Assembly: GCA_963727505.1 (NCBI GenBank) | Contig: CAVSGP010000009.1 | Coordinates: 32,001-96,000, forward strand | Origin: an uncultured Trueperaceae bacterium | GTDB lineage: Bacteria; Deinococcota; Deinococci; Deinococcales; Trueperaceae | Reading direction: 5' to 3' | DNA length: 64,000 bases | Part shown: positions 1 to 64,000 of the stretch, in pieces | How the letters are laid out: every line of letters begins with the position of its first letter | How positions within the stretch are numbered: position 1 is the stretch's first letter | Notes under the pieces: model-generated | The model's database searches: none | Seen by the model: only the letters and a program-made list of their open reading frames with translations | Told to the model about the DNA's origin: nothing | Made by a program: the position numbers and the translations under genes

Positions 1-3000
1 CAGGGACATCCCGTGGTGATGCGCCATGAACGAGCGAACCACCATGTCCTGTCGGCCCAGCGGAAGGTGTGCGGGCGTGTAGTCGATGGCCTCGTAGAAG
101 CCGTAGCGTCCGACGCCGGCTGCCTCGGCGAGTCGTTGGAGATTCAACAGGGACTCCTGCTGTGCGAAGGGGAGCGCCATCAGGGTTGCGTAGGGAGCGA
201 TGACGCGCGCATCCGTTGCCGTGCGGGAGAGGGCAAGGTCGGGTACACCGAATGCCCGGTATTGATAGTTCTCATGTACGTCGGTCCGCGCATATCCGGA
301 CTCCGACACGCCCCACGGGATGTTGTGCGCCAGGCCGAAGGCGATCTGGCGCTGCACGGCGGAGCGGCTCGCGCGGCCCAGGAGGCTGTCGTGCGGCGTG
401 CGCATCATGAGCGACGGCATCAGGTACTCGAACATGGTGCCGCTCCATGACTGCAGCACGGGCTGCCCGCCAGCGAGCGCGAAGGGGCGGCCCAGGTGGA
501 CCCAATGTTCCTGGCGTACGCGCCCCAGCGCGATGGCGATGAAACTGCCGATCCTCGCCTCGGAGGCCAGCAGGTTGTACGCATGCTCGTCCGTCCGGCC
601 CGTGTCCACGTCGTAACCGATGCGGAAGACCTTGCGTCGGGCGTCGTAGAGCATGTCGAAGTCGGCCTCGCGGAGGTAGCGCTCGGCCTCTTCCGCGACG
701 TTGTGCGCGGCGCTGCGCAACTCGGCAAGCGCTGCTTGGGCAGCGATCACGGCGCGGCGCAGAAGGTCCTCGCTGCGCGCATCGTCTCCGGCCTCCTGGT
801 GCCCTTCGCGGTGAGGCGCGTCCCCCACGGACCGGAGGATGCGTGCGTAGATGTCGTCGAGCTCGACGAAGGTCGGCGAGGCCGGCCAAGCGGGCGCATG
901 ATCGTCGAACCCCGCCTTGCGTGTGCCGGGCGCCAACCAGGGGAGGAACAGGTCGCGTTCGCGTCGCATGCTCTCGGTGTGGCCATGCAGGCGTCCGGAC
1001 CACGTTGCGATCTCCTCGAGGACATCGCGGTCGAGGTGGGGTGCGGTCTTGCGCACCAGGTCGAGCACCAGCGCGTCCAAGGCCGGCAGGTCCTCGGCGA
1101 GGAGACGGTCGATCGTGTCGGACCAGCGCTCCGGTGCCTCGTCCAGCGCCTCGACCTTCGCTCGCAGGTCGGCGAGACCGGAGTCGATCGCCGACGTGTC
1201 GGAAGGAAGCGAGCGGGTGTTCTCTTCGAGCAGGTCGAGCAAGACGAGCACGCCATCGAACAGCGAGCGGTCCACGGGGCGCCGTTCCGGGATCTCCAGG
1301 CAGCCGTGCTTCACGATCACCAGACAGGCAAGGAAGTTGCCGCTGTCCACGAACGACACGTACCTCGGAGGCAGCGCCTGTAGCGTCTGCGTGTCGTACC
1401 AGTTGAGCAGGTGGCCACGCGAGCGTTCGAGCGTTGCCATCGTCGCGAAGGTGTTGCCGACCCGATGAAGGGTCGTTCGCGCGTCGAGGAAGCCCAGATC
1501 GTGCGCGGCGAGCGTGGACGTCAACAACAGTCCGATGTTGGTGGGGGAGGTGCGGTGCGCGATCACGCCGCGTGGCGCCTCCTGGAAGTGGTCCGGGGGT
1601 AGCCAGTGGTCGCCGGGACCCACGAACCGTTCGAAGTAGAACCAGGTGCGCCGCGCAATGGTCGCGAGCCAACGCTTCTGCTCGCTCTGCAGGGGCGGAT
1701 CGGCACGCTCGACGGTGCGTCCCGATCGGTAGGCGAGGGCGGGGGCGCCGAACCACGCCAGGAGGAGCGGCACGGCGAACGGCAGCGCAGCGGGTCGACT
1801 CCAGCCCACCAGCGCGGCGAGGGCAACGGCCGCCAGCGGCGCGATCGCCATCTCGCGCCAGGTGTCCAGGGGCCTGTCGCGCAGCTCGATGTCCCGAGCG
1901 GTGCGAGCCGCGTCGTGCCATGACAGCAGGTGCCGTCGCGACACGATCAGGCGCCACAGCGTGAGGCTGATCGCCGAGATGGAGACGGCAGCGGTGGCCG
2001 GGAGGAAAGCGAGGTCGGCGAGCCAGCGGCGCGCTTCGCCGACCCAGGTCGACGTTCCCCGTTCCTGGCGTCGGAGCGAGCGCGTCAGGCCAGCGAGGCG
2101 GCCCAACAGGAAAGGAACCACGGACACGCCTAGAACGAGTAGCGTCCATGCCCACGTCGGGCCGGGGACCAGGGTCCAGACCAGAGCGAGCGACAGCGCC
2201 AGAGAGGGCGCCGACAGGCTGCGGATGAGGTTCTGGAGGATCAACCATCGCGTCAGCCATGGCAGCGGATTGGCGTCGCGGCCAGCGCCGGGCGCCGGAA
2301 CGCTACGGCCCAGCCAGGGGAGCAACTGCCAGTCGCCCCGGACCCATCGGTGCAGGCGGCGCGCGTAGGAGAGGTATGTGGTGGGGTAGCTCTCCAGCAC
2401 GACGACGTCGCTTACGAGGCCGGCCCGGCCCAACCCACCCTCGAACAAGTCGTGACTCAGGATGCTGTTCTCGGGCACCCTCCCGCGGTCGACCCGTGTG
2501 ACCGCAGCAACGTCGTAGATGCCCTTCCCGACGAAGATCCCGTCACCGAACAGATCCATGTACGGATCCGACACCGCTCGGGCATACAGGTCGACACCGG
2601 CGCTGCCCGCGAACACGCGGCTGAAGGGGCTGCGCGCCCCATGCGTGGGAAGGATGTCGACGCGAGGTTGCAGGACCGTATAGCCCCGTGCCAGCGAGCC
2701 ATCTTCCCCGAAGCGAGGCCGCACGAGAGGATGGGCCAGGGTGCCGGCGAGGCGGGCGGCGGCGCCCGGCGGCAGCACGGTGTCGGTATCGAGCGTGATG
2801 ACGAAGGCGTAGCCGGCCGGGCCGTCACCCGTAACGCCTTCCGGGAGAACGTAACTGCCGCGCTCGCCGCGATCGAGCCAGGCGTTCAACTCGCCCAGCT
2901 TGCCGCGCTTGCGCTCCCACCCCATCCAACACCCCTCGGACGGGTTCCAGCGCCGTTCACGGTGCATGAGGTAGAAGCGCGTGTCGGGATGGCGCGCGCG

Positions 3001-4335
3001 GAGGATCTCGAGGTGCCTGTCGAGCGACGCGAGCAGCGGGCCGTCTTCCGGCAGGACACGCTCGGGTGCGTCCGCGAAGTCCGTCAGGACCACGAAGCCT
3101 ATGTTGGCGTCCCGGTTGCCGACGGCGTGGCGTTCGAGCTGCGCGAAGACGAACTGAATGTCGCGTTCCGAGGAGACCAGCGTGGGGATCGCAACGAGGG
3201 TCCGGGCGGTGTCCGGCACGCCGTCCGAGAAGTCCAATTTCGGGAGCATCCTCGGCGGGAGCAGGTGCGTGATCACGTAGTGCACCAGGACCTCGGCCGC
3301 GGCGGCGGCAGGGGCGAAGAGGGCGACGAGCAGCAGAGGGAGGGACGCCCGCGCGCCGTTCCACGCTGCCAGGAGCGCGGCGCCCGCCAGGATGAGGCAG
3401 GCGATCGTGCCGATGGCGGTGAGGTAGAAAGGCGCCCGACTACGGCGAGCCCAGCCGCGGAAGGTCCCGCCGAGGCCCACGCGGACACCGAGCCGCCTCT
3501 CGAGCATGCTGCGCCCCTGCCCGTACAGAAGCGTACCCACGTGTTCGGTGTCGGCCGCCTCGCCGGCGATGCGCACGGCCTCGGCAGCGACGTCAGCCTC
3601 GGAGCGTCCGCTTCGCCGTGCGACGGCCTCGACGATCCGGCGATAAGCATCGCGCGTCGCGAGGTCCATCTGGGCATACAAGCCGGCGGGATCGCCGCGC
3701 AGGCAACGTTCGATGACGCTGAGTGACTCGACGAACTCCGTCCAGTCCTGCTGGTCGATCGCGTGCAGACCTTGCACGATTGCGGCGATCGTGCCCTCGT
3801 CGCCTGCGATCTCGTGACGCGCGAGAAGCTCCCGGTCCGCTGTTTCGACGAGGCGCTCGAGCGAAGCGACACGAAGCATGGAGGGCAGGGCCCACAGCTC
3901 GGCCAGCGTGAGGGGAGCGATGCGCTGGTAGGCATCGACGAATTCTTCGAGCACGGTGATCTGCATGCGCCCGCGGAGACGGTCCAGGAACGCCTCGATC
4001 AGTTCCACGATGCGAACGGGAGTCTCGGCGCCTTGTCTCACGCACGGCAGTACCCGGTAGAAGGCATCGGACACGTCTTCGCTCGCCTGCCGCAGGGTAC
4101 GGAACACGAGATAGTCGTTGTCCAGCAACCAGCGCTGGCCGCTGGTGACCAGCTGTTCATCACGCGGCAAGCGCCCGTACAGCGAGCGAGCACGCGCCCG
4201 GACCAGGTCGATGCGGCGATGCATGTTGCGTGGCGACCCGCGACAGGGCGCCAACCTGTGCATCGCGGCGAGCGCTTCGGCCTGCTGCGTCAGCGTCTCG
4301 ATGTCGACAGGTGGTACCGGGGGACCTTCGGTCAC
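1..4335 (-). CDS. Cyclic beta-1,2-glucan synthase family protein (Cgs/ChvB/NdvB-like), 3'-truncated by window edge
   Basis: Absent from the ORF track because it runs off the window. Manual minus-strand translation gives WLLDNDY (~4130), WMGWERKRGKL (~2925), LSHDLFEG, RWVRGDWQLLPW (~2340), YNLLASEARI, SWSGTMFEYLMP (~435), PWGVSES and RSFMAHHHGMSL (1-36); the motifs I checked share one frame. GTG start overlaps the USP stop (GTGA). Confidence 0.88.
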   Translation of the reverse strand, partial: MTEGPPVPPVDIETLTQQAEALAAMHRLAPCRGSPRNMHRRIDLVRARARSLYGRLPRDEQLVTSGQRWLLDNDYLVFRTLRQASEDVSDAFYRVLPCVRQGAETPVRIVELIEAFLDRLRGRMQITVLEEFVDAYQRIAPLTLAELWALPSMLRVASLERLVETADRELLARHEIAGDEGTIAAIVQGLHAIDQQDWTEFVESLSVIERCLRGDPAGLYAQMDLATRDAYRRIVEAVARRSGRSEADVAAEAVRIAGEAADTEHVGTLLYGQGRSMLERRLGVRVGLGGTFRGWARRSRAPFYLTAIGTIACLILAGAALLAAWNGARASLPLLLVALFAPAAAAAEVLVHYVITHLLPPRMLPKLDFSDGVPDTARTLVAIPTLVSSERDIQFVFAQLERHAVGNRDANIGFVVLTDFADAPERVLPEDGPLLASLDRHLEILRARHPDTRFYLMHRERRWNPSEGCWMGWERKRGKLGELNAWLDRGERGSYVLPEGVTGDGPAGYAFVITLDTDTVLPPGAAARLAGTLAHPLVRPRFGEDGSLARGYTVLQPRVDILPTHGARSPFSRVFAGSAGVDLYARAVSDPYMDLFGDGIFVGKGIYDVAAVTRVDRGRVPENSILSHDLFEGGLGRAGLVSDVVVLESYPTTYLSYARRLHRWVRGDWQLLPWLGRSVPAPGAGRDANPLPWLTRWLILQNLIRSLSAPSLALSLALVWTLVPGPTWAWTLLVLGVSVVPFLLGRLAGLTRSLRRQERGTSTWVGEARRWLADLAFLPATAAVSISAISLTLWRLIVSRRHLLSWHDAARTARDIELRDRPLDTWREMAIAPLAAVALAALVGWSRPAALPFAVPLLLAWFGAPALAYRSGRTVERADPPLQSEQKRWLATIARRTWFYFERFVGPGDHWLPPDHFQEAPRGVIAHRTSPTNIGLLLTSTLAAHDLGFLDARTTLHRVGNTFATMATLERSRGHLLNWYDTQTLQALPPRYVSFVDSGNFLACLVIVKHGCLEIPERRPVDRSLFDGVLVLLDLLEENTRSLPSDTSAIDSGLADLRAKVEALDEAPERWSDTIDRLLAEDLPALDALVLDLVRKTAPHLDRDVLEEIATWSGRLHGHTESMRRERDLFLPWLAPGTRKAGFDDHAPAWPASPTFVELDDIYARILRSVGDAPHREGHQEAGDDARSEDLLRRAVIAAQAALAELRSAAHNVAEEAERYLREADFDMLYDARRKVFRIGYDVDTGRTDEHAYNLLASEARIGSFIAIALGRVRQEHWVHLGRPFALAGGQPVLQSWSGTMFEYLMPSLMMRTPHDSLLGRASRSAVQRQIAFGLAHNIPWGVSESGYARTDVHENYQYRAFGVPDLALSRTATDARVIAPYATLMALPFAQQESLLNLQRLAEAAGVGRYGFYEAIDYTPAHLPLGRQDMVVRSFMAHHHGMSL

Positions 4336-5300
4336 GAGCGCCCGGCTTGCTCATGGGCCGCCAGACGGGCGGGGCTGGCCTCGATCTCCTCGCGCGGACG
4401 GTCCTGCACGACCAGCATCGGCCGACCGCCGTACAGGAGGAACTTCTCCGTGATCTCCCCGAACGGGCGCCGCGCGCTGCCGGTGGCGCCATGGGCGCTC
4501 ATCACGATCAGATCGACGTCTTCTTGACCGGCGAGCTCCTCGAGCGCAGCGGCCGGATCGTCACCGGCGAGGACGTGAATGCGCACTTGGCGGCCGGCGT
4601 TCGCGAGATCTCGGCCCAGTTCGTTTAGGTACGCCGAGGCGTGTCGGCGAACGAGACTGCCAAGGCCGTCGACGATCGCTTGTTCGTCCTCGGTGAGCGG
4701 GAGCCGATGGGGTACCTCGGGAGGTCGCACGACGTGACCGAGGAGCAGCGCCGCGCCGTGCTTGTCGGCGATGCGATGGACGATGGGGAGCACGCATTCG
4801 GCCCGTCGCGAGCCGTCGAGCGGGACGAGCACCTTCTCGAATCGCGCGTCACCGTCGTCTCGCGGCCCTTCGATGAACGCCCGAACCAGGAGCAGAGACA
4901 CGTGAACCCCGAGAGCGGTCTTGTGGGCCACCGCACCGAGCTCGGCCCCCGTTACTCCGGTCCGCCCGTGACTGGCCAGCGCGACGAGGTCGACACCCTC
5001 CCTGTGGACCTGCTCGATGATGGAGGTTGCCGGGTTCCCCTCGAAAATCCGGACGTCCGCGGAGAGGCCTCTTTGCTCCAGGCGCTTGGCGACGCCGGCC
5101 AGATACGAGGCCGCAGCATCCTGGTGCAGTTGCCACGCGACCGGATCGGTCGGCTGCACACGCCCGGCCGTCGTCGGGATCTCGAGCACGCGCAGCAGCG
5201 AGACCCGTGCGCCCGTGAGCAAGGCGATGGCCGTGACGTGAGGCAAGACGCACTCGGCAGCCAGCGACTCGTCCAGCGGGACCAGGATGTGCTCGAACAT
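4332..5300 (-). CDS. Universal stress protein, two USP domains
   Basis: MFEHILVPLDES...DLVALASHGRTG and a second FEKVLVPLDGS...DLIVMSAHG domain; GAGGAG SD upstream. Confidence 0.92.
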   Translation of the reverse strand: MFEHILVPLDESLAAECVLPHVTAIALLTGARVSLLRVLEIPTTAGRVQPTDPVAWQLHQDAAASYLAGVAKRLEQRGLSADVRIFEGNPATSIIEQVHREGVDLVALASHGRTGVTGAELGAVAHKTALGVHVSLLLVRAFIEGPRDDGDARFEKVLVPLDGSRRAECVLPIVHRIADKHGAALLLGHVVRPPEVPHRLPLTEDEQAIVDGLGSLVRRHASAYLNELGRDLANAGRQVRIHVLAGDDPAAALEELAGQEDVDLIVMSAHGATGSARRPFGEITEKFLLYGGRPMLVVQDRPREEIEASPARLAAHEQAGRS

Positions 5301-5532
5301 GGTGCTCCTCCGGCCGCGCCAGGCTCCCCATCCCGCCTTTGCGTGGCGGCCTCTGGGACGGGCACCGTTGGGACAACGAGGATTGTGAAGCCACGTCGGG
5401 CTCGGGGAGCGCGCACTTCCATGGTACTGCCCCGCCGGTGGCGTGGCCGCCCTGGCCGCACATCACGGTCCTCGAGAGCTGCGGCGGAGGCCTGGCCGGC
5501 ACCAGCAGCGCTACCGATCCTGGAGATGCGCC

Positions 5533-5546
5533 TGGCAACGTTGCCA
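5533..5546. promoter_or_regulatory. Perfect 14-bp palindrome TGGCAACGTTGCCA, LacI-family operator-like
   Basis: Palindrome read directly; central CG and TG..CA ends are typical of LacI-family sites; about 230 bp upstream of the USP start. Confidence 0.45.
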
Positions 5547-5599
5547 AGCCATTTCAGCGAAGGTCCGCTGCATCGCGGTGCGTCTGCCTGCTCGGATCC

Positions 5600-6211
5600 T
5601 CAGGTCCCGCCCAGTCCGAGCAGCTCATAGGTGGACTTGCCGGCCCTGATCTGATCGATGAGCTCTCGTTCGAAGGCGTCGCGTTCGCGCGCCGCTGTGA
5701 CCACGTCGTGAAGACGATTCGCCGTTACGATCACGACGCCATCGGCGTCGCCCACGATGACGTCTCCTGAGTGAATGGTGACGCCGCCGATGTCGATCGC
5801 TTCGTCGATCGAACCGCGATCGAGCTTGCTGCAGCTACCGACGGCTGCGCCGGCGGCGAAGACGGGGAAGCCGAGGCGTTCGATCTCCGCCGTGTCCCGG
5901 ACCGCGCCGTCCGTTACGAGCCCGCGCACGGATCGCGCAAGAGCCGCTTCCGTCATCACCTCGCCCCAGGCGCCGTGCAGGAGGTCTCGCCCGGTGGCAA
6001 CCACCAGCACCTCGCCGGGCCGGGCCGTCGTCAAGGCGAGGTGGAGCGCGAGGTTGTCGCCGGTGCTACTCCGGATGCATCGGGCGGGACCGCATACGCG
6101 AGCGCCGTGCCAGACCGGCCGGATGAGCGGGTCGAGCATGCCTTGTTTGCCGGACGCCTCGTAGATGGTGGCGGCTCCGTACCGAGCCAGTTCCGAGTGT
6201 GGTTCTCGCAC
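5600..6211 (-). CDS. RraA family / 4-hydroxy-4-methyl-2-oxoglutarate aldolase-like protein
   Basis: GDNLALH, GAWGEVMT, DGAVRD and GDVIVGDADGVV motifs; GTG start after AGGAGG. Confidence 0.85.
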   Translation of the reverse strand: MREPHSELARYGAATIYEASGKQGMLDPLIRPVWHGARVCGPARCIRSSTGDNLALHLALTTARPGEVLVVATGRDLLHGAWGEVMTEAALARSVRGLVTDGAVRDTAEIERLGFPVFAAGAAVGSCSKLDRGSIDEAIDIGGVTIHSGDVIVGDADGVVIVTANRLHDVVTAARERDAFERELIDQIRAGKSTYELLGLGGT

Positions 6212-6335
6212 CTCGTGCCTCCTACCCTGCCCGCCACGGTGGGAACGGGCAGCATGGTACGCGTGGACGGCGGGGAGCCGGTGTGCGCCTGCCGCGATGC
6301 GTGATGGCGGTCGGAGCTCCCCAGGCGCGAAGGAC

Positions 6336-6641
6336 CTACTGCTCGACGGCCCCCAGGCGAGCTCGCAGGAGGGCCTTGCCGGGCCAGCCCTTGCCCTCGT
6401 TGTCGAGGTAGCGACGACACGCCATGACCGGTGGCCCATCGTAGCCTTCGAGGTCGCGCCCTTCGATCCGGATGGTGGGGGATCCCGCGAATCCGTTGCG
6501 CTCGTTCGCTTCGAGGTGATCCAGGTTGCGCAGGCGCACGCTGGCATTCAGATCGAGCTCGACGAGCACGCTGCCGAGGTCGTCCCAGGCTGTGCGCCAG
6601 GAGGGGCAGTGGTCGAAGTAGATGAGCTCGATCTCTACCAT
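6336..6641 (-). CDS. Thioredoxin-fold protein (DUF2703-like)
   Basis: YFDHCPSW, FAGSPTIRIEGRD and ACRRY motifs; TACGCT -10 box 6 nt upstream of ATG (leaderless). Confidence 0.72.
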   Translation of the reverse strand: MVEIELIYFDHCPSWRTAWDDLGSVLVELDLNASVRLRNLDHLEANERNGFAGSPTIRIEGRDLEGYDGPPVMACRRYLDNEGKGWPGKALLRARLGAVEQ

Positions 6642-6797
6642 GGCCTCAGCGTAGGACGCGGGGCAGGGGATCGACGTTCGATGAGGGCGTGAACAAGAAC
6701 GTGGCCGAGGACGTGGCGTACGCGGCGCGAGGTGCGAGCGGCGGTGCGGGCCGCCGGTGAGCGTGGGGCATGTTCGGGCTGTGCGCGGGGGCTGCGT

Positions 6798-7133
6798 TCA
6801 GCTTCCGTGGAGGTCCTCCGGGTCGACGGTCCGCAGGTTGAGGATCTCGGCGTCGAAGTGCTGGCCGCGGTCAGCGCCTTCGAAGATGACGGCGTCGATG
6901 AAGCGGCGCGGGTTGGCGCGGGTGGGGTCATAGGTGACGGTGGCGCGTTGCGCGTCGTAGTCCAGACTGGCGTCGTATGCGCCATCGACACGTTCCAAGG
7001 CGCGGGTGATGCGTTCGACGCAATGGCGGCAGCCGAGGCCGAGGATGAGGAGCGTGGCTTCGGCCAGGGGCACCACTGGGCTCGAGGGCTCCAAGGGTCG
7101 GTCGTTCTGCGGCGACGGAGTGTCGCTAGCCAT
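6798..7133 (-). CDS. Heavy-metal-associated (HMA/CopZ-like) domain protein
   Basis: GLGCRHCV CxxC motif followed by an HMA-like pattern; ATG chosen after GGAAGGA. Confidence 0.75.
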   Translation of the reverse strand: MASDTPSPQNDRPLEPSSPVVPLAEATLLILGLGCRHCVERITRALERVDGAYDASLDYDAQRATVTYDPTRANPRRFIDAVIFEGADRGQHFDAEILNLRTVDPEDLHGS

Positions 7134-7463
7134 GGGGAGTTCCTTCCGGGTGGACAGGTGATCGACGACCTGTCGCAGGGGGGTGCGGGTGGCGGTCCTC
7201 ATGGTCTACCTCAAGATGGCCTTAGGATGGCCAGCTGGCGCCCATCCTCTCGCCTCGTGACGGCGGCCACTAGGGACTTTTATCCTTGCCGGGACAAATG
7301 TCCTGACGCCTCGTCGTTGTGCAAGATTCTCGCGCAGGAGCGCGACGACGGTTCGCCTCCTGCGGCGGGATCTCGGGGGCTCGTTCGAGGCTCACCGCAA
7401 GGCGGCAATGAGGGCCCGGAACACGACATGCAAACCCTGACGTGGAGTACGATAGCAACCTAG

Positions 7464-8912
7464 ATGGCACTAGCCAAGGTGATCCAAGGTGGCATGGGGG
7501 CGGCGGTTTCCGACTGGCGTCTGGCTCGCGCGGTGTCGTCACGAGGGCAACTCGGTGTCGTTTCGGCGACCGGTATCGACACGGTCCTGGTCAGGCGCCT
7601 TCAAGACGGCGATCCGGAAGGTGTCATCCGTAGGGCCATGGCGGCATTCCCGTCCCAGGATCTCGTGGCATCGGTGCTTCGCCAGTACTTCCTTCCCGAC
7701 GGTCGCGCTCCCGGCGCACGCTACAAGCGGTCACCGAAGCCGAGTGTCGCAGGACTCCGCCTACCTCTGCAACAGGCACTCACGATGCTCGGGGCCTACG
7801 TCGAAGTCTTTCTGGCCAAGGAAGGACATTCCGGTAGGGTCGGCGTCAATCTGCTCACGAAAATCCAATTGCCGAATCTGGCTTCGCTCTATGGGTCGAT
7901 GCTTGCCGGCGTGGATTACGTGCTGATGGGTGCCGGCATCCCGCGGGAGATTCCCGGCGCCCTGGATCGGCTGGCGCAACACTTGCCGGTGTCGCTCAGA
8001 CTCGATGCGAGCCGGCCGGACCAGGGTGACCGCCCCTCCGCTGACGCTCCAACCGTGGACTTCGTTCCAGCGGAGTTCGGTGCCGAGGGGCGCCGGGAGC
8101 TGAAGCGCCCGGATTTCCTTCCGATCGTGGCTTCGCACGCTCTGGCCGGCGTTCTGCAGAAGAAGGCTACGGGTTCTGTCGAGGGTTTCGTCGTGGAGGG
8201 GCCCACCGCGGGAGGGCACAATGCGCCACCACGTGGGAAGAGCATCTTCGACGAGGCTGGACAACCGGTCTACGGCGAGCGCGATGTCGTCGATCTCGAC
8301 AAGATGCGTGACCTCGGCGTTCCCTTCTGGTTGGCGGGAGGGTACGGCTCCCATGAGGGACTGCAGGAAGCCCTCGCGCAAGGGGCTGCCGGTATCCAGG
8401 TAGGAACGCTGTTCGCCTACTGCCGCGAATCCGGAATCGCGACCGCGTTGAAGGAGCGGGTCCTCGAGCAGGCTGCTGCTGGTCGGGTCACGGTACGTAC
8501 CGATCCGCGTGCGTCCCCAACCGGTTTTCCCTTCAAGGTGGTCGCGCTGCCGGGTAGCGCCTCGGACGAGGAAGTCTACGGCGCACGGCGACGCGTATGC
8601 GACCTGGGCTACCTGCGGGAGGTGTACCAGACGGAAGAGGGGGGTGTCGGGTACCGCTGCGCAGCCGAGCCGGTGGAGGATTACGTCAGGAAGGGCGGCG
8701 ACGCTGCCAACACGGTGGGAAGGAAGTGCCTGTGCAATGCCCTCCTGGCCAACGTGGGCGCAGGCCAGCCCAGGAAGGGTGGTTCCAGCGAGCCGCCGCT
8801 GCTGACGAGCGGTGACGATTTCTCCTCGGTCGCGCGCATGTTGGGCCCTGGACGGTCCTCATATTCGGCCGGAGACGTGCTCGCCTATCTCCTCGGCGAT
8901 GAGGCCGTGTGA
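7464..8912 (+). CDS. Nitronate monooxygenase family FMN oxidoreductase (long, Cys-rich C-terminus)
   Basis: IQGGMG, MGAGIP, EGPTAGGHN, LAGG and GIQVGTLF motifs; C-terminal CDLGYL/YRC/CLCN. Confidence 0.82.
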   Translation: MALAKVIQGGMGAAVSDWRLARAVSSRGQLGVVSATGIDTVLVRRLQDGDPEGVIRRAMAAFPSQDLVASVLRQYFLPDGRAPGARYKRSPKPSVAGLRLPLQQALTMLGAYVEVFLAKEGHSGRVGVNLLTKIQLPNLASLYGSMLAGVDYVLMGAGIPREIPGALDRLAQHLPVSLRLDASRPDQGDRPSADAPTVDFVPAEFGAEGRRELKRPDFLPIVASHALAGVLQKKATGSVEGFVVEGPTAGGHNAPPRGKSIFDEAGQPVYGERDVVDLDKMRDLGVPFWLAGGYGSHEGLQEALAQGAAGIQVGTLFAYCRESGIATALKERVLEQAAAGRVTVRTDPRASPTGFPFKVVALPGSASDEEVYGARRRVCDLGYLREVYQTEEGGVGYRCAAEPVEDYVRKGGDAANTVGRKCLCNALLANVGAGQPRKGGSSEPPLLTSGDDFSSVARMLGPGRSSYSAGDVLAYLLGDEAV

Positions 8913-9110
8913 CGCTGCTGGTTGTCGCGCTTGTCGGCGGAACTGTCGTAACCCCACTGTCGTAAGCCCACTATCCAGGACGTAGAAGCAGGCGATCCGA
9001 CCATCCCGTCGACAGGGATGACCTTTCGACGAGTGCCGGTGCCGCCTCGTCGGTGCCGGCAACAGCGGCCGGCCGGCTCGGCCTGGTGCCGGTCGACCCC
9101 GCGGTCCGGT

Positions 9111-9461
9111 CTAGTACGTAACGATGCGATCGGCTTCCACCACCCACCGCGCCAGCTCGTCCATGGTGCTGCGGCCGACGCCGTCGAGGAGATCGGCCGC
9201 GTCGAGTCCGCGCGCGTCCATGCAGGTCCCGCATGCGCCCACATCGCCGCCGCGCGTGAGAACGCCGCGCAGCATGCGCTCGAGGTTGTAGTAGCCGTCC
9301 GGCGTCGTCTGTCCGGCGCGGGCGCAGCCGACCGCGTCGGCCATGAGGAAGACACGCACGGTCACGTCGTCCTGCCTCGCGAGCTGGAGGGCGAGGCGAA
9401 GCCCGTTGTAGCTGCGTTCGGTTCCGTAGGGGGGATCGTTCAGGATGAGCAGGATGGTCAT
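9111..9461 (-). CDS. DsrE/YchN family protein
   Basis: MTILLILNDPPYGTERSYNGLRLA, VFLMADAVGCA and ACGTCMDARG. Confidence 0.88.
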   Translation of the reverse strand: MTILLILNDPPYGTERSYNGLRLALQLARQDDVTVRVFLMADAVGCARAGQTTPDGYYNLERMLRGVLTRGGDVGACGTCMDARGLDAADLLDGVGRSTMDELARWVVEADRIVTY

Positions 9462-9547
9462 GACGGCAGCCTTGCCTTCTGCGCGCTGCCGCACCAGGGC
9501 CTTCCGCCCCGGGCGCCGCTGTCGGCGCGCTCCGGGTCCGTCCTCGG

Positions 9548-10465
9548 TCAGGGCAGTGGACGGCCCGCCGCACGGTAGATGGCGTACCAGTCCTCGCGCG
9601 TTAGGTGGACGTCTGCCGCACGGCAGCAGTCGCGCAGGCGATCGGCGTTCGTGGTGCCGACCACGGGCTGCATGCGTGCCGGGTGGCGCAGCAACCAGGC
9701 GATGGCGAGCGTGGTGGTGCTGACGTCGTGGCGTTCGGCGACGCGGTCGAGCGTCGCGTTGAGCTCGGGGTAGGCGTCGCTCCCGAGGAACACGCCCTCG
9801 AAGAAGCCGTACTGGAAGGGGGACCACGGCTGGATGGTGATGTCGTGGAGGCGGCAGTAGTCGAGGACATAACCGTCTCGGTCGAGCGCGGCATGGTTCT
9901 GCATGTTCACGTTGAAACCACTCTCGATCATGGTGGCGTTGGTGATGCTGAGCTGGAGCTGGTTCGCGACCAGCGGCTGGCGCACGGCCTTCTTCAGGAG
10001 CTCGATCTGTCCGGGGTGCTGGTTGCTGACGCCGAAGTGGCGGACCTTGCCCTCCCGCTCGAGCTCGTCGAATGCCTCAGCGACCTCTTCGGGCTCCATC
10101 AGGGCGTCGGGCCGGTGCAGCAGCAGCACGTCGAGGTAGTCGGTGCGCAGGCGCTTCAGGATGCCGTCGACCGACGCCAGGATGTGTTCCTTGGAGAAGT
10201 CGAACATGCCCTCCCGGATGCCGCATTTGGACTGTAGCAGGACCTGCTCCCGCACGCGCGGATCCATACCGAGGGCCTCGGCGAAGATCTCCTCGCAGGC
10301 GCCACCCCCGTAGATGTCGGCGTGGTCGAAGAAATTCGCCCCCTGCTCGAGGGCCGCGTGGACGAAGCGCTCGGCCTCACGCTTGTCCAGCGCGTCGATG
10401 CGCATGCTGCCGACCGCCACGACGGGGACGTCGAGGTCGCTGCTTCCCAGCTTCATGGTGCGCAC
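9548..10465 (-). CDS. Aldo/keto reductase (YdhF/YcsN-like)
   Basis: FDHADIYGGG, QSKCG, LLLHRPD and GVSN motifs; AAGGAGG SD. Confidence 0.92.
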   Translation of the reverse strand: MRTMKLGSSDLDVPVVAVGSMRIDALDKREAERFVHAALEQGANFFDHADIYGGGACEEIFAEALGMDPRVREQVLLQSKCGIREGMFDFSKEHILASVDGILKRLRTDYLDVLLLHRPDALMEPEEVAEAFDELEREGKVRHFGVSNQHPGQIELLKKAVRQPLVANQLQLSITNATMIESGFNVNMQNHAALDRDGYVLDYCRLHDITIQPWSPFQYGFFEGVFLGSDAYPELNATLDRVAERHDVSTTTLAIAWLLRHPARMQPVVGTTNADRLRDCCRAADVHLTREDWYAIYRAAGRPLP

Positions 10466-10620
10466 GCTTCGGCCCTCCTTCGCGGACCCGCTGAACAGGC
10501 GCGCCCGTCGAGGGCAGGATAGCCGACGCGGAGCACCCCACCACCGTGGAGCGCTCCGCGTCCGAGCCGTCCTTTGGTCGCTTCGTGCCGCGCTGCGGTG
10601 CGCAGCGCGGCCTCAGCCGT

Positions 10621-11187
10621 TCACTTCACGATGTTGATGGTGCCCACCATGTTGTGCGAGGTGTAGTGCTGCCCCTTCTGCTCGAAGCAGGCGTAGTGCC
10701 AGGTCCCCACCTTGTCCGGGACCTTGAAGGTGATGGTCACGTGGGCCTGCCCGCCGCTCACCTTGTTGGCCTGCTGGAGCGCCACGGCGCCGGGCTGCGA
10801 CGTACCGCCGGGCGACGGGTTCTTCATCATCACGCCCTGCGCGTTGCTGAAGCTCACCTGGCTGTCGCTGCTCAGAAGGGTGTCGCCCCAGCCCTTGGGG
10901 TAACTCTTGCCGAAGCTGCTCTTGACCATGTTGAGTGGCTTCTTGCCCATCATGAACATGTGCGCGTCCTTCGGCGAGGTGTTCTTGACGGTCAGGACCA
11001 CGGTGTCGCCGACGTGCCAGGTCATCTGGTCCGGCTTGTAGGTGTAGTCGGACTCGGTGATGGTGTAGTGCTCCGTCTTGCCCCCGGACGAACTCTGGGC
11101 GAAGGCCAGCGGCAACGCGAACGAAGCGAGGATCACGAGCAGGAGCGACGGTGAGCGTGTGAGACGGTGGAAGATGCGAGTCAACAT
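10621..11187 (-). CDS. Secreted cupredoxin (type-1 copper) domain protein
   Basis: Signal peptide ending AFA; GDTVVLTVKN...H; C-terminal YACFEQKGQHYTSHNMVG supplies Cys/His/Met ligands. Confidence 0.8.
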   Translation of the reverse strand: MLTRIFHRLTRSPSLLLVILASFALPLAFAQSSSGGKTEHYTITESDYTYKPDQMTWHVGDTVVLTVKNTSPKDAHMFMMGKKPLNMVKSSFGKSYPKGWGDTLLSSDSQVSFSNAQGVMMKNPSPGGTSQPGAVALQQANKVSGGQAHVTITFKVPDKVGTWHYACFEQKGQHYTSHNMVGTINIVK

Positions 11188-11485
11188 GCGAGCTCTCCCT
11201 TCACGAGGGACGTAGCGAATGCAGTCAAGATGCGTGTGGGACGGCGCGCGTGCCTTCCGGCGCCGCCTTCACGCGGCATCCTAGGGGCGGTCCGGCGCTC
11301 GGTACGTTGGGTCCATTACGAACGCGGCCCTCGGCCGCACCCCGTCGACCCCTGGTACCATCGTCTGGAACGGAGGTTCGGCGCGCTCGGCCCGCGCCTG
11401 ACGGTTCGGCCGAACCATCCACCACAGGGCGGCACGGCACGCCGGGATCGGCTCCGGTGGCGCCGGTTCCCGGAAGGAGCGAGCG

Positions 11486-13144
11486 ATGGGCGACGAGCGA
11501 TACGACGTGGTGGTCGTGGGGGGAGGCTCGGCCGGCTCGGCGATCGCGAACCGACTGAGCGCGGATGCGTCCACGAGCGTTCTCGTCCTGGAGGCCGGCC
11601 GAGCGGACTGGCCGTGGGACGTGTTCATCCACATGCCGGCTGCTTTGCCCTTCCCGATCGGGAATCCACGCTACGACTGGCGGTACGAGTCCGACCCGGA
11701 ACCGCACATGGGTGGGCGGCGCGTGTACCACGCGCGCGGCAAGGTGCTTGGAGGTTCCTCGAGCATCAACGGCATGATCTTCCAGCGCGGCAACCCGATG
11801 GATTACGACCGCTGGGCGAAGGCGGAGGGCATGGAGCGCTGGGACTACGCTCACTGCCTTCCGTACTTCAAGCGGATGGAGACGTGTCTGGCGGGCGCCG
11901 ACGAATGGCGCGGAGGGGAAGGGCCGCTGATCCTGGAACGCGGCCCGGCCACCAACCCGCTCTTCGGCGCCTTCTTCGAGGCCGTGCAGCAGGCCGGCTA
12001 TCCGCTCACCGACGACGTCAACGGCTACCGGCAGGAGGGCTTCGCGCCCTTCGACCGCAACATCCACCGCGGACGGCGTTGGTCGGCGTCGAAGGCCTAC
12101 CTCGATCCGGTCCGCCGCCGGCCGAACCTGGAGATCCGCACGCGCGCCTTCGTCACGCGCGTCCTCTTCGACGGCGCGCGTGCCACCGGCGTCGAGTACG
12201 AGCACGGCGGTCAGCTCCGGCGCGTCGAGGCGGGCGAGGTGATCCTCGGCGGCGGGTCCATCAACACGCCGCAACTCCTGCAGCTCTCGGGCGTCGGCCC
12301 GGCGGAGCACCTGCGCTCTCTGGGGATCGCTCCGCTGGTCGACCTTCCTGGCGTGGGGCAGAACCTGCAGGACCATCTCGAGGTCTACATCCAGTATGCC
12401 TCCAAACAGCCGGTCTCGGTCGCACCCTGGTTGAAGTGGTGGCGGCGGCCATGGGTGGGCTTCCAGTGGCTGTTCTTCCGTAGCGGTGCGGGCGCCAGCA
12501 ATCACTTCGAGGGCGGCGGCTTCGTGCGCTCGAACGAGGAGGTGGACTGGCCCAACCTGATGTTCCACTTCCTGCCGCTCGCCATCCGTTACGACGGCAG
12601 CTCGCCGGTGTCCGGGCATGGATACCAGGTGCATGTCGGCCCCATGTTCTCCGACGTGCGCGGCGAGCTGAAGATCGTGTCGGGCGACCCGCGCGTCAAG
12701 CCCTCGATGCGCTTCAACTACCTGTCCACGCCGAACGATCAGCGCGAGTGGCTGGAGGCGGTGCGCACGGCCCGCCACATCCTCACGCAGCCGGCCTTCG
12801 AGCCGTACAACGCCGGCGAGTTGTCGCCGGGACCGTCGGTCGAGACCGACGAGGAGATCCTCGAGTGGGTCGCACGCGACGCGGAGACGGCGCTGCACCC
12901 CTGCGGCACCGCCAGGATGGGAACCGACGCGATGGCCGTGGTGGACCCCTCGTCCATGAAGGTCCACGGCCTCGAGGGCCTGCGGGTGGTGGACGCCTCC
13001 GTCATGCCGATCATCACCAACGGCAATATCTACGCGCCGGTGATGATGATCGCCGAGAAGGCGGCCGACCTGATTCGCGGAGACACGCCGCTCCCGCCGA
13101 ACGACGCGCCGGTCTACCGGCATCGGGAGGAGCAACGCACCTGA
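11486..13144 (+). CDS. betA: Choline dehydrogenase (GMC oxidoreductase)
   Basis: GGGSAG FAD motif, [48 protein letters not shown] and NGNIYAP. Confidence 0.88.
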
Positions 13145-13219
13145 TGCCCCGCGCAACGCCCCGGCGTGGAGTCCTCCACGGGCGCGCTCGGACGCCACGA
13201 GGGCGCCCGGCGACGCTCC

Positions 13220-13654
13220 TCAGGAGTCGGTGATCTCCAACGCACTGAGTTTCGCCCGCGACTGGACCCAACGCGGGTAGATTTGTGCGAGCTTCGCCGC
13301 GTCGCCGGCCCTCGATGCCTTGAGCAGGTCGCCCTCGAGCTCGGCCACCTCGAGACGCGCGTAGTAGTCGAGCATCTCCTTGAGGTGAGCGAGCACGACC
13401 CGGCCCGTCAGGATGGGATGGTCGTTGGTGACGTTGGCGTCAGGGTACTGCGTGCCGTGCTCCAACTCGACTTCGAGGCCCTGCTGGAAGGCGTCGCGAG
13501 AGATCATCAAGGCCTCGGCTCCGATGACCTGCCGGATCGCCTCGGCCTCCTCGGGATCGACGTGGGTGCCGGTCCGTTCGGTCCAGTCGCTGATCCCGAG
13601 ATCGCGACATGCCTTGCGAACGTCCTCGATCGTGACGAAGTCGCTGATATCCAT
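13220..13654 (-). CDS. DUF5661-like protein
   Basis: GLEVELEHG..NVT.D...TGRVVLAHLKE..DYYARL pattern; GGAGG SD. Confidence 0.7.
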   Translation of the reverse strand: MDISDFVTIEDVRKACRDLGISDWTERTGTHVDPEEAEAIRQVIGAEALMISRDAFQQGLEVELEHGTQYPDANVTNDHPILTGRVVLAHLKEMLDYYARLEVAELEGDLLKASRAGDAAKLAQIYPRWVQSRAKLSALEITDS

Positions 13655-13744
13655 ACTTCCTCCCTATCGGCCGCCGCTCGGCGGCAACGTGGCGTGAGTG
13701 TCTGCATAGCTGCGCGTTCGCGAGCCGTCTGGGCGCCGCCGATC

Positions 13745-14623
13745 TCAGGGTTCGGTGTGCATGTAGACGCCGAACGTGCCGGGGCCGACGTGCGTCGCGA
13801 CGGACGTTCCGATGGCGCGGATGGCCCCGCCCGCGAACGTCAGGCCGCTGTCGCGTAGGGCTTGCGCCAGGCGCTCGACGTCCACCACGTTCTGCACGTG
13901 CATGAAGGTCAGGGTGAGCGTGCCGGCGTGCTCCCTTACGAAGGCCTGGACGTGCCGCACGATCTCGCGGATGGCGGCGGCCTTGCCGCGCACGGTCGTC
14001 ACCGGCTCGGCGCCGGCGCCTTCGTGCGTGAGGATCGGCGTGACGCGCAGCAGACCGCCCAACAGCGCGCTGGCGCGGCCGATGCGCCCGCCGCGGCGGA
14101 GGTGCTCGAGGCTCGTGACGGCGAACAGCGCCTTGAGCGTGTCCCGGATGGGCTCGATCCTCTCGAGGACGGTGGTCAGGTCCGCCCCTTCGTTGCGGAG
14201 CTGCGCGGCTCTACGGACCACATCGCCGTGGCCCGCCGTGGTCGCGCGCGTGTCGAAGACGGTCACCGGCAGCGGCGCTCCGTCGGCCGCGCGGCAGGCC
14301 GAGGCGTAGGTGCCCGAGAGCTCCGAGCTCAGCGTGAGACAGAGCACCTGCTCGGCGCCGCGGTCCGCCGCCCCCTTGAAGATCTCGAGGAAGGCGTCCG
14401 GTGTCACCTGGCTGGTGCTGGGCAGGTCGGCGCCGGCCGCGATCCCGGCCAGGATGTCCGCGGTCGTGATGTCGATACCGTCGAGGTAGGTCTTGCCCTG
14501 GAACTCCACGTGCAGCGGCACGAGGAGGACATCGAGGTCGCTGGCTTCGGCGCCCGTAACGTCGCAGGTGCTGTCGGCCACGATGGCGAGAGTTCGCGGG
14601 CTGGGCCGTGCATGAGCGGTCAT
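13745..14623 (-). CDS. DegV family fatty-acid-binding protein (FakB-like)
   Basis: IVADSTCD, PSTSQ, LSSELSGTY, LRRGGRIG and THVGPG. Confidence 0.93.
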   Translation of the reverse strand: MTAHARPSPRTLAIVADSTCDVTGAEASDLDVLLVPLHVEFQGKTYLDGIDITTADILAGIAAGADLPSTSQVTPDAFLEIFKGAADRGAEQVLCLTLSSELSGTYASACRAADGAPLPVTVFDTRATTAGHGDVVRRAAQLRNEGADLTTVLERIEPIRDTLKALFAVTSLEHLRRGGRIGRASALLGGLLRVTPILTHEGAGAEPVTTVRGKAAAIREIVRHVQAFVREHAGTLTLTFMHVQNVVDVERLAQALRDSGLTFAGGAIRAIGTSVATHVGPGTFGVYMHTEP

Positions 14624-15124
14624 CGCGCCACCTCCACGGCCTCAGCGTACGCGCCCGCGGGTCGATCGCGCCGTGCTAGTCGTGGGATGCTCGGTGACCC
14701 TTCGAGAAAGACAGGCCGCCGGCGCGTCGACAGGCCGAACCCGCCCTCGCGGGAGCGAGTTCGTTCGGCCTGAAGTCCTGATGGAGGGTGGCTCCACCGC
14801 CGCAGTCCCTTGCCGGCCAGGGCGCGGGTTGGTGGTGCCCAATGACTACGCCTCCAGCCTAGTCCGTCCTCTTCCGGACCGCCGTGAAAAGCGCCCGCCC
14901 AGGCGAAGGCCATCACTGTCGGCGTCGAACCGAACGTCGAGAGGATCCGGCCCCGCCAGAGCAGGACATGGGGAGGGGCCTCGCCGGCGAGGCGACGGTG
15001 AAGCTCGGCGTGCCGACCCGCAGCCGAGTGACCCGGCGGGACGCCCGTCCCTGACGGCCGCGCGAGGGCGTGCCATGATGACGGTGGCGTTTACCCGAGC
15101 CCTCTGCAGGCTGGAAGGGTCGCC

Positions 15125-16576
15125 ATGCTCTCGTACGACGTGACCATCATCGGCGGAGGCGTTATCGGCTGCGCCATCGCCCGCGAGCTCGGCCGCTACC
15201 GCCTGCGGGTGCTGCTGCTCGAGCGTGCCGCAGAGGTGGGCTTCGGGACCAGCAAGGCCAACAGCGGCATCATCCATGCCGGCCACCACAGCGATCCGGC
15301 CGCCCTCAAGGGCCGGCTGGAGTGGGAGGGGAACAAGCGCTGGCCCGCGCTGGCCGAGGCGTTGGGGTTCGGCTTCCGTCGCATCGGGGAGCTGACCGTG
15401 GCCTTCGACGACGACGAGCGCCGCACGCTCCGGCGGCTGCTCGAGCAGGGGGAGGGCAAGGGCGTGCCCGGGCTCGAGCTGTGGCCTGCCGAACGGGTTC
15501 GCAACGAAGAGCCGCACCTCTCCGGTGAGATCGTGGAGGCGCTCCACGCCCCCACCGCCGCCGTCGTCAATCCCTACGAGGCGTGCTTCGCGCTGGCGGA
15601 GAGCGCCGTGCGCAACGGCGTCGAGCTGGCATGTGCGGAGCCGGTGAAGGCCATCGACCGGGATCCCGAGGGCCTGTACCTCCACACGCCTGCGCGCACC
15701 GTGCGGAGTCGCTTCGTGGTGAACGCCGCAGGCCTCTTCGCCGACCGCGTGGCGGAAATGGCGGGCGCCGAGCCGTTCACGGTGCGGGCCCGCAAGGGCG
15801 AGGAGTACCTGCTCGACAAGCGGCTGGTCGGCATGGTGAAGCGCCTCATCTTCCCCTGCCCGACGACGCACTCGAAAGGGATCCTGGTCATCCCCACCTT
15901 CGACGGCACGCTGATGGTCGGGCCCACCGCGCACATGACCGACAAGGACGACCTGAGCACAACGGATCGAGGGGCCGAGGAGGCGTTCGCCGGCGCGCGC
16001 CGGCTGGTGCCCGGCATCAGCGAGCGCGACTGCATCGCGCAGTTTGCGGGCCTGCGGGCCGTGCTGGAAGACGAAGACTTCCTCATCGGCCCGACGCGGG
16101 TGCCGGGCTTCCTGAACGTGGCCGGCATCCAGTCGCCCGGCCTGACGGCGGCGCCGGCCATCGCCGAGAAGGTGGCCGACTTGCTGGCCGCCGAAGGGCT
16201 GGTGCTCGAGCCGAGCGACGCATTCGTCGAGGGGGTGGACGCACCGGTACACGTGGACGATCTCGAGCTGGAGGCGCTGGCTGCGCTGGCCGCGAGCGAT
16301 CCTCGCTACGCCCGCATCGCCTGCCGCTGCGAGAACGTGACCGAAGGGGAGGTGCTGGACGCGGTGGCGCGCGGTGCGCGTACCTTGGACGGCTTGAAGT
16401 TCCGTACCCGCGTGGGGATGGGGCGCTGCCAGGGCGGCTTCTGCACCTGGCGTTGCCTGTCGCTGCTCTCCGAGGCGACAGGCACGCCGATCCCCGCCCT
16501 CACCAAGCGTGGGGGTGGTTCCTGGATCGCTTGCGAGCGGGCCGACCCGGCGGTGGGGGAGGTGGGCCATGATTAG
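15125..16576 (+). CDS. FAD-dependent oxidoreductase, glycerol-3-phosphate dehydrogenase-like, with BFD-type [2Fe-2S] domain
   Basis: [32 protein letters not shown] and [10 protein letters not shown]. Confidence 0.88.
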
Positions 16577-17846
16577 TGCGCGTCCCCGCCACCTGCGGCC
16601 GGTGTACGACGTGCTGGTGGTGGGTGGTGGCCCGGCAGGCATGGCGGCGGCGCTGGGTGCGCGCGAAGCGGGGGCGGAGCGGGTGCTGATGGTGGACCGC
16701 GAGCCCGAGGCCGGCGGCATCCTCAACCAGTGCATCCACAACGGTTTCGGCCTGCACCACTTCAAGGAAGAGCTCACCGGTCCCGAGTACGCGCAGCGCT
16801 TCCTGGAGCAGGTGCTGGAGCACGACGTCGACGTGCTGACCGATGCGTATGTACTCGACGTCGACGGCGAGCGTCGTACCTTGCTGATGTCGCCCGAGCA
16901 CGGCGTGCGCGAGGTGGCCGCACGGTCCGTGGTGCTCGCGATGGGCGCGCGCGAGCGAACCCGGGGCGCGGTGCGCATCCCGGGGCAGCGGCCGGCCGGC
17001 GTGATGACCGCGGGCTTCGCGCAGAAGCTCGTCAACCAGGCGGGGTACCTGCCTGGGCGCCACGTCGTGGTTCTGGGCTCCGGCGACATCGGCCTGATCA
17101 TGGCCAGACGGCTGGTGCTGGAGGGAGCCGAGGTGCTGGGGGTCTTCGAGATCCTGCCGCACGTCAACGGCCTGTCGCGCAACGTGGTGCAGTGCCTCCA
17201 CGACTTCGACATCCCGCTCCACCTGTCGACCACGGTGACCCGCATCCACGGCCGGGAGCGGGTGGAGGGCGTCCGTGTCGCGCCCGTCGACGAGGCCTTC
17301 AGGCCGCTGCCGGAGCGCGGCTGGGAGGTGCCGTGTGACACGCTCCTGCTCTCGATCGGGCTGATCCCGGAGAACGAGCTGTCGCGCCGGCTACGTCTTC
17401 GGCTCGATCCGGTCACCACCGGTCCGGTCGTGACGAGCGGCATGGAGACCTCGCGTGACGGCGTGTTCGCCTGCGGCAACGTCGTGCACATCCACGATCT
17501 GGTCGATTTCGTCACCCAGGAGTCGCTGCTGGCGGGCCGCAGCGCCGGCGCTTTCGCGCTGGGGGCGCCGGCCGCGCCCGACAACGTGCGGCTGGTGCCG
17601 GGTGAGAACGTGCACTCCTGCGTGCCGCACACCATCACCACCGACCGCGAGCACGTCGTCTACCTGCGCGTGAGCCGCTCGCTCAAGCCCTGCACGTTGC
17701 GGCTGGGCGACGTCTACCAGCGCCCGCTGCGCTACGTCGTGCCGGGCGAAACGGTGATGCTCAAGGTGCGGCCGCGATTCCTGGAGGCGTTCCACGGCGA
17801 TACCTTGCGGGTCGACGTGGTTCCGCGCGAGGAGGGAGAGACATGA
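16569..17846 (+). CDS. NAD(P)/FAD-dependent pyridine nucleotide-disulfide oxidoreductase
   Basis: [39 protein letters not shown] and [15 protein letters not shown] overlaps the upstream gene end. Confidence 0.88.
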
Positions 17847-18223
17847 GCACCGCCCGCGAGCGCAGCGAGTACCTCTGCATCGGTTGTCCGCTGGGCTGCC
17901 GGCTCGAGGTCGAGGAGGAGGCGAGCGGCGAGGTCGAGGTACGCGGCAACTCCTGCAAGCGCGGCCTGGAGTTCGCCCGGCAGGAGCACACCGACCCCCG
18001 GCGCATGGTGGCCACGACCATCCGTGTCGAGGGCGGGCTTTGGGCACGTCTGCCGGTCCGGACGCGCGACGCCGTACCCAAGGCCCAGGTCCTGCCGCTG
18101 TGTCGGGCGCTGCACGCGCTCACCCTGACGGCGCCGGTGGCCCTGGGCGCCGTCGTATTGACGGACGCGCTGGGGACCGGGATCGACGTCGTCGCCAGCC
18201 GGGACATGCCGGTGGGGGACTGA
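17843..18223 (+). CDS. DUF1667 family CxxC protein
   Basis: CIGCPLGC and GNSCKRG; ATGA overlap with the upstream gene; usual third member of this triad. Confidence 0.85.
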
Positions 18224-18244
18224 GGTCGCCCTACTGCGAATGCC

Positions 18245-20251
18245 TCAGGCCGCGCGCTCCGCCGGACCCCGGAACTGCTCCTGGTACAGGGCCGCGTAGG
18301 CGCCGTCCGCGGCGATGAGCGCGTCGTGGGAGCCCTGCTCCACGATGCGCCCGTCCTCCATGACGAGGATGACGTCGGCATCGCGGATGGTGGACAGTCG
18401 GTGGGCGATGACGAAGCTCGTGCGATTCCCGCGCAGCGCGTTCATCGCCTCCTGGACGAGGAGCTCGGTGCGGGTGTCGACGGAGCTGGTGGCCTCGTCG
18501 AGGACCAGCAAGGGCGGGTCGGCCAGGAACGCCCGCGCGATGGTGATGAGCTGCTTCTCGCCGGCGCTGACGGTGCCTCCCTCGTCGTCGATGATGGTGT
18601 CGTACCCTTCGGGAAGGCTGTGCGTGAAGCGATCGACGAAGGCCGCTCGCGCGGCCGCCAGGATCTCCTCCTCGCTGGCATCGGGCCGGCCGTAGGCGAT
18701 GTTGTCGCGGATCGTGCCACGGAACAGCCAGGTGTCCTGCAGGACCATCCCGATACGGGAGCGCAGGTCGTCGCGCCGCACCTCGGTGATGTCGATGCCG
18801 TCGATGGTGATGCGCCCTGCGTCGAGCTCGTAGAACCGCATCAACAGGTTGACGAGCGTGGTCTTGCCCGCGCCCGTGGGCCCCACGATCGCCACGGTCT
18901 GGCCCGGCTCGGCGGTCAACGACAGGTCCTCGATGAGGGGGCGGTCGGGGTCGTAGCGGAAGCCGACGTGCTCGAAGCGCACGTGCCCGCGCGGCACGGC
19001 GGGCAGGGTCGCGCCCGCCGCTTCGGGCCGTTGCTCCTCGGCGTCGAGCAGCTCGAACACCCGCTCCGCCGAGGCGACGCCCGACTGCAGCAGGTTCACC
19101 ATCGAGGCGACCTGCGTCACGGGCTGCGTGAAGCGGCGCGTGTACTGGATGAAGGCCTGCACGTCGCCCAGGCTGATGGTCCCGCTGGCGACCTTGAGTC
19201 CCCCCAGCACCGCGATGGCGCCGTAGTTGAGGTTGCCGATGAACATGGTGACGGGCATGATCAGGCCGGACAGGAACTGCGCCCGGAAGCTGGCCTGGTA
19301 GAGAGCCTCGTTCTCGACCTCGAACGCCTCCTGGACGTCCTTCTGGCGCCCGAAGACCTTCACCAGTGCGTGTCCCGTGTAGGCCTCCTCGACCTGCGCG
19401 TTGAGGGTGCCGGTGCGCCTCCACTGCGCGATGAACTGCTTCCCCGAGCGGCGCATGATGAGCCCGGCCAGCACCATGGTGAGCGGGATGGTGACCAGAG
19501 CCACCAGCGCCAGCAGCGGCGAGATGGCGAGCATCATGATCACCACGAAGACGATGGTGAGTAGCGAGGTCAGGAGCTGGCTCATCGTCTGCTGCAGGCT
19601 TTGCGACACGTTGTCGATGTCGTTGGTGACCCGGCTCAGCAGCTCGCCGCGGGGCTGGCGGTCGAAGTAGGCGAGCGGCAGGTGGTTGAGCTTGTCCTCG
19701 ACCTGTTCGCGCATGCGATACACCGTCGCCTGCACCACGTCGTTGAGCACATAGCCTTGGAGGAACTGCAGCAGTACCGAGCCGAGATAGATGGCCAGCA
19801 CCAGCAGCAGCACGTGCCCGAGCGCGGTGAAGTCGACGCCGCGGCCGGGGACCAGATCGATGCCCGACAGCAGGTCGGCCATCTTGCCCTGGCCGGCGGC
19901 GCGCGCGGCGGCGATGGCCTGCGCCTTGGTCATGCCGGCAGGGAGGCGCTGGCCGATCACGCCGGCGAAGAGCAGGTCGGTGGCACGGCCCAGCACGCGG
20001 GGGCCGATAGCGGTGAGGGCTACGGAGACCATGGCGGTCAGCACCACAGCGATCACCCTCACGCGTTCCGGGCGCAGCCTGTCCGCCAGTCGGCGGAGAG
20101 ACGGCCCGAAATTCTGCGCCTTCTGTCCGACCATGCCCGGCGGCCCGTGGCCGGGGCCGCCTCCGACGCGCACCCGTTCGGTGGACTTCATGACCTTCGG
20201 GGCACCGCCGGGCTGCGCGGGCGATGGGCCGTCGCCGGGCGGCCGTCTCAT
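18245..20251 (-). CDS. ABC exporter ATP-binding/permease subunit
   Basis: TM domain, Walker A GPTGAGKT, signature VSAGEKQ and Walker [12 protein letters not shown]. Confidence 0.95.
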
Positions 20252-21975
20252 GCGGCGGCCTGCCGTTGCGACTCGACGATCTCGCGATAGGTCTCGGAGG
20301 AGGCCAGCAATTCGTCGTGACGCCCGCGCCCCACCACGCGGCCGTCTTCGAGCACGACGATCTGGTCGGCGTCGATGATGGTCGCCACGCGCTGCGCCAC
20401 GATCACCACCGTGGCGTGGCGCGTCACGGGTGCCAGGGCGCGGCGCAAACGCGCGTCGGTCGCGACGTCGAGCGCCGAGAAGGAGTCGTCGAAGAGGTAG
20501 ACCTCGGGGTTGCGGATGAGGGCGCGCGCGATGGCGAGGCGCTGCCGCTGACCGCCGGAAACGTTGGTGCCGCCCTGGGCGATGGGCGCCTCGAGCCCGC
20601 CGTCCATGGCCTCGACGAAGTCACGAGCCTGCGCGATCTCGAGGGCGCGCCACATCTCGTCCTCGCTGGCGTCGGGCTTGCCGAAGCGCAGGTTGCTGGC
20701 CACCGTTCCGGTGAACAGGTAGCCCTTCTGGGGCACCAGCCCGATGCGCGACCACAGCGCCTCGGGCTCGTAGTCGCGGACGTCGATGCCGTCGATGAGC
20801 ACGCGGCCCTCGGTGGCGTCGAAGAGGCGGGGGATGAGGTTGAGCAGCGTGGTCTTGCCCGCCCCTGTGGACCCGATGATCGCCACCGTTTGCCCCGGCG
20901 CGGCGTCGAGATCGACCTCGGCGAGCACGGGATGGCTGGCGCCCGGGTACTGGAAGCCAACGGCGCTGAGCTGGAGGTGGCCACGCTCGGGTGCCAGCGA
21001 GGCGCCGTGGGCAGGGGGGACCACGGTGGGCTCGGTCGCGAGCGTTTCGCCGATGCGGTCGGCCGACACCGCCGCGCGCGGCAGGATCACGAGCATGAAC
21101 GTCGACATCATTACGGCCATCAGGATCTGCATGAGGTAGCTCAGGAAGGCTGTCATGGAGCCGATCTCCATCGCGCCGGAGGCGACGCGCAGGCCCCCGA
21201 ACCACAGCACAGCGACGCTGGAGACGTTGGTCACCAGCATCACCAGCGGGAACATCAACGCCATCCAACGTCCGACGTAGAGCGTGACGTCGGTGAGCTC
21301 GCGGTTGGCCCGATCGAAGCGGGCGCGTTCGACGCTCTCGCGCACGAAAGCCCGGATCACGCGGATGCCGCCGATCTGCTCGCGCAGGACCTCGTTGATG
21401 CGGTCGATGCGCTTCTGCATGCTACGGAACCCGGGCACCATGCGCGAGATGACGAAGCCCACCAGCCCGGCCAGCACGGGCACCGCCACCGCCACCAGCC
21501 AGGCCAGCCCCACGTCCTGGCGTAGCGCCATGATCACGCCGCCCACCATCATGATGGGCGCGACGATCAGCATCGTGAACGCCATCATCAGCATCATCTG
21601 GACCTGCTGCACGTCGTTGGTGCTGCGGGTGAGGAGCGAGGGCGCACCGAAGTGCGCCATCTCACGGCTCGAGAACGCCCCGACGTGGCGGAAGATGCCC
21701 GAGCGCAGGTCGCGGCCGAACGCCATGGCCGTCCGCGCTCCGAGGTAGACGGCGCCGATCGTGCAGACGATCTGCAGCAGCGAGACCGCCAGCATCCAGC
21801 CGCCCTCGCGCACGATGTAGCCGGTGTCCCCGGTGACGACGCCGTTGTCGATGATGGCCGCGTTGATGCTCGGCAGGGTGAGGGAGGCGAGCGTACCTAC
21901 GAGCTGCAACGCGACGATGGCCGCGATCGCCCAGCGGTAGGGGCGGGTGAACCTATTCAGCAGCTTCAGAAGCAT
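20248..21975 (-). CDS. ABC exporter ATP-binding/permease subunit (degenerate-site partner)
   Basis: [26 protein letters not shown] and Q-for-H switch (AQR), typical of heterodimeric exporters. Confidence 0.95.
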
Positions 21976-22477
21976 CGGACGTCTCCCGGCGTCGGTCGGA
22001 GGGCTCCTCCGCATCGTCGGCCCCGTCGCCTTCCTCGGCCAGCTCACGGGTGGCCCTGTTGAGCGCGTTGAGGCCGTTTCGCAGCTGCGTCAGCTCGTCC
22101 TCGTCGAGTCGAGCGAGGCTGCGCTGCAGTCCCGCTCGACTGCGGCTCAGCTTCTCCAGCATCACCTTGCCCTCGGGGGCCAGCTCGACGAGCACCACGC
22201 GCCGGTCGCGCTGGTCGCGAACGCGCCGCACCAGGCCGCGCTCGGCCATGCGCCGGAGCATGCCGGTGGCGCTGGCGGCCGACATGCCCAAGGAGCGCGC
22301 CAGAGCCCCCACGCGTTGGGGCCCGTCGGCCTGCAGCCGCACCAGCACCTGGAGATGTCCCATGCTGGCGACGTCGCGGCGGATCCGGTGGAGGCCGCGC
22401 ATGCCTTGCTCGCGGATGGCCGTGAAGGCGTCGACGACTTCCACGATCAGGCGGTCCTTCGCCTCGGTGTCATTCAT
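21953..22477 (-). CDS. MarR family transcriptional regulator
   Basis: Winged HTH with GLVRR..D.RDRRVVLVEL; directly upstream of the ABC pair. Confidence 0.88.
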   Translation of the reverse strand: MNDTEAKDRLIVEVVDAFTAIREQGMRGLHRIRRDVASMGHLQVLVRLQADGPQRVGALARSLGMSAASATGMLRRMAERGLVRRVRDQRDRRVVLVELAPEGKVMLEKLSRSRAGLQRSLARLDEDELTQLRNGLNALNRATRELAEEGDGADDAEEPSDRRRETSDASEAAE

Positions 22478-22508
22478 TTGTGCCGCGTTGATAGTTCGCA
22501 CGACGTTA

Positions 22509-22537
22509 AATGTAGGACCGGAGGGCCCCGTTGTCAA
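22509..22537 (-). promoter_or_regulatory. Sigma70-type promoter of the marR-ABC operon
   Basis: Minus strand TTGACA (22537-22532), 17-bp spacer, TACATT (22514-22509). Confidence 0.72.
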
Positions 22538-22569
22538 CCCCGGTCGTCAACCCCGGTCGTCAACCCCGG
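22533..22569. repeat. Tandem repeat, 13-bp unit GTCAACCCCGGTC, about 2.8 copies
   Basis: Read directly; first copy overlaps the -35 hexamer. Confidence 0.9.
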
Positions 22570-22694
22570 GCCGGCGGGACCCGCACGCGACAGGGTTCCC
22601 TGACGGCCGGAACGCCGCGGTGTCCGCGTCACCGGCAGGATGCGCGCTCACACCTGGCGCGCGTCGGCTGCGACTGCTGCCGCCTGACGTCGGC

Positions 22695-24143
22695 CTACGG
22701 CTCGAGGTTCCGCAGCCAGGCTGCGAGCACGTCACGTCCGGTGAGGACGTCGTTGGCGGTGAGCGGTAGCGGCACGTCCAGCGGCAGGGCATCACCGCGG
22801 CTGATCGCTGGCCGGGTGAAGCGCTTGTACGACACGGTGAACGGCAGGCCCAGCACCGGCGTGCGGAACGACAGGATGTCGCCATAGCCGCCCGGCTCGG
22901 CACCCATCGGTTCGCCGGCCACGCGCGCCAGCCCGTTGTCGCTCAGGATGGTGGCGATCATCCCGGCCGAGCTGAAGGTGGCGCCGTTGGTCAGCACGAT
23001 CAGCGACCCCGTGAAGATCGGCGGGGAGGGCGGCACGGCCGTGAGGGCGCCGGGCTCCTGCATCACCAGCAGCTCGCCGTCGGTGGACGATGCACCTGCG
23101 ATCAGGGCCTGACGGGTGGTGCCTCGCTGGTCGACGACAACCTGCGAGGGTCGGACGATTTCGCCGTAGTTGTGGACGGCACGCGCCGGCAGGTGTTGCA
23201 GCCACGGTGTGGCTACGTTGGAGTTGCCGCCGCCATCGAACTGAAGATCGAGCACGATGCGGCGTAGGCCGCGATCGTGCACCGCCTGGAAGAAGGCGTC
23301 TACCGCGTCACGATACGCGGGCGAATCGACGCACGAGAGCAACCAGAACAGGCCCGTGCCCGACGCCTCGTCGATGCGCCACAGGTAGGTGCTGCCGCGT
23401 GCCCAGTCCTCGCCGAGGCCTACCGCGCGCTGCAGGCGCGCTTGGAGAGGCGCCGTGCGACCCCGCACGGCGGCGATCGGGACCAGCGGGACGCGGGCTC
23501 GGGTCGCGGTCCCGTCGCTGCCGCGCACGGTGATCTCGACGCCGTCGGCGTCGCTCGCATCGACCAGGCCGAGCCATCGGAGCACCGGTTCGGCCCCGAC
23601 CATCTGGGCGCTGCGATAGCGCACCCAGCCGGCGGGCCCGGGGACGAGCGCGGCCATGCGCTGCTGCAGGGTGTCAGGCGTCAGGGTTCCCAGCCGGACC
23701 ACGCGGGCCACATCGGGAAGATCCAGGTCCGAGCCGTCGAGCGGGGAGACGAGCAACGCGTCCGAGGTGGCGAAGAACACCAGCGGGAGCACGCGTTGGG
23801 CGGCTGCCTGGGGGGCCGCAGTGGTGTGCGCGTCGCCCAGCGACGCGAGCAGGCGCTGCAGCGCCACGGCGACCGCGTCGGCGCTGGGATGGTCCCCGAG
23901 GCCGGCCTGTTGCTCGGCGAGGGCGCGTTCGAAGGCGGCTCTGGCGGCCGGCCGGGTCAGGGCCGGATGAACCTCCAGCACACGATCGGCGGCGTAGCGC
24001 AGCTCCGCGCGCGCCGGCGCAGGGTCGAGCGGACCGGCCGCGGTAGGCGCGGACTGGGCCCCGGCGAGCGGGAGCAGCAGGGTCAGGACCGAGATCGCGG
24101 CCAGGACCGGCCGAGCCGGACTCGGGATGCGGTTCACGTGCAT
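22695..24143 (-). CDS. Secreted S41 family peptidase
   Basis: Signal peptide, LGDAHT, IVLDLQFDGGGNS, VLTNGATFSSA and GEPMG; GAGGAGG SD. Confidence 0.78.
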   Translation of the reverse strand: MHVNRIPSPARPVLAAISVLTLLLPLAGAQSAPTAAGPLDPAPARAELRYAADRVLEVHPALTRPAARAAFERALAEQQAGLGDHPSADAVAVALQRLLASLGDAHTTAAPQAAAQRVLPLVFFATSDALLVSPLDGSDLDLPDVARVVRLGTLTPDTLQQRMAALVPGPAGWVRYRSAQMVGAEPVLRWLGLVDASDADGVEITVRGSDGTATRARVPLVPIAAVRGRTAPLQARLQRAVGLGEDWARGSTYLWRIDEASGTGLFWLLSCVDSPAYRDAVDAFFQAVHDRGLRRIVLDLQFDGGGNSNVATPWLQHLPARAVHNYGEIVRPSQVVVDQRGTTRQALIAGASSTDGELLVMQEPGALTAVPPSPPIFTGSLIVLTNGATFSSAGMIATILSDNGLARVAGEPMGAEPGGYGDILSFRTPVLGLPFTVSYKRFTRPAISRGDALPLDVPLPLTANDVLTGRDVLAAWLRNLEP

Positions 24144-24350
24144 GGGGCGCCTCCTCGTCGCGCGGTGTTCGAGATCAGCCTCGTGGATTCGGTCGACGTC
24201 CGTGTCCTGGACAGCATCGACCGCTCTCGTGGGAGAAATGCCGACGCGGCCTGCGACCCCGGCGGCGGGGGTGCGGGACGTTCGGCCCTTGGGCCGGTCG
24301 GCACCGGCGCCCACACTGCCAGCGGGGCTACCTGGAAGGCGGGAGGTTCG

Positions 24351-25256
24351 ATGGCGACGACGGGGATGGACACGGACCGGACACATGCGAGGGCCCGTGA
24401 GCATGGGCTCCTGACGGCCGAACGCGGCACCGGATTCGCCTTCGGGATCGGCGCGATCGTCCTGGGACTGGGTACGGCGTTGGTGGCGCTGCTCGGCCCG
24501 CTGGGAGTGGGCGTGATCCGCTACCACGCGTCGGCGGGGGCGGTGAACCAGATCCTGGGCGGGGACGTTGCAGGACTGCTGCTCGTGGCCCCGATCGCGA
24601 TCGTCGCGGGCGTCCTGGCGCTGCGGCGGAACCCGGCGGGGCCGGTGCTGGCGCTCGGGCCGGCCGCCTACGTCCTGTACACGGAGGTCCAACTCGCTCT
24701 GGGCGGGGACTTTGTGCGCTACCCGGGCAGCAGCGAGCGCTTCTTCCTGCTGTTCCTCGCCCTGTTCGTGCTCGCCGGGGCGCTCCTGGTGAGCGCCTGG
24801 ACGGGCCTCGACGCCGCACGGCTGCCGGCGTTCTCGCGCCGCTTCACGCGCTTCGTGGCGGGATTCTTGCTGGTGATCGCGGCTTTCCTGGCCGTCGGGC
24901 TGCACCTGCCCGGACTGATCGCTTCGTTCGCGGCGCAGTCGCCGGGGGGCGCGAGCCTGCCGGACCCCGCCGTGTTCTGGCTGGTGAAGTTCATGGACCT
25001 GGGCGTGATCGTCCCGGTGCTGGTGGCGGTCGCCGTCGGTCTGCTGCAGCAGCGGGGCTGGGCGTACAAGGCGATGGTCGCCGTCGTCGGCTGGATCGCG
25101 TGCCTGGGCTCTGCCGTCGCGGGCATGGCGATCGTGATGCAGGTGACCGGAGACCCCGAGGCCGCGATCGGGAACGTGGTGGCCTTCGGTCTGTTCGCGG
25201 TGGTAGGGCTGGCGATCGCCGTCGGCGTGTACCGTCCGCTGTTCGGTGTGCGCTAG
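24351..25256 (+). CDS. Hypothetical multi-pass membrane protein
   Basis: About 8 hydrophobic segments; GGAGG SD before ATG. Confidence 0.72.
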   Translation: MATTGMDTDRTHARAREHGLLTAERGTGFAFGIGAIVLGLGTALVALLGPLGVGVIRYHASAGAVNQILGGDVAGLLLVAPIAIVAGVLALRRNPAGPVLALGPAAYVLYTEVQLALGGDFVRYPGSSERFFLLFLALFVLAGALLVSAWTGLDAARLPAFSRRFTRFVAGFLLVIAAFLAVGLHLPGLIASFAAQSPGGASLPDPAVFWLVKFMDLGVIVPVLVAVAVGLLQQRGWAYKAMVAVVGWIACLGSAVAGMAIVMQVTGDPEAAIGNVVAFGLFAVVGLAIAVGVYRPLFGVR

Positions 25257-25774
25257 GTCCCGCGGCGCAACGCCAGCCAGCGCGCGTCCGCCAGGACCAC
25301 CGAGGCCTCCCGCTGGCGTGGCGGAACGGTCCAGTAGCGACGCAGGAGGCGCTCTGCGTCGGCTTCGGCCAGGAGCGAGAAGCCGTGGCGCTGGTAGAAG
25401 CGCAGGGCCCAGACGGCGGCGCGCCAGGTACCGACGAGCATCGGACGTTCCGTGCGCTCCCGGAGGTAGGTGAGCAGGGCGGTCCCGTGCCCGCGTCGCT
25501 GCTGCGCCGGGAGGACGTAGGCGTGTCGGATCAGGGCGACATCGCCCACGAGCTGCAACCCCATCGCCGCGACGACGCGCCCGGCCTGCTCGAGCACCCA
25601 GAACCTCACGTCGTCATCGATCTCCCGGAGGAGTTCGCCGAGCGCCATGTAGGGTTCGTGCCAGCAGTCGGGCGGGATCACGCCCCGGTAGGCCGCGGCG
25701 GCCTCCTCGATGAGGGCGGCGACAGCGCCGCTCTCATCGGGTCGGGCTCGGCGGATCTGGGAGGGGATCGTCAC
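25253..25774 (-). CDS. GNAT family N-acetyltransferase
   Basis: IRHAYVLPAQQRRGHGTALL acetyl-CoA motif and WALRFYQRHGF; start approximate. Confidence 0.88.
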   Translation of the reverse strand: MTIPSQIRRARPDESGAVAALIEEAAAAYRGVIPPDCWHEPYMALGELLREIDDDVRFWVLEQAGRVVAAMGLQLVGDVALIRHAYVLPAQQRRGHGTALLTYLRERTERPMLVGTWRAAVWALRFYQRHGFSLLAEADAERLLRRYWTVPPRQREASVVLADARWLALRRGT

Positions 25775-25937
25775 GGCGGGGTGCCGCCTTCCAGGGCTCC
25801 TCAGTCGCAGACCCGTGGTGGGGACGGCCGCTGACGAGGGCGTGATGCCCGATTCTAGCGGGCCCGGGGGCCGCGTTCGTGGCGCAACAGCGCCGAGCGC
25901 GACGCTTCCTAATCGCGGCTCATCGTCCCCCCGTAGC

Positions 25938-28286
25938 ATGGAGCACGTGAAGATCGTCCAGGGGCTCCTGCTGCTGGCGCTCACGGCAGTGCTGTCCCTG
26001 GCGGCCCTTCTCGGGTCGTCGGCGCTGCACTGGGCGCAGAACCTGCCGTCGCTCGCGCCGGTGGAGGCCCTCCAGTACACCTCGAACTCCACCGTGTTCG
26101 CTCGTGACGGCACGCGTATCGGCACCCTGGTGCCTGCGATCGGCAAGAGCAAGGAACCGGTCAACCGCGTTCCGGTCACGCTGAGCCAGGTCTCGCCTGC
26201 CGCCCTGGAGGCGCTGGTGGCGTCCGAGGACGACCAGTTCTTCCACGAGTACGGCTTCAGCCCGTCCGGCATCGCCAAGGCCGTCTACCAGGAGATCATC
26301 GGACGGTCCAGGCGCGGTGGCTCGACCATCACCACCGAGCTCGTGAAGAACACCGTGCTGCGCGACATAGCCGACGAGCGTTCGCTGAACCGCAAGGTCA
26401 AGGAGTTCCTGCTCGCCGTCCAGCTGGAGCAGCGCCTGACCAAGCGCGAGATCCTGCAGCGCTACGTCAACGTGGTGTTCTGGGGCGGCAACGTCTACGG
26501 CATCCGGGAGGCGTCGCAGGCCTACTTCGGCCTCGATCCGATCCAGCTCAACCTGGCGCAGGGTCTCTACCTGGCGGTCCTGGTGCCGGCGCCGAACGCC
26601 ATGCACGGTGACTTCACCGCCGCGCGCGCCGGCATGAAGACGGTGCTCGACAAGATGGTGCGCCGCGGGACGATCTCGGAAGCGGCCGCCCAGCGAGCGT
26701 GGGACTACCGGCTCGAGCCCCGAGGCTGGCAGGTCGCCTACGACGGTCACGGTAACGTCGTGAAGGCCACGCGCACCGGCTCGGCCGTGAAGGTGGCATC
26801 GAGCATCGACACCGGTCTCTCCCGCGGCGTCATGCTGGCGGTCCGTGACTGGCTGGTGAAGCGCTACGGCGCGAGCGTGGTGTTCGGCAGCGGCGGGCTG
26901 AACGTCTACACCACCTTCGACGTGCAGGCGCAGAAGGCGGCGATGGCAGCCAGCCGCGAGACTCCTGTTCCCGGCGGCGCGCAGATGGCCATCGTGGGCA
27001 TCGATCCCAAGAGCGGCGGGGTGCTGGCGATGGTGGGCCAGAAGCTGGGGACGGGCCGCAAGCAGCAGGACTTCAACCGCGCCATCCAGGCCTACCGGCA
27101 ACCAGGATCGTCGTTCAAGCCCATCGTCTATGCCACCGGCATCCAGGAAGGTGCGCTGAACGAGGCCAGCATCCTGGTCGACGACCCCACCACGTTCAAG
27201 GTCAACGGCAAGGCCGACTACACGCCCAAGGAGTGGGACAAGTCCTACGAGGGGTACGAGACGGCGCGGCTGGCGCTCGACAGGAGCCGCAACATCCCGG
27301 CGGTGAAGGCGCTGCAGGAGGCCACGGCGCAGGCGGTGGCGGCGAAGGCGACGATGCTTGGCTACGACGTGAAGCCCTACCTGGGCATGGCGCTCGGCAG
27401 CTTCGTGGTCACACCCCTGCAACATGCCGCGGCGATCGCCGCCTTCGCCAACGGCGGTGTGTACACCGCGCCCTACTTCGTTCGGAAGGTGGTCGACGCC
27501 AGCGGCCACGTCCTCTACCAGGCACACCCGCGTCGTACGCGGGTGTGGAGTCCGCAGACCGCCTACATCGCTCTGGACATGATGCACGGCACGGTCGAGG
27601 ATCGAAAGCCCTACTGGGCGCTGTCCTGGCGCGCGAACGTGCCGGGGCGCTGGATCGCGGGGAAGACCGGTACCACCGACAAGGAGCGCGACATCTGGTT
27701 CGTGGGCGCGACACCAGGCCTGGTCGCCACCGTGTGGATCGGCAACGATGACGACACGCCCATGCCCAGGCACATGACATTGGCCGACGGTAGCAGCCAG
27801 CTGGTGACCAGCTCGCAGCAACCCATCTTCGCCTTCAACCGCTTCGTGAGCGCAGCGTTGCGGGGGCACGCGAGCGATCCGAACGGATTCCCGGTGCCGG
27901 CAGGCATCGTCTTCCGCCCCATCGATCTGAAGACGGGGGCGCCCGATCCGGCCGGTACCAAGGCCGCGTTCCGATCCGGCCCGGCGCTGCGCGGCCGCTC
28001 CTTGCTCGGGGGTGGAACGCTGCGCGTCGCGGTGGACGAAGCGACCGGCCTGCGCGCGACGGCCGCGACCCCGCCCGACCGGATCCGGGTGATCTCGGTC
28101 GACCCCAAGAACGTCGATCAACTCTTCCCTGGCAGCGGTGCAGTAGGACCTGCGGCGGGACCTGCGGCAAGATCCACGGACGCTGCTACGTCGCGTCCCG
28201 CGACCGGTCCTGCGACCGGTTCCTGTGACGGGTCCGGCGGCACGCGCCTCGGGGACGGCGGACGCGCGGCCCTAGCGCGGCCGTAG
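25938..28286 (+). CDS. Class A penicillin-binding protein (PBP1A-like transglycosylase/transpeptidase)
   Basis: N-terminal TM, SEDDQF, GGSTIT, RKVKE, SSFK (SxxK), SRN (SxN) and KTG. Confidence 0.93.
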   Translation: MEHVKIVQGLLLLALTAVLSLAALLGSSALHWAQNLPSLAPVEALQYTSNSTVFARDGTRIGTLVPAIGKSKEPVNRVPVTLSQVSPAALEALVASEDDQFFHEYGFSPSGIAKAVYQEIIGRSRRGGSTITTELVKNTVLRDIADERSLNRKVKEFLLAVQLEQRLTKREILQRYVNVVFWGGNVYGIREASQAYFGLDPIQLNLAQGLYLAVLVPAPNAMHGDFTAARAGMKTVLDKMVRRGTISEAAAQRAWDYRLEPRGWQVAYDGHGNVVKATRTGSAVKVASSIDTGLSRGVMLAVRDWLVKRYGASVVFGSGGLNVYTTFDVQAQKAAMAASRETPVPGGAQMAIVGIDPKSGGVLAMVGQKLGTGRKQQDFNRAIQAYRQPGSSFKPIVYATGIQEGALNEASILVDDPTTFKVNGKADYTPKEWDKSYEGYETARLALDRSRNIPAVKALQEATAQAVAAKATMLGYDVKPYLGMALGSFVVTPLQHAAAIAAFANGGVYTAPYFVRKVVDASGHVLYQAHPRRTRVWSPQTAYIALDMMHGTVEDRKPYWALSWRANVPGRWIAGKTGTTDKERDIWFVGATPGLVATVWIGNDDDTPMPRHMTLADGSSQLVTSSQQPIFAFNRFVSAALRGHASDPNGFPVPAGIVFRPIDLKTGAPDPAGTKAAFRSGPALRGRSLLGGGTLRVAVDEATGLRATAATPPDRIRVISVDPKNVDQLFPGSGAVGPAAGPAARSTDAATSRPATGPATGSCDGSGGTRLGDGGRAALARP

Positions 28287-28433
28287 CGCGGCCGCGCCGG
28301 GACATTCGACCCTGCGGCGGCCCCGAGGGGCGTGTTGTGCTCGGGGCGTGGATACCCCAGCCCCGCGATCAGGATTGTTCTTCGCGCAGGGCGGGCGGAA
28401 GGGTGCCCGCAGGAACCGGCCCCGAGGCCCCAC

Positions 28434-29702
28434 GTGCCGCTGACGACGCGGCGCACCCCGCGGCGCACCCCGCCTCCGCGGCGAGCGGGACGGCTCGCCG
28501 CACTGTTGGCGGTCATGGGTCCCGGCCTGGTCGTGATGCTGGCCGACACCGACGCCGGCAGCATCGTGACGGCGGCGCAGAGTGGCGCCACCTGGGGGTA
28601 CGACCTGCTATGGCTGCAGCTGGCCCTCGTGCCCATCCTGTTCATCGTCCAGGAGTTGACGGTGCGCCTCGGCACGGTCACCGGTCAGGGCCACGGCGAG
28701 CTCATCCGACGGTACTTCGGCAAGCGCTGGGCATGGTTCTCGGTCGGGACGCTGGCGCTGGCCGGTGTCGGGGCGCTCTGTACCGAGTTCGTGGGCATGG
28801 CCGGTGCAGGCGAGGTGTTCGGCGTGTCCCCCTACCTCAGCGTCGGCACCGCCGTCCTCGGACTGGCCGTGATCGCTGCGCGGGGCACCTACCGGCGGGT
28901 GGAGATCGTAGCGGCCGCCGTCGGGAGCCTGGAGTTGCTGTACGTGCTGGTGGCGTGGCAGGCGCATCCCTCGCCGGGCATGTTCCTCGCGGACCTGCAG
29001 CGCCTGCCCTGGAGCCACGGCCCGTACCTCTATCTCATCGCCGCCAACATCGGCGCCGTGATCATGCCCTGGATGATCTTCTACCAGCAGTCAGCGGTCG
29101 TCGAGAAGGGGCTCACGGAACGCGATCTGCCGGCGGCGCGCATCGACACGGCCGTCGGCGCGGTACTCACCCAGGTCATCATGGCGGCCGTGTTGGTGAG
29201 CACCGCGGCCACCCTGCACGGGGGCGCGGGAGCCGCCGGCTCGGCCCTGGGGACGGTGACGGAGATCGCCGGCGCGCTGACGCCGTTGCTGGGCCCGACC
29301 TACGGCGCCGTGCTGTTCGCGCTGGGGATGCTCGGTGCGTCGTTGGTGGCAGCGCTGGTGGTCTCCCTGGCGGTCGCTTGGGGGCTGGGTGAGGTCGCCG
29401 GCTACCGGCACTCGCTGGCCCACCCCGCAGGTGAGGCGCCCTGGTTCTACGGCATCTACCTGATCGCCATCGTCGGGAGCGCGGCCCTGGTGCTGTCCGG
29501 CGTGAACCTGGTGCGCCTCAGCATCGGCGTGCAGGTGATGAACGCGCTGTTGCTCCCCGTCGTGCTCGGATTCCTGTTCCTGCTGGCCCGTCGCGCGCTG
29601 CCCGGCGAGCATCGCCTGCGCGGCATCCCGGCCTTGACCGTGGCCCTGGTGCTGGTGCTCACCACCGCCTTCGGCGTGGTGTCCGCTGGCCTCGCGTTCT
29701 GA
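28434..29702 (+). CDS. NRAMP-related divalent metal cation transporter
   Basis: GPGLVVMLADTDAGS, QELTVRLG and GAVIMPWMIFYQQS; start uncertain. Confidence 0.88.
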   Translation: MPLTTRRTPRRTPPPRRAGRLAALLAVMGPGLVVMLADTDAGSIVTAAQSGATWGYDLLWLQLALVPILFIVQELTVRLGTVTGQGHGELIRRYFGKRWAWFSVGTLALAGVGALCTEFVGMAGAGEVFGVSPYLSVGTAVLGLAVIAARGTYRRVEIVAAAVGSLELLYVLVAWQAHPSPGMFLADLQRLPWSHGPYLYLIAANIGAVIMPWMIFYQQSAVVEKGLTERDLPAARIDTAVGAVLTQVIMAAVLVSTAATLHGGAGAAGSALGTVTEIAGALTPLLGPTYGAVLFALGMLGASLVAALVVSLAVAWGLGEVAGYRHSLAHPAGEAPWFYGIYLIAIVGSAALVLSGVNLVRLSIGVQVMNALLLPVVLGFLFLLARRALPGEHRLRGIPALTVALVLVLTTAFGVVSAGLAF

Positions 29703-29861
29703 GCCGCAGCACCCGAGCTCGCCCGTGGCCGTTGCGTGCACCCTCGTCCGGCAGGGCTCGACCTCGCATCCGCTAGTCTGAGCAGTATGGGCATCGGTCC
29801 GGGCCCGTGCGGCGAACGGCGGCAACGGGAGCGTGCCGACGGGCTCGGAGGGGCGGGAACG

Positions 29862-30176
29862 ATGCTCAAGCGGAGCTCGAAGATCGCGGCGAGCCGCGGG
29901 GCGCGGCTGCTCGTGACAGCCGCGGTGGTGGCGTTGCTCTTGGCGGCGTGCACCGCCTCGCAGCCGGCGCCAGCCGTTGGCCAAGGTATGCCCGGTTTCT
30001 GGCTGGGGCTGTGGCAGGGCGTCATCGCGCCGATCACCTTCGTGGTGAGCCTGTTCGTCGACGGCGTGCGGATCTACGCCTACCCGAACATCGGGCGCTG
30101 GTACGACTTCGGTTTCATGCTCGGCATCGGAGGGTTCACGGGCGGCCTCTTCGCAGGCTCGCGGCGGCGGCGCTGA
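29862..30176 (+). CDS. Small lipoprotein/membrane protein of unknown function
   Basis: Lipobox LAAC then GFWLGLWQG...WYDFGF hydrophobic module; alternative in-frame ATG at 29787. Confidence 0.72.
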   Translation: MLKRSSKIAASRGARLLVTAAVVALLLAACTASQPAPAVGQGMPGFWLGLWQGVIAPITFVVSLFVDGVRIYAYPNIGRWYDFGFMLGIGGFTGGLFAGSRRRR

Positions 30177-30207
30177 GGACGGCGCGCGCTCGAGCGCGCG
30201 GGCCGGC

Positions 30208-30741
30208 TCAGTAGGTCTCGTTCACGATCCACGGCGTGGCCACGTGCCACGACGTGCCGGTGCCGTTGGCGTCGCCCACGTGCTGGTCCTTGGCGTAGGT
30301 GTACAGGGGATGGCCGCTGATGGCGAGCTGGCTGCCGCCGTTGGGCCCGCTCAGCGTGCTCATGAACAGCGTCGAGTTGCTGGGTCCCGTGGGCGTCCCC
30401 GAGCCGACCGTGTACGGTTTCCAGTCGTTGAGGCAGGAGCCGCTACAGTTCGACGTGTCGGCGGTGTCGTCGGTGGAGTAGTAGAGCGTCAGGCCCTGCG
30501 GGGTAGCCAGGACCTGCTGCATCTCGCCGTCGAAGAACGCCTGCGCGAGGGCGATGACGTCGCCCGAGGGGTTGGGGTTGGGGGCGGTCCCGGCCTGAGC
30601 ACTCGAACTCGAGCCCGTGTCCGACGAGCCGGAGCTCTCTTCGGAGCCGTTCGACCCCTGGGCGAACGCAACGACGCCCAGCGTGCCGAGCGCGAGGACC
30701 AGAAGGACGTACGCGATGGATCGGATGCGCGTTGTGTGCAT
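30208..30741 (-). CDS. Secreted protein with Yx(FWY)xxD repeats (COG4315-like)
   Basis: Signal peptide; GLTLYYSTDD...C...C...W.P and GHPLYTYAKD..GDANG. Confidence 0.8.
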   Translation of the reverse strand: MHTTRIRSIAYVLLVLALGTLGVVAFAQGSNGSEESSGSSDTGSSSSAQAGTAPNPNPSGDVIALAQAFFDGEMQQVLATPQGLTLYYSTDDTADTSNCSGSCLNDWKPYTVGSGTPTGPSNSTLFMSTLSGPNGGSQLAISGHPLYTYAKDQHVGDANGTGTSWHVATPWIVNETY

Positions 30742-30974
30742 GGGAGCCTCCCTGACGACCGGCGCTTGTCGGGGCCGGCGCTCTGGAACGCAACGTCGAG
30801 CGGATCGCAACGGCGCCCGGCCGTTCCCGGCGCCGGACCGCTCCTGACTCGACGATAGGCGCCCTCGTGGAAGCGTGTGTATGCCGCGAGACCGGTGCGG
30901 GCCCCAAGTGCGGCCGAGCGCCCCGAAGGCGAGGCGGGCTCCGAAGGAGCGGGGGGACCAGCCGCCGGCGCCCC

Positions 30975-31896
30975 TCAGGGCCGCAGGACGATCTTGCCCA
31001 GCGTGTGCCGGCGCTCGAGCTCACGGTAGGCGTCGCGGACCTCGTCGAGGGGGTAGACCCGCGCGATCGGCACCTCGAGGTCGCCCGCGGCGATCATGGC
31101 GGCCAGCTCGGCGAGCACCTCCGCGCGGGCGGCGCGCGCCGTGCCCTCGGTCTTGACGCCGTACCTCTCCCCGGCCGCGAAGTTCGCGATGGTGTCGATG
31201 CGCTCCGGCGCCACGCCGAGTTCGAGAGCGAGTTCCACGTAGTCTGCCCCGAAGGCGTCGATGAAGGCATCGACCCGGCCGTCGGCCGCCTCTCGGACGC
31301 GGTCCGCCACGCCGTCGCCGTAGGTCACTGGCACAGCGCCGTGGTCGGCCAGCCAGGCGTGATGGGGCGGGCTCGCCAGCGCGATCACCTTCGCGCCCGC
31401 CCGGCGTGCGAGCTGGACCGCCAGCGTCCCGACCCCACCGGCTGCGGCCGACAGCACCACGGTGTCGCCGGGGTGCGGGTCCACGGCGCGGACGGCCGCG
31501 TAGGCGGTGGTGCCCGCCACGAAGAGCGCCCCGGCGGCCTCCCAGGACACTGCGGGCGGTTTGGGCGCGAGCTTCTGGGCCTCGGCCGCCACCAGCTCGG
31601 CGTGGCTCGAGCGGTCGTGACTGAAGCCGAGAACCTCGTCTCCCACCGCGAAGGCGTCGACATCCTGACCGACCTCCTCGACGATCGCCGGCGAGGTCGC
31701 TCCCCTCGCCGGACGGGAACGTCGCCGGGAAACGGTGCGCCATGCGGCCCTCGCGGATGGCGGCCTCACCGGGGTTGATGCCGGCCGCCTTCACCCGCAC
31801 CAGCACCCTGCCGGGGGGTGGCGGCCGGCGCTCCACCTCCACCACCTGCAAGACGTCGATCCCTCCGTACTCGTTGAAACGGACGGCGCGTGGCAT
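30975..31896 (-). pseudogene. NADPH:quinone oxidoreductase (MDR family) split by a 1-nt frameshift near 31687
   Basis: N-terminus MPRAVRFNEYGG..VKAAGINP..GSDLAG lies in one frame and IVEEVG..AAAGGVG..HTLGKIVL in another; junction reads GCC GGC G ATC GTC. Confidence 0.82.
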
Positions 31897-32051
31897 GGAT
31901 CACCTCTTCCGTGGCATCGGTTGCTCGTGGCGTCGCTCTGCGGTCGCTTCGGTCCCTCACCGCTTCGGTTTCCCGTACTCGCGGTCGGATCCCGTGAAGC
32001 GGCGTGCGTCGCCTCCGAAGGCTGCGTCGAGGATAGCGTCGGCGTCGCTCC

Positions 32052-32106
32052 GCGGGTGTTCAGGTGCGGGTGTTCGGGTGCGGGTGTTCGGGTGCGGGTG
32101 TTCGGG
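32052..32106. repeat. Tandem repeat, 14-bp unit GCGGGTGTTCGGGT, about 4 copies
   Basis: Read directly; first copy carries one G>A change. Confidence 0.92.
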
Positions 32107-32139
32107 CGGTCGCCGAGCTGCGGTCGCGGCCGCGCGGGG

Positions 32140-32209
32140 CCTGCCGCCACTCCCTGCCGCCACTCCCTGCCGCCACTCCCTGCCGCCACTCCCTGCCGCC
32201 GCTCCCTGC
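32140..32209. repeat. Tandem repeat, 13-bp unit CCTGCCGCCACTC, about 5.4 copies
   Basis: Read directly; fifth copy carries one A>G change. Confidence 0.92.
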
Positions 32210-32285
32210 GTGGGCACGACCCCGCGTCCGGCGGACGACGCCTGACGGCATGGGGTGGTCGGTGCGGCGCCACGCCACGACAGAG

Positions 32286-32325
32286 CACGATCCCGGCGAC
32301 CGCAGTTCCGGTCGCCGGGATCGTG
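32286..32325 (-). terminator. Long perfect hairpin just downstream of citrate synthase
   Basis: CACGATCCCGGCGACCG / CGGTCGCCGGGATCGTG 17-bp stem about 20 nt after the gltA stop; U-tail weak. Confidence 0.6.
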
Positions 32326-32344
32326 GCGTTGTGGTGCGCTGGGC

Positions 32345-33652
32345 TCAGTCGAACGACGACGCCCGACCGACCTCGACGTGCCGTTCGCCTTCGCCGACGT
32401 AGAGCTGGCGAGGACGAGAGATGCGCTGCTCGGAGTCCAGCAGGCCCTCCTGCCACTGAGCCAGCCAGCCGGGCATGCGGCCGATGGCGAACAGGACCGG
32501 GAACATCTCGACGGGGAAGCCCATCGTCTGGTAGATGATTCCCGAGTAGAAGTCGACGTTCGGGTAGAGCTTGTGCGAGACGAAGTACTCGTCCTCGAGC
32601 GCGATGCGCTCCAGCTCCAGGGCGACGTCGAGCAGCGGGTTGCGCCCCGTCACTTCGAAGACCTCGTCAGCGACGCTCTTGATGATCTTGGCGCGCGGGT
32701 CGAAGTTCTTGTAGACGCGGTGTCCGAAACCCATCAGGCGGAATTCGCCCTGTTTGACGCGCTCGATGTAGGCGGGGACGTTCTCGACCGATCCGATGTC
32801 GTTCAGCATCCGCAGGACCTTCTCGTTGGCCCCGCCGTGGAGCGGCCCGTAGAGCGCGGCCGAGGCCGCTGCGGCTGCCGAGTACGGGTCGGCCTGCGAG
32901 CTTCCCACCACGCGCATGGTGCTGGCCGAGCAGTTCTGCTCATGGTCGGCGTGGAGGATGAAGAGCACGTCGAGCGCGTGCTCGAACACGGGATTGGGCC
33001 GATACTTCAGCTCGGTGGCCTTCCACATCATGTTGAGGAAGTTGCCGGGGTAGCTCAGGTCGTTGTCGGGGTAGGCGATCGGCAGGCCCGTGGCGTGCCG
33101 GTAGGCGAAGGCCGCCAGCGTCGGCATCTTGGCGATCAGCCGGATGATCTGCGTCCGACGTTGCTCCGCGTCGAAGAGGTCCTTGGCGTCCGGATAGAAC
33201 GTCGAGAGCGCGCCGAGGGTGCTGACCAGCATGCCCATCGGGTGGGCGTCGTGGTGGAAGCCGTCGATGAACGTCTTGATGTTCTCGTGGATGAAGGTGT
33301 GATGGGTGATGTCGTGTGCCCAGCCCTCGAGCTCGCCCTTGTCAGGGAGCTCGCCGTAGAGCAGCAGGTGCGCGACCTCCAGGAAGGAGCTCTCCACCGC
33401 GAGTTCCTCGATGGGGTAGCCGCGGTAGCGCAGGATGCCCTTCTCGCCGTCGATGTAGGTGATCGCGCTGCGGCAACTGGCCGTGTTCAGGAAGGCAGGA
33501 TCGTAGGACAGCAATCCGAAGTCGTCGTCCGAGGTCTTGATCTGCCGCAACGCGGTCGCCGGGATAGCGCCCTCGTTGATCGGGATCTCGTAGGTGCGGT
33601 CCGTCCGCGTGTCGGTGACCTTCAGGAGGCCGTCCTTCTTGGATCCGTCCAT
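32345..33652 (-). CDS. gltA: Citrate synthase
   Basis: ILRYRGYPI, ILHADHEQN, GPLHGGANE, LMGFGHRVYK and PNVDFYSG. Confidence 0.96.
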   Translation of the reverse strand: MDGSKKDGLLKVTDTRTDRTYEIPINEGAIPATALRQIKTSDDDFGLLSYDPAFLNTASCRSAITYIDGEKGILRYRGYPIEELAVESSFLEVAHLLLYGELPDKGELEGWAHDITHHTFIHENIKTFIDGFHHDAHPMGMLVSTLGALSTFYPDAKDLFDAEQRRTQIIRLIAKMPTLAAFAYRHATGLPIAYPDNDLSYPGNFLNMMWKATELKYRPNPVFEHALDVLFILHADHEQNCSASTMRVVGSSQADPYSAAAAASAALYGPLHGGANEKVLRMLNDIGSVENVPAYIERVKQGEFRLMGFGHRVYKNFDPRAKIIKSVADEVFEVTGRNPLLDVALELERIALEDEYFVSHKLYPNVDFYSGIIYQTMGFPVEMFPVLFAIGRMPGWLAQWQEGLLDSEQRISRPRQLYVGEGERHVEVGRASSFD

Positions 33653-34225
33653 GCTTCCTCGCCCATCCTTTCTGCCCGAGGCGCGTCCATCGCCCTCCTC
33701 GTGCCCGTTCGGCCCGTCCGGCGGGGCGCTCGTGGTTGGTTGGCGCGGGGCCGCGGTCGAACGCCGATCGGTCCGCCCGTTCCGGCCCCGGCCTTCGCGG
33801 GCGGAGGTTCCAGGGAAGCTACACCTGGGATCCGTCGCGCGGGGGCCGTCCATCCGGTCACGCCGGGCTGATCGGTGCCACTACCCGTCCAGGGTATGTC
33901 CGTGCTCGAAAACGGTCCCAGGGGCAAATATCCCGATGGGGCCGATTCCGTGCAGGACAGCGTCATGGTGCAGTGGCGCGGAGCTGGGACACGGGGCGTT
34001 GCCCATCCACCGCCCGGGGGTAGGGGTCAAGAGCTTTCGTTCTTTCTCCGCTTGGCATCGGAAGGGATGGCGCGTGCGAGGCTGCCGCGTGGCTTCGCGA
34101 GTGGCTCCGGCCCGACCGGTGCTGTCGCCTCGGGGACGCCCGGGAGCGTTGCGCCGCTCTACCGTCGTGCCAGGTTCTACAGCGTTCGCGAGTGCAGGCG
34201 CCTGCGATGGAAGGGGCGGATTGCG

Positions 34226-35665
34226 ATGGAGAAGAGGAAGACCAAGGCCGTTGCGCGGTCCTTGAGCGCAGCCATCGTGTTCATCCTGCTGGTCGCAGGG
34301 ACCGCTTCCTGCCAGCGGAGCGCGCTGCAGGGGCAGGACTGGACCCGCTTCGGATGGGACGCCGCGCGCACGAACGATGGGCCGACCGCTGCCGGGATCA
34401 CGGCGGGCGACCTGGGCGCGTTGAAGCGGCAGCAGGTGCAGCTCGGGGGGACCGTCGACGGCTCGCCCATCTACCTGCACGGCGTGCAGATCGAGGGCGC
34501 TGTGCACGACGCCTTCTTCGTGACGACCATCTACGGTGAGACGCTGGCCATCGATGCGAACCGTGGGACGGTCCTGTGGCGGTTCACCCCCCCGGGATAT
34601 GCGGGCTGGGCCGGCTCCGACCGCATCACGACCGCGACGCCGGTGGCGGACCCGGACCGTCGGTACCTCTATGCCGCATCGCCCGATGGCGTCGTGCGCA
34701 AACTCGCGGTGGCGGACGGTAGCGTGCAATGGGGCACCTCCGTGACGGAGCTTCCTACCCGTGAGAAGATCGCGTCCTCGCTCAACCTCTCGCACGGTCG
34801 GGTGATCGTGACCACGGGCGGCTACATCGGCGACGCGCCCCCCTACCAGGGGCACGTCGCCGTTCTGGACAGCGGAGGCGGCCACATCGAGAACGTCTGG
34901 AACGCGCTGTGTAGCGACCGCTCCGGAATGTTCGCGCCGTCGTCGTGCTCGCAGAGCGGCGCGGCCATCTGGGGTCGGGCCGGAGCGGTCGTCGATCCCT
35001 CGAGCGGAGACCTCTTCATCGCGACGGGGAACGCACTTTGGGACGGTCATACGTTCTGGGGTGACGCCGCGCTCGAGCTCTCGCCAGACGCGGGGACGCT
35101 GCTGGGCAACTTCACGCCCAGGAACACCGATCAGCTCAACGCGCGTGACCTGGACCTCGGCTCCACTGCGCCGGTGCTGCTGGGAGATGGTCTGGTGGCG
35201 CAGGGAGGCAAGGACGGCAGCATCCGATTGCTCGACTGGAGCGCGATGCGTGGGCAGGTGCCGCACCAGGGTGGAGAGCTGCAGACGGTGTCCACTCCGT
35301 CGGGTGCCGAACTCTTCACGGCTCCGGCGGTGTGGCGCCACGGGGGCGAGACGTGGTTGATCGCGGCCGACAACGGTGGAACGGAAGCGTGGCGGTTGTC
35401 GGAGGGGCGTCTGCAAGCTGTGTGGCACAACGCCCATGCCGGTACCAGCCCGGTGCTGGCCGGCGGGCTCCTCTACGTCTACGATCCTGCGGGCGGGCTT
35501 CGCGTGGTTCAGCCCGACACCGGCCGGCTCCTTGCCGAGCTGGCGAGCGGCCCCGGTCACTGGAACAGCCCGATCGCGATCGACGGGCGCATCGCGCTCC
35601 CCGAGGGCAACGCCAATCAGCATCGAACGAGCGGCGTCCTGGATATCTGGCGCGTTGCTCGATGA
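34226..35665 (+). CDS. Exported PQQ-binding-like beta-propeller protein, possible lipoprotein
   Basis: Signal peptide with TASC, Trp-docking repeats and DLDLGS..P...GGKDG motif. Confidence 0.72.
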   Translation: MEKRKTKAVARSLSAAIVFILLVAGTASCQRSALQGQDWTRFGWDAARTNDGPTAAGITAGDLGALKRQQVQLGGTVDGSPIYLHGVQIEGAVHDAFFVTTIYGETLAIDANRGTVLWRFTPPGYAGWAGSDRITTATPVADPDRRYLYAASPDGVVRKLAVADGSVQWGTSVTELPTREKIASSLNLSHGRVIVTTGGYIGDAPPYQGHVAVLDSGGGHIENVWNALCSDRSGMFAPSSCSQSGAAIWGRAGAVVDPSSGDLFIATGNALWDGHTFWGDAALELSPDAGTLLGNFTPRNTDQLNARDLDLGSTAPVLLGDGLVAQGGKDGSIRLLDWSAMRGQVPHQGGELQTVSTPSGAELFTAPAVWRHGGETWLIAADNGGTEAWRLSEGRLQAVWHNAHAGTSPVLAGGLLYVYDPAGGLRVVQPDTGRLLAELASGPGHWNSPIAIDGRIALPEGNANQHRTSGVLDIWRVAR

Positions 35666-35749
35666 TGCGCGGGGACATGTGTCCGTAGCGGGGTCTCGCG
35701 GCTTCCCGCTAGCATTCGGACAGCGCCCGAGCCAGATGTGACCCGAAGA

Positions 35750-35857
35750 CCCTCCGAGGGGCCGCCCTGGCCGAGGGGAGAGCCCTCCGGGGCCGCCCGG
35801 GTAACCGGACGACCTGCCGAGTGAGCAAAGGGACCGCGATGCGGTCCCTCGTTTCAT
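35750..35857 (+). ncRNA. Candidate Moco/Wco (molybdenum/tungsten cofactor) riboswitch with overlapping terminator-like hairpin
   Basis: CCCU-CCGAG start; P2 GGGC/GCCC; UCCGGG linker; P4 CCGG-GUAA-CCGG (GNRA loop); CCUGC-N7-GCAAAGGG end. This parallels the Moco motif CUCCGAG...GNRA...CCUCC-N-GGAAAGG as I recall it. Lies directly upstream of a molybdoenzyme. Confidence 0.62.
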
Positions 35858-35937
35858 GGTGCGGCGGGGGCGGCTTCGCGCCGCATGGGGCGGTGCGTGG
35901 GTTCCGCCGCACGGTTTCGCCGGGGACGGGAGGCCCT

Positions 35938-38685
35938 ATGGCCCAGAGCCGATGGAATCGCGGTCCCAGCCGACGCACGGTCCTGAAGGGGATCGTGCTG
36001 GGAACAGGGAGCCTGGTGTTGGGGAGGTTCCGATGGCTCCCGGAGGCGCGCGCCCAGGAGAGCTTGCAGCCGACCTGGGACCCCGCCGATTACGACTACA
36101 CGGCCTGGGAGGACCTTTACCGCAAGCGATGGACGTTCGGAGCGGCTGGGCGTAGTACGCACTCGGTCAACTGCACCGGCAGCTGCAGCTGGAAGGTCCT
36201 GGTGAAGAACGGCGTGGTGTGGCGCGACGAGCAGGCTGCCGACTACCCCGCTATCGGGCCCGATCTGCCCGACTACAACCCGCGCGGCTGCCAGAAGGGG
36301 GCCTGCGCGTCGGACTACCAGTACGGGCGGCAACGCGTGAAGTACCCTCTGAAGCGCGTCGGGGAGCGCGGTGAGGGGCGGTGGCAGCGGCTCAGTTGGG
36401 ACCAGGCGCTCACCGAGATCGCGGACCGCACGCTCGACATCATCCAGCGACACGGGCCCGAGTATCTGCACGCCTTCACGCCGATCCCGGCCATGAGCCC
36501 GGTGTCCTATGCCTCCGGGTCGCGACTGATGAACCTCCTGGGCGGCGTGTCTTTCACCTTCTACGACTGGTACTGCGACCTTCCACCCGGGGAGCCGATC
36601 ACCTGGGGCGTTCAGACGGACAGCGCCGAGTCCGCCGATTGGACGAACAGCCGCTACATCATCGCCTGGGGCTCGAACGTCAACGCCACCCGCATCCCGG
36701 ACGCGCAGATGCTCCAGAAGGCGCGGCTCCGCGGAGGGGCCAAGGTCGTGATGATCGGTACCGAGTACAACCCGACGAGCGTTCATGCCGATCAGTTCGT
36801 GCCGGTACGGCCGGGCAGCGACCTCGCGGTGGCGCTCGCGATGGACCATGTGATCCTGAGCGAGGGGCTCTACGACGTCGCCTACGTCAAGGAACAGACC
36901 GACCTCCCGTTCCTGGTGCGTGAGGACGACGGCCGCTTCCTGCGGGCGGTCGACCTCGATCCGGGCATGGCGAACGCCGACGGCGACGATGGTGGCGGCT
37001 TCTTCCTGTGGGACAGCAAGCGCGGTCTCACGGCCGTACCGAAGGACCGGCTCGCCCTCGGTGATCTCGATCCCGTGCTCGATGCCCACCAGGAAGTGCA
37101 GACGGCCGCGGGGACGGTGCGCGTCACGACGGTCTTCACGTTGTTGCAGCGCGAGCTGGCGGACAAGACGCCGGCGTGGGCGCAGCGGCAGAGCGGGTTG
37201 AACGCCGAGACCATCGCTACGCTCGCCCGCGAGTTCGCAACCACGCGACCCGCGATGATCATCCACGGGAACGGCGTCAACCAGTGGTATCACAACGACC
37301 TCGCGAACCGGGCGATGATCCTGATGGCGGCGCTGACCGGCAACGTGGGCAAGCCCGGGGGCGGGTTCAACCACTACGTGGGGCAGGAGAAGATCTGGCC
37401 GGTGGCGGGTTGGAAGGCGCTGGCTTACCCCGGCCCGCAGCGATTCCAGAACACGACCCTCTGGACCTACTGGCACAGCGAGATGCAGGATGTCGATCCA
37501 CTCTGGCCCGACCTCAAGCCTTACCTGGAGACGGCCGTCGAGAAGGGCTGGATGCCGCTGTGGCCCAACGGGCTCGAGGGCGAGCCCAAGGCGCTGTTCA
37601 CATGGCGGGCCAACTGGTTGAACCAGGCGAAGGGCAACTTGCGTGTTCTGGACAAGCTGATCCCCAAGCTAGAGCTCATCGTGGCGCTCGACTTCCGCAT
37701 GTCCTCCACCGACCTCTACGCCGATTACGTGCTGCCGGCCGCCACCTGGGCCGAGAAGTTCGACCTCAGCTCTACGGACCTCACGTCCTTCCTGATCCCG
37801 TTCACGCCGGTCGTCGCCCCCTTCGCGGAGGCCAAGACCGACTGGCAGGCCTTCCGAGCGCTCGCCGAGACGATCGAACGGCGTGCCAAGGAGCGCGGTG
37901 TTACCGCCTACGACGACATCATCGACGGCGCCACGATTCACCGCGACCTGGCCACGCTTCACGACCAGTTCACCGACGGCGGCAAGCTGCGGCTCGACAA
38001 GGACGCCGCGCAGTCCATCCTGGACGGTTCCGAAGAGACCAGGGGGTACCGTTTCGACGATCTCGTCACCCGCCCCCGCCGTTTCAAGGCTGCGAGCGAG
38101 CACTGGACGAGCGACCTGGAAGAGGGGAAGGCCTACGCGCCGTTCCAGCGCTACGTGAAGGGCAAGCGCCCGTGGCCGACGCTGACCGGACGGCAGCAGT
38201 TCTACATCGACGCTCCCTGGTATCAGGAACTCGGGGTGGCGCTGCCGACCTTCAAACCGCCGCTCGAGCTCAGCAAGCATCCTCTTCGACTCAGCACGCC
38301 CCACTACCGGCACACCATCCATTCGAGCTGGGCGATCGACCTGACGCTCCAGCGCCTGCAGTGGGGCGAGCCGTTCGTGTACCTCAACCCCGACGACGCC
38401 GGGACACGCACCATCGAGGACCATGACTGGGTGAGGGTGTTCAACGACAACGGCTCGACGCGTGTCCGGGCGCGGCTCCATCCCGCTGTGACCCCGGGTC
38501 AGGCGCTGCTCTACCAGGGCTGGGAGATGGTGCAGTTCGAGGGCCGCAGCAACTTCCAGGCGCCGATCTCCATCCACATCAACCCGACCCAGTTGGTGCG
38601 CTACGGCCACCTCCAGTTCAAGCCCAACTACTGGGGTCCGACCGGGGCCAACCGCGACACCCGCGTCGACGTCGAGAAGGCCTGA
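35938..38685 (+). CDS. DMSO reductase type II molybdopterin (alpha) subunit, Tat-exported, periplasmic NarG-like
   Basis: Tat motif SRRTVLK; FS0 motif THSVNCTGSCSW; YNPRGCQKG; TPIPAMS; FYDWYCDLP (Asp Mo ligand); QTDSAESADW; HYVGQEK; 915 aa. Confidence 0.92.
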   Translation: MAQSRWNRGPSRRTVLKGIVLGTGSLVLGRFRWLPEARAQESLQPTWDPADYDYTAWEDLYRKRWTFGAAGRSTHSVNCTGSCSWKVLVKNGVVWRDEQAADYPAIGPDLPDYNPRGCQKGACASDYQYGRQRVKYPLKRVGERGEGRWQRLSWDQALTEIADRTLDIIQRHGPEYLHAFTPIPAMSPVSYASGSRLMNLLGGVSFTFYDWYCDLPPGEPITWGVQTDSAESADWTNSRYIIAWGSNVNATRIPDAQMLQKARLRGGAKVVMIGTEYNPTSVHADQFVPVRPGSDLAVALAMDHVILSEGLYDVAYVKEQTDLPFLVREDDGRFLRAVDLDPGMANADGDDGGGFFLWDSKRGLTAVPKDRLALGDLDPVLDAHQEVQTAAGTVRVTTVFTLLQRELADKTPAWAQRQSGLNAETIATLAREFATTRPAMIIHGNGVNQWYHNDLANRAMILMAALTGNVGKPGGGFNHYVGQEKIWPVAGWKALAYPGPQRFQNTTLWTYWHSEMQDVDPLWPDLKPYLETAVEKGWMPLWPNGLEGEPKALFTWRANWLNQAKGNLRVLDKLIPKLELIVALDFRMSSTDLYADYVLPAATWAEKFDLSSTDLTSFLIPFTPVVAPFAEAKTDWQAFRALAETIERRAKERGVTAYDDIIDGATIHRDLATLHDQFTDGGKLRLDKDAAQSILDGSEETRGYRFDDLVTRPRRFKAASEHWTSDLEEGKAYAPFQRYVKGKRPWPTLTGRQQFYIDAPWYQELGVALPTFKPPLELSKHPLRLSTPHYRHTIHSSWAIDLTLQRLQWGEPFVYLNPDDAGTRTIEDHDWVRVFNDNGSTRVRARLHPAVTPGQALLYQGWEMVQFEGRSNFQAPISIHINPTQLVRYGHLQFKPNYWGPTGANRDTRVDVEKA

Positions 38686-38695
38686 GGAGGAAGGC

Positions 38696-39796
38696 ATGCC
38701 CGTCCCCAAGCTCAACAAGGACGATCTCCTGAAGAGCGAGCATCAGCTCGGGATGGTCCTCGATCTGAACAAGTGCATCGGCTGCCAGACCTGCACGGTG
38801 GCGTGCAAGACGCTGTGGACCCGCGATGCCGGTCAGGAGGCGATGTACTGGATGAACGTGGAGACCCGGCCCGGCGCCGGCTATCCACGGGGCGTCGTGG
38901 CCCCCAACGGTGGGTGGACGCCCGACGGCCGGCAGGGGGTCCGCGGCCGCCTACCCACCGCCGAGGACTACGGCACGACCTACCGTTTCAACGACCAGGA
39001 GGCGCTCTTCGCGCCGGGACAGGCTCGCTTCGCGCCCGACACGGAGCCGCTCTGGGGGGTCAACTGGGACGAGGACAAGGGCGCCGGCGAGTACCCGAAC
39101 ACGTTCCTCTTCTACCTGCCACGGCTATGCAACCACTGCACGCACCCGGCCTGCGTGGAAGCCTGCCCCCGCAATGCGCTGTACAAGCGCAACCGGGACG
39201 GCATCGTGCTGCTCGACCAGGAGCGCTGCCACGGCTACCGGTTCTGCGTGGAGGCTTGCCCCTACAAGAAGATCTACTGGAACCACGTGGCCAAGGTGTC
39301 GCAGAAGTGCATCTTCTGCTACCCGCGGATCGACGAGGGCATCCCTACGGCCTGCAGCACCCAGTGCGTCGGCCAGGTGCGCTTCGTGGGGTTGGTGGAC
39401 GACCCGAAGAGCCCGCTCTACGACCTGATCCACACCTGGAAGGTGGCGCTGCCGTTGCTCCCCGGGCACGGCACCCAGCCGAACGTCTACTACGTGCCGC
39501 CGACGGCGCCCGAGGCCGTCGATGCCGACGGAAGGCCCACCGGCGAACGCCGCATCCCCCTGAGCTACCTCGAGCAACTCTTCGGCGACGGCGTGGGGGC
39601 GGCGCTGGACACGCTCGAGGGCGAGCTCGGCAAGCTGCGTCGCGGCGAGGCTTCCGACTTGATGCGGCTTCTCACCGTGGACCGCTACCAGGATCTGTTC
39701 ACGTTGCCGACCGCTCCGAGCAACGACACCTGGTTCGGCGCCTTCGCCGCGCCGGGCGGCACGCCCACCCGCGCGCCCTCCGAGACGGAGCCTTGA
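38696..39796 (+). CDS. DMSO reductase type II iron-sulfur (beta) subunit, NarH/SerB/EbdB-like
   Basis: DLNKCIGCQTCTVACK, LPRLCNHCTHPACVEACP, CHGYRFCVEACPYKK ([3Fe-4S] site) and KCIFCYPR. Confidence 0.93.
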   Translation: MPVPKLNKDDLLKSEHQLGMVLDLNKCIGCQTCTVACKTLWTRDAGQEAMYWMNVETRPGAGYPRGVVAPNGGWTPDGRQGVRGRLPTAEDYGTTYRFNDQEALFAPGQARFAPDTEPLWGVNWDEDKGAGEYPNTFLFYLPRLCNHCTHPACVEACPRNALYKRNRDGIVLLDQERCHGYRFCVEACPYKKIYWNHVAKVSQKCIFCYPRIDEGIPTACSTQCVGQVRFVGLVDDPKSPLYDLIHTWKVALPLLPGHGTQPNVYYVPPTAPEAVDADGRPTGERRIPLSYLEQLFGDGVGAALDTLEGELGKLRRGEASDLMRLLTVDRYQDLFTLPTAPSNDTWFGAFAAPGGTPTRAPSETEP

Positions 39797-39797
39797 C

Positions 39798-40442
39798 ATG
39801 CAGGCGAATCGTGTGACCGTCGACCGTAAGGCGCTGCTCGACCCGTCGGACGCCGCGTGGAGCGGGGCGCCCGCACAGGTGTTGCAGCTCGTGAGGGCGC
39901 CACTCACGATGCAACCCAGCCCCTGGATGCAGGGCGCATTCCAGGATCTCACCTGGGGCGATCTGGTACGCGCTGAGCTGCGGCTCGTGCACAACGGCGA
40001 GGTCCTCGCGGCGCGGGTGTCGTGGGCCGTCCCCGTGAGCGCAGAGCGATCGCTGGGCGCCAACGAGTTCCCGGACGCCTGCGCCGTGATGTTCCCGTTC
40101 GTTCGGGACGCCTCGATCTTCATGGGGGCAGAGAACGCATGGGTCAACATGTGGCTCTGGCGCGCCGACGGCCACGGGCCCTTCGCGGTGACCGCCGCCG
40201 GCATCGGAACCTCTCAGCGCGTCGACGACGGTGTCCTCGAGGCCGCCGGCGCCTATCGTGACGGCACCTGGGAGGTGGTGTTGACGCGCGCGCTCGACCC
40301 CGGCAACGGCCGCGACCACGTGCCGCTGCGGCCGGGCGCACGTTGGCAAGTGTCGCTGGCCCTGTGGCACGGAGCGCGTGCCGAACGAGCCGGAATCAAG
40401 TCGTTCAGCCCGACGTGGACCGAGCTGGAGATCGCCGGATGA
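39798..40442 (+). CDS. DMSO reductase type II heme b (gamma) subunit, EbdC/SerC-like
   Basis: FPDACAVMFP, FMG..VNMWLWRAD and W.G...ERAGIKS (Met/Lys heme ligand pattern); no TM helix or signal peptide seen. Confidence 0.85.
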   Translation: MQANRVTVDRKALLDPSDAAWSGAPAQVLQLVRAPLTMQPSPWMQGAFQDLTWGDLVRAELRLVHNGEVLAARVSWAVPVSAERSLGANEFPDACAVMFPFVRDASIFMGAENAWVNMWLWRADGHGPFAVTAAGIGTSQRVDDGVLEAAGAYRDGTWEVVLTRALDPGNGRDHVPLRPGARWQVSLALWHGARAERAGIKSFSPTWTELEIAG

Positions 40443-41089
40443 GTCGGGGCGCCCTTCCGGGTCCCCCCGATCCGCGCGCGCTCCTCTACCTCGGGTACGC
40501 GCGCCTGCTGGGATTCCCCGATGCGCCGCTGAGGGACTGCATCCAGAGCGGTGACGTTGCGGTCGAAGTAGCGGCGGTCCACCGGGCCGCCAGACTTGCG
40601 CCCCCCGGGAACGATCTGCTGCGGGACGTGCGGGGCGGGCTCGAGCCCGACTACATCGCCGCGTTCGAGGTCGGCGTTCCGGAGCCGCCCGTGCCGCTCT
40701 ACGAGAGCGCCTACCAGGCCGACGACAAGGCGAGTCGGCTGAGTGTGCTGGAGGACCTCGTTCGCTTCTACGAGTTCTTCGATCTGGACCTGGGCGAAGC
40801 CCCGAGCGAGGCGCCCGACCATCTCACCGTCGAGCTCGAGTTCATGGCGGCGCTGGCGCAGATGGAGGCGTTGGCTGCCGGTGAGGGCGCGGACCGCGCC
40901 CCCTTCCGGCTGGCCCAGCGTGACTTCCTCGATCGCCATTTGCTCGGGTTCCTGCGACGCATCTGCGCGCGCGCCCTACCTGACGGGTTCTACGCCGGGG
41001 CGCTCCACGCCCTGAGGCGCGCCGTCGAACAGGATCGTGCGGCGCTCACGCCCGAGGTCGAGGACGGGGAGGTGCCGGCAGACGCCTGA
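40439..41089 (+). CDS. TorD/DmsD-family maturation chaperone (delta subunit)
   Basis: PLYESAY, RFYEFF, PDHLTVELEFM and QRDFLDRHL; ATGA overlap with gamma. Confidence 0.88.
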   Translation: MSRGALPGPPDPRALLYLGYARLLGFPDAPLRDCIQSGDVAVEVAAVHRAARLAPPGNDLLRDVRGGLEPDYIAAFEVGVPEPPVPLYESAYQADDKASRLSVLEDLVRFYEFFDLDLGEAPSEAPDHLTVELEFMAALAQMEALAAGEGADRAPFRLAQRDFLDRHLLGFLRRICARALPDGFYAGALHALRRAVEQDRAALTPEVEDGEVPADA

Positions 41090-41211
41090 CCGGGTCGGGT
41101 GCGCAAGGTGGAAGGCGGGTTGCGGGTGTCCGGCACGGCACATGGGGTCCGCCGCTGACCTCCACGCCCCGTGTCCGTCGCATCGCCGACGATCGCGCGA
41201 GGAGATCGCTT

Positions 41212-41673
41212 TCAGCCGTTCCCCGCCAGGGTAGCCCCCAGCTCGTCATCGGTCGGCGCCGAGCCAGCGGCGGCGTGCTCGACGAGCAGCCGGCTCATGC
41301 GCTCCAGCGCGTCCCGCGTGTGTCGCCAGGTGGCCACGTCCCGGCCGCTGGGGTCGGGCACGCTCACGTGCCGGCGTACGGTCCGCGCAGGGTAGGCGGG
41401 ACAGGCCTCGTTGGCGTCGTCGCAGACGGTGAGTACGAGGTCGAACGCCCAGGGGTCGGGGATCTCGTGAAGGGTCTTGCTGGTGTGGGTGGTGAGGTCG
41501 ATGTCAGCCTCGGCCATGACGGCGATAGCGTCGGGCTTCACGCGCGTGCTCTCGGTGCCCGCGGACCAGACCTCGAGATCGAGGCCGGCGTCCCGGGCGT
41601 GCCTTCGGATCCAGCCCTCCATCATCTGGCTGCGGGCGCTGTTGTGGGTGCAGAGCACGAGCAGGCGCGTCAC
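41212..41673 (-). CDS. arsC: Arsenate reductase, LMW-PTP (thioredoxin-dependent) type
   Basis: [11 protein letters not shown]-loop, [11 protein letters not shown] and DP motif; GTGA overlap with acr3. Confidence 0.9.
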
Positions 41674-42833
41674 TTCGTTCCCTTCCCGTTCCCTCCTGCG
41701 TTCGAAGGCGAGCTCCGTGGCGTGGGCGCGGCGCCGGTGTCTCGTTCGGAGAGGGGAGACGGCGCATCGGTCGTTGCGCGCGGTTCCGGGAACCAGCGTC
41801 GTTGGAGTCGGAACGCGACGTTCACGAGCGCGATCATGACGGGAACCTCGATGAGGGGGCCGATCACGGTGGTGAAGGCTACGGCCGAGCCGATGCCGAA
41901 CACGGCGATGGCGACGGCGATGGCGAGCTCGAAGTTGTTGCTGGCGGCGGTGAAGGCGAGGGTGGTGGTGACCGCGCCGTTGGCGCCGAACCGCCGACCC
42001 ATCCAGAAGCTGAGCAGGAACATGATCACGAAGTAGAGGGCGAGCGGAGCAGCGATGCGAAGCACGTCGAAGGGGATGGTGAGGATGAGGCCGCCCTTGA
42101 GGCTGAACATGACCACGATGGTGAACAGGAGCGCGATCATGGTGATGGGGGCGATCATGGGAACGAAGCGCTCCTCGTACCAGCTGCGTCCCTTGGCGGG
42201 GATGAGCACGACGCGGCTGAGCACGCCCGCCGCGAAGGGCACGCCCAGGTACAGTAGGACGGCGCGTGCCACCTCTCCCATGGGGACGGCGATGATGTGC
42301 GCCTGCAGGCCGAGCCAGGCGGGGAGCAGGGTCGCGAAGAGGTAGGCGTAGGCGCCGTAGAACAGGACCTGGAAGACACTGTTGAGGGCCACCAGGCCGG
42401 CGGCGTACTCGCGGTCGCCGGCGGCGAGGTCGTTCCAGACGATGACCATGGCGATGCAGCGGGCGAGCCCGATGAGGATGAGGCCGACCATGTACTCGGG
42501 TCGGTCGCGGAGGAAGAGCAGGGCCAGCGCGAACATCAGCACGGGCCCCACGATCCAGTTCTGCACCAGCGACAGCGCCAGCACGCGGAGGTTGCCGAAG
42601 ACGGCGGGCAGGCGCTCGTAGCGGACCTTCGCCAGCGGCGGGTACATCATGAGGATGAGCCCGATGGCGATGGGCACGTTGGTGGCGCCCACCTGGACGC
42701 GTTGCAGGGCGCTCTCGATACCGGGAACGAGCGCGCCCAGCGCGATGCCGGCGGCCATGGCCGCGAAGACCCAGAGGGTGAGGAAGCGGTCGCGCGCCGA
42801 GAGCCGCGAGGGGACGGCGTTCCGACGGCTCAT
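41670..42833 (-). CDS. acr3: ACR3 family arsenite efflux transporter
   Basis: [40 protein letters not shown] and GPLIEVPV. Confidence 0.95.
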
Positions 42834-42932
42834 GGACGCGTCCATCGTTCCGGTCTCGGGCGCGCGGCGCAACCGTCGTCGGCTGCCGTGCACCGCTGCG
42901 AGGGGTTCACCGGGCCGGGCGGGTCGTGGCCG

Positions 42933-43169
42933 TCACGGTCGGATCAGGATGCCTTCGAGTTGCTGTGGGGAGGGGACGCGGCCGGCCAGGACGACCTTCT
43001 CGTCGATGACGAGGGCGGGCGTGGAGCTGACGCCGTAGGCGAGGATGTCGGCGTAGTCGGTGACCTTCTCGACGTCCGCCTGGATGCCCCTGGCATCGAG
43101 GACGAGGCGGACGTTGGCTTCGAGGCGCTTGCAGTTGGGGCAACCGGATCCGAGGACTTTGATGGTCAT
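42933..43169 (-). CDS. Small redox-active disulfide protein (thioredoxin-like)
   Basis: IKVLGSGCPNC and TPALVID...GRVP. Confidence 0.88.
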   Translation of the reverse strand: MTIKVLGSGCPNCKRLEANVRLVLDARGIQADVEKVTDYADILAYGVSSTPALVIDEKVVLAGRVPSPQQLEGILIRP

Positions 43170-43217
43170 GCTGTGAGCCTCCTGCTCGTGGGATGGGCGG
43201 CGGCATGCCGCCGAAGG

Positions 43218-44261
43218 TCAGAGGATGGCGTTGAAGAGGAAGCCGGTGGCGAGGATCCCCGTACCTACCACGGCCACGTAGACGGCGATGAGCCGGGGCT
43301 TGAGCACGCGCCGCAGGATGATCATCTCGGGAAGCGACAGAGCGACGACCGCCATCATGAACGCGAGGGTGGTACCCATGGCGAGCCCCTTCGCGTGGAG
43401 CGCTTCGACCAGCGGCAGGATGCCAGCGGCGTTGGAGTACAACGGGATGCCCAGCAGGACTGCCACGGGTACGGCGAGGGGCTGGCCGGGGCCGGCGTAG
43501 TGGAGGAAGAAGCTCTGTGGCACCCAGCCGTGGATGGCGGCGCCCAACCCGATGCCGACCAGCAGGTAGGGCCAGATCTTGGCGAGGATGGTCCTCACCT
43601 CTTCGATGCCCATCTGCACGCGCTCGGGCCAGGTGAGTTGGCGGCTGGGGTCGAGGACCTGCCCCCCGAGGCGGGTCTCGAAGACGAACGGTTCGACCCA
43701 CTTCTCCAGGTGGAGCCGACCCAGGATCATGCCGGCGACGACGGCCAGGATCAGGCCGCTGGCGAGGTAGAGCGCGGCGACGGTCCAACCGAACATGCCG
43801 AAGAGCATGACGAGGGCGATCTCGTTGACCATGGGGCTGGCGATGAGGAAGGACAGCGTCACACCGAGTGGGACGCCGGCGGCGACGAAGCCGATGAAGG
43901 CGGGTACGGCGCTGCACGAGCAGAAGGGCGTCACGACGCCGAGGCCGGCGGCCAGCGCGTTGCCTGCCCCCTCTCGCCGGCCGCCCAGCAGGGCGCGCGT
44001 CCGCTCGACGCTGAAGAAGCTCCGCAGCACGGTCACGGCGAAGATGATCGCGACCAACAGCAGCACGAGCTTCACGCTGTCGAACAGGAAGAAGTGCACG
44101 GCGTCGGCGAGGCGCGTGCCTTCGGACAGGCCGAGGCCGTGGTAGACGAGCCAGTCGAAGACCGGGCCGTTGGCCGCGTAGAGCAGCGACCACGCCAGCG
44201 CGGCTCCGCCGAGAGCGAGCGGGAGCGGCAGCGGCCGGCGGTGCTCCATGCGTGCCCTCAT
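43218..44261 (-). CDS. ArsP/DUF318 family permease
   Basis: TPFCSCSAVP, FLIASPMVNE, GIPLYSN and LSLPEMIIL; ATGA overlap with arsR (alternative start 44249). Confidence 0.9.
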   Translation of the reverse strand: MRARMEHRRPLPLPLALGGAALAWSLLYAANGPVFDWLVYHGLGLSEGTRLADAVHFFLFDSVKLVLLLVAIIFAVTVLRSFFSVERTRALLGGRREGAGNALAAGLGVVTPFCSCSAVPAFIGFVAAGVPLGVTLSFLIASPMVNEIALVMLFGMFGWTVAALYLASGLILAVVAGMILGRLHLEKWVEPFVFETRLGGQVLDPSRQLTWPERVQMGIEEVRTILAKIWPYLLVGIGLGAAIHGWVPQSFFLHYAGPGQPLAVPVAVLLGIPLYSNAAGILPLVEALHAKGLAMGTTLAFMMAVVALSLPEMIILRRVLKPRLIAVYVAVVGTGILATGFLFNAIL

Positions 44262-44608
44262 CCGGATACTCCCTCGCGGGCGCAGGCGTCGGCACAGTCG
44301 GCCATCGTCAGGCCGAAGGCTGCGGGGTCGGGCGGGAGGGAGCCCTGCAGGCGCCGCAGTGCCGCCGGCACCAGGCAGTAGTCGATCCAGCGGCCACGTC
44401 GCGAGCCTTCGATCAGTCCCGCCTCGCGGAGCACCTTGAGGTGGTGCGAGAGCAGGTTGGGCGCGATGTCGATGACCTCCTGGATCTCGCACACGCAGTG
44501 GCTGCCATCGGTGAGGGTGGCGAGGATCCGCAGCCGGGTGGGGTCCCCGAGCGCCTTGAAGCCGAGGGCGAGCCCCTCTGCTAGTTCAAGGGATGTTGAA
44601 TCAATCAT
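44258..44608 (-). CDS. arsR: ArsR/SmtB family repressor
   Basis: FKALGDPTRLRIL, CVCEI, LSHHLKVLREAGL; extra C-terminal CADAC. Confidence 0.92.
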   Translation of the reverse strand: MIDSTSLELAEGLALGFKALGDPTRLRILATLTDGSHCVCEIQEVIDIAPNLLSHHLKVLREAGLIEGSRRGRWIDYCLVPAALRRLQGSLPPDPAAFGLTMADCADACAREGVSG

Positions 44609-44644
44609 GCTTGAAGTATAGCGCTCGGGGCTCCCGGGGTGCAA
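44585..44644 (-). promoter_or_regulatory. Leaderless ars promoter with two tandem TCAA-N6-TTGA operator palindromes
   Basis: TTGCAC (44644-39), 18-bp spacer, TATACT (44620-15), 6 nt to ATG; TTCAA-GGGATG-TTGAA at 44585-44600 and TCAA-TCATGC-TTGA at 44601-44614. Confidence 0.72.
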
Positions 44645-44647
44645 GCT

Positions 44648-45253
44648 TCAGATGCGGTCGCGGTAGCGGTCGATGAGGTCGTCGAGCGCCTCGCGCAAAA
44701 GGCTCGCTTCCGTGCGGCCCTCGGCCGCGGAGAGCTTCGCGAGCCGGCCCAGGCTGGCCTTGCTGTAGTAGTTGCTCTTGAGCACCATCCGCTCCTCGAC
44801 GTGGATGGCGACGCGGCCGCGTCCGTCGCGCTTGGCGCGCAGCAGCGCCGTGTCAGCGGCGCGCACGAGGTCGGCGCGGTCGTCGACGTGGGCAGGATGG
44901 GTGGCCAATCCGACGGAGAGGCTGATCGCGGCGGGGGTCTCGTCGGGACGTGGCTGGGCCAGGTGGGCGCGCACCTCGTCCATGAGGATGAGCGCGCTCT
45001 CAGCGGTGTGATCGGGGAAGATCGCGGCGTACTCGTCGCCGCCGATGCGGGCGACCGATGTCTCGGCGGGGAGGCTCCCCAGCAGGGCGCGCTCCACGCG
45101 GCGCAGGACGGTGTCGCCGGTCGCGGTGCCGTGGCTCTGGTTGATGGCGGCGAAGTGGTCGAGGTCTACCAGGGCCAGGGTGACGGGACCCGAGGTCGGG
45201 GCGTTGGCGAGGGCCTCTTCGAAGCCGGGGCGGTCGAGGAGTTGGGTTGGCAT
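44648..45253 (-). CDS. GGDEF-domain protein with C-terminal ribbon-helix-helix-like domain
   Basis: DLDHFAAINQSHG..GD.VL, ARIGGDEY, ADTAL.RAKRDGR, then LKSNYY...RLAKLS...RTEASLLREALDDLIDRY. Confidence 0.85.
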   Translation of the reverse strand: MPTQLLDRPGFEEALANAPTSGPVTLALVDLDHFAAINQSHGTATGDTVLRRVERALLGSLPAETSVARIGGDEYAAIFPDHTAESALILMDEVRAHLAQPRPDETPAAISLSVGLATHPAHVDDRADLVRAADTALLRAKRDGRGRVAIHVEERMVLKSNYYSKASLGRLAKLSAAEGRTEASLLREALDDLIDRYRDRI

Positions 45254-45285
45254 GAGGTTCCCCCTTCAAGATGTACTACTCTCTA

Positions 45286-45314
45286 CGTATATAGGTTGAA
45301 AGTATCGTTGTCAA
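45286..45314 (-). promoter_or_regulatory. Sigma70-type promoter of the GGDEF-RHH gene
   Basis: TTGACA (45314-09), 17-bp spacer, TATACG (45291-86) within a locally AT-rich patch. Confidence 0.62.
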
Positions 45315-45451
45315 GCATGCGTGCACGCTGCTTCGCCGCCTGCGGGCGCCGGGAAGGGCGAACATGGGGGATGTCGTCGTGAAGGAGAACACCGGGCCGG
45401 ATCCACGCTCCCAGGAGGACATCGTCGCTCGCGGGGCCGCGGCCGCCGTCC

Positions 45452-45700
45452 TCAGGCGAAGATCTCCTCGAAGAGCAGGCCCAGCCCCAGCGCGTCGAAC
45501 GGATAGGTGCGGCCTTCTTCTCCGGCACGCCGTTCCCAGCGCGCGGCGTCGTGCGACCTTCGCAGATAGGCCACCACCCGGACCTGCCGGTCGTCGAGGG
45601 GCTCGAGCGTCACCCGGACGGTGACACCCGATGCGAGCCGTCGCTCCACCGTTCGGCTCGGGTCGAACAGGCTGGGCTGGGCCCCGACGACGTGAACCAC
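45452..45700 (-). CDS. Small hypothetical protein (82 aa)
   Basis: Plausible composition; TAGACT -10 box 6 nt upstream of GTG (leaderless pattern). Confidence 0.58.
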   Translation of the reverse strand: MVHVVGAQPSLFDPSRTVERRLASGVTVRVTLEPLDDRQVRVVAYLRRSHDAARWERRAGEEGRTYPFDALGLGLLFEEIFA

Positions 45701-45870
45701 GTGTCGAGTCTATCGCGCCGGCCCGCGACGCGGCGGCAGCCGTCCTCGAGGGCGGTTGTCCCTTGTCGGCATGCCTCAGGCCGTGCATCGTGCGGCGATG
45801 GCACCGGAGGCGTTCGCGTGCCCTGCAGCCGGGCCGGGAGGGTCGGCAGCGTGTTCGGAAGGGAGCCGGC

Positions 45871-46305
45871 ATGAGGGCGAACCTGCACTTGGGGTGGCCG
45901 AGGGGCGCACTCGAGGGCGCCACGCGGGATCGTGTACGGAGGTGGCTGCGCTGGGTGGCGGCCGCCCTGTCGCTGGCCAACGCCGCGGTGTACGGCCTGA
46001 TCGGGGCTGGCGCGGTGCGCGTGGTGGAGGGCGCGCCGGGGGAAGGACCGCCGCTCGTCGTGTTCGGCGTGCTGGCGGGCGGTGCCTTCCTGCTCGGCGC
46101 GGTGCTACTGATGAGCTTCGACCGCCGGGTGCTGTGGGTGATCGGTGCCGCCTTCCAGGCGTTCGCGATCGCCGCTTACTTCAACGTGGCGCCGCAACGC
46201 GTGCCCCCCTACGAGGTCTGGGGCCTGTCACTGAAGGCGGCCCAGTTGGTGTTGCTCGCGCTGCTGCTGGTTCTGGGTCTCACGCGCGCGAGATCGCCGT
46301 CGTAG
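45871..46305 (+). CDS. Hypothetical membrane protein (about 4 TM)
   Basis: Four hydrophobic segments; GGGAG SD before ATG. Confidence 0.62.
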   Translation: MRANLHLGWPRGALEGATRDRVRRWLRWVAAALSLANAAVYGLIGAGAVRVVEGAPGEGPPLVVFGVLAGGAFLLGAVLLMSFDRRVLWVIGAAFQAFAIAAYFNVAPQRVPPYEVWGLSLKAAQLVLLALLLVLGLTRARSPS

Positions 46306-46551
46306 CGGCGTTCGGTCGACGCGATGGAGGCCCGGAAGGGCTGGTGGTGGTGGCGGAGCTCCGCCTTGGGCAGGTCGGGTCGCTCGCGGCGGACGCGTTC
46401 CATCGCGGCGGCGTGAACGGGAAGGCGTCGCCGGCCGGCGGGAGACGGACCTCCTGGAGGAGCGCGCTCCGAGCGTAGCAGGTGCCGGTTCTCCGTTGCC
46501 TGGCGAGGCGTGCCGCTATCCTGGTGGCATCATCGGAGATCGGGGAGGTCC

Positions 46552-47133
46552 ATGACGAAGTCCAGGATGGAGGCGTTCAGCGACGGGGTCATCGCGATCG
46601 TCATCACCGTGATGGTGCTGGAGTTGAGCGTGCCGGAGGGCGCCAGCTGGCGCGCCCTCGGGGGCGTCGTGCCCTCGCTTCTGACCTACGTGCTGAGCTT
46701 CGCGTACCTCGGCATCTACTGGAACAACCACCATCACCTGCTGCAGGCCGTCGAGCGTATCGATGGGAGGGTGTTGTGGGCCAACATGCACCTGCTGTTC
46801 TGGCTGTCGCTGGTCCCGTTCGTGACCGCCTGGATGGGCGAGAACCATTTCGCGCCGGCGCCGACGACCGCCTACGGCGCGGTCCTGCTCCTGGCGGCGG
46901 CGGCGTACTACCTGTTGCAACAACGGCTCATCGCCGCCAACGGTCCCGACTCCCGCTTGCGCCGGGCGCTCGGCCCGGACCTCAAGGGCCGGCTATCGCC
47001 GGTCCTGTACGCCGCGGCCATCGTGGGCTCGCTCGCCGGGGCGCGCTGGCTGGCGGACGCCATCTACGTCCTGGTGGCGCTGATGTGGCTCGTGCCCGAT
47101 CGCCGGATCGAGAGCAGCCTGGCCGAACGATGA
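46552..47133 (+). CDS. TMEM175 family (DUF1211) potassium channel protein
   Basis: RMEAFSDGVIAIVITVMVLE signature and YWNNHHH. Confidence 0.92.
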   Translation: MTKSRMEAFSDGVIAIVITVMVLELSVPEGASWRALGGVVPSLLTYVLSFAYLGIYWNNHHHLLQAVERIDGRVLWANMHLLFWLSLVPFVTAWMGENHFAPAPTTAYGAVLLLAAAAYYLLQQRLIAANGPDSRLRRALGPDLKGRLSPVLYAAAIVGSLAGARWLADAIYVLVALMWLVPDRRIESSLAER

Positions 47134-47284
47134 GCGCGGGCGTCGAAGCCCCGCCAAGGCCGCGGTGCGGCGCGGGTCGTTCGACGTCGTTCGGGGCCTA
47201 CAATGGCGCCATGCCGTGCTCCTACGCCGGTCGGTCCCGTGGAGGGGGCCGCGGGATGCTCGCGCCTTTCGGGGTGCGCGTCTG

Positions 47285-48034
47285 ATGCGCCTCGCACTCT
47301 TCATCCCCTGCTACGTGGACACCCTGTTCCCGCAGGCAGGGCAGGCCACGGTGCGGGTGCTGGAGCGGCTGGGTCACGAGCTCCACTTCCCCGAGGAACA
47401 GACCTGCTGCGGGCAGATGCACGTCAACACCGGCTACCAGCGCGAAGCGATCCCACTGGTGCGAAACTTCGTACGCGCCTTCGGTGCCCATGACCACGTG
47501 GTGGCCCCATCGGCGAGCTGCGTCGGCGAGGTGCGTGAGATCTACCCGCGGCTGGCGCGGCTGGCGCGCGACCCCGCGTTGATCGACGCCGTCGACGCGC
47601 TGGTGCCGCGGGTGCACGAGCTCACCTCGTTCCTGGTCGAGGAGCTCGGCGTGGAGGACGTCGGCGCCTACTTCCCGCACCGCGTGACGTTCCACCCCAC
47701 CTGTCACTCGCAACGGGTGCTGCACATCGGCGACGCTCCCCAACGGCTCCTGCGACGGGTGCGCGGCATCGACCTGGTGCCGTTGGCGGACGCGACGGAA
47801 TGCTGCGGCTTCGGCGGCACCTTCTCCGTGAAGAACGCCGACACCTCGAGCGCGATGCTGGCCTCGAAGGTGGCCCGCGTTCTGGACACCGGCGCCGAGG
47901 TGTGCGCGGCGGCGGACAACTCCTGCCTCATGCACATCGGGGGAGCGCTGCACCGTCAGCGGACCGGTGTGCGGACCCTGCACGTGGCGGAGATCCTGGC
48001 CTCGACCGAGGCGCGCCCCTGGGGGCCGGCGTGA
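47285..48034 (+). CDS. lutA: Lactate utilization protein A (CCG-domain Fe-S protein)
   Basis: QTCCGQ, PSASC, HPTCHS, ECCGFGGTF and SCLMHI. Confidence 0.9.
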   Translation: MRLALFIPCYVDTLFPQAGQATVRVLERLGHELHFPEEQTCCGQMHVNTGYQREAIPLVRNFVRAFGAHDHVVAPSASCVGEVREIYPRLARLARDPALIDAVDALVPRVHELTSFLVEELGVEDVGAYFPHRVTFHPTCHSQRVLHIGDAPQRLLRRVRGIDLVPLADATECCGFGGTFSVKNADTSSAMLASKVARVLDTGAEVCAAADNSCLMHIGGALHRQRTGVRTLHVAEILASTEARPWGPA

Positions 48035-49473
48035 GCGGCGGAACGCCTCGGTCCCGGCCGTTCGCGGAGGCGGCGCGTGAGGCGTTGCAGGACACCCAGT
48101 TGCGTCGCAACCTCGGCAAGGCGACATCGGCGATCCGCGAGAAGCGCAGGCTTGCGACCGATGAGCTGCCCGACTGGGAGGAGCTCCGCGAGGCAGGCCG
48201 TGCGATCAAGGCGCAGACCCTGGCGCACCTCGATCACTACCTGATGCGGCTGGAACAGAACGTCCTCGCCCGCGGCGGCCAGGTGCACTGGGCGCGCGAC
48301 GCCGCCGAGGCCAACGCCATCGTCCAGGAGCTGGTGACAGCCACGGGCGCGCGCGAGGCCATCAAGGTCAAGTCCCTCACCACGGACGAGATCGGCCTCA
48401 ACGACGCCCTGGCGTCGATCGGCGTCCACGCCATCGAGACCGACCTCGCGGAGCTGATCGTGCAGCTCGCGCACGAACCCTCGTCGCATATCCTCGTTCC
48501 CGCCATCCACAAGAACCGGGCCGAGATCCGCGGGCTGTTCCTGCGGTCGATGGGCCTGGAGCCCGACGAGCTCTCGGACGCGCCCGCCGACCTGGCCGCT
48601 GCCGCCCGACGCTTCCTGCGCGGCAAGTTCCTCACCGCCACGGTGGGGATCAGCGGGGCGAACTTCGCGGTGGCCGAGACGGGCGCGGTGTGCGTGGTGG
48701 AGTCCGAGGGCAACGGGCGCATGTGTACCACCCTCCCGGAGACGCTGATCACCGTGATGGGCATCGAGAAGGTGGTGCCCAGCTGGCGCGCCATGGAGGT
48801 GTTCCTGCAGTCGCTGCCGCGATCCAGCACCGCCGAGCGCATGAACCCCTACACCTCCTTCTGGACGGGCGTGCGATCCGGTGACGGCCCGCAGGCGTTC
48901 CACCTGGTGCTGCTGGACAACGGACGCAGCGACGTGCTGGCGTCGGAGGACCGGCGCCAGACCCTCCAGTGCATCCGCTGCAGCGCCTGCCTCAACATCT
49001 GCCCGGTCTACGCGCGGGTCGGGGGGCACGCCTACGGCTCGCACTACCCGGGGCCGATCGGCTCCATCCTCTCGCCCCAGCTCGTCGACACGCCCGAAGC
49101 CGACACGCTGCCCTTCGCCTCGACCCTGTGCGGCGCCTGCTACGAGGTCTGCCCGGTCAAGATCGACATCCCCAGCGTTCTGCTCGACCTGCGATTCCGT
49201 GCCGTGGAGCGCGGACGTGTGCGCCGCGGCCGGTTGGCCGCGCTCGACACCGAGGACGGTGCCATGCGGCTGGCGGCCGGCGTCTTCGCAGAGCCGCACC
49301 GCTATCGCTGGATGCAGCGCTGGGCCCGGCTCGTCCAGCGCCCCTTCGTCAAGGACGGCTACGTCGAACGACTCCCGGGCTACCTGGGCGGTTGGACCCG
49401 GACTCGCGACCTGCGGGCGGTGGCGCGCAGGACCTTCCGGGAGTGGTGGCGCGACCGGGAGGACGACGCGTGA
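48031..49473 (+). CDS. lutB: Lactate utilization protein B (LutB/LldF)
   Basis: ETDLAE, PSSHILVPAIH, ESEGNGRM, CIRCSACLNICPVY, YPGPIG and STLCGACYEVCPV. Confidence 0.92.
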   Translation: MSGGTPRSRPFAEAAREALQDTQLRRNLGKATSAIREKRRLATDELPDWEELREAGRAIKAQTLAHLDHYLMRLEQNVLARGGQVHWARDAAEANAIVQELVTATGAREAIKVKSLTTDEIGLNDALASIGVHAIETDLAELIVQLAHEPSSHILVPAIHKNRAEIRGLFLRSMGLEPDELSDAPADLAAAARRFLRGKFLTATVGISGANFAVAETGAVCVVESEGNGRMCTTLPETLITVMGIEKVVPSWRAMEVFLQSLPRSSTAERMNPYTSFWTGVRSGDGPQAFHLVLLDNGRSDVLASEDRRQTLQCIRCSACLNICPVYARVGGHAYGSHYPGPIGSILSPQLVDTPEADTLPFASTLCGACYEVCPVKIDIPSVLLDLRFRAVERGRVRRGRLAALDTEDGAMRLAAGVFAEPHRYRWMQRWARLVQRPFVKDGYVERLPGYLGGWTRTRDLRAVARRTFREWWRDREDDA

Positions 49474-50141
49474 GCAGCCGGGACGTCGTGCTGCGTCGCG
49501 TGCGCGCGGCGCTGGGCCGGAACGGAGCGGCGGACGAGGAGGAGGTCGCGAGCCAGGAGGCGGCCGTGGACGACGCGGCCGGCTACCGGCGCCGCGGCGA
49601 GCTCGGGCCCAAGGCCCTGGTCGATCTCTTCGCCGAGCGTGCTGGCGAGTACCGGGTCGAGGTCCGCCGGGTCGCGTCCGCCGGCTTGGCCGAGGCCATC
49701 GCGGCCGAGCTGGACGCCTGCGGGGTGCGCTCGGCCGCGGCGCCTGCCGACCTTCCCGAAGCGTGGCGGGTCCCGAACGTGCGCTGGGTGACCGACGGGC
49801 TCGACGGTGTCCGGCTCGATGTCGGCACGATCGATGGCTGTGACGCTGTGGTCACCGGCTGCGCCCTGGCGATCGCCGAGACGGGGACGATCCTGTTCGA
49901 CGGTGGCGCCCGGCAGGGGCGGCGCCTGCTCACGCTGCTCCCCGACGTCCACGTGTGCGTGCTGGCGCGCGAGCAGATCGTGCAGACCGTCGCGGAGGCG
50001 GTGGCCGCAAGCAGCGAGGCGGCCCGCAAGGGCGCGCCGATCACGCTGGTCTCGGGCCCCTCCGCGACCTCCGACATCGAGCTCGAGCGCGTCGAGGGCG
50101 TGCACGGGCCGCGCACGCTGATCGTGCTGCTGGTGGCCTAG
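49470..50141 (+). CDS. lutC: Lactate utilization protein C (LUD domain)
   Basis: AIAETGT, LTLLPDVH and SGPSATSDIE..RVEGVHGP. Confidence 0.9.
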   Translation: MSSRDVVLRRVRAALGRNGAADEEEVASQEAAVDDAAGYRRRGELGPKALVDLFAERAGEYRVEVRRVASAGLAEAIAAELDACGVRSAAAPADLPEAWRVPNVRWVTDGLDGVRLDVGTIDGCDAVVTGCALAIAETGTILFDGGARQGRRLLTLLPDVHVCVLAREQIVQTVAEAVAASSEAARKGAPITLVSGPSATSDIELERVEGVHGPRTLIVLLVA

Positions 50142-51394
50142 CCCCTTCTGTCGACGCCGATCGGCCCGGTTTGCGAGGCCCGTCCGATGCCCAGCACCAG
50201 CGCGAGCAGAAGAACCGAGACGAGCATCCCGACCAGCCCCATGCCGCGGTAGCCGGCGACCGCGAACAGCAGCCCGCCGGCCAGACTGGCCACGGCCGCC
50301 ATGCCGCTCATCAGCAGGTCGTTGACGCCCTGCATACGGCCCTTCTCGGCGGGCGCCAGGCGGTCGGCGAGGAGGGCCGAGCCGGCCACGAAGCACAGGT
50401 TCCATCCCAGCCCCAGGAGGAAGAGCGCGAGCACCAGCGACGGGACGTGGTCGGAGATCGGGGCGAGGCCGCAAGCGACGGCCAGCGTGGCTGCCCCGGC
50501 GGTCACCGTCGCGTGCCGTCCGAAGCGGTCGGCCAGCCAGCCGCTGGCGACCGACGGTGCGTACATGCCGAAGCTGTGGACGCTGAACACGAGGGAGATG
50601 CCGCCCAGGCCGATCCCAGCCAGCTCCATGTGGAGGGACGTGAGGCCCATCATCATCACCATCACGGCATGCGCCACGATGACGGACGCCATCGCGACGA
50701 TGATGCCCGGGTCGCGCAGTATCGATCGCCAGGGGCGCGCTGGGCCCGTGCCGCCGGGATGCGGGTGGTCGCGCTCGATCCTCTCACCCAGCGTCTTGGG
50801 GTCGGGTCGCAGGAAGACCAGCAACGCGAGGGCGGCGAGCGCGTACAGGAACAGAGTGACGGCGTAGGGCCCGGCCAGGGAGGACCCCGTCAGGGCGTGG
50901 CTGATCGTGCCGGTCGGCGCCACCAGCGACGGCCCCAGCACCGCCCCAACGGTTCCCCCCAGCACGACCCACGCCACGGCGCGGCCACGCCGTGCGGGCG
51001 GGTGCGCCTCGGCTGCGGCGAAGCGCCCCAGGCGCACGGCCGCCGAACCGGAGCCCATGGCGACGATGGCCACGACAAGGAGCGGGAAGCTGTGCACGAT
51101 CACGGCCAGGGTGGCGCCGCCGGCGCCGATCGCCCCCGCCAGCAGGCCCAACGCGAGCCCGTTCCGGCGCCCCAGGCGGTCGCTCGCTACCGACCAGATG
51201 AGCGCCGACACGGCCGCCCCGAGTTGGAAGACGCCGGCCGGGACCCCGGCCAGCGACGTGCGGCCGCTGATCTGTGCGCCCGCGATGGAGGCGACCGTCG
51301 CCGTCGCGAGGACACCCGCCGAACCCAGTGCCTGGGTGGCGAACAGCGCCCAGGTGATGCGCGTCCTGGCGCGCGCGTCGGTTGGGAGGGCCAT
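50138..51394 (-). CDS. MFS transporter
   Basis: SDRLGRR and GWLADRFGR motif-A repeats, about 12 TM segments, LGLGWN. Confidence 0.9.
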   Translation of the reverse strand: MALPTDARARTRITWALFATQALGSAGVLATATVASIAGAQISGRTSLAGVPAGVFQLGAAVSALIWSVASDRLGRRNGLALGLLAGAIGAGGATLAVIVHSFPLLVVAIVAMGSGSAAVRLGRFAAAEAHPPARRGRAVAWVVLGGTVGAVLGPSLVAPTGTISHALTGSSLAGPYAVTLFLYALAALALLVFLRPDPKTLGERIERDHPHPGGTGPARPWRSILRDPGIIVAMASVIVAHAVMVMMMGLTSLHMELAGIGLGGISLVFSVHSFGMYAPSVASGWLADRFGRHATVTAGAATLAVACGLAPISDHVPSLVLALFLLGLGWNLCFVAGSALLADRLAPAEKGRMQGVNDLLMSGMAAVASLAGGLLFAVAGYRGMGLVGMLVSVLLLALVLGIGRASQTGPIGVDRRG

Positions 51395-51444
51395 GACGAT
51401 CCAGCCTACCCGAGCCCGGCGCTCGGCGCGCGATCGCCGGGGTG

Positions 51445-53472
51445 TTAGTCGGCGCCGTCCTCGACGGCCGTCAGGAGGATGGGTCGAACCAGGTGGGCGG
51501 CGGCCACCGGGCCGTCCGCGGCGTGCGGGTGGCCTTCGTCGACGGGCCGCGGTCGGACGTGTCGCTCGGTGTCGACCGGACAGTGTTCGGGTTGCCAGAG
51601 GTCGGTGTCGTAGCGCCCCCGGCTGCGTGCCAGCCCCCGCCGGATCTCTTCGAAGAACGCCCGCGCCAGGTGGGTGACGGCCGCGCGCGTGACGCGCAAG
51701 CCCTCGGCGCCGGCCCAGCGGAGCTCGTCGCTGCCACACAGCGAGGTGGTATCGGCTTTGGTGATGGGCGCACGGTTGCGGGCGGCTTGCGGCGTGCCGC
51801 CGCTCGCGCGGGCGCCCTCGCGGAGCTCGGCGAGCGCTGCGGAGGCGGCCGCCAGGTGATCCCGGACCGTGCGGTAGGTCGCTTCATCGATGAGGCCGCG
51901 CTCGTGCTTCAGCTCGTTGAGCCCCTGAGCCACGCGGTAGGTGGTGGTGGCGATGTCGTCGCGCGTCATCGCCTCCGTCTCGAAGGAGAGGGTGTCGGCC
52001 CAGGTGGGCTCGAGCAAGGCGCGCCGGTACTCCTCGAGGCTGTCGTAGCGGAGCCGGTAGCCTAGCGAGGGGTCCTCGAAGGCGCGACTCCCCGGATCGA
52101 GGAAGGGGGCGAGCGGCGCGACGTAGAACTGCAGGCGACGGTCGTTGCCGAAACGCTCGGCCAGCCGTTCGCAGAAGGCCACCGTTTCCAGCGCGTTCTC
52201 GGGCGTCTGGTGAGGGAGGCCCACCATGAAGAAGAGATCGAGCTTGCGGCAACCGTGCGCCAGGGCCCCTTCTATGGTGCTCTCCAGTGCCTCGTTGGGG
52301 TAGGGGAACTTGCCGTTGACACGCCGGATGTCCTCGTCGGCCGACTCGAGCGTGATCTCGAGGCTCCAGGCCGCGGCGGAGCGTTCGACGAGATCGAAGA
52401 ACTCGTCACCCGCGGGGAAGAACAGCTCGAACACGAGCTCGTTGGGGAGCGCGGCGTCGGTCAGCAGCTCGAAGATGCGGCGCGCACGGGGAGCTCCGCC
52501 GATGCGCGGATCGTGGACCATGAAGATGGGCGACCGGGAGAAGCTGCTGATCGTCCGCATGTCCTCGACCAGGCGTTCGGGTGACCGGTAGGCGGGACGG
52601 CGCCGGTTGGAGGTGATGGCGTAGGCGCTGCGCGAGCCGCCGCAGATGGCGCAATCGAGGGTGCAGCCCCGAGAGTTGAGCACCATCGTCGTCGGGTGCC
52701 GGATCCACTCTAGGTAGGGCACGACGTCCGCCAGGTCCCGGTACTTGAGCACCGAGCGCAGCACGTACGCGTATGCGGGCACATCGATGCCGTCGAGATC
52801 GGCGGGCACGAACGAGAGCGGGTTCACGTGGACGCGTCCCTCGTCGTCGCGGTAGGTCAGGTTCTCCACCGCATCCAGCGGTGTGCCCTCGCGCAGCGCC
52901 GCTAGGAGCTGGCGGGCGGGCTCCTCGGTCGAGTCGCCCCGCAGCACGTAGTCGACGGCGGGGTTCTCGGCGAGCTCCCGGTGGAAGTAGCTGGCCGAGA
53001 GGCCGCCCATCAGGACGGCTGCGTCCGGATGGAGGCGCTTGATGAGCTCGGCCACTGCCAGGGCGCCCTGCGCGTGCGGCAGCCAGTGCAGGTCGATGCC
53101 GTAGATCGGGGCCCGCAGCCGCCGCAGGTGGGCTTCGGCGTCGAAGTCGGCGGCCCGCAGCATGCGGTAGGCGAGGTTGACGATGCGAACGTTGTAGTGA
53201 TTGCGCTCCAGGTACGCCGCGATGCTGGTGAGCCCCACCGGGTACATCTCGAACTGGCCCGTCGACGGCACCACGTCGGCGAAGGGACCTTGTAGGAGGG
53301 TCTTGGTACGGAAGTCGAAGATCGAGGGCGCGTGTACGAGCACGAGGTCGGTCGCGAAGGCCGCCCTGGGCCCGGACCCGATCAGGCGGGGACGCAAGGA
53401 CGGTGCGGGCGTAGGCAGGACGGACCGGGTGGCCGAGGGTGCCGGACGCTGCCGTGGGGGGGAGGGCTCCAT
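51445..53472 (-). CDS. B12-binding domain radical SAM protein (TIGR04190/Ta0216-like)
   Basis: DLVLVHAPSIFDFR, PST..FEMYPVG, GIDLHWLPHAQG, MGGLSASYF, RGCTLDCAICGGS (CxxxCxxC), FFMVGLP and APFLDPGS; start uncertain. Confidence 0.85.
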   Translation of the reverse strand: MEPSPPRQRPAPSATRSVLPTPAPSLRPRLIGSGPRAAFATDLVLVHAPSIFDFRTKTLLQGPFADVVPSTGQFEMYPVGLTSIAAYLERNHYNVRIVNLAYRMLRAADFDAEAHLRRLRAPIYGIDLHWLPHAQGALAVAELIKRLHPDAAVLMGGLSASYFHRELAENPAVDYVLRGDSTEEPARQLLAALREGTPLDAVENLTYRDDEGRVHVNPLSFVPADLDGIDVPAYAYVLRSVLKYRDLADVVPYLEWIRHPTTMVLNSRGCTLDCAICGGSRSAYAITSNRRRPAYRSPERLVEDMRTISSFSRSPIFMVHDPRIGGAPRARRIFELLTDAALPNELVFELFFPAGDEFFDLVERSAAAWSLEITLESADEDIRRVNGKFPYPNEALESTIEGALAHGCRKLDLFFMVGLPHQTPENALETVAFCERLAERFGNDRRLQFYVAPLAPFLDPGSRAFEDPSLGYRLRYDSLEEYRRALLEPTWADTLSFETEAMTRDDIATTTYRVAQGLNELKHERGLIDEATYRTVRDHLAAASAALAELREGARASGGTPQAARNRAPITKADTTSLCGSDELRWAGAEGLRVTRAAVTHLARAFFEEIRRGLARSRGRYDTDLWQPEHCPVDTERHVRPRPVDEGHPHAADGPVAAAHLVRPILLTAVEDGAD

Positions 53473-53642
53473 CGATGCCAGCGTTTCACTTCGGAACGGC
53501 TCTTCCCAGGGGCAAAGGTCTCGGTTCCGTTCCGCGACGCAGCCGACCGGCCGTGACCGCCGTGCGGCCGACGGCGTCGGGGGCGTTTGCCTCTTGGCAG
53601 GCGTCCCGCCAGCCCGCAAAGTGGCAGCGGAAGGAGGGGACG

Positions 53643-54197
53643 ATGGATCACACGACGTGGCCCACCACGGGACACCATGTGCTGGTGACCTACGCGAGCA
53701 AGTACGGCTCCACCGAGGCGATCGCCGAGGCCATCGCCAGCTCGTTGCGCGAGGAGGGTCTGACGGTCGACGTCGCGCGTTGCAAGGACGTCAAGGATCT
53801 CGCCCCCTACACAGCGGTCGTGATGGGGAGCGCCGTGTATGTGGGGCGGTGGCGTCGCGAGGCGGCCGACCTGCTGCGGCAGGGCGAAGCCCAGCTCGCC
53901 CGTGTTCCGGTGTGGCTGTTCTCGAGCGGCCCGACCGGCGAAGGCGAGGCCGAGGAGCTGCTCAAGGGATGGCGCTTCCCCAGCGCGCTCGAGGGCGTTG
54001 CCGACCGCATCGGTCCACGCGACATCGCAGTGTTCCACGGTGCGCTCGACCGGAGCAGGCTCCATCCCTTCGACGCCTTCATCGTCCGGAACGTCAAGGC
54101 GCCCCTCGGCGACTTCCGCGACCTCGACGTGGTGGCTGCATGGGCGCGTAGCATCGGTGCGGAGCTGCAACAGGAGCGCATGCTGGCCGGCGTCTGA
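53643..54197 (+). CDS. Flavodoxin-domain protein (HemG-like family)
   Basis: YASKYGSTEAIA, GSAVYVGRW, WLFSSGP and GDFRD; AAGGAGG SD. Confidence 0.85.
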   Translation: MDHTTWPTTGHHVLVTYASKYGSTEAIAEAIASSLREEGLTVDVARCKDVKDLAPYTAVVMGSAVYVGRWRREAADLLRQGEAQLARVPVWLFSSGPTGEGEAEELLKGWRFPSALEGVADRIGPRDIAVFHGALDRSRLHPFDAFIVRNVKAPLGDFRDLDVVAAWARSIGAELQQERMLAGV

Positions 54198-54230
54198 CGC
54201 TCACCGCCGGGAGCGCGCTGCGCGTGCCGC

Positions 54231-57200
54231 CTATGCCTCGTCGGTGGGACCGCCCTCCTCTTGGCGCACGGCGGCCGTACTCCGCGCCCACGCCAGGAGC
54301 GGAGCGAGCGTCAGGCGCTCCGGCGTGCCGGGGGGCCCGGCGGAGGAGGCGAGCGCCTCCGCGAGGACGGCCAGCACCGCCTCGTCGATGCGTCGATGCG
54401 CGATTCCGCAGGCGCGCCAGCGCGCCCCGTCCACCGTCTCGTCCGGAACCTCGGTGATGACGGTCAAGGCCGGGGCGAAGGCGTCGTCGTCGACCTTTTC
54501 CGGCGCGGTGACGGTCTCCCAGAACGGAAGCCCCCGCGCGAAGCGGAAGGGCGTCGCGGCCAGTGGGCGGTAGCGCCCGGAGCGCGCGACCTGGCTGCGC
54601 GTGAGATCGGCAACCGTCGGCTCGGCGTCGAGGGCCGTGGCCACGCGTTCGCGCAGGGCGTCGGCGAGTGCCTCCGCTGACGTGGTCGGCGCGTGGCGGA
54701 CCGTCAGGATGGTGAGGTGCCCCACCGGCAACGACCAATTGGCGAAGCCCGCCGGCACGTAGCCCGTCTGCGGCCTGACCCACTCGTGAGCGGGGTAGCC
54801 GTGATTGTTGAGGTGTACGAGGGGGCGCCAGCGCCGCCAGGCATCGCGTCTCTGCGCGCTCTCTCCGATGAGGCGGCCGTCGAGCTCGGGGTCGGTCTGC
54901 AGGTCCGCGCCGAAGGCGGTGTAGCGGGCGGCGTGGTGCATGTGGTTGGGGGCCAGGCTGCACAGGGCGGCGTGCAGCCGCGCCCCGTCGGGATTCTCGA
55001 GCGGGTGCACGACGAGATTCAGAGCGCGCATGAGATCGGGGCGTTCCAGCTCGGCGGTGAGTAGCGCCAGCACCGCCTGGGTGCTCGTCGGCTCGTTCGC
55101 ATGCTGCCGGGCGGAGATCAGCACGCTCGGCGTCCAGCGAGCGCGCCGCGCGCGCGAGACGTCGGGCCCCGCCGGGTAGCCGGTCTCCAGCGCCACCAGC
55201 GGCTGCCCGAGGATGCTCTCGTGAGCTACCCGCAGGTGCACGCCGGGATGCCGGGCCGCGAGGTGCCGTGCGTAGCGCACGACCTCGTGCGGGTGGAGGG
55301 GCCGGGCGGGGAGCGGCGGCGCGAGACGTGGTCGCTCGGGCGCGTCGACGGCAGCGGGGGAGACGCATCGCTCGCGTCCGCCAGCACGGAACGCAAGCGC
55401 CAGGCCGCCGGGCATGGGCGCAAGCCCGCGCTCGGCGCCCCACGCCAGGCGGTCGAGGGCCGCCTCGGCGTCGGCCGGAGCGCCGTCGACCGCGAGGACG
55501 AGGGTCGCGGGTGCACGGCCCTGCCCCACCAGCTCGCTTCCACGAACGTTCACGTCGAGGGGCAGGGCTCGGAGGGGACGCCCGCCGGACGGCCACACGG
55601 TGACCGCCTCGCTCCCTGGCCCGCGCGCCACGACTCGCACGCGGGTCGCCTCGCCCGGGGAGGCGTGGCAGAACGGCAGGATGCGGGCCGGTGCGAGGTG
55701 GCGCGGCCCGTGTTCCGGCCGGACGGCTGCGTAGGCCTCCAGGAGACCGAAGTAGATGTCCTCGTGGAGTCCCTCCAGGACGCTGTCCGTCTCGTGGTCG
55801 AGGTCGAGCCGGTCGTCCGGTTCGCTGACGTGCAGGATGACGGCGATCTCGTGCAGGAAAGGCGGCTCCCGCCCCTGCGCCTCCCGGGCAAGCTCAGGGA
55901 ACACCTCGCGCGCGAGGAACGACCAGGCCTCCTCGCGGTCGGTGGGCACGCGGGTCTCGGCGAGCACGCGGCCGCCGACGACGGCCCGCACCGCTGCCGT
56001 GGTGGAGAGCGCCGGCTCACCCGCAAGGCGGGGGGACGGGGTGACCGGTGGAGTCAGTACGGCCTTGTACAGCAAGCCGCCGGAAGCGTCGAGGGCGCGC
56101 ACCCGGTAGCGAGGCGGGCCGGCGTCTTCGTCGAGCAGGAGCCGCGTCTCGACGCCGGGGTGCAAGCGCTGTAGCAGGTCCGAGGCCGGATACAGCTCAC
56201 GCAGCCAGCGCTCGGCCACGCCGTAGCGGTCCTCCTGCCGTCCCACGTGCACCTCCAGGACGCGGGTCGTCGACGGCAGTGCGGGGCCGATCTCCTCGAC
56301 GAGCCAGTGGAGGGCGGGTTTGTAGGCGTGGCGCACATGCACACGGCCGGGCTCGTGTCCCGCGGACGCCAGGCGGGCGGCGAGCTGCTGCGCCAGCTGC
56401 CGGCGCAGCGGTAGCGCTTCCGAGGCGTAGACCTCGAGGTCGAAGGGGCCGTCGGGGAGCGGCAGCGCTGCTGCCGCGTCCAGAAGACGGTCGCCCTCCC
56501 AGGGGGCGTCGTGGCTCCAGCGCCGGACCTCCCCGTCGCGCGCGCTGTTGCGCACCGGCGCGCCCAGCCGGAGGGGCGCATCGTGCCCCGGGTAGGGGAG
56601 CGCGTATGCCCGAACGGGCCCGGCGGCGGCCGGACTCCCGCCCGTGCTGCGGGCCGTGGCGCTAGCAAGGGTGCCGGCCACGGCGGCGGCCGCGAGGCGC
56701 CCGGCGCGGGTCTCCAGGCGCAGGAACCGTAGGAGGTCGCGCTCGAGCTCGTCGAGCGAGGAGCCGTCGGGCAAGCGTGGGAAGCCGCGCGCCACATAGT
56801 GGCAGGCGACGCGGACGGCTTCGGCATCGGCTCCGACAACCTCGAGCCCGTCGACGGTGTGGCCGCGGGCCACGCGCACTGCCCACTGGCCCGCCTCGAG
56901 GGCGGGGTCGATGCCGACGTGGACGCGCGCGTTCGACGCGTCTGCGGTCATCGGAACGGCGGGCTCGAGCGCGACCGTGGCCAGCCGCGCGGCCACCTCC
57001 AGGGCCTCAGGGATGCCGGCCGTGCTTCGGAATCCGCCGACGAAGCGCTGAGGGAACTCGGTCGGGCCGGAGTAGAGGCCGCCGCCGGCGAGCGCGCCAC
57101 CCAGGGAGAGGGGCGAGAGGGAGCCGTCCGATACCTCGCCGGGTTCGCCGTCCAGTGACGGGCGCGGTTGCCCGCCGGGCGGGGGCGCCCACAGGAGTGC

Positions 57201-57626
57201 CAGCGCCCGCGCCGTGGCCCCCAAGGACGGACCGTCCTCGGCCGCCAGGAGCAACCCGTCAACGGAAAGGACCGCGCACGCACCAGGCGCCAGCGCCCGC
57301 GTCGCGTCCTCGGCGAGGCCGGAGGAGGTGACGGGGAGCGGCCCGCCGGGCGGGCACACGCCGAAGAAGAGCGCCGGCCGCGGGGTCTCCCAGACGCGTG
57401 TTGACACCTGCAGCCGCAGCGCGCGGGACCCGAGCGCGCCCAGCAGCTCGGCGGCCGCCGCAACGGCGGCGTCCACGGTGACGCCTGACCCGGCGCCCAA
57501 GCCGGCATCGGCGCCAGCAACGACGCCGCCCGTGCCGATCCAGGCTTCGCCCACGAGCGCGTCCGCGAAGCCGTCCCCGTCGAGGTCGGCGAGGAGGGTG
57601 GCGCGCGGATCGAGGGCCGCGCTCAC
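54231..57626 (-). CDS. Large M14 family zinc carboxypeptidase-domain protein
   Basis: C-terminal ARQHANE (HxxE), ENPDG, HHAARY and NNHGYP.HEW; GTGA overlap with the permease gene. Confidence 0.82.
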   Translation of the reverse strand: MSAALDPRATLLADLDGDGFADALVGEAWIGTGGVVAGADAGLGAGSGVTVDAAVAAAAELLGALGSRALRLQVSTRVWETPRPALFFGVCPPGGPLPVTSSGLAEDATRALAPGACAVLSVDGLLLAAEDGPSLGATARALALLWAPPPGGQPRPSLDGEPGEVSDGSLSPLSLGGALAGGGLYSGPTEFPQRFVGGFRSTAGIPEALEVAARLATVALEPAVPMTADASNARVHVGIDPALEAGQWAVRVARGHTVDGLEVVGADAEAVRVACHYVARGFPRLPDGSSLDELERDLLRFLRLETRAGRLAAAAVAGTLASATARSTGGSPAAAGPVRAYALPYPGHDAPLRLGAPVRNSARDGEVRRWSHDAPWEGDRLLDAAAALPLPDGPFDLEVYASEALPLRRQLAQQLAARLASAGHEPGRVHVRHAYKPALHWLVEEIGPALPSTTRVLEVHVGRQEDRYGVAERWLRELYPASDLLQRLHPGVETRLLLDEDAGPPRYRVRALDASGGLLYKAVLTPPVTPSPRLAGEPALSTTAAVRAVVGGRVLAETRVPTDREEAWSFLAREVFPELAREAQGREPPFLHEIAVILHVSEPDDRLDLDHETDSVLEGLHEDIYFGLLEAYAAVRPEHGPRHLAPARILPFCHASPGEATRVRVVARGPGSEAVTVWPSGGRPLRALPLDVNVRGSELVGQGRAPATLVLAVDGAPADAEAALDRLAWGAERGLAPMPGGLALAFRAGGRERCVSPAAVDAPERPRLAPPLPARPLHPHEVVRYARHLAARHPGVHLRVAHESILGQPLVALETGYPAGPDVSRARRARWTPSVLISARQHANEPTSTQAVLALLTAELERPDLMRALNLVVHPLENPDGARLHAALCSLAPNHMHHAARYTAFGADLQTDPELDGRLIGESAQRRDAWRRWRPLVHLNNHGYPAHEWVRPQTGYVPAGFANWSLPVGHLTILTVRHAPTTSAEALADALRERVATALDAEPTVADLTRSQVARSGRYRPLAATPFRFARGLPFWETVTAPEKVDDDAFAPALTVITEVPDETVDGARWRACGIAHRRIDEAVLAVLAEALASSAGPPGTPERLTLAPLLAWARSTAAVRQEEGGPTDEA

Positions 57627-58444
57627 CCCTGCATCCTGGGATCGAGGGTGTCCCGGAGCCAGTCTCCCAGCAGGTTGAAGCCGAGCACGGTCACCGTGAT
57701 CGCCAGGCCGGGGAACGTCGACACCCACCAGGCCCGCTCGATGTAGTTGCGGCCGTCGGCCAGCATGCCCCCCCACGAAGGGATGGTGGGGTCGACGCCG
57801 AGGCCGAGGAACGTGAGGCCGGCCTCGAGCAGGATGTTGTTGGCGATGCCGAGGGTGGCCAGCACGGTGACGGGCGTGAGTGCGTTGAGCAGCACGTGCC
57901 GCACCAGGATGCGGCCGTGGCTGGCTCCCAGGCTGGTGGCCGCCTGCACGTAGTCGGTCTCCCGGATCGACAGCACCTGGCCGCGCACGATGCGCGCGTA
58001 CTGCACCCACTGGGCGAAGGCCATCACCAGCACGAGCTTCCACAGCCCGGGTCCGATGACGGCGATGACGGTGATGGCGAGCAGGATGAAGGGGAAGGCG
58101 AGCTGGATGTCGGCGAGCCGCATGAGCACGGTGTCCAGCAGGCCGCCGAAGTAGCCGGCCAGCAGGCCGATAACGGTGCCGATGATCGACGCGGCCGCCA
58201 CCGACGCGACCCCCACGATCAGCGAGATGCGCGCCCCGAAGATGATGCGCGACAGGATGTCGCGTCCGATCGCGTCGGCTCCGAGGAGATAGTCCGGTTG
58301 GAAGGGGGTTGCAAGGCGTGCACGAAGGTCGGCGACGGTGGGCTGGTGCGGGGCCAGGGCGGGCGCGAACACGGCGCAGGCCACGATGAGCAGCACGATC
58401 GCCGCTCCCAGCAGGAAGCTCGGGTCGGTCAGCGCCTTCTTCAT
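57623..58444 (-). CDS. Peptide ABC transporter permease (DppC/OppC-like)
   Basis: LGADAIGRDILSR, YVQAA..LGA and LTFLGLG..P..PSWG. Confidence 0.94.
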   Translation of the reverse strand: MKKALTDPSFLLGAAIVLLIVACAVFAPALAPHQPTVADLRARLATPFQPDYLLGADAIGRDILSRIIFGARISLIVGVASVAAASIIGTVIGLLAGYFGGLLDTVLMRLADIQLAFPFILLAITVIAVIGPGLWKLVLVMAFAQWVQYARIVRGQVLSIRETDYVQAATSLGASHGRILVRHVLLNALTPVTVLATLGIANNILLEAGLTFLGLGVDPTIPSWGGMLADGRNYIERAWWVSTFPGLAITVTVLGFNLLGDWLRDTLDPRMQG

Positions 58445-59364
58445 GCGTACCGGATCCGGGGGTCGAGCAGCGCGTAGCTCAGGTCGACGAGGAGGTTGAT
58501 GGCGGCGATGAAGATGGCGAGTACCGTGATGGTGCCCTGCAGCATGGGATAGTCCCGGAAGGAGATGGCGTTGAGGGCCAGCGAGCCCAGTCCCGGCCAG
58601 GCGAACACCTGTTCGACGATGACGACGCCGCCGAGCAGGGCGCCGAACTGCAGGCCGATGAAGGTGACGACAGGGATCAGCGCGGTCCTCAGCGCGTGGC
58701 GATAGAGCACGCGCTGCTCGGTGATGCCCTTGGCGCGCGCGGTGGTCACATATTGCTCGCCCAGCACGTCCAGCAGCGAGCTCCGAACCAGACGGGTGGT
58801 GGTGCTGGCCAGGATCAGTCCGAGCGTCAGGCTGGGGAGCACCAGACTACCCGCCCCCGCGAACCCCGACGGCGGGAACCACCGGAGTCGCACCGCGAAG
58901 ATGAGGATCAGCATGATCCCGAGCCAGAAGTTGGGGAACGACAGGCCGAGCAGGCTGAACACGCGAATGGCGAGGTCGCTCGGAGTGCCGTGGCGGCGGG
59001 CTGCTAGCACCCCCAGGGGCACGGCCAGGATCAGCGAGATCGCCAGCGCCGCGAACGCCAGCGACAGGGTGGCGGGGAAGCGGTGGGCTACCGCTTCGGC
59101 GACCGGCTGACCGCTGCGGAACGAGGTGCCCAGGTCGCCGCGGACCAGGCCGGCCAGGAACGACGCGTACTGCGTCAGGAACGGTTTGTCGGTGCCTAGC
59201 GCCTTGCGGATGGTGGCGAGCTGCTCGGTGGTCGGTGCGCTGGCGCCCTGGAACATCGCCACCGCCGGGTCGCCACTCAGGCGGATGGTGAAGGAGACGA
59301 ACAGGGTGATGCCGATCAGGACGAAGATCGACTGGAACAGGCGTTGGATGAGGTAACGCAACAT
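58441..59364 (-). CDS. Peptide ABC transporter permease (DppB/OppB-like)
   Basis: GDLGTS, PNFWLG, TARAKG, RHALR and EQVFAWPGLG. Confidence 0.94.
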   Translation of the reverse strand: MLRYLIQRLFQSIFVLIGITLFVSFTIRLSGDPAVAMFQGASAPTTEQLATIRKALGTDKPFLTQYASFLAGLVRGDLGTSFRSGQPVAEAVAHRFPATLSLAFAALAISLILAVPLGVLAARRHGTPSDLAIRVFSLLGLSFPNFWLGIMLILIFAVRLRWFPPSGFAGAGSLVLPSLTLGLILASTTTRLVRSSLLDVLGEQYVTTARAKGITEQRVLYRHALRTALIPVVTFIGLQFGALLGGVVIVEQVFAWPGLGSLALNAISFRDYPMLQGTITVLAIFIAAINLLVDLSYALLDPRIRYA

Positions 59365-59390
59365 GCCTGTCCGCCTCCTTCTTCAGGCCG

Positions 59391-60902
59391 TCAGTTGCTG
59401 ACGGACACGTTGGTGAGGTCGTTGCGATCGTCGGCCGGGGCCACGAAGCCCTGGACCCGGTCGGCCACGCCCCACAGGTTCTTGGACTGGTAGAGCGGAA
59501 GGTCGATCAGGTCCTCGTGTTCGATCTGCGCGATCTGCTGGAGGATCTGCTCGCGCTGGCTCTGGTCATAGGTGGCGCGTTCCTGCTCGAGAAGGGCGTC
59601 CAGCTTGGAATTGCTGTAGCAGGGGTTCCAGAATTGCTTGGTGTGGTACAGCAGGTACGCCGTGTTGTCGAAGTCGAGCGTCCAGCCGCCCCACCCGCTG
59701 TAGTACAGGTTCCCGACGGTGTTCTTGGGGACCAGCTCGTTGTAGTAGGTGTTGGTCTCGTGGCTCGCGATGGTGGGCTTCAGGCCGACCGCTTCGAGCT
59801 CCGAGGCGATGACCTGCGCGACCTCACGGAAGGTCGCGTCGGTGGCCGTGATGTCGATCCCGACGGGGGTGCCGGAGGCGACGCCCGCTTCGCTCAGCAG
59901 CTTCTTCGAGAGCTCCGGATCGTAGCTGTACGACGTGATGTTCGGGTCGTAGCCGAGCGACATCGACGACTGGAAGCTGGCGATCGGGATGCCGTATCCC
60001 TGCAGGATGCTGTCGATGATCCCCTGGGAGTCCACGGCGTGGGCGATCGCTTCGCGGACCTTGATGTTGTCGGTGGGGGCCAGGCAGAAGTTGAAGCGCA
60101 GCGCGTTCACGGTCGGGCTTCCGACCGGCACGAGCTTCACGCCCTGAGTCTTGGAGACGGTGTCGGCCAGGCTGATGGGGATGCCCTGGACGATGTCGAC
60201 CCGCCCCGCCTGGAGCTCGGCCACGCGTGTCGAGGGCTCCGGGATGAAGCGGAAGATCACCTTCGCGACCTTGGGCGCACCGCCCCAGTAGTCGGGGTTG
60301 GCGACCAGGGTGAGGTGGTCGTCGGGCACGTACTCGGTCACCTTGAACGGGCCGGTGCCGATCGGCATCTTGTTGAAGGTCTCGGGGGGATTGTCCGTGA
60401 CGTACTTGGGCGGCACGATCATGGCGCCGTAACCGGCGAGCTTGGTGATGAGCACCGGGTCGGGCGACTTCATGACGAAGTCCACCGTCGAGTCGTCGAC
60501 AACCTCGACGTGATCGATGCTGGTGTAGTTGGCCTGCTGCGGTCCCTTGGCGCCTTCCGGCCCGAGGAGCCGATCGAACGTGAACTTCACGGCCGCAGCG
60601 TTGAAGGGCTCGCCGTCCTGGAAGGTCACGCCCTGGCGGAGGTGGAAGCGGAGCCGGGTGTTGCTGGCGTCGGTCCATTCCCAGCTCGTGGCCAGGCCGG
60701 GCCCGATCTTCATGTTCAGGTCGCGGTGCACCAGGCCGTCGAAGATGTTCGAGCCGATCATGCCCCACGCCAGGTAGAAGGTGTCGATCGGATCCCAGCT
60801 CTGGGGATCCTGCTGCTGCGCGATGGTGAGCGTGCCACTGGGTTGAGCGAAGGCCCAGCCCAGCACCACGGCGGCGACGAGCGCCAGTACGGTTCTCTTC
60901 AT
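59391..60902 (-). CDS. Peptide ABC transporter substrate-binding protein (family 5)
   Basis: Signal peptide; PGLATSWE..LRQGVTFQDG; PIGTGPF; VREAIAHAVD. Confidence 0.94.
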   Translation of the reverse strand: MKRTVLALVAAVVLGWAFAQPSGTLTIAQQQDPQSWDPIDTFYLAWGMIGSNIFDGLVHRDLNMKIGPGLATSWEWTDASNTRLRFHLRQGVTFQDGEPFNAAAVKFTFDRLLGPEGAKGPQQANYTSIDHVEVVDDSTVDFVMKSPDPVLITKLAGYGAMIVPPKYVTDNPPETFNKMPIGTGPFKVTEYVPDDHLTLVANPDYWGGAPKVAKVIFRFIPEPSTRVAELQAGRVDIVQGIPISLADTVSKTQGVKLVPVGSPTVNALRFNFCLAPTDNIKVREAIAHAVDSQGIIDSILQGYGIPIASFQSSMSLGYDPNITSYSYDPELSKKLLSEAGVASGTPVGIDITATDATFREVAQVIASELEAVGLKPTIASHETNTYYNELVPKNTVGNLYYSGWGGWTLDFDNTAYLLYHTKQFWNPCYSNSKLDALLEQERATYDQSQREQILQQIAQIEHEDLIDLPLYQSKNLWGVADRVQGFVAPADDRNDLTNVSVSN

Positions 60903-61417
60903 GCGTCCTCCCTAGACGGTTGCGAAGCAGCCACGGGCGTGCACTCTCTCAGCCAGGACTGCCAGTCCCACACGCTCTTGCGATTCTCGATGATCTGGTG
61001 GCTATCCACCTCCTTCACGCCCTCCAACCCCGATAGCCTGTGGGCGAGGAACCGATGCAATGCGTCGGCGTCCGCGTGCAGCGACTCCACCACGATGGTG
61101 GTTCCGCCGAGGCTCACGCCCACGTAACGCACCTCCGGCATCGCCTCGAGCGCGTCGGCGACGGCGCCGGCCCTGGGGGCGGCCACGCGGACCAGACTCA
61201 CGGCATCGATGGGGATGCCGAGCTTGAGCGGGTCACCGGTCGCGACGATGGCGATGGCGCCCGACGCCAGGATCTTGCGGGTGCGCAGCCGAACGGTGCT
61301 CTCGGGCAGGCCGAGACGCCGGGCGATGGCGCTGAACGACATCCTGCCGTCGCTCTGGAGCGCAGCCAGGATGGCCAGATCGGTGGCATCGAAGGGGTCC
61401 TCGAAGGGCGTTGCCAT
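60899..61417 (-). CDS. Lrp/AsnC family transcriptional regulator
   Basis: D..DLAILAALQSDGRMSFSAIARRLGL.ESTV..R HTH followed by a ligand-binding domain; ATGA overlap with the SBP gene. Confidence 0.9.
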   Translation of the reverse strand: MATPFEDPFDATDLAILAALQSDGRMSFSAIARRLGLPESTVRLRTRKILASGAIAIVATGDPLKLGIPIDAVSLVRVAAPRAGAVADALEAMPEVRYVGVSLGGTTIVVESLHADADALHRFLAHRLSGLEGVKEVDSHQIIENRKSVWDWQSWLRECTPVAASQPSREDA

Positions 61418-61440
61418 GTTGTCCCGTCCCAAGGTTGGTC

Positions 61441-61509
61441 GAATCCGCGTGAATGCTCGCAGTATCTACCGGAATCCGCAAGAAGTCAAGGATGTGTATG
61501 CGGATTCCG
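61441..61509 (-). promoter_or_regulatory. Promoter region with repeated GAATCCGC sites, putative Lrp/AsnC operators
   Basis: GAATCCGC at 61441 and 61472; 11-bp inverted repeat 61470-80/61499-509 flanking TTGACT (61489-84); GATACT 17 bp downstream. Confidence 0.58.
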
Positions 61510-61560
61510 CAACACAGGCCCCTGATCCTTGCGCGTGCAGCGACAGGACGGGAGGGGCGT

Positions 61561-63249
61561 TCAGCGCAACCCGGTCACGGCTCCGTTCTCGTCCACCCGC
61601 ATGTGGCGGGCCGCGGGGTCCCGGGGCAGACCCGGCATGGTCATGATGCGACCCATCAGCGCCACCAGGTACCCAGCTCCCACCGCCGGACGCACCTCGC
61701 TGACCGTGAGGGTCATCCCCTCGACCAGGCCCCCCGCCTTGGGGTCGTCCGAGAACGACAGGTGTGTCTTGGCGATGCACACGGGAAGGCGATCCAGGCC
61801 CGCGCCTTCCAGCGCTTCGAGGTCGCGACAGGCCGCGTCGCTCAGGACGACGTCTCCCGCGCCGTAGACGGTGCGCGCCACGGCGTTCACCTTCGCCTGG
61901 AACGGCGCGTCCTCCCGGTAGAGGAAACGGGGCTCGCCGGGTTCGTCGCCCATCTCGTGGAGCGCCTCCAGCACGACCGAGGCGAGGTCTTCGGCGCCGG
62001 CACCTCCGTCCGCGAAGGCGGTGATGCGCGCGCAGCGGACGCCGAGGCTCGCGGCGTGGCGTTCGAGCATCGCGAGGTCGGACTCCGCGTCCCCTTCGAA
62101 AACATTGACGGCGACCACGGTCTGGAGCCCGAAGGCGCGCACGCTGGCGAGTTGCCGGTCGAGGTGCCTGAGGCCCCGCGCGAGATCGCCGTCACCGTGG
62201 GACGCCAACGCCCGTACCGTCGCGACCATCACCACCAGGTGCGGCCACAACCCTGCCTGGCGCGCCTTGAGGTGCAGGAACTTCTCACCGCCAAGGTCGA
62301 AACCGAAGCCGGCCTCGGTCACCACCACGTCGGCGTGCCGTAGCGCGAGACGCGTGCCCAGGACGCTCGAGCAGCCGTGCGCGATGTTGCCGAAGGGTCC
62401 GGTGTGGACGATGGCGGGCGAGCCTTCGCCGGTCTGCACGAGGTTGGGGCGCAACGCCTCGCGCAGCACCACCAACATGGCGTCGGTCGCGCCCAGCTCT
62501 TCGACGGTGACGGGCTCGCCGTTCTCGCGCCAGCCGACCACAGTGCGGGCCAGACGGACGCGCAGGTCCTGCAGCGACTCGGCGAGCGCGAGCACGGCCA
62601 TGATCTCACTGGCGGCGGTGATGTCGAAGCGGGTCTTGCGCTCGGCGCGCCGACCAGCCGCCACCAGCACGCTCCGGAGCGCCCGATCGTCGACGTCGAG
62701 CACGCGTGGCCACGTGACGTGCGCGCGATCGAGCCCACGGGCCTGGCCGAAGTGGAGGTCGCTGTCGATCATCGCGGCCAGCAGGTTGTGGGCGCTGGTG
62801 ATGGCGTGCAGATCGCCGGTGAAGTGCAGGTTGATGTCGTCCGATGGCTCGACCCTGGCCCTGCCGCCGCCGGTGCCGCCTCCCTTGGCGCCGAACAACG
62901 GGCCCAGCGAGGGCTCCCGGAGGCATACCGCGCCGGCCGCGCCGAGCCGCCGCAGGCCGTCGGTGAGACCCACGCTGACGGTGGTCTTGCCTTCGCCTGG
63001 GGGGGTGGGCATGATGGCGGTGACCAGCACCAGCCTGCCGGGCCGACCGGAGCGCGCGCCGTCGGCGGTTGGGTCGATCTTGGCTTTGTGGAGGCCGTAG
63101 GGGGTGACGCTGCCGGGTTCGAGACCGAGTTCGCGTGCAACGTCGACGATGGGACGTAGCGATGAAGGTTCCACGGTTGCCGCTAGCCTAGGACGTTCGT
63201 CGTCGCGCGTGCCAGTGCGAACGTCCCGGTGAAGGGGCGGACTCGCCAT
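61561..63249 (-). CDS. fhs: Formate--tetrahydrofolate ligase
   Basis: [47 protein letters not shown] and MPGLP; start uncertain (alternative GTG at 63174). Confidence 0.94.
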
Positions 63250-63387
63250 CGCGGGAGGCTTGCGCGCGGACGCGCCAGGCCTCAAACTGACGGAAACGTT
63301 CGCGATCGGTCGTTCGAGCGGGCATCGTGTCGTTCCCATCCCAGGCACCGATGGGCGCGTGCGGGAGCCCGACTCGGAGAGGAGTCG

Positions 63388-64000
63388 ATGATGAGCGGCG
63401 TACGGGTGTTGGTCGGCACACGCAAGGGTGCGTTCATCCTGCAGGCGGACGGCAAGCGCGACCGGTGGGAGGTGCAGGGCCCGCTCTTCCCCGGCTGGGA
63501 GATCTACCATCTCAAAGGGTCGCCGGTCGATCCGAACCGCATCTACGCGGCGCAGAACACCGGCTGGTTCGGCCAACTCATCCAGCGTTCGGACGACGGC
63601 GGCGCGACCTGGACGCCGGTCGGCAACGAGTTCGCCTACCAGGGGGTTCCGGGCACGCACCAGTGGTACGACGGCACGGCGCACCCGTGGGAGTTCAAGC
63701 GGGTATGGCACCTCGAACCTGCGCTCGACGACGCCGACACGGTCTACGCCGGGGTCGAAGACGCGGCGCTGTTCCGGTCCACCGACGGCGGGTCGAGCTG
63801 GCACGAGCTCCCCGGGTTGCGGCAACACGGCTCGGGCGCCCAGTGGCAGCCGGGCGCGGGCGGGATGTGCCTGCACACCATCGTGCTCGATCCCAGCCGA
63901 CCCGAACGTATGTTCATCGCCATCTCGGCCGCCGGCGTGTTCCGCACCGACGACGGAGGTGCCACCTGGCACGCCATGAACCGCGGGCTCCGGTCCGAAG
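63388..64000 (+). CDS. BNR/Asp-box repeat beta-propeller protein, 3'-truncated by window edge
   Basis: Manual translation [16 protein letters not shown]...RSDDGGATW...RSTDGGSSW...[16 protein letters not shown]. Confidence 0.82.

Follow-up and report, generated by a model that had tools for sequence, protein, structure and literature searches.

Genetic work in Escherichia coli supports a response of the Moco RNA motif to molybdenum cofactor (Moco); to our knowledge, direct binding of Moco by an RNA of this motif has never been demonstrated. The only tested Moco riboswitch that we know of is that of E. coli moaA, which shuts cofactor synthesis off. In the pbuE (ydhL) adenine riboswitch of Bacillus subtilis, the closing helix of the aptamer shares its 3' strand with the 5' arm of a terminator, and ligand prevents termination. 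The leader that we describe here is predicted to follow the logic of pbuE, with an unrelated aptamer and ligand.

The E. coli moaABCDE riboswitch (Regulski 2008, PMC2408646) and our leader share helices P1 to P5, P3 included, the junction letters CCGAG, GCC-G, CC-GGGG, CCU and AAAGG, a GNRA tetraloop on P4, and a place in the 5' leader of a Moco-related operon. They differ in platform and in target. The 3' strand of P1 is a terminator arm here (predicted ON), whereas a ribosome-binding site lies in P1 in E. coli (OFF), and the operon encodes a cofactor-using enzyme here and cofactor biosynthesis there. In our RNA, P4 also carries two conserved C-A mismatches and P2 a 31-nt insert, and the score is below the Rfam cut-off. 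The tetraloop is GUAA, which fits GNRA, in place of GAAA. GAAA-type members have a receptor in a P2 bulge; by eye, the receptor-like letters of this bulge in the Rfam consensus are not seen in 35731-71. Four GCAA-loop members also lack the receptor, according to the accessible part of the 2008 report (Regulski 2008, PMC2408646). E. coli moaA itself, long considered translational, is reported in the available part of an RNA-seq re-analysis to modulate termination (PMC12121620). The accessible part of Weinberg 2007 (PMC1950547) holds nothing on Moco platforms, and we found no published description of ON-type Moco switches.

Two further groups bear on the comparison. The only Deinococcus-Thermus members in the 2008 supplement are T. 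thermophilus HB27 and HB8. Thermus-type Moco riboswitches, from the same order as our leader, have the same aptamer, including the UGC/GCA P5 and GYAA tetraloops. In these RNAs the conserved J5/1-P1 sequence AAAGGAGG is a Shine-Dalgarno sequence 5-8 nt before the start codon, a placement that our leader lacks. Among Thermus-like aptamers, GCAAAGGAGG is followed by the start codon in 21 of the 21 listed (Shine-Dalgarno in P1, OFF), the leaders carry TTGACA-N18-TAGCAT, and the three that were checked all precede periplasmic binding proteins, two of them ModA-like (SBP_bac_11). The Thermus type would thus be a translational OFF switch for uptake, and our leader a predicted transcriptional ON switch for an enzyme. 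The P3-less Tuco/Wco subclass (Regulski 2008; E. limosum Tuco, PMC11725836) shares the core, P1, P2, P4 and P5 and, in some members, a terminator platform; our RNA has P3 and therefore falls outside that subclass.

The aptamer and the operon it precedes

The window is a stretch of 64,000 nucleotides from an uncultured Trueperaceae bacterium. Its features around the leader are these:

35672..35684, + strand: imperfect palindrome GGGAC-N4-GTCC, conserved, upstream of the leader
35710..35715, + strand: -10-like hexamer TAGCAT, a weak putative promoter element; a sigma-70 scan found none here
35723-35837, + strand: aptamer proper, P1 to P1, from the covariance-model alignment
35723..35728, + strand: P1 5' strand GCGCCC, pairing with 35830-32 and 35835-37; A35833 and C35834 bulged
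35727..35731, + strand: junction CCGAG (J1/2 into P2), invariant in the homologue alignment; no strain variant listed
35731..35771, + strand: P2, with base GCCAG/CUGGC (35731-35/35767-71) and a variable 31-nt insert (35736-66)
35773..35787, + strand: P3 hairpin GAGGG-GAGAG-CCCUC, strands 35773-77/35783-87
35790..35815, + strand: P4, with GNRA-type tetraloop GUAA (35801-04) and two C-A mismatches
35816..35829, + strand: P5 (GC...GC, 35816-17/35825-26) and the conserved AAA junction (35827-29)
35829..35849, + strand: terminator-like hairpin, 9 bp, 7 G-C pairs, 3-nt loop GAU
35850..35858, + strand: tail CGUUUCAUG, a weak U tract (sequence reading)
35859..35912, + strand: second predicted leader hairpin, only in the minimum-free-energy (MFE) fold
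35928..35940, + strand: Shine-Dalgarno GGGAGG (35928-33) and ATG (35938) of alpha (sequence reading)
35938..38685, + strand: type II DMSO-reductase-family molybdopterin (alpha) subunit; TIGR03479, 1039.6 bits (cut-off 984.75); PF00384, PF01568
38696..39796, + strand: iron-sulfur (beta) subunit; TIGR03478, 483.6 bits (cut-off 480.7); Fer4_11
39798..40442, + strand: heme b (gamma) subunit, EB_dh family; PF09459; TIGR03477, 123.1 bits, below its cut-off of 169.85
40343..41089, + strand: NarJ/TorD-like chaperone (delta); PF02613; TIGR03482, 119.6 bits over residues 46-237, below its cut-off of 152.3

The alpha subunit begins MAQSRWNRGPSRRTVLKG, with a twin-arginine signal, and its best solved relatives are 5e7o and 4ydd (~820 bits). 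The type II DMSO-reductase family to which it belongs is a Mo-bisPGD family. The delta subunit probably starts later than listed, since the listed reading frame overlaps the end of gamma.

A first-pass annotation had placed a Moco-family aptamer before a molybdenum-enzyme operon and proposed a covariance-model search as a check. That search, with RF01055, returns a full-length match at 35714-35850 (+), model positions 1-135, at 31.3 bits. Its E-value is 1.1e-5 in a 401-nt local search and 2.2e-5 across the whole genome, where it is the sole match; by these values the likeness to the Moco motif exceeds chance. The score lies below the curated gathering score of 36 bits, and for this reason a gathering-mode Rfam search of the whole window gave no match, which is hence no refutation. 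The threshold in fact under-calls this lineage: among the 36 related aptamers examined, which are clearly homologous, only 8 score that high, and 24 are missed by the Rfam model even at E <= 0.01. Our RNA aligns column for column with same-family aptamers above the cut-off (41.9, 41.3, 36.9, 36.6, 36.2, 49.5, 46.3 and 42.0 bits). It retains all invariant core positions, and the junction letters CCGAG (35727-31), GCC-G (35770-73), CC-GGG (35787-92), CCU (35813-15) and AAAGG (35827-31) are invariant or nearly so in two homologue alignments. The element sits in the 5' leader of a gene for a Moco-using enzyme and ends 88 nt before the TIGR03479 alpha start. By homology, we regard it as a genuine Moco-class (RF01055) aptamer.

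Covariation supports P1, P2, P4 and P5 around a multistem junction. In an alignment of 30 sequences, which are paralogues and orthologues from 7 related genomes and not independent, 87.9% of aptamer cells are paired, against 31-50% in controls with partners slid, and both-side changes are seen in 15 of 29 pairs. None of 500 shuffles reached the observed value on four of five measures; on the fifth, 'further pair types', 14 of 500 did. Pairing reaches 94.7% in the P2 base, where all five pairs change on both sides, 98.0% in P3 (three of five pairs) and 100% in P5. P1 pairs GCG/CGC in the window, against GCA/UGC and AGUUCC/GGAACU in paralogues. In P4, 29 of 30 sequences lack a pair at column 189/208; this mismatch column is a lineage trait that depresses the Rfam score. 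The MFE z-score of the leader (-0.62, fold of 35705-35945) is uninformative in a sequence of 72% GC.

The reading of the aptamer in the first-pass annotation was thus partly confirmed. Its quoted letters, CCCU (35750-53), CCGAG (35754-58), GUAA (35801-04) and UGC/GCA (35815-17/35825-27), all stand in the sequence, and it placed P4, the tetraloop, P5, the hairpin and the overlap of the hairpin with the P1 3' strand correctly. Its P1 and P2 were in the wrong register: the model uses 35723-28 for the P1 5' strand, CCGAG at 35727-31 and 35731-35/35767-71 for P2, and the 'P1' CCCU and its CCGAG fall inside the variable P2 insert. The hairpin that it took for the inner part of P2 is P3, which is present in both registers. 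The P5 covariation that it remarked on is real, with G-C here where the Rfam consensus has C-G; this form of P5 is common to all Deinococcales members seen, including aptamers scoring 45-77 bits. The P2 insert holds a near-copy of the terminator arm (35757-65); a role for it as an extra antiterminator was rejected because neither the G019 orthologue nor a variant contig conserves it.

A hairpin that shares the P1 strand

The hairpin AGGGACCGC-GAU-GCGGUCCCU at 35829-49, followed by CGUUUC, is present as first described. Its 5' arm (35829-37) contains all of the P1 3' strand (35830-32 and 35835-37), and the proposed mutual exclusivity of the two helices is borne out. P1 and the hairpin compete for one strand with no intervening antiterminator, which is the arrangement of an ON-type riboswitch. 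By itself the hairpin folds at -16.6 kcal/mol; the constrained aptamer conformer reaches -48.7 kcal/mol and terminator conformers -62.6 to -68.0 kcal/mol. The tail has four U in the 8 nt after the stem and five in an 11-nt window, against 5-8 in paralogues; the orthologue tails are CGUUUCAUGG (G004) and CGUUGUUUGG (G019). A promoter and terminator scan of the leader returned no promoters and no terminators; the hairpin went unlisted because T makes up only 4 of the 8 bases that follow the stem.

These features suggest the following model. The platform would be an intrinsic-terminator-like hairpin (35829-49) with a weak U tail, whose 5' arm is the P1 3' strand plus the AAA junction. With no ligand, the far more stable hairpin would form behind the polymerase, and most transcripts would end near 35850-58. 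Bound cofactor would hold the junction and P1, keeping the hairpin from nucleating and allowing readthrough into the operon (alpha, beta, gamma and chaperone) for the Tat-exported type II DMSO-reductase-family enzyme. Through such cofactor-gated readthrough, apoenzyme would be made only when cofactor is available. The identity of the ligand as Moco, termination at the hairpin and the ON direction of the response are inferred. We consider it probable that the leader is a P3-containing Moco-class riboswitch with a terminator-like hairpin as its platform, predicted to switch ON.

The pattern recurs across the lineage. A search of 128 Trueperaceae genomes with a lineage model identifies aptamers of this kind in 7 of them, 39 in all, and 32 of the 36 leaders examined precede PF00384 molybdopterin oxidoreductase genes with Tat signals. 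In 30 of the 36, P1 overlaps a terminator-like hairpin with a U-rich tail (28 by script, our leader included, and two added by eye), and compensatory changes accompany the overlap; the other six have other platforms. The 28 script-classified hairpins have tails with 5-8 U in the 11-nt window. Because rows were picked for a visible hairpin and the lineage model was built with terminator columns, the 30/36 count and the paired percentage of the terminator helix (96.0% in 30 leaders, against 34-62% with partners slid) are biased upward. The Rfam model, which is blind to the platform, itself detected 13 family aptamers, and 11 of them have the overlap.

The shared strand covaries with both of its partners, the P1 5' strand and the terminator 3' arm. 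In the terminator helix, 17 cells change on both sides, with C-G/U-A, G-C/A-U and A-U/G-C exchanges. No shuffle of 500 reached the observed paired cells, changed cells or covariation score; the number of pairs with both-side change (282/500) and further pair types (487/500) did not stand above the shuffles. Triples of P1 5' strand, shared strand and terminator 3' arm change together: C-G-C in the window is U-A-U in L044, L045, L046, L051, L055 and L059, and a second triple, G-C-G in the window, is A-U-A in L047, L052, L049, L053, L062 and L072. This two-sided covariation, together with the inclusion of the whole P1 3' strand in the hairpin 5' arm, supports the ON switch that the first-pass annotation had proposed.

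Conservation among orthologues and strains points the same way. The orthologous operons of G004 and G019 keep the aptamer and the GGGACCGC...GCGGUCCCUCGUU hairpin. G019 was the only orthologue among 61 family genomes searched; the Rfam model finds nothing in its leader at E <= 1, and the lineage model finds its aptamer at 64-66 bits. An orthologue with 72% identity in a 'Deltaproteobacteria' MAG (L017) has no aptamer by either the Rfam or the lineage model, which indicates that the RNA follows the lineage and not the operon. A Deinococcales MAG also holds an orthologue, at a locus that is cut at the 5' end of the gene and includes no leader. Strain variants (4 runs from one study) leave the P1 5' strand untouched, along with the junction and the hairpin, and cluster in the flanks and the P2 insert. 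Within the insert, strain contigs show 13 inserted nucleotides, the loss of one nucleotide at 35750 and substitutions; the G004 orthologue has an insert of 43 nt, against 31 nt in the window. Variants in P4 are GUAA>GCAA and C-G>U-G. The second predicted hairpin (35859..35912) was left out of the switch because it varies among strain contigs, with numerous substitutions and a deletion of 5 nt.

Alternative explanations

Any explanation must accommodate what is observed: the homology of the aptamer, the presence of P3, the mutual exclusivity of P1 and the hairpin, and the conservation and covariation of both alternative helices. The first-pass annotation favored a P3-less tungsten-cofactor (Wco/Tuco) aptamer, with P1 formed by CCCU 35750-53 and AGGG 35829-32, acting as an ON switch. 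The pairings exist in the sequence, related genomes do contain P3-less aptamers (L018, L034), which show the P3 columns as deletions when aligned, and the Rfam model does use CCGAG 35754-58 once the upstream CCGAG is cut away. That fallback, however, scores 22.1 bits against 31.3, still contains P3, and leaves P2 a single pair. P3 covaries across 30 homologues, the proposed P1 is one base short in strain contigs as well as in the G004 orthologue, the CCGAG of this register bears G35758A in a variant contig, and the G019 orthologue has no equivalent sequence. The operon encodes a type II DMSO-reductase-family enzyme, and no AOR-type tungstoenzyme domain (AFOR_N) was found in the 97%-complete genome. 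In the available part of the 2008 report (PMC2408646), P3-containing RNAs are tied to Moco genes alone. With P3 in place, the P3-less reading is wrong and the inference of tungsten sensing does not hold. This reading, which we find scarcely credible, is contradicted by the present data, and the tungsten idea can be dropped for the window. We give as little weight to a decayed or chance resemblance without function. The Rfam score is sub-threshold and GC-rich DNA folds well regardless, as the z-score illustrates, but the genome-wide E-value, the intact invariant core, and an element conserved in the G004 and G019 orthologues and in strains while its flanks vary all speak against it.

A more substantial alternative accepts the aptamer and questions the hairpin, which might be a constitutive attenuator or stabilizing stem and not a ligand-controlled terminator, with control exerted at another level, such as Rho, RNA stability or translation by way of the downstream leader. 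The U tract in the window is weak, ~90 nt of additional structured leader separate the hairpin from the start codon, and the case of E. coli moaA, in the accessible part of its re-analysis (PMC12121620), illustrates that platforms can be misjudged from sequence. We nonetheless think this unlikely: in 30 leaders the hairpin 5' arm coincides exactly with the P1 3' strand and the AAA junction, the 28 script-scored leaders have tails of 5-8 U, the shared strand covaries with both partners, and the downstream leader is poorly conserved among strains. An OFF switch like that of E. coli moaA, in which cofactor favors termination or prevents translation, is very improbable by comparison with the predicted ON switch. 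OFF is the sole experimentally shown logic of the family according to the available part of the 2008 report (PMC2408646), and Thermus-like relatives have the Shine-Dalgarno inside P1. In the window, by contrast, there is no antiterminator for P1 formation to release, P1 and the terminator are direct competitors for one strand, and the Shine-Dalgarno (35928-33) stands 90 nt from the aptamer.

Moco-class leaders in Trueperaceae

If the ON reading is true, these leaders would be the first characterized ON class of Moco riboswitches, and a sub-family mostly missed by the Rfam model (8/36). Placed before cofactor-using enzymes, an ON version would use the same aptamer to make production and export of the apoenzyme depend on the supply of cofactor, and would serve as a simple intracellular Moco reporter with a sign opposite to that of moaA. 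Since the Rfam model and its cut-off under-detect this lineage, Rfam-based surveys of molybdenum regulation would miss such regulons.

We see an even chance that some Trueperaceae run a cofactor-gated feed-forward regulon, in which up to ten Tat-exported molybdoenzyme operons per genome each follow a divergent Moco aptamer, with most of these aptamers wired ON. In one genome, apparently tatA-tatC is preceded by a divergent Moco aptamer as well.

An upstream palindrome of the form (G/A)GGAC-N4-(G)TC(C/T)C precedes the CCGAG junction by ~52-58 nt in every one of the 30 terminator-type leaders, and may be a shared operator or activator site. Its presence in all of them suggests an AND gate that combines a protein regulator with cofactor supply. 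TAnnnT occurs at the same relative place as the -10-like hexamer in many paralogous leaders, and the predicted transcript start is near 35720.

A Moco-type aptamer with a P3 stem

The intergenic region between the stop codon of a PQQ-like beta-propeller gene (35665) and the start codon (ATG, 35938) of a molybdopterin oxidoreductase gene with a Tat signal holds a homologue of the Moco aptamer. An Rfam search of the 64-kb window at gathering cut-offs returned no match. In an E-value-mode search of 35600-36000, the full length of the Moco RNA motif model (RF01055, positions 1-135) aligns with 35714-35850 of the plus strand at 31.3 bits (E 1.1e-5), and this match is the sole one in the 3.26-Mb assembly (E 2.2e-5). 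The covariance-model check suggested by the first-pass annotation therefore gives a significant match, but one that stands under the gathering score of 36 bits. The RF01055 alignment places the following elements:

35723-28 (+), 5' strand of P1
35727-31 (+), junction CCGAG
35731-35/35767-71 (+), P2, GCCAG/CUGGC, with a 31-nt insert
35773-87 (+), P3, GAGGG-GAGAG-CCCUC
35790-35815 (+), P4, carrying GUAA
(+), P5, GC/GC, then AAA
35830-32 and 35835-37 (+), 3' strand of P1, GGG..CGC

The first-pass annotation had read a P3-less RNA here. The letters that it quoted are in the DNA (CCCU at 35750-53, CCGAG at 35754-58, GUAA at 35801-04 and UGC/GCA at about 35815-27), and its register for the 5' half differs from that of the model: its P1 and CCGAG both fall within the P2 insert, and its inner hairpin of P2 is stem P3. 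With the upstream CCGAG excluded (35745-35860 searched alone), the model falls back on the downstream CCGAG at only 22.1 bits, with P2 down to a single pair and P3 still present. P3 is kept in both registers, so the P3-less premise is not supported, and neither is the tungsten sensing that rested on it. We reject that reading: P3 lies at 35773-87, and RF01055 members that truly lack P3 align with the P3 columns deleted, as do L018:1501-1622 from another Trueperaceae genome (G047; 77.1 bits) and L034:1501-1610 (G101; 42.5 bits). The P3-less L018 has a GAAA tetraloop, lies upstream of a 4Fe-4S dicluster protein gene and is without an overlapping terminator.

The P2 insert is polymorphic. DNA contigs from one study (four sediment runs) differ in it by a 13-nt insertion after 35731, the loss of one nucleotide at 35750 and the substitutions C35752T, T35753C, G35758A and G35759C. 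The G004 orthologue carries the identical insertion and deletion. By run, the insertion is listed in one X7 contig, and X3, X7 and X8 each have a single contig with the deletion. In the same four runs, no variant is listed in 35721-35735 (P1 5' strand and CCGAG), and 35769-35861 has just two, T35802C (GUAA to GCAA) and C35806T (a P4 C-G to U-G). At 35757-35765, the insert also holds AGGGGCCGC, a near copy of the terminator 5' arm AGGGACCGC (35829-35837) that could pair with the terminator 3' arm. The near copy, which is not kept in the G019 orthologue and is changed in one strain contig, probably arose as a side effect of local duplication; it seeded the register of the first-pass annotation.

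Related leaders and the enzymes downstream

RF01055 matches 7 of 41 relatives at E <= 0.01 and, across the order, 24 of 151 genomes at E <= 0.001. All Trueperaceae matches share CCCGAGC followed by P2, GCCGAG(G/A)GG ... CCUCC forming P3, and GGGGCC ... GG(C/U)AAC ... GACCUGCC ... GCAAAGGGAC. A lineage covariance model (R1) was built from eight aligned Trueperaceae matches and run against 128 genomes of the family. It gave 39 matches in seven genomes (G000, that of the window, 1; G004 1; G008 2; G006 9; G019 10; G049 9; G058 7), of which we examined 36, omitting two G006 copies near-identical to G008 copies and one copy truncated at the edge of its contig. Across these 36, the Rfam model reaches its cut-off for 8, is sub-threshold at E <= 0.01 for 4, the window included, and is blank at E <= 0.01 for 24. 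The orthologous operon of G019 (77% identity) has no Rfam match, yet R1 finds an aptamer there at 64-66 bits. G019, G049, G006 and G058 (loci L044-L077) have 7-10 Moco-type aptamers per genome, nearly all upstream of paralogous genes for DMSO/TMAO-reductase-like proteins with Tat signals (PF00384, frequently together with PF18364); the genome of the window has only one.

The operon in the window encodes a type II DMSO-reductase-family enzyme:

alpha, TIGR03479, 1039.6 bits, above cut-off
beta, TIGR03478, 483.6 bits, above cut-off
gamma, EB_dh heme b subunit, NCBIfam match under cut-off
delta, NarJ/TorD-like chaperone, NCBIfam match under cut-off

The nearest named relative of alpha is from an uncultured Trueperaceae MAG (97% identity), and we assign the organism to this family. 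The closest solved chains to alpha are 5e7o/4ydd (about 820 bits), which we take to be perchlorate reductase PcrA, then NarG (478 bits) and EbdA (411 bits). The earlier label NarG-like is a fair one. The genome has five PF00384 genes, and at other loci MoaC and MoeA genes with no aptamer upstream of either; no AFOR_N match was found in this 97% complete assembly.

Thirty-two of the 36 leaders lie upstream of PF00384 genes with twin-arginine signals, and three run off contigs. The last, L047:1205-1306 (minus; G006:C32:32771-32872; 63 bits with R1), has no overlapping terminator and faces tatA (PF02416; start 424 nt downstream) and tatC (PF00902), and lies about 195 nt from a divergently oriented, enzyme-linked aptamer.

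Competition between P1 and a predicted terminator

The 9-bp hairpin described by the first-pass annotation is present and perfect (AGGGACCGC-GAU-GCGGUCCCU, 35829-49, then CGUUUC). Its 5' arm takes in the entire P1 3' strand and the final A of the conserved AAA, which bears out the claim that the two structures are mutually exclusive. A script scored such overlap where a hairpin began no more than 5 nt from the (A/G)AAGG core, had 8 or more pairs, and contained 4 or more U in the last 3 stem bases and the 8 bases after them. Overlap was found in 28 of 36 leaders, or 30 of 36 with L053 and L071 added by eye, a fraction biased upward because R1 included terminator columns. The six others, of other platforms, are the second copy of L047, L067, L073, L075, L076 and L077. 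The Rfam model, which is blind to the platform, finds 13 family aptamers (L040, L047, L045, L052, L060, L046, L059, L067, L051, L050, L043, the window and L018), and 11 of these, all but L067 and L018, show the overlap.

Both alternative helices are conserved and covary. In an alignment of 30 leaders, chosen for a visible hairpin, the terminator helix is 96.0% paired over its ten outer pairs, versus 34-62% in slid controls. Exchanges there include G-C/A-U/G-U, A-U/G-C and U-A/C-G/U-G, with 17 cells changed on both sides. None of 500 shuffles matched the observed paired cells, changed cells or covariation score; the counts of pairs with a change and of further pair types were reached by 282 and 487 of 500. 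The helix is 96.3% paired in the 8-row alignment (10/500). Most telling is the shared strand, which changes with both partners, as it should if two mutually exclusive helices are both under selection. Reading P1 5' strand, shared strand and terminator 3' arm, one triple is C-G-C in the window versus U-A-U in L044, L045, L046, L051, L055 and L059; a second is G-C-G versus A-U-A in L047, L052, L049, L053, L062 and L072.

Constrained folding of 35714-35862 gave -48.7 kcal/mol for the aptamer conformer and -62.6 to -68.0 kcal/mol for terminator conformers. Given the greater predicted stability of the latter, the hairpin should be the default state. The weak point of the terminator reading is the tail after the stem, CGUUUCAU: a simple terminator scan did not call the hairpin. 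The G004 and G019 orthologues have a tail of the same kind, and most paralogues have clearer U runs.

Taken as a terminator, the hairpin would end transcription, and ON control would follow, under kinetic control; P1 completion and emergence of the hairpin 3' arm are only about 4-12 nt apart. We judge the element to be a true riboswitch, a diverged lineage form of a known class, and the comparative evidence supports the ON wiring proposed earlier. From P3 and gene context, we infer that the ligand is Moco, after Regulski et al. (2008; PMC2408646). That paper describes P3-containing and P3-lacking types with the Tuco association, the moaA OFF platform with its RBS in P1, association with Moco-using enzymes, and "examples" with intrinsic terminators following Moco RNAs; the Deinococcus-Thermus examples that it includes come from two strains of Thermus thermophilus. 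"Anti-terminator", "antiterminator" and "switch on" do not occur in its text, and the sole "turn on" is in a reference title. Full-text literature searches and passages of PMC1950547, PMC11672702, PMC11725836, PMC9481103, PMC9495176, PMC12121620 and PMC10265488 gave no account of a Moco riboswitch of ON type.

In the Thermus-like family, all 21 aptamers compared have GCAAAGGAGG and then a start codon within a few bases, which places a ribosome-binding site in J5/1-P1, as in E. coli moaA. Of the genes downstream, the three inspected code for periplasmic binding proteins, and two of these are ModA-like SBP_bac_11. From these leaders, a single order seems to have the same aptamer wired OFF before uptake genes and ON before those of cofactor users.

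Flanking sequence

At 35672-35684 the window has an imperfect palindrome of the form (G/A)GGAC-N4-(G)TC(C/T)C. All 30 terminator-type leaders compared (L014, L040, L043-L066, L069-L072) have it at the same relative place, about 52-58 nt upstream of CCGAG, many with a -10-like TAnnnT about 25 nt after it, and it looks like a candidate operator or activator site common to all these Mo-enzyme operons.

Downstream of the predicted terminator and ahead of the Shine-Dalgarno sequence, a second long hairpin is predicted at 35859-35912, with GGUUUCG after it; strains differ in the hairpin sequence, one difference being a 5-nt deletion at 35871. Just past the operon and convergent with it, 41670-42893 (minus) encodes an SBF-family (PF01758) transporter. 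This family also covers ACR3-type arsenite carriers, and the neighbour could hint at an oxyanion substrate of the enzyme. Two long ORFs, 32255-33871 (538 aa) and 42297-44381 (694 aa), match no Pfam or NCBIfam family and may be spurious in this 70% GC DNA.
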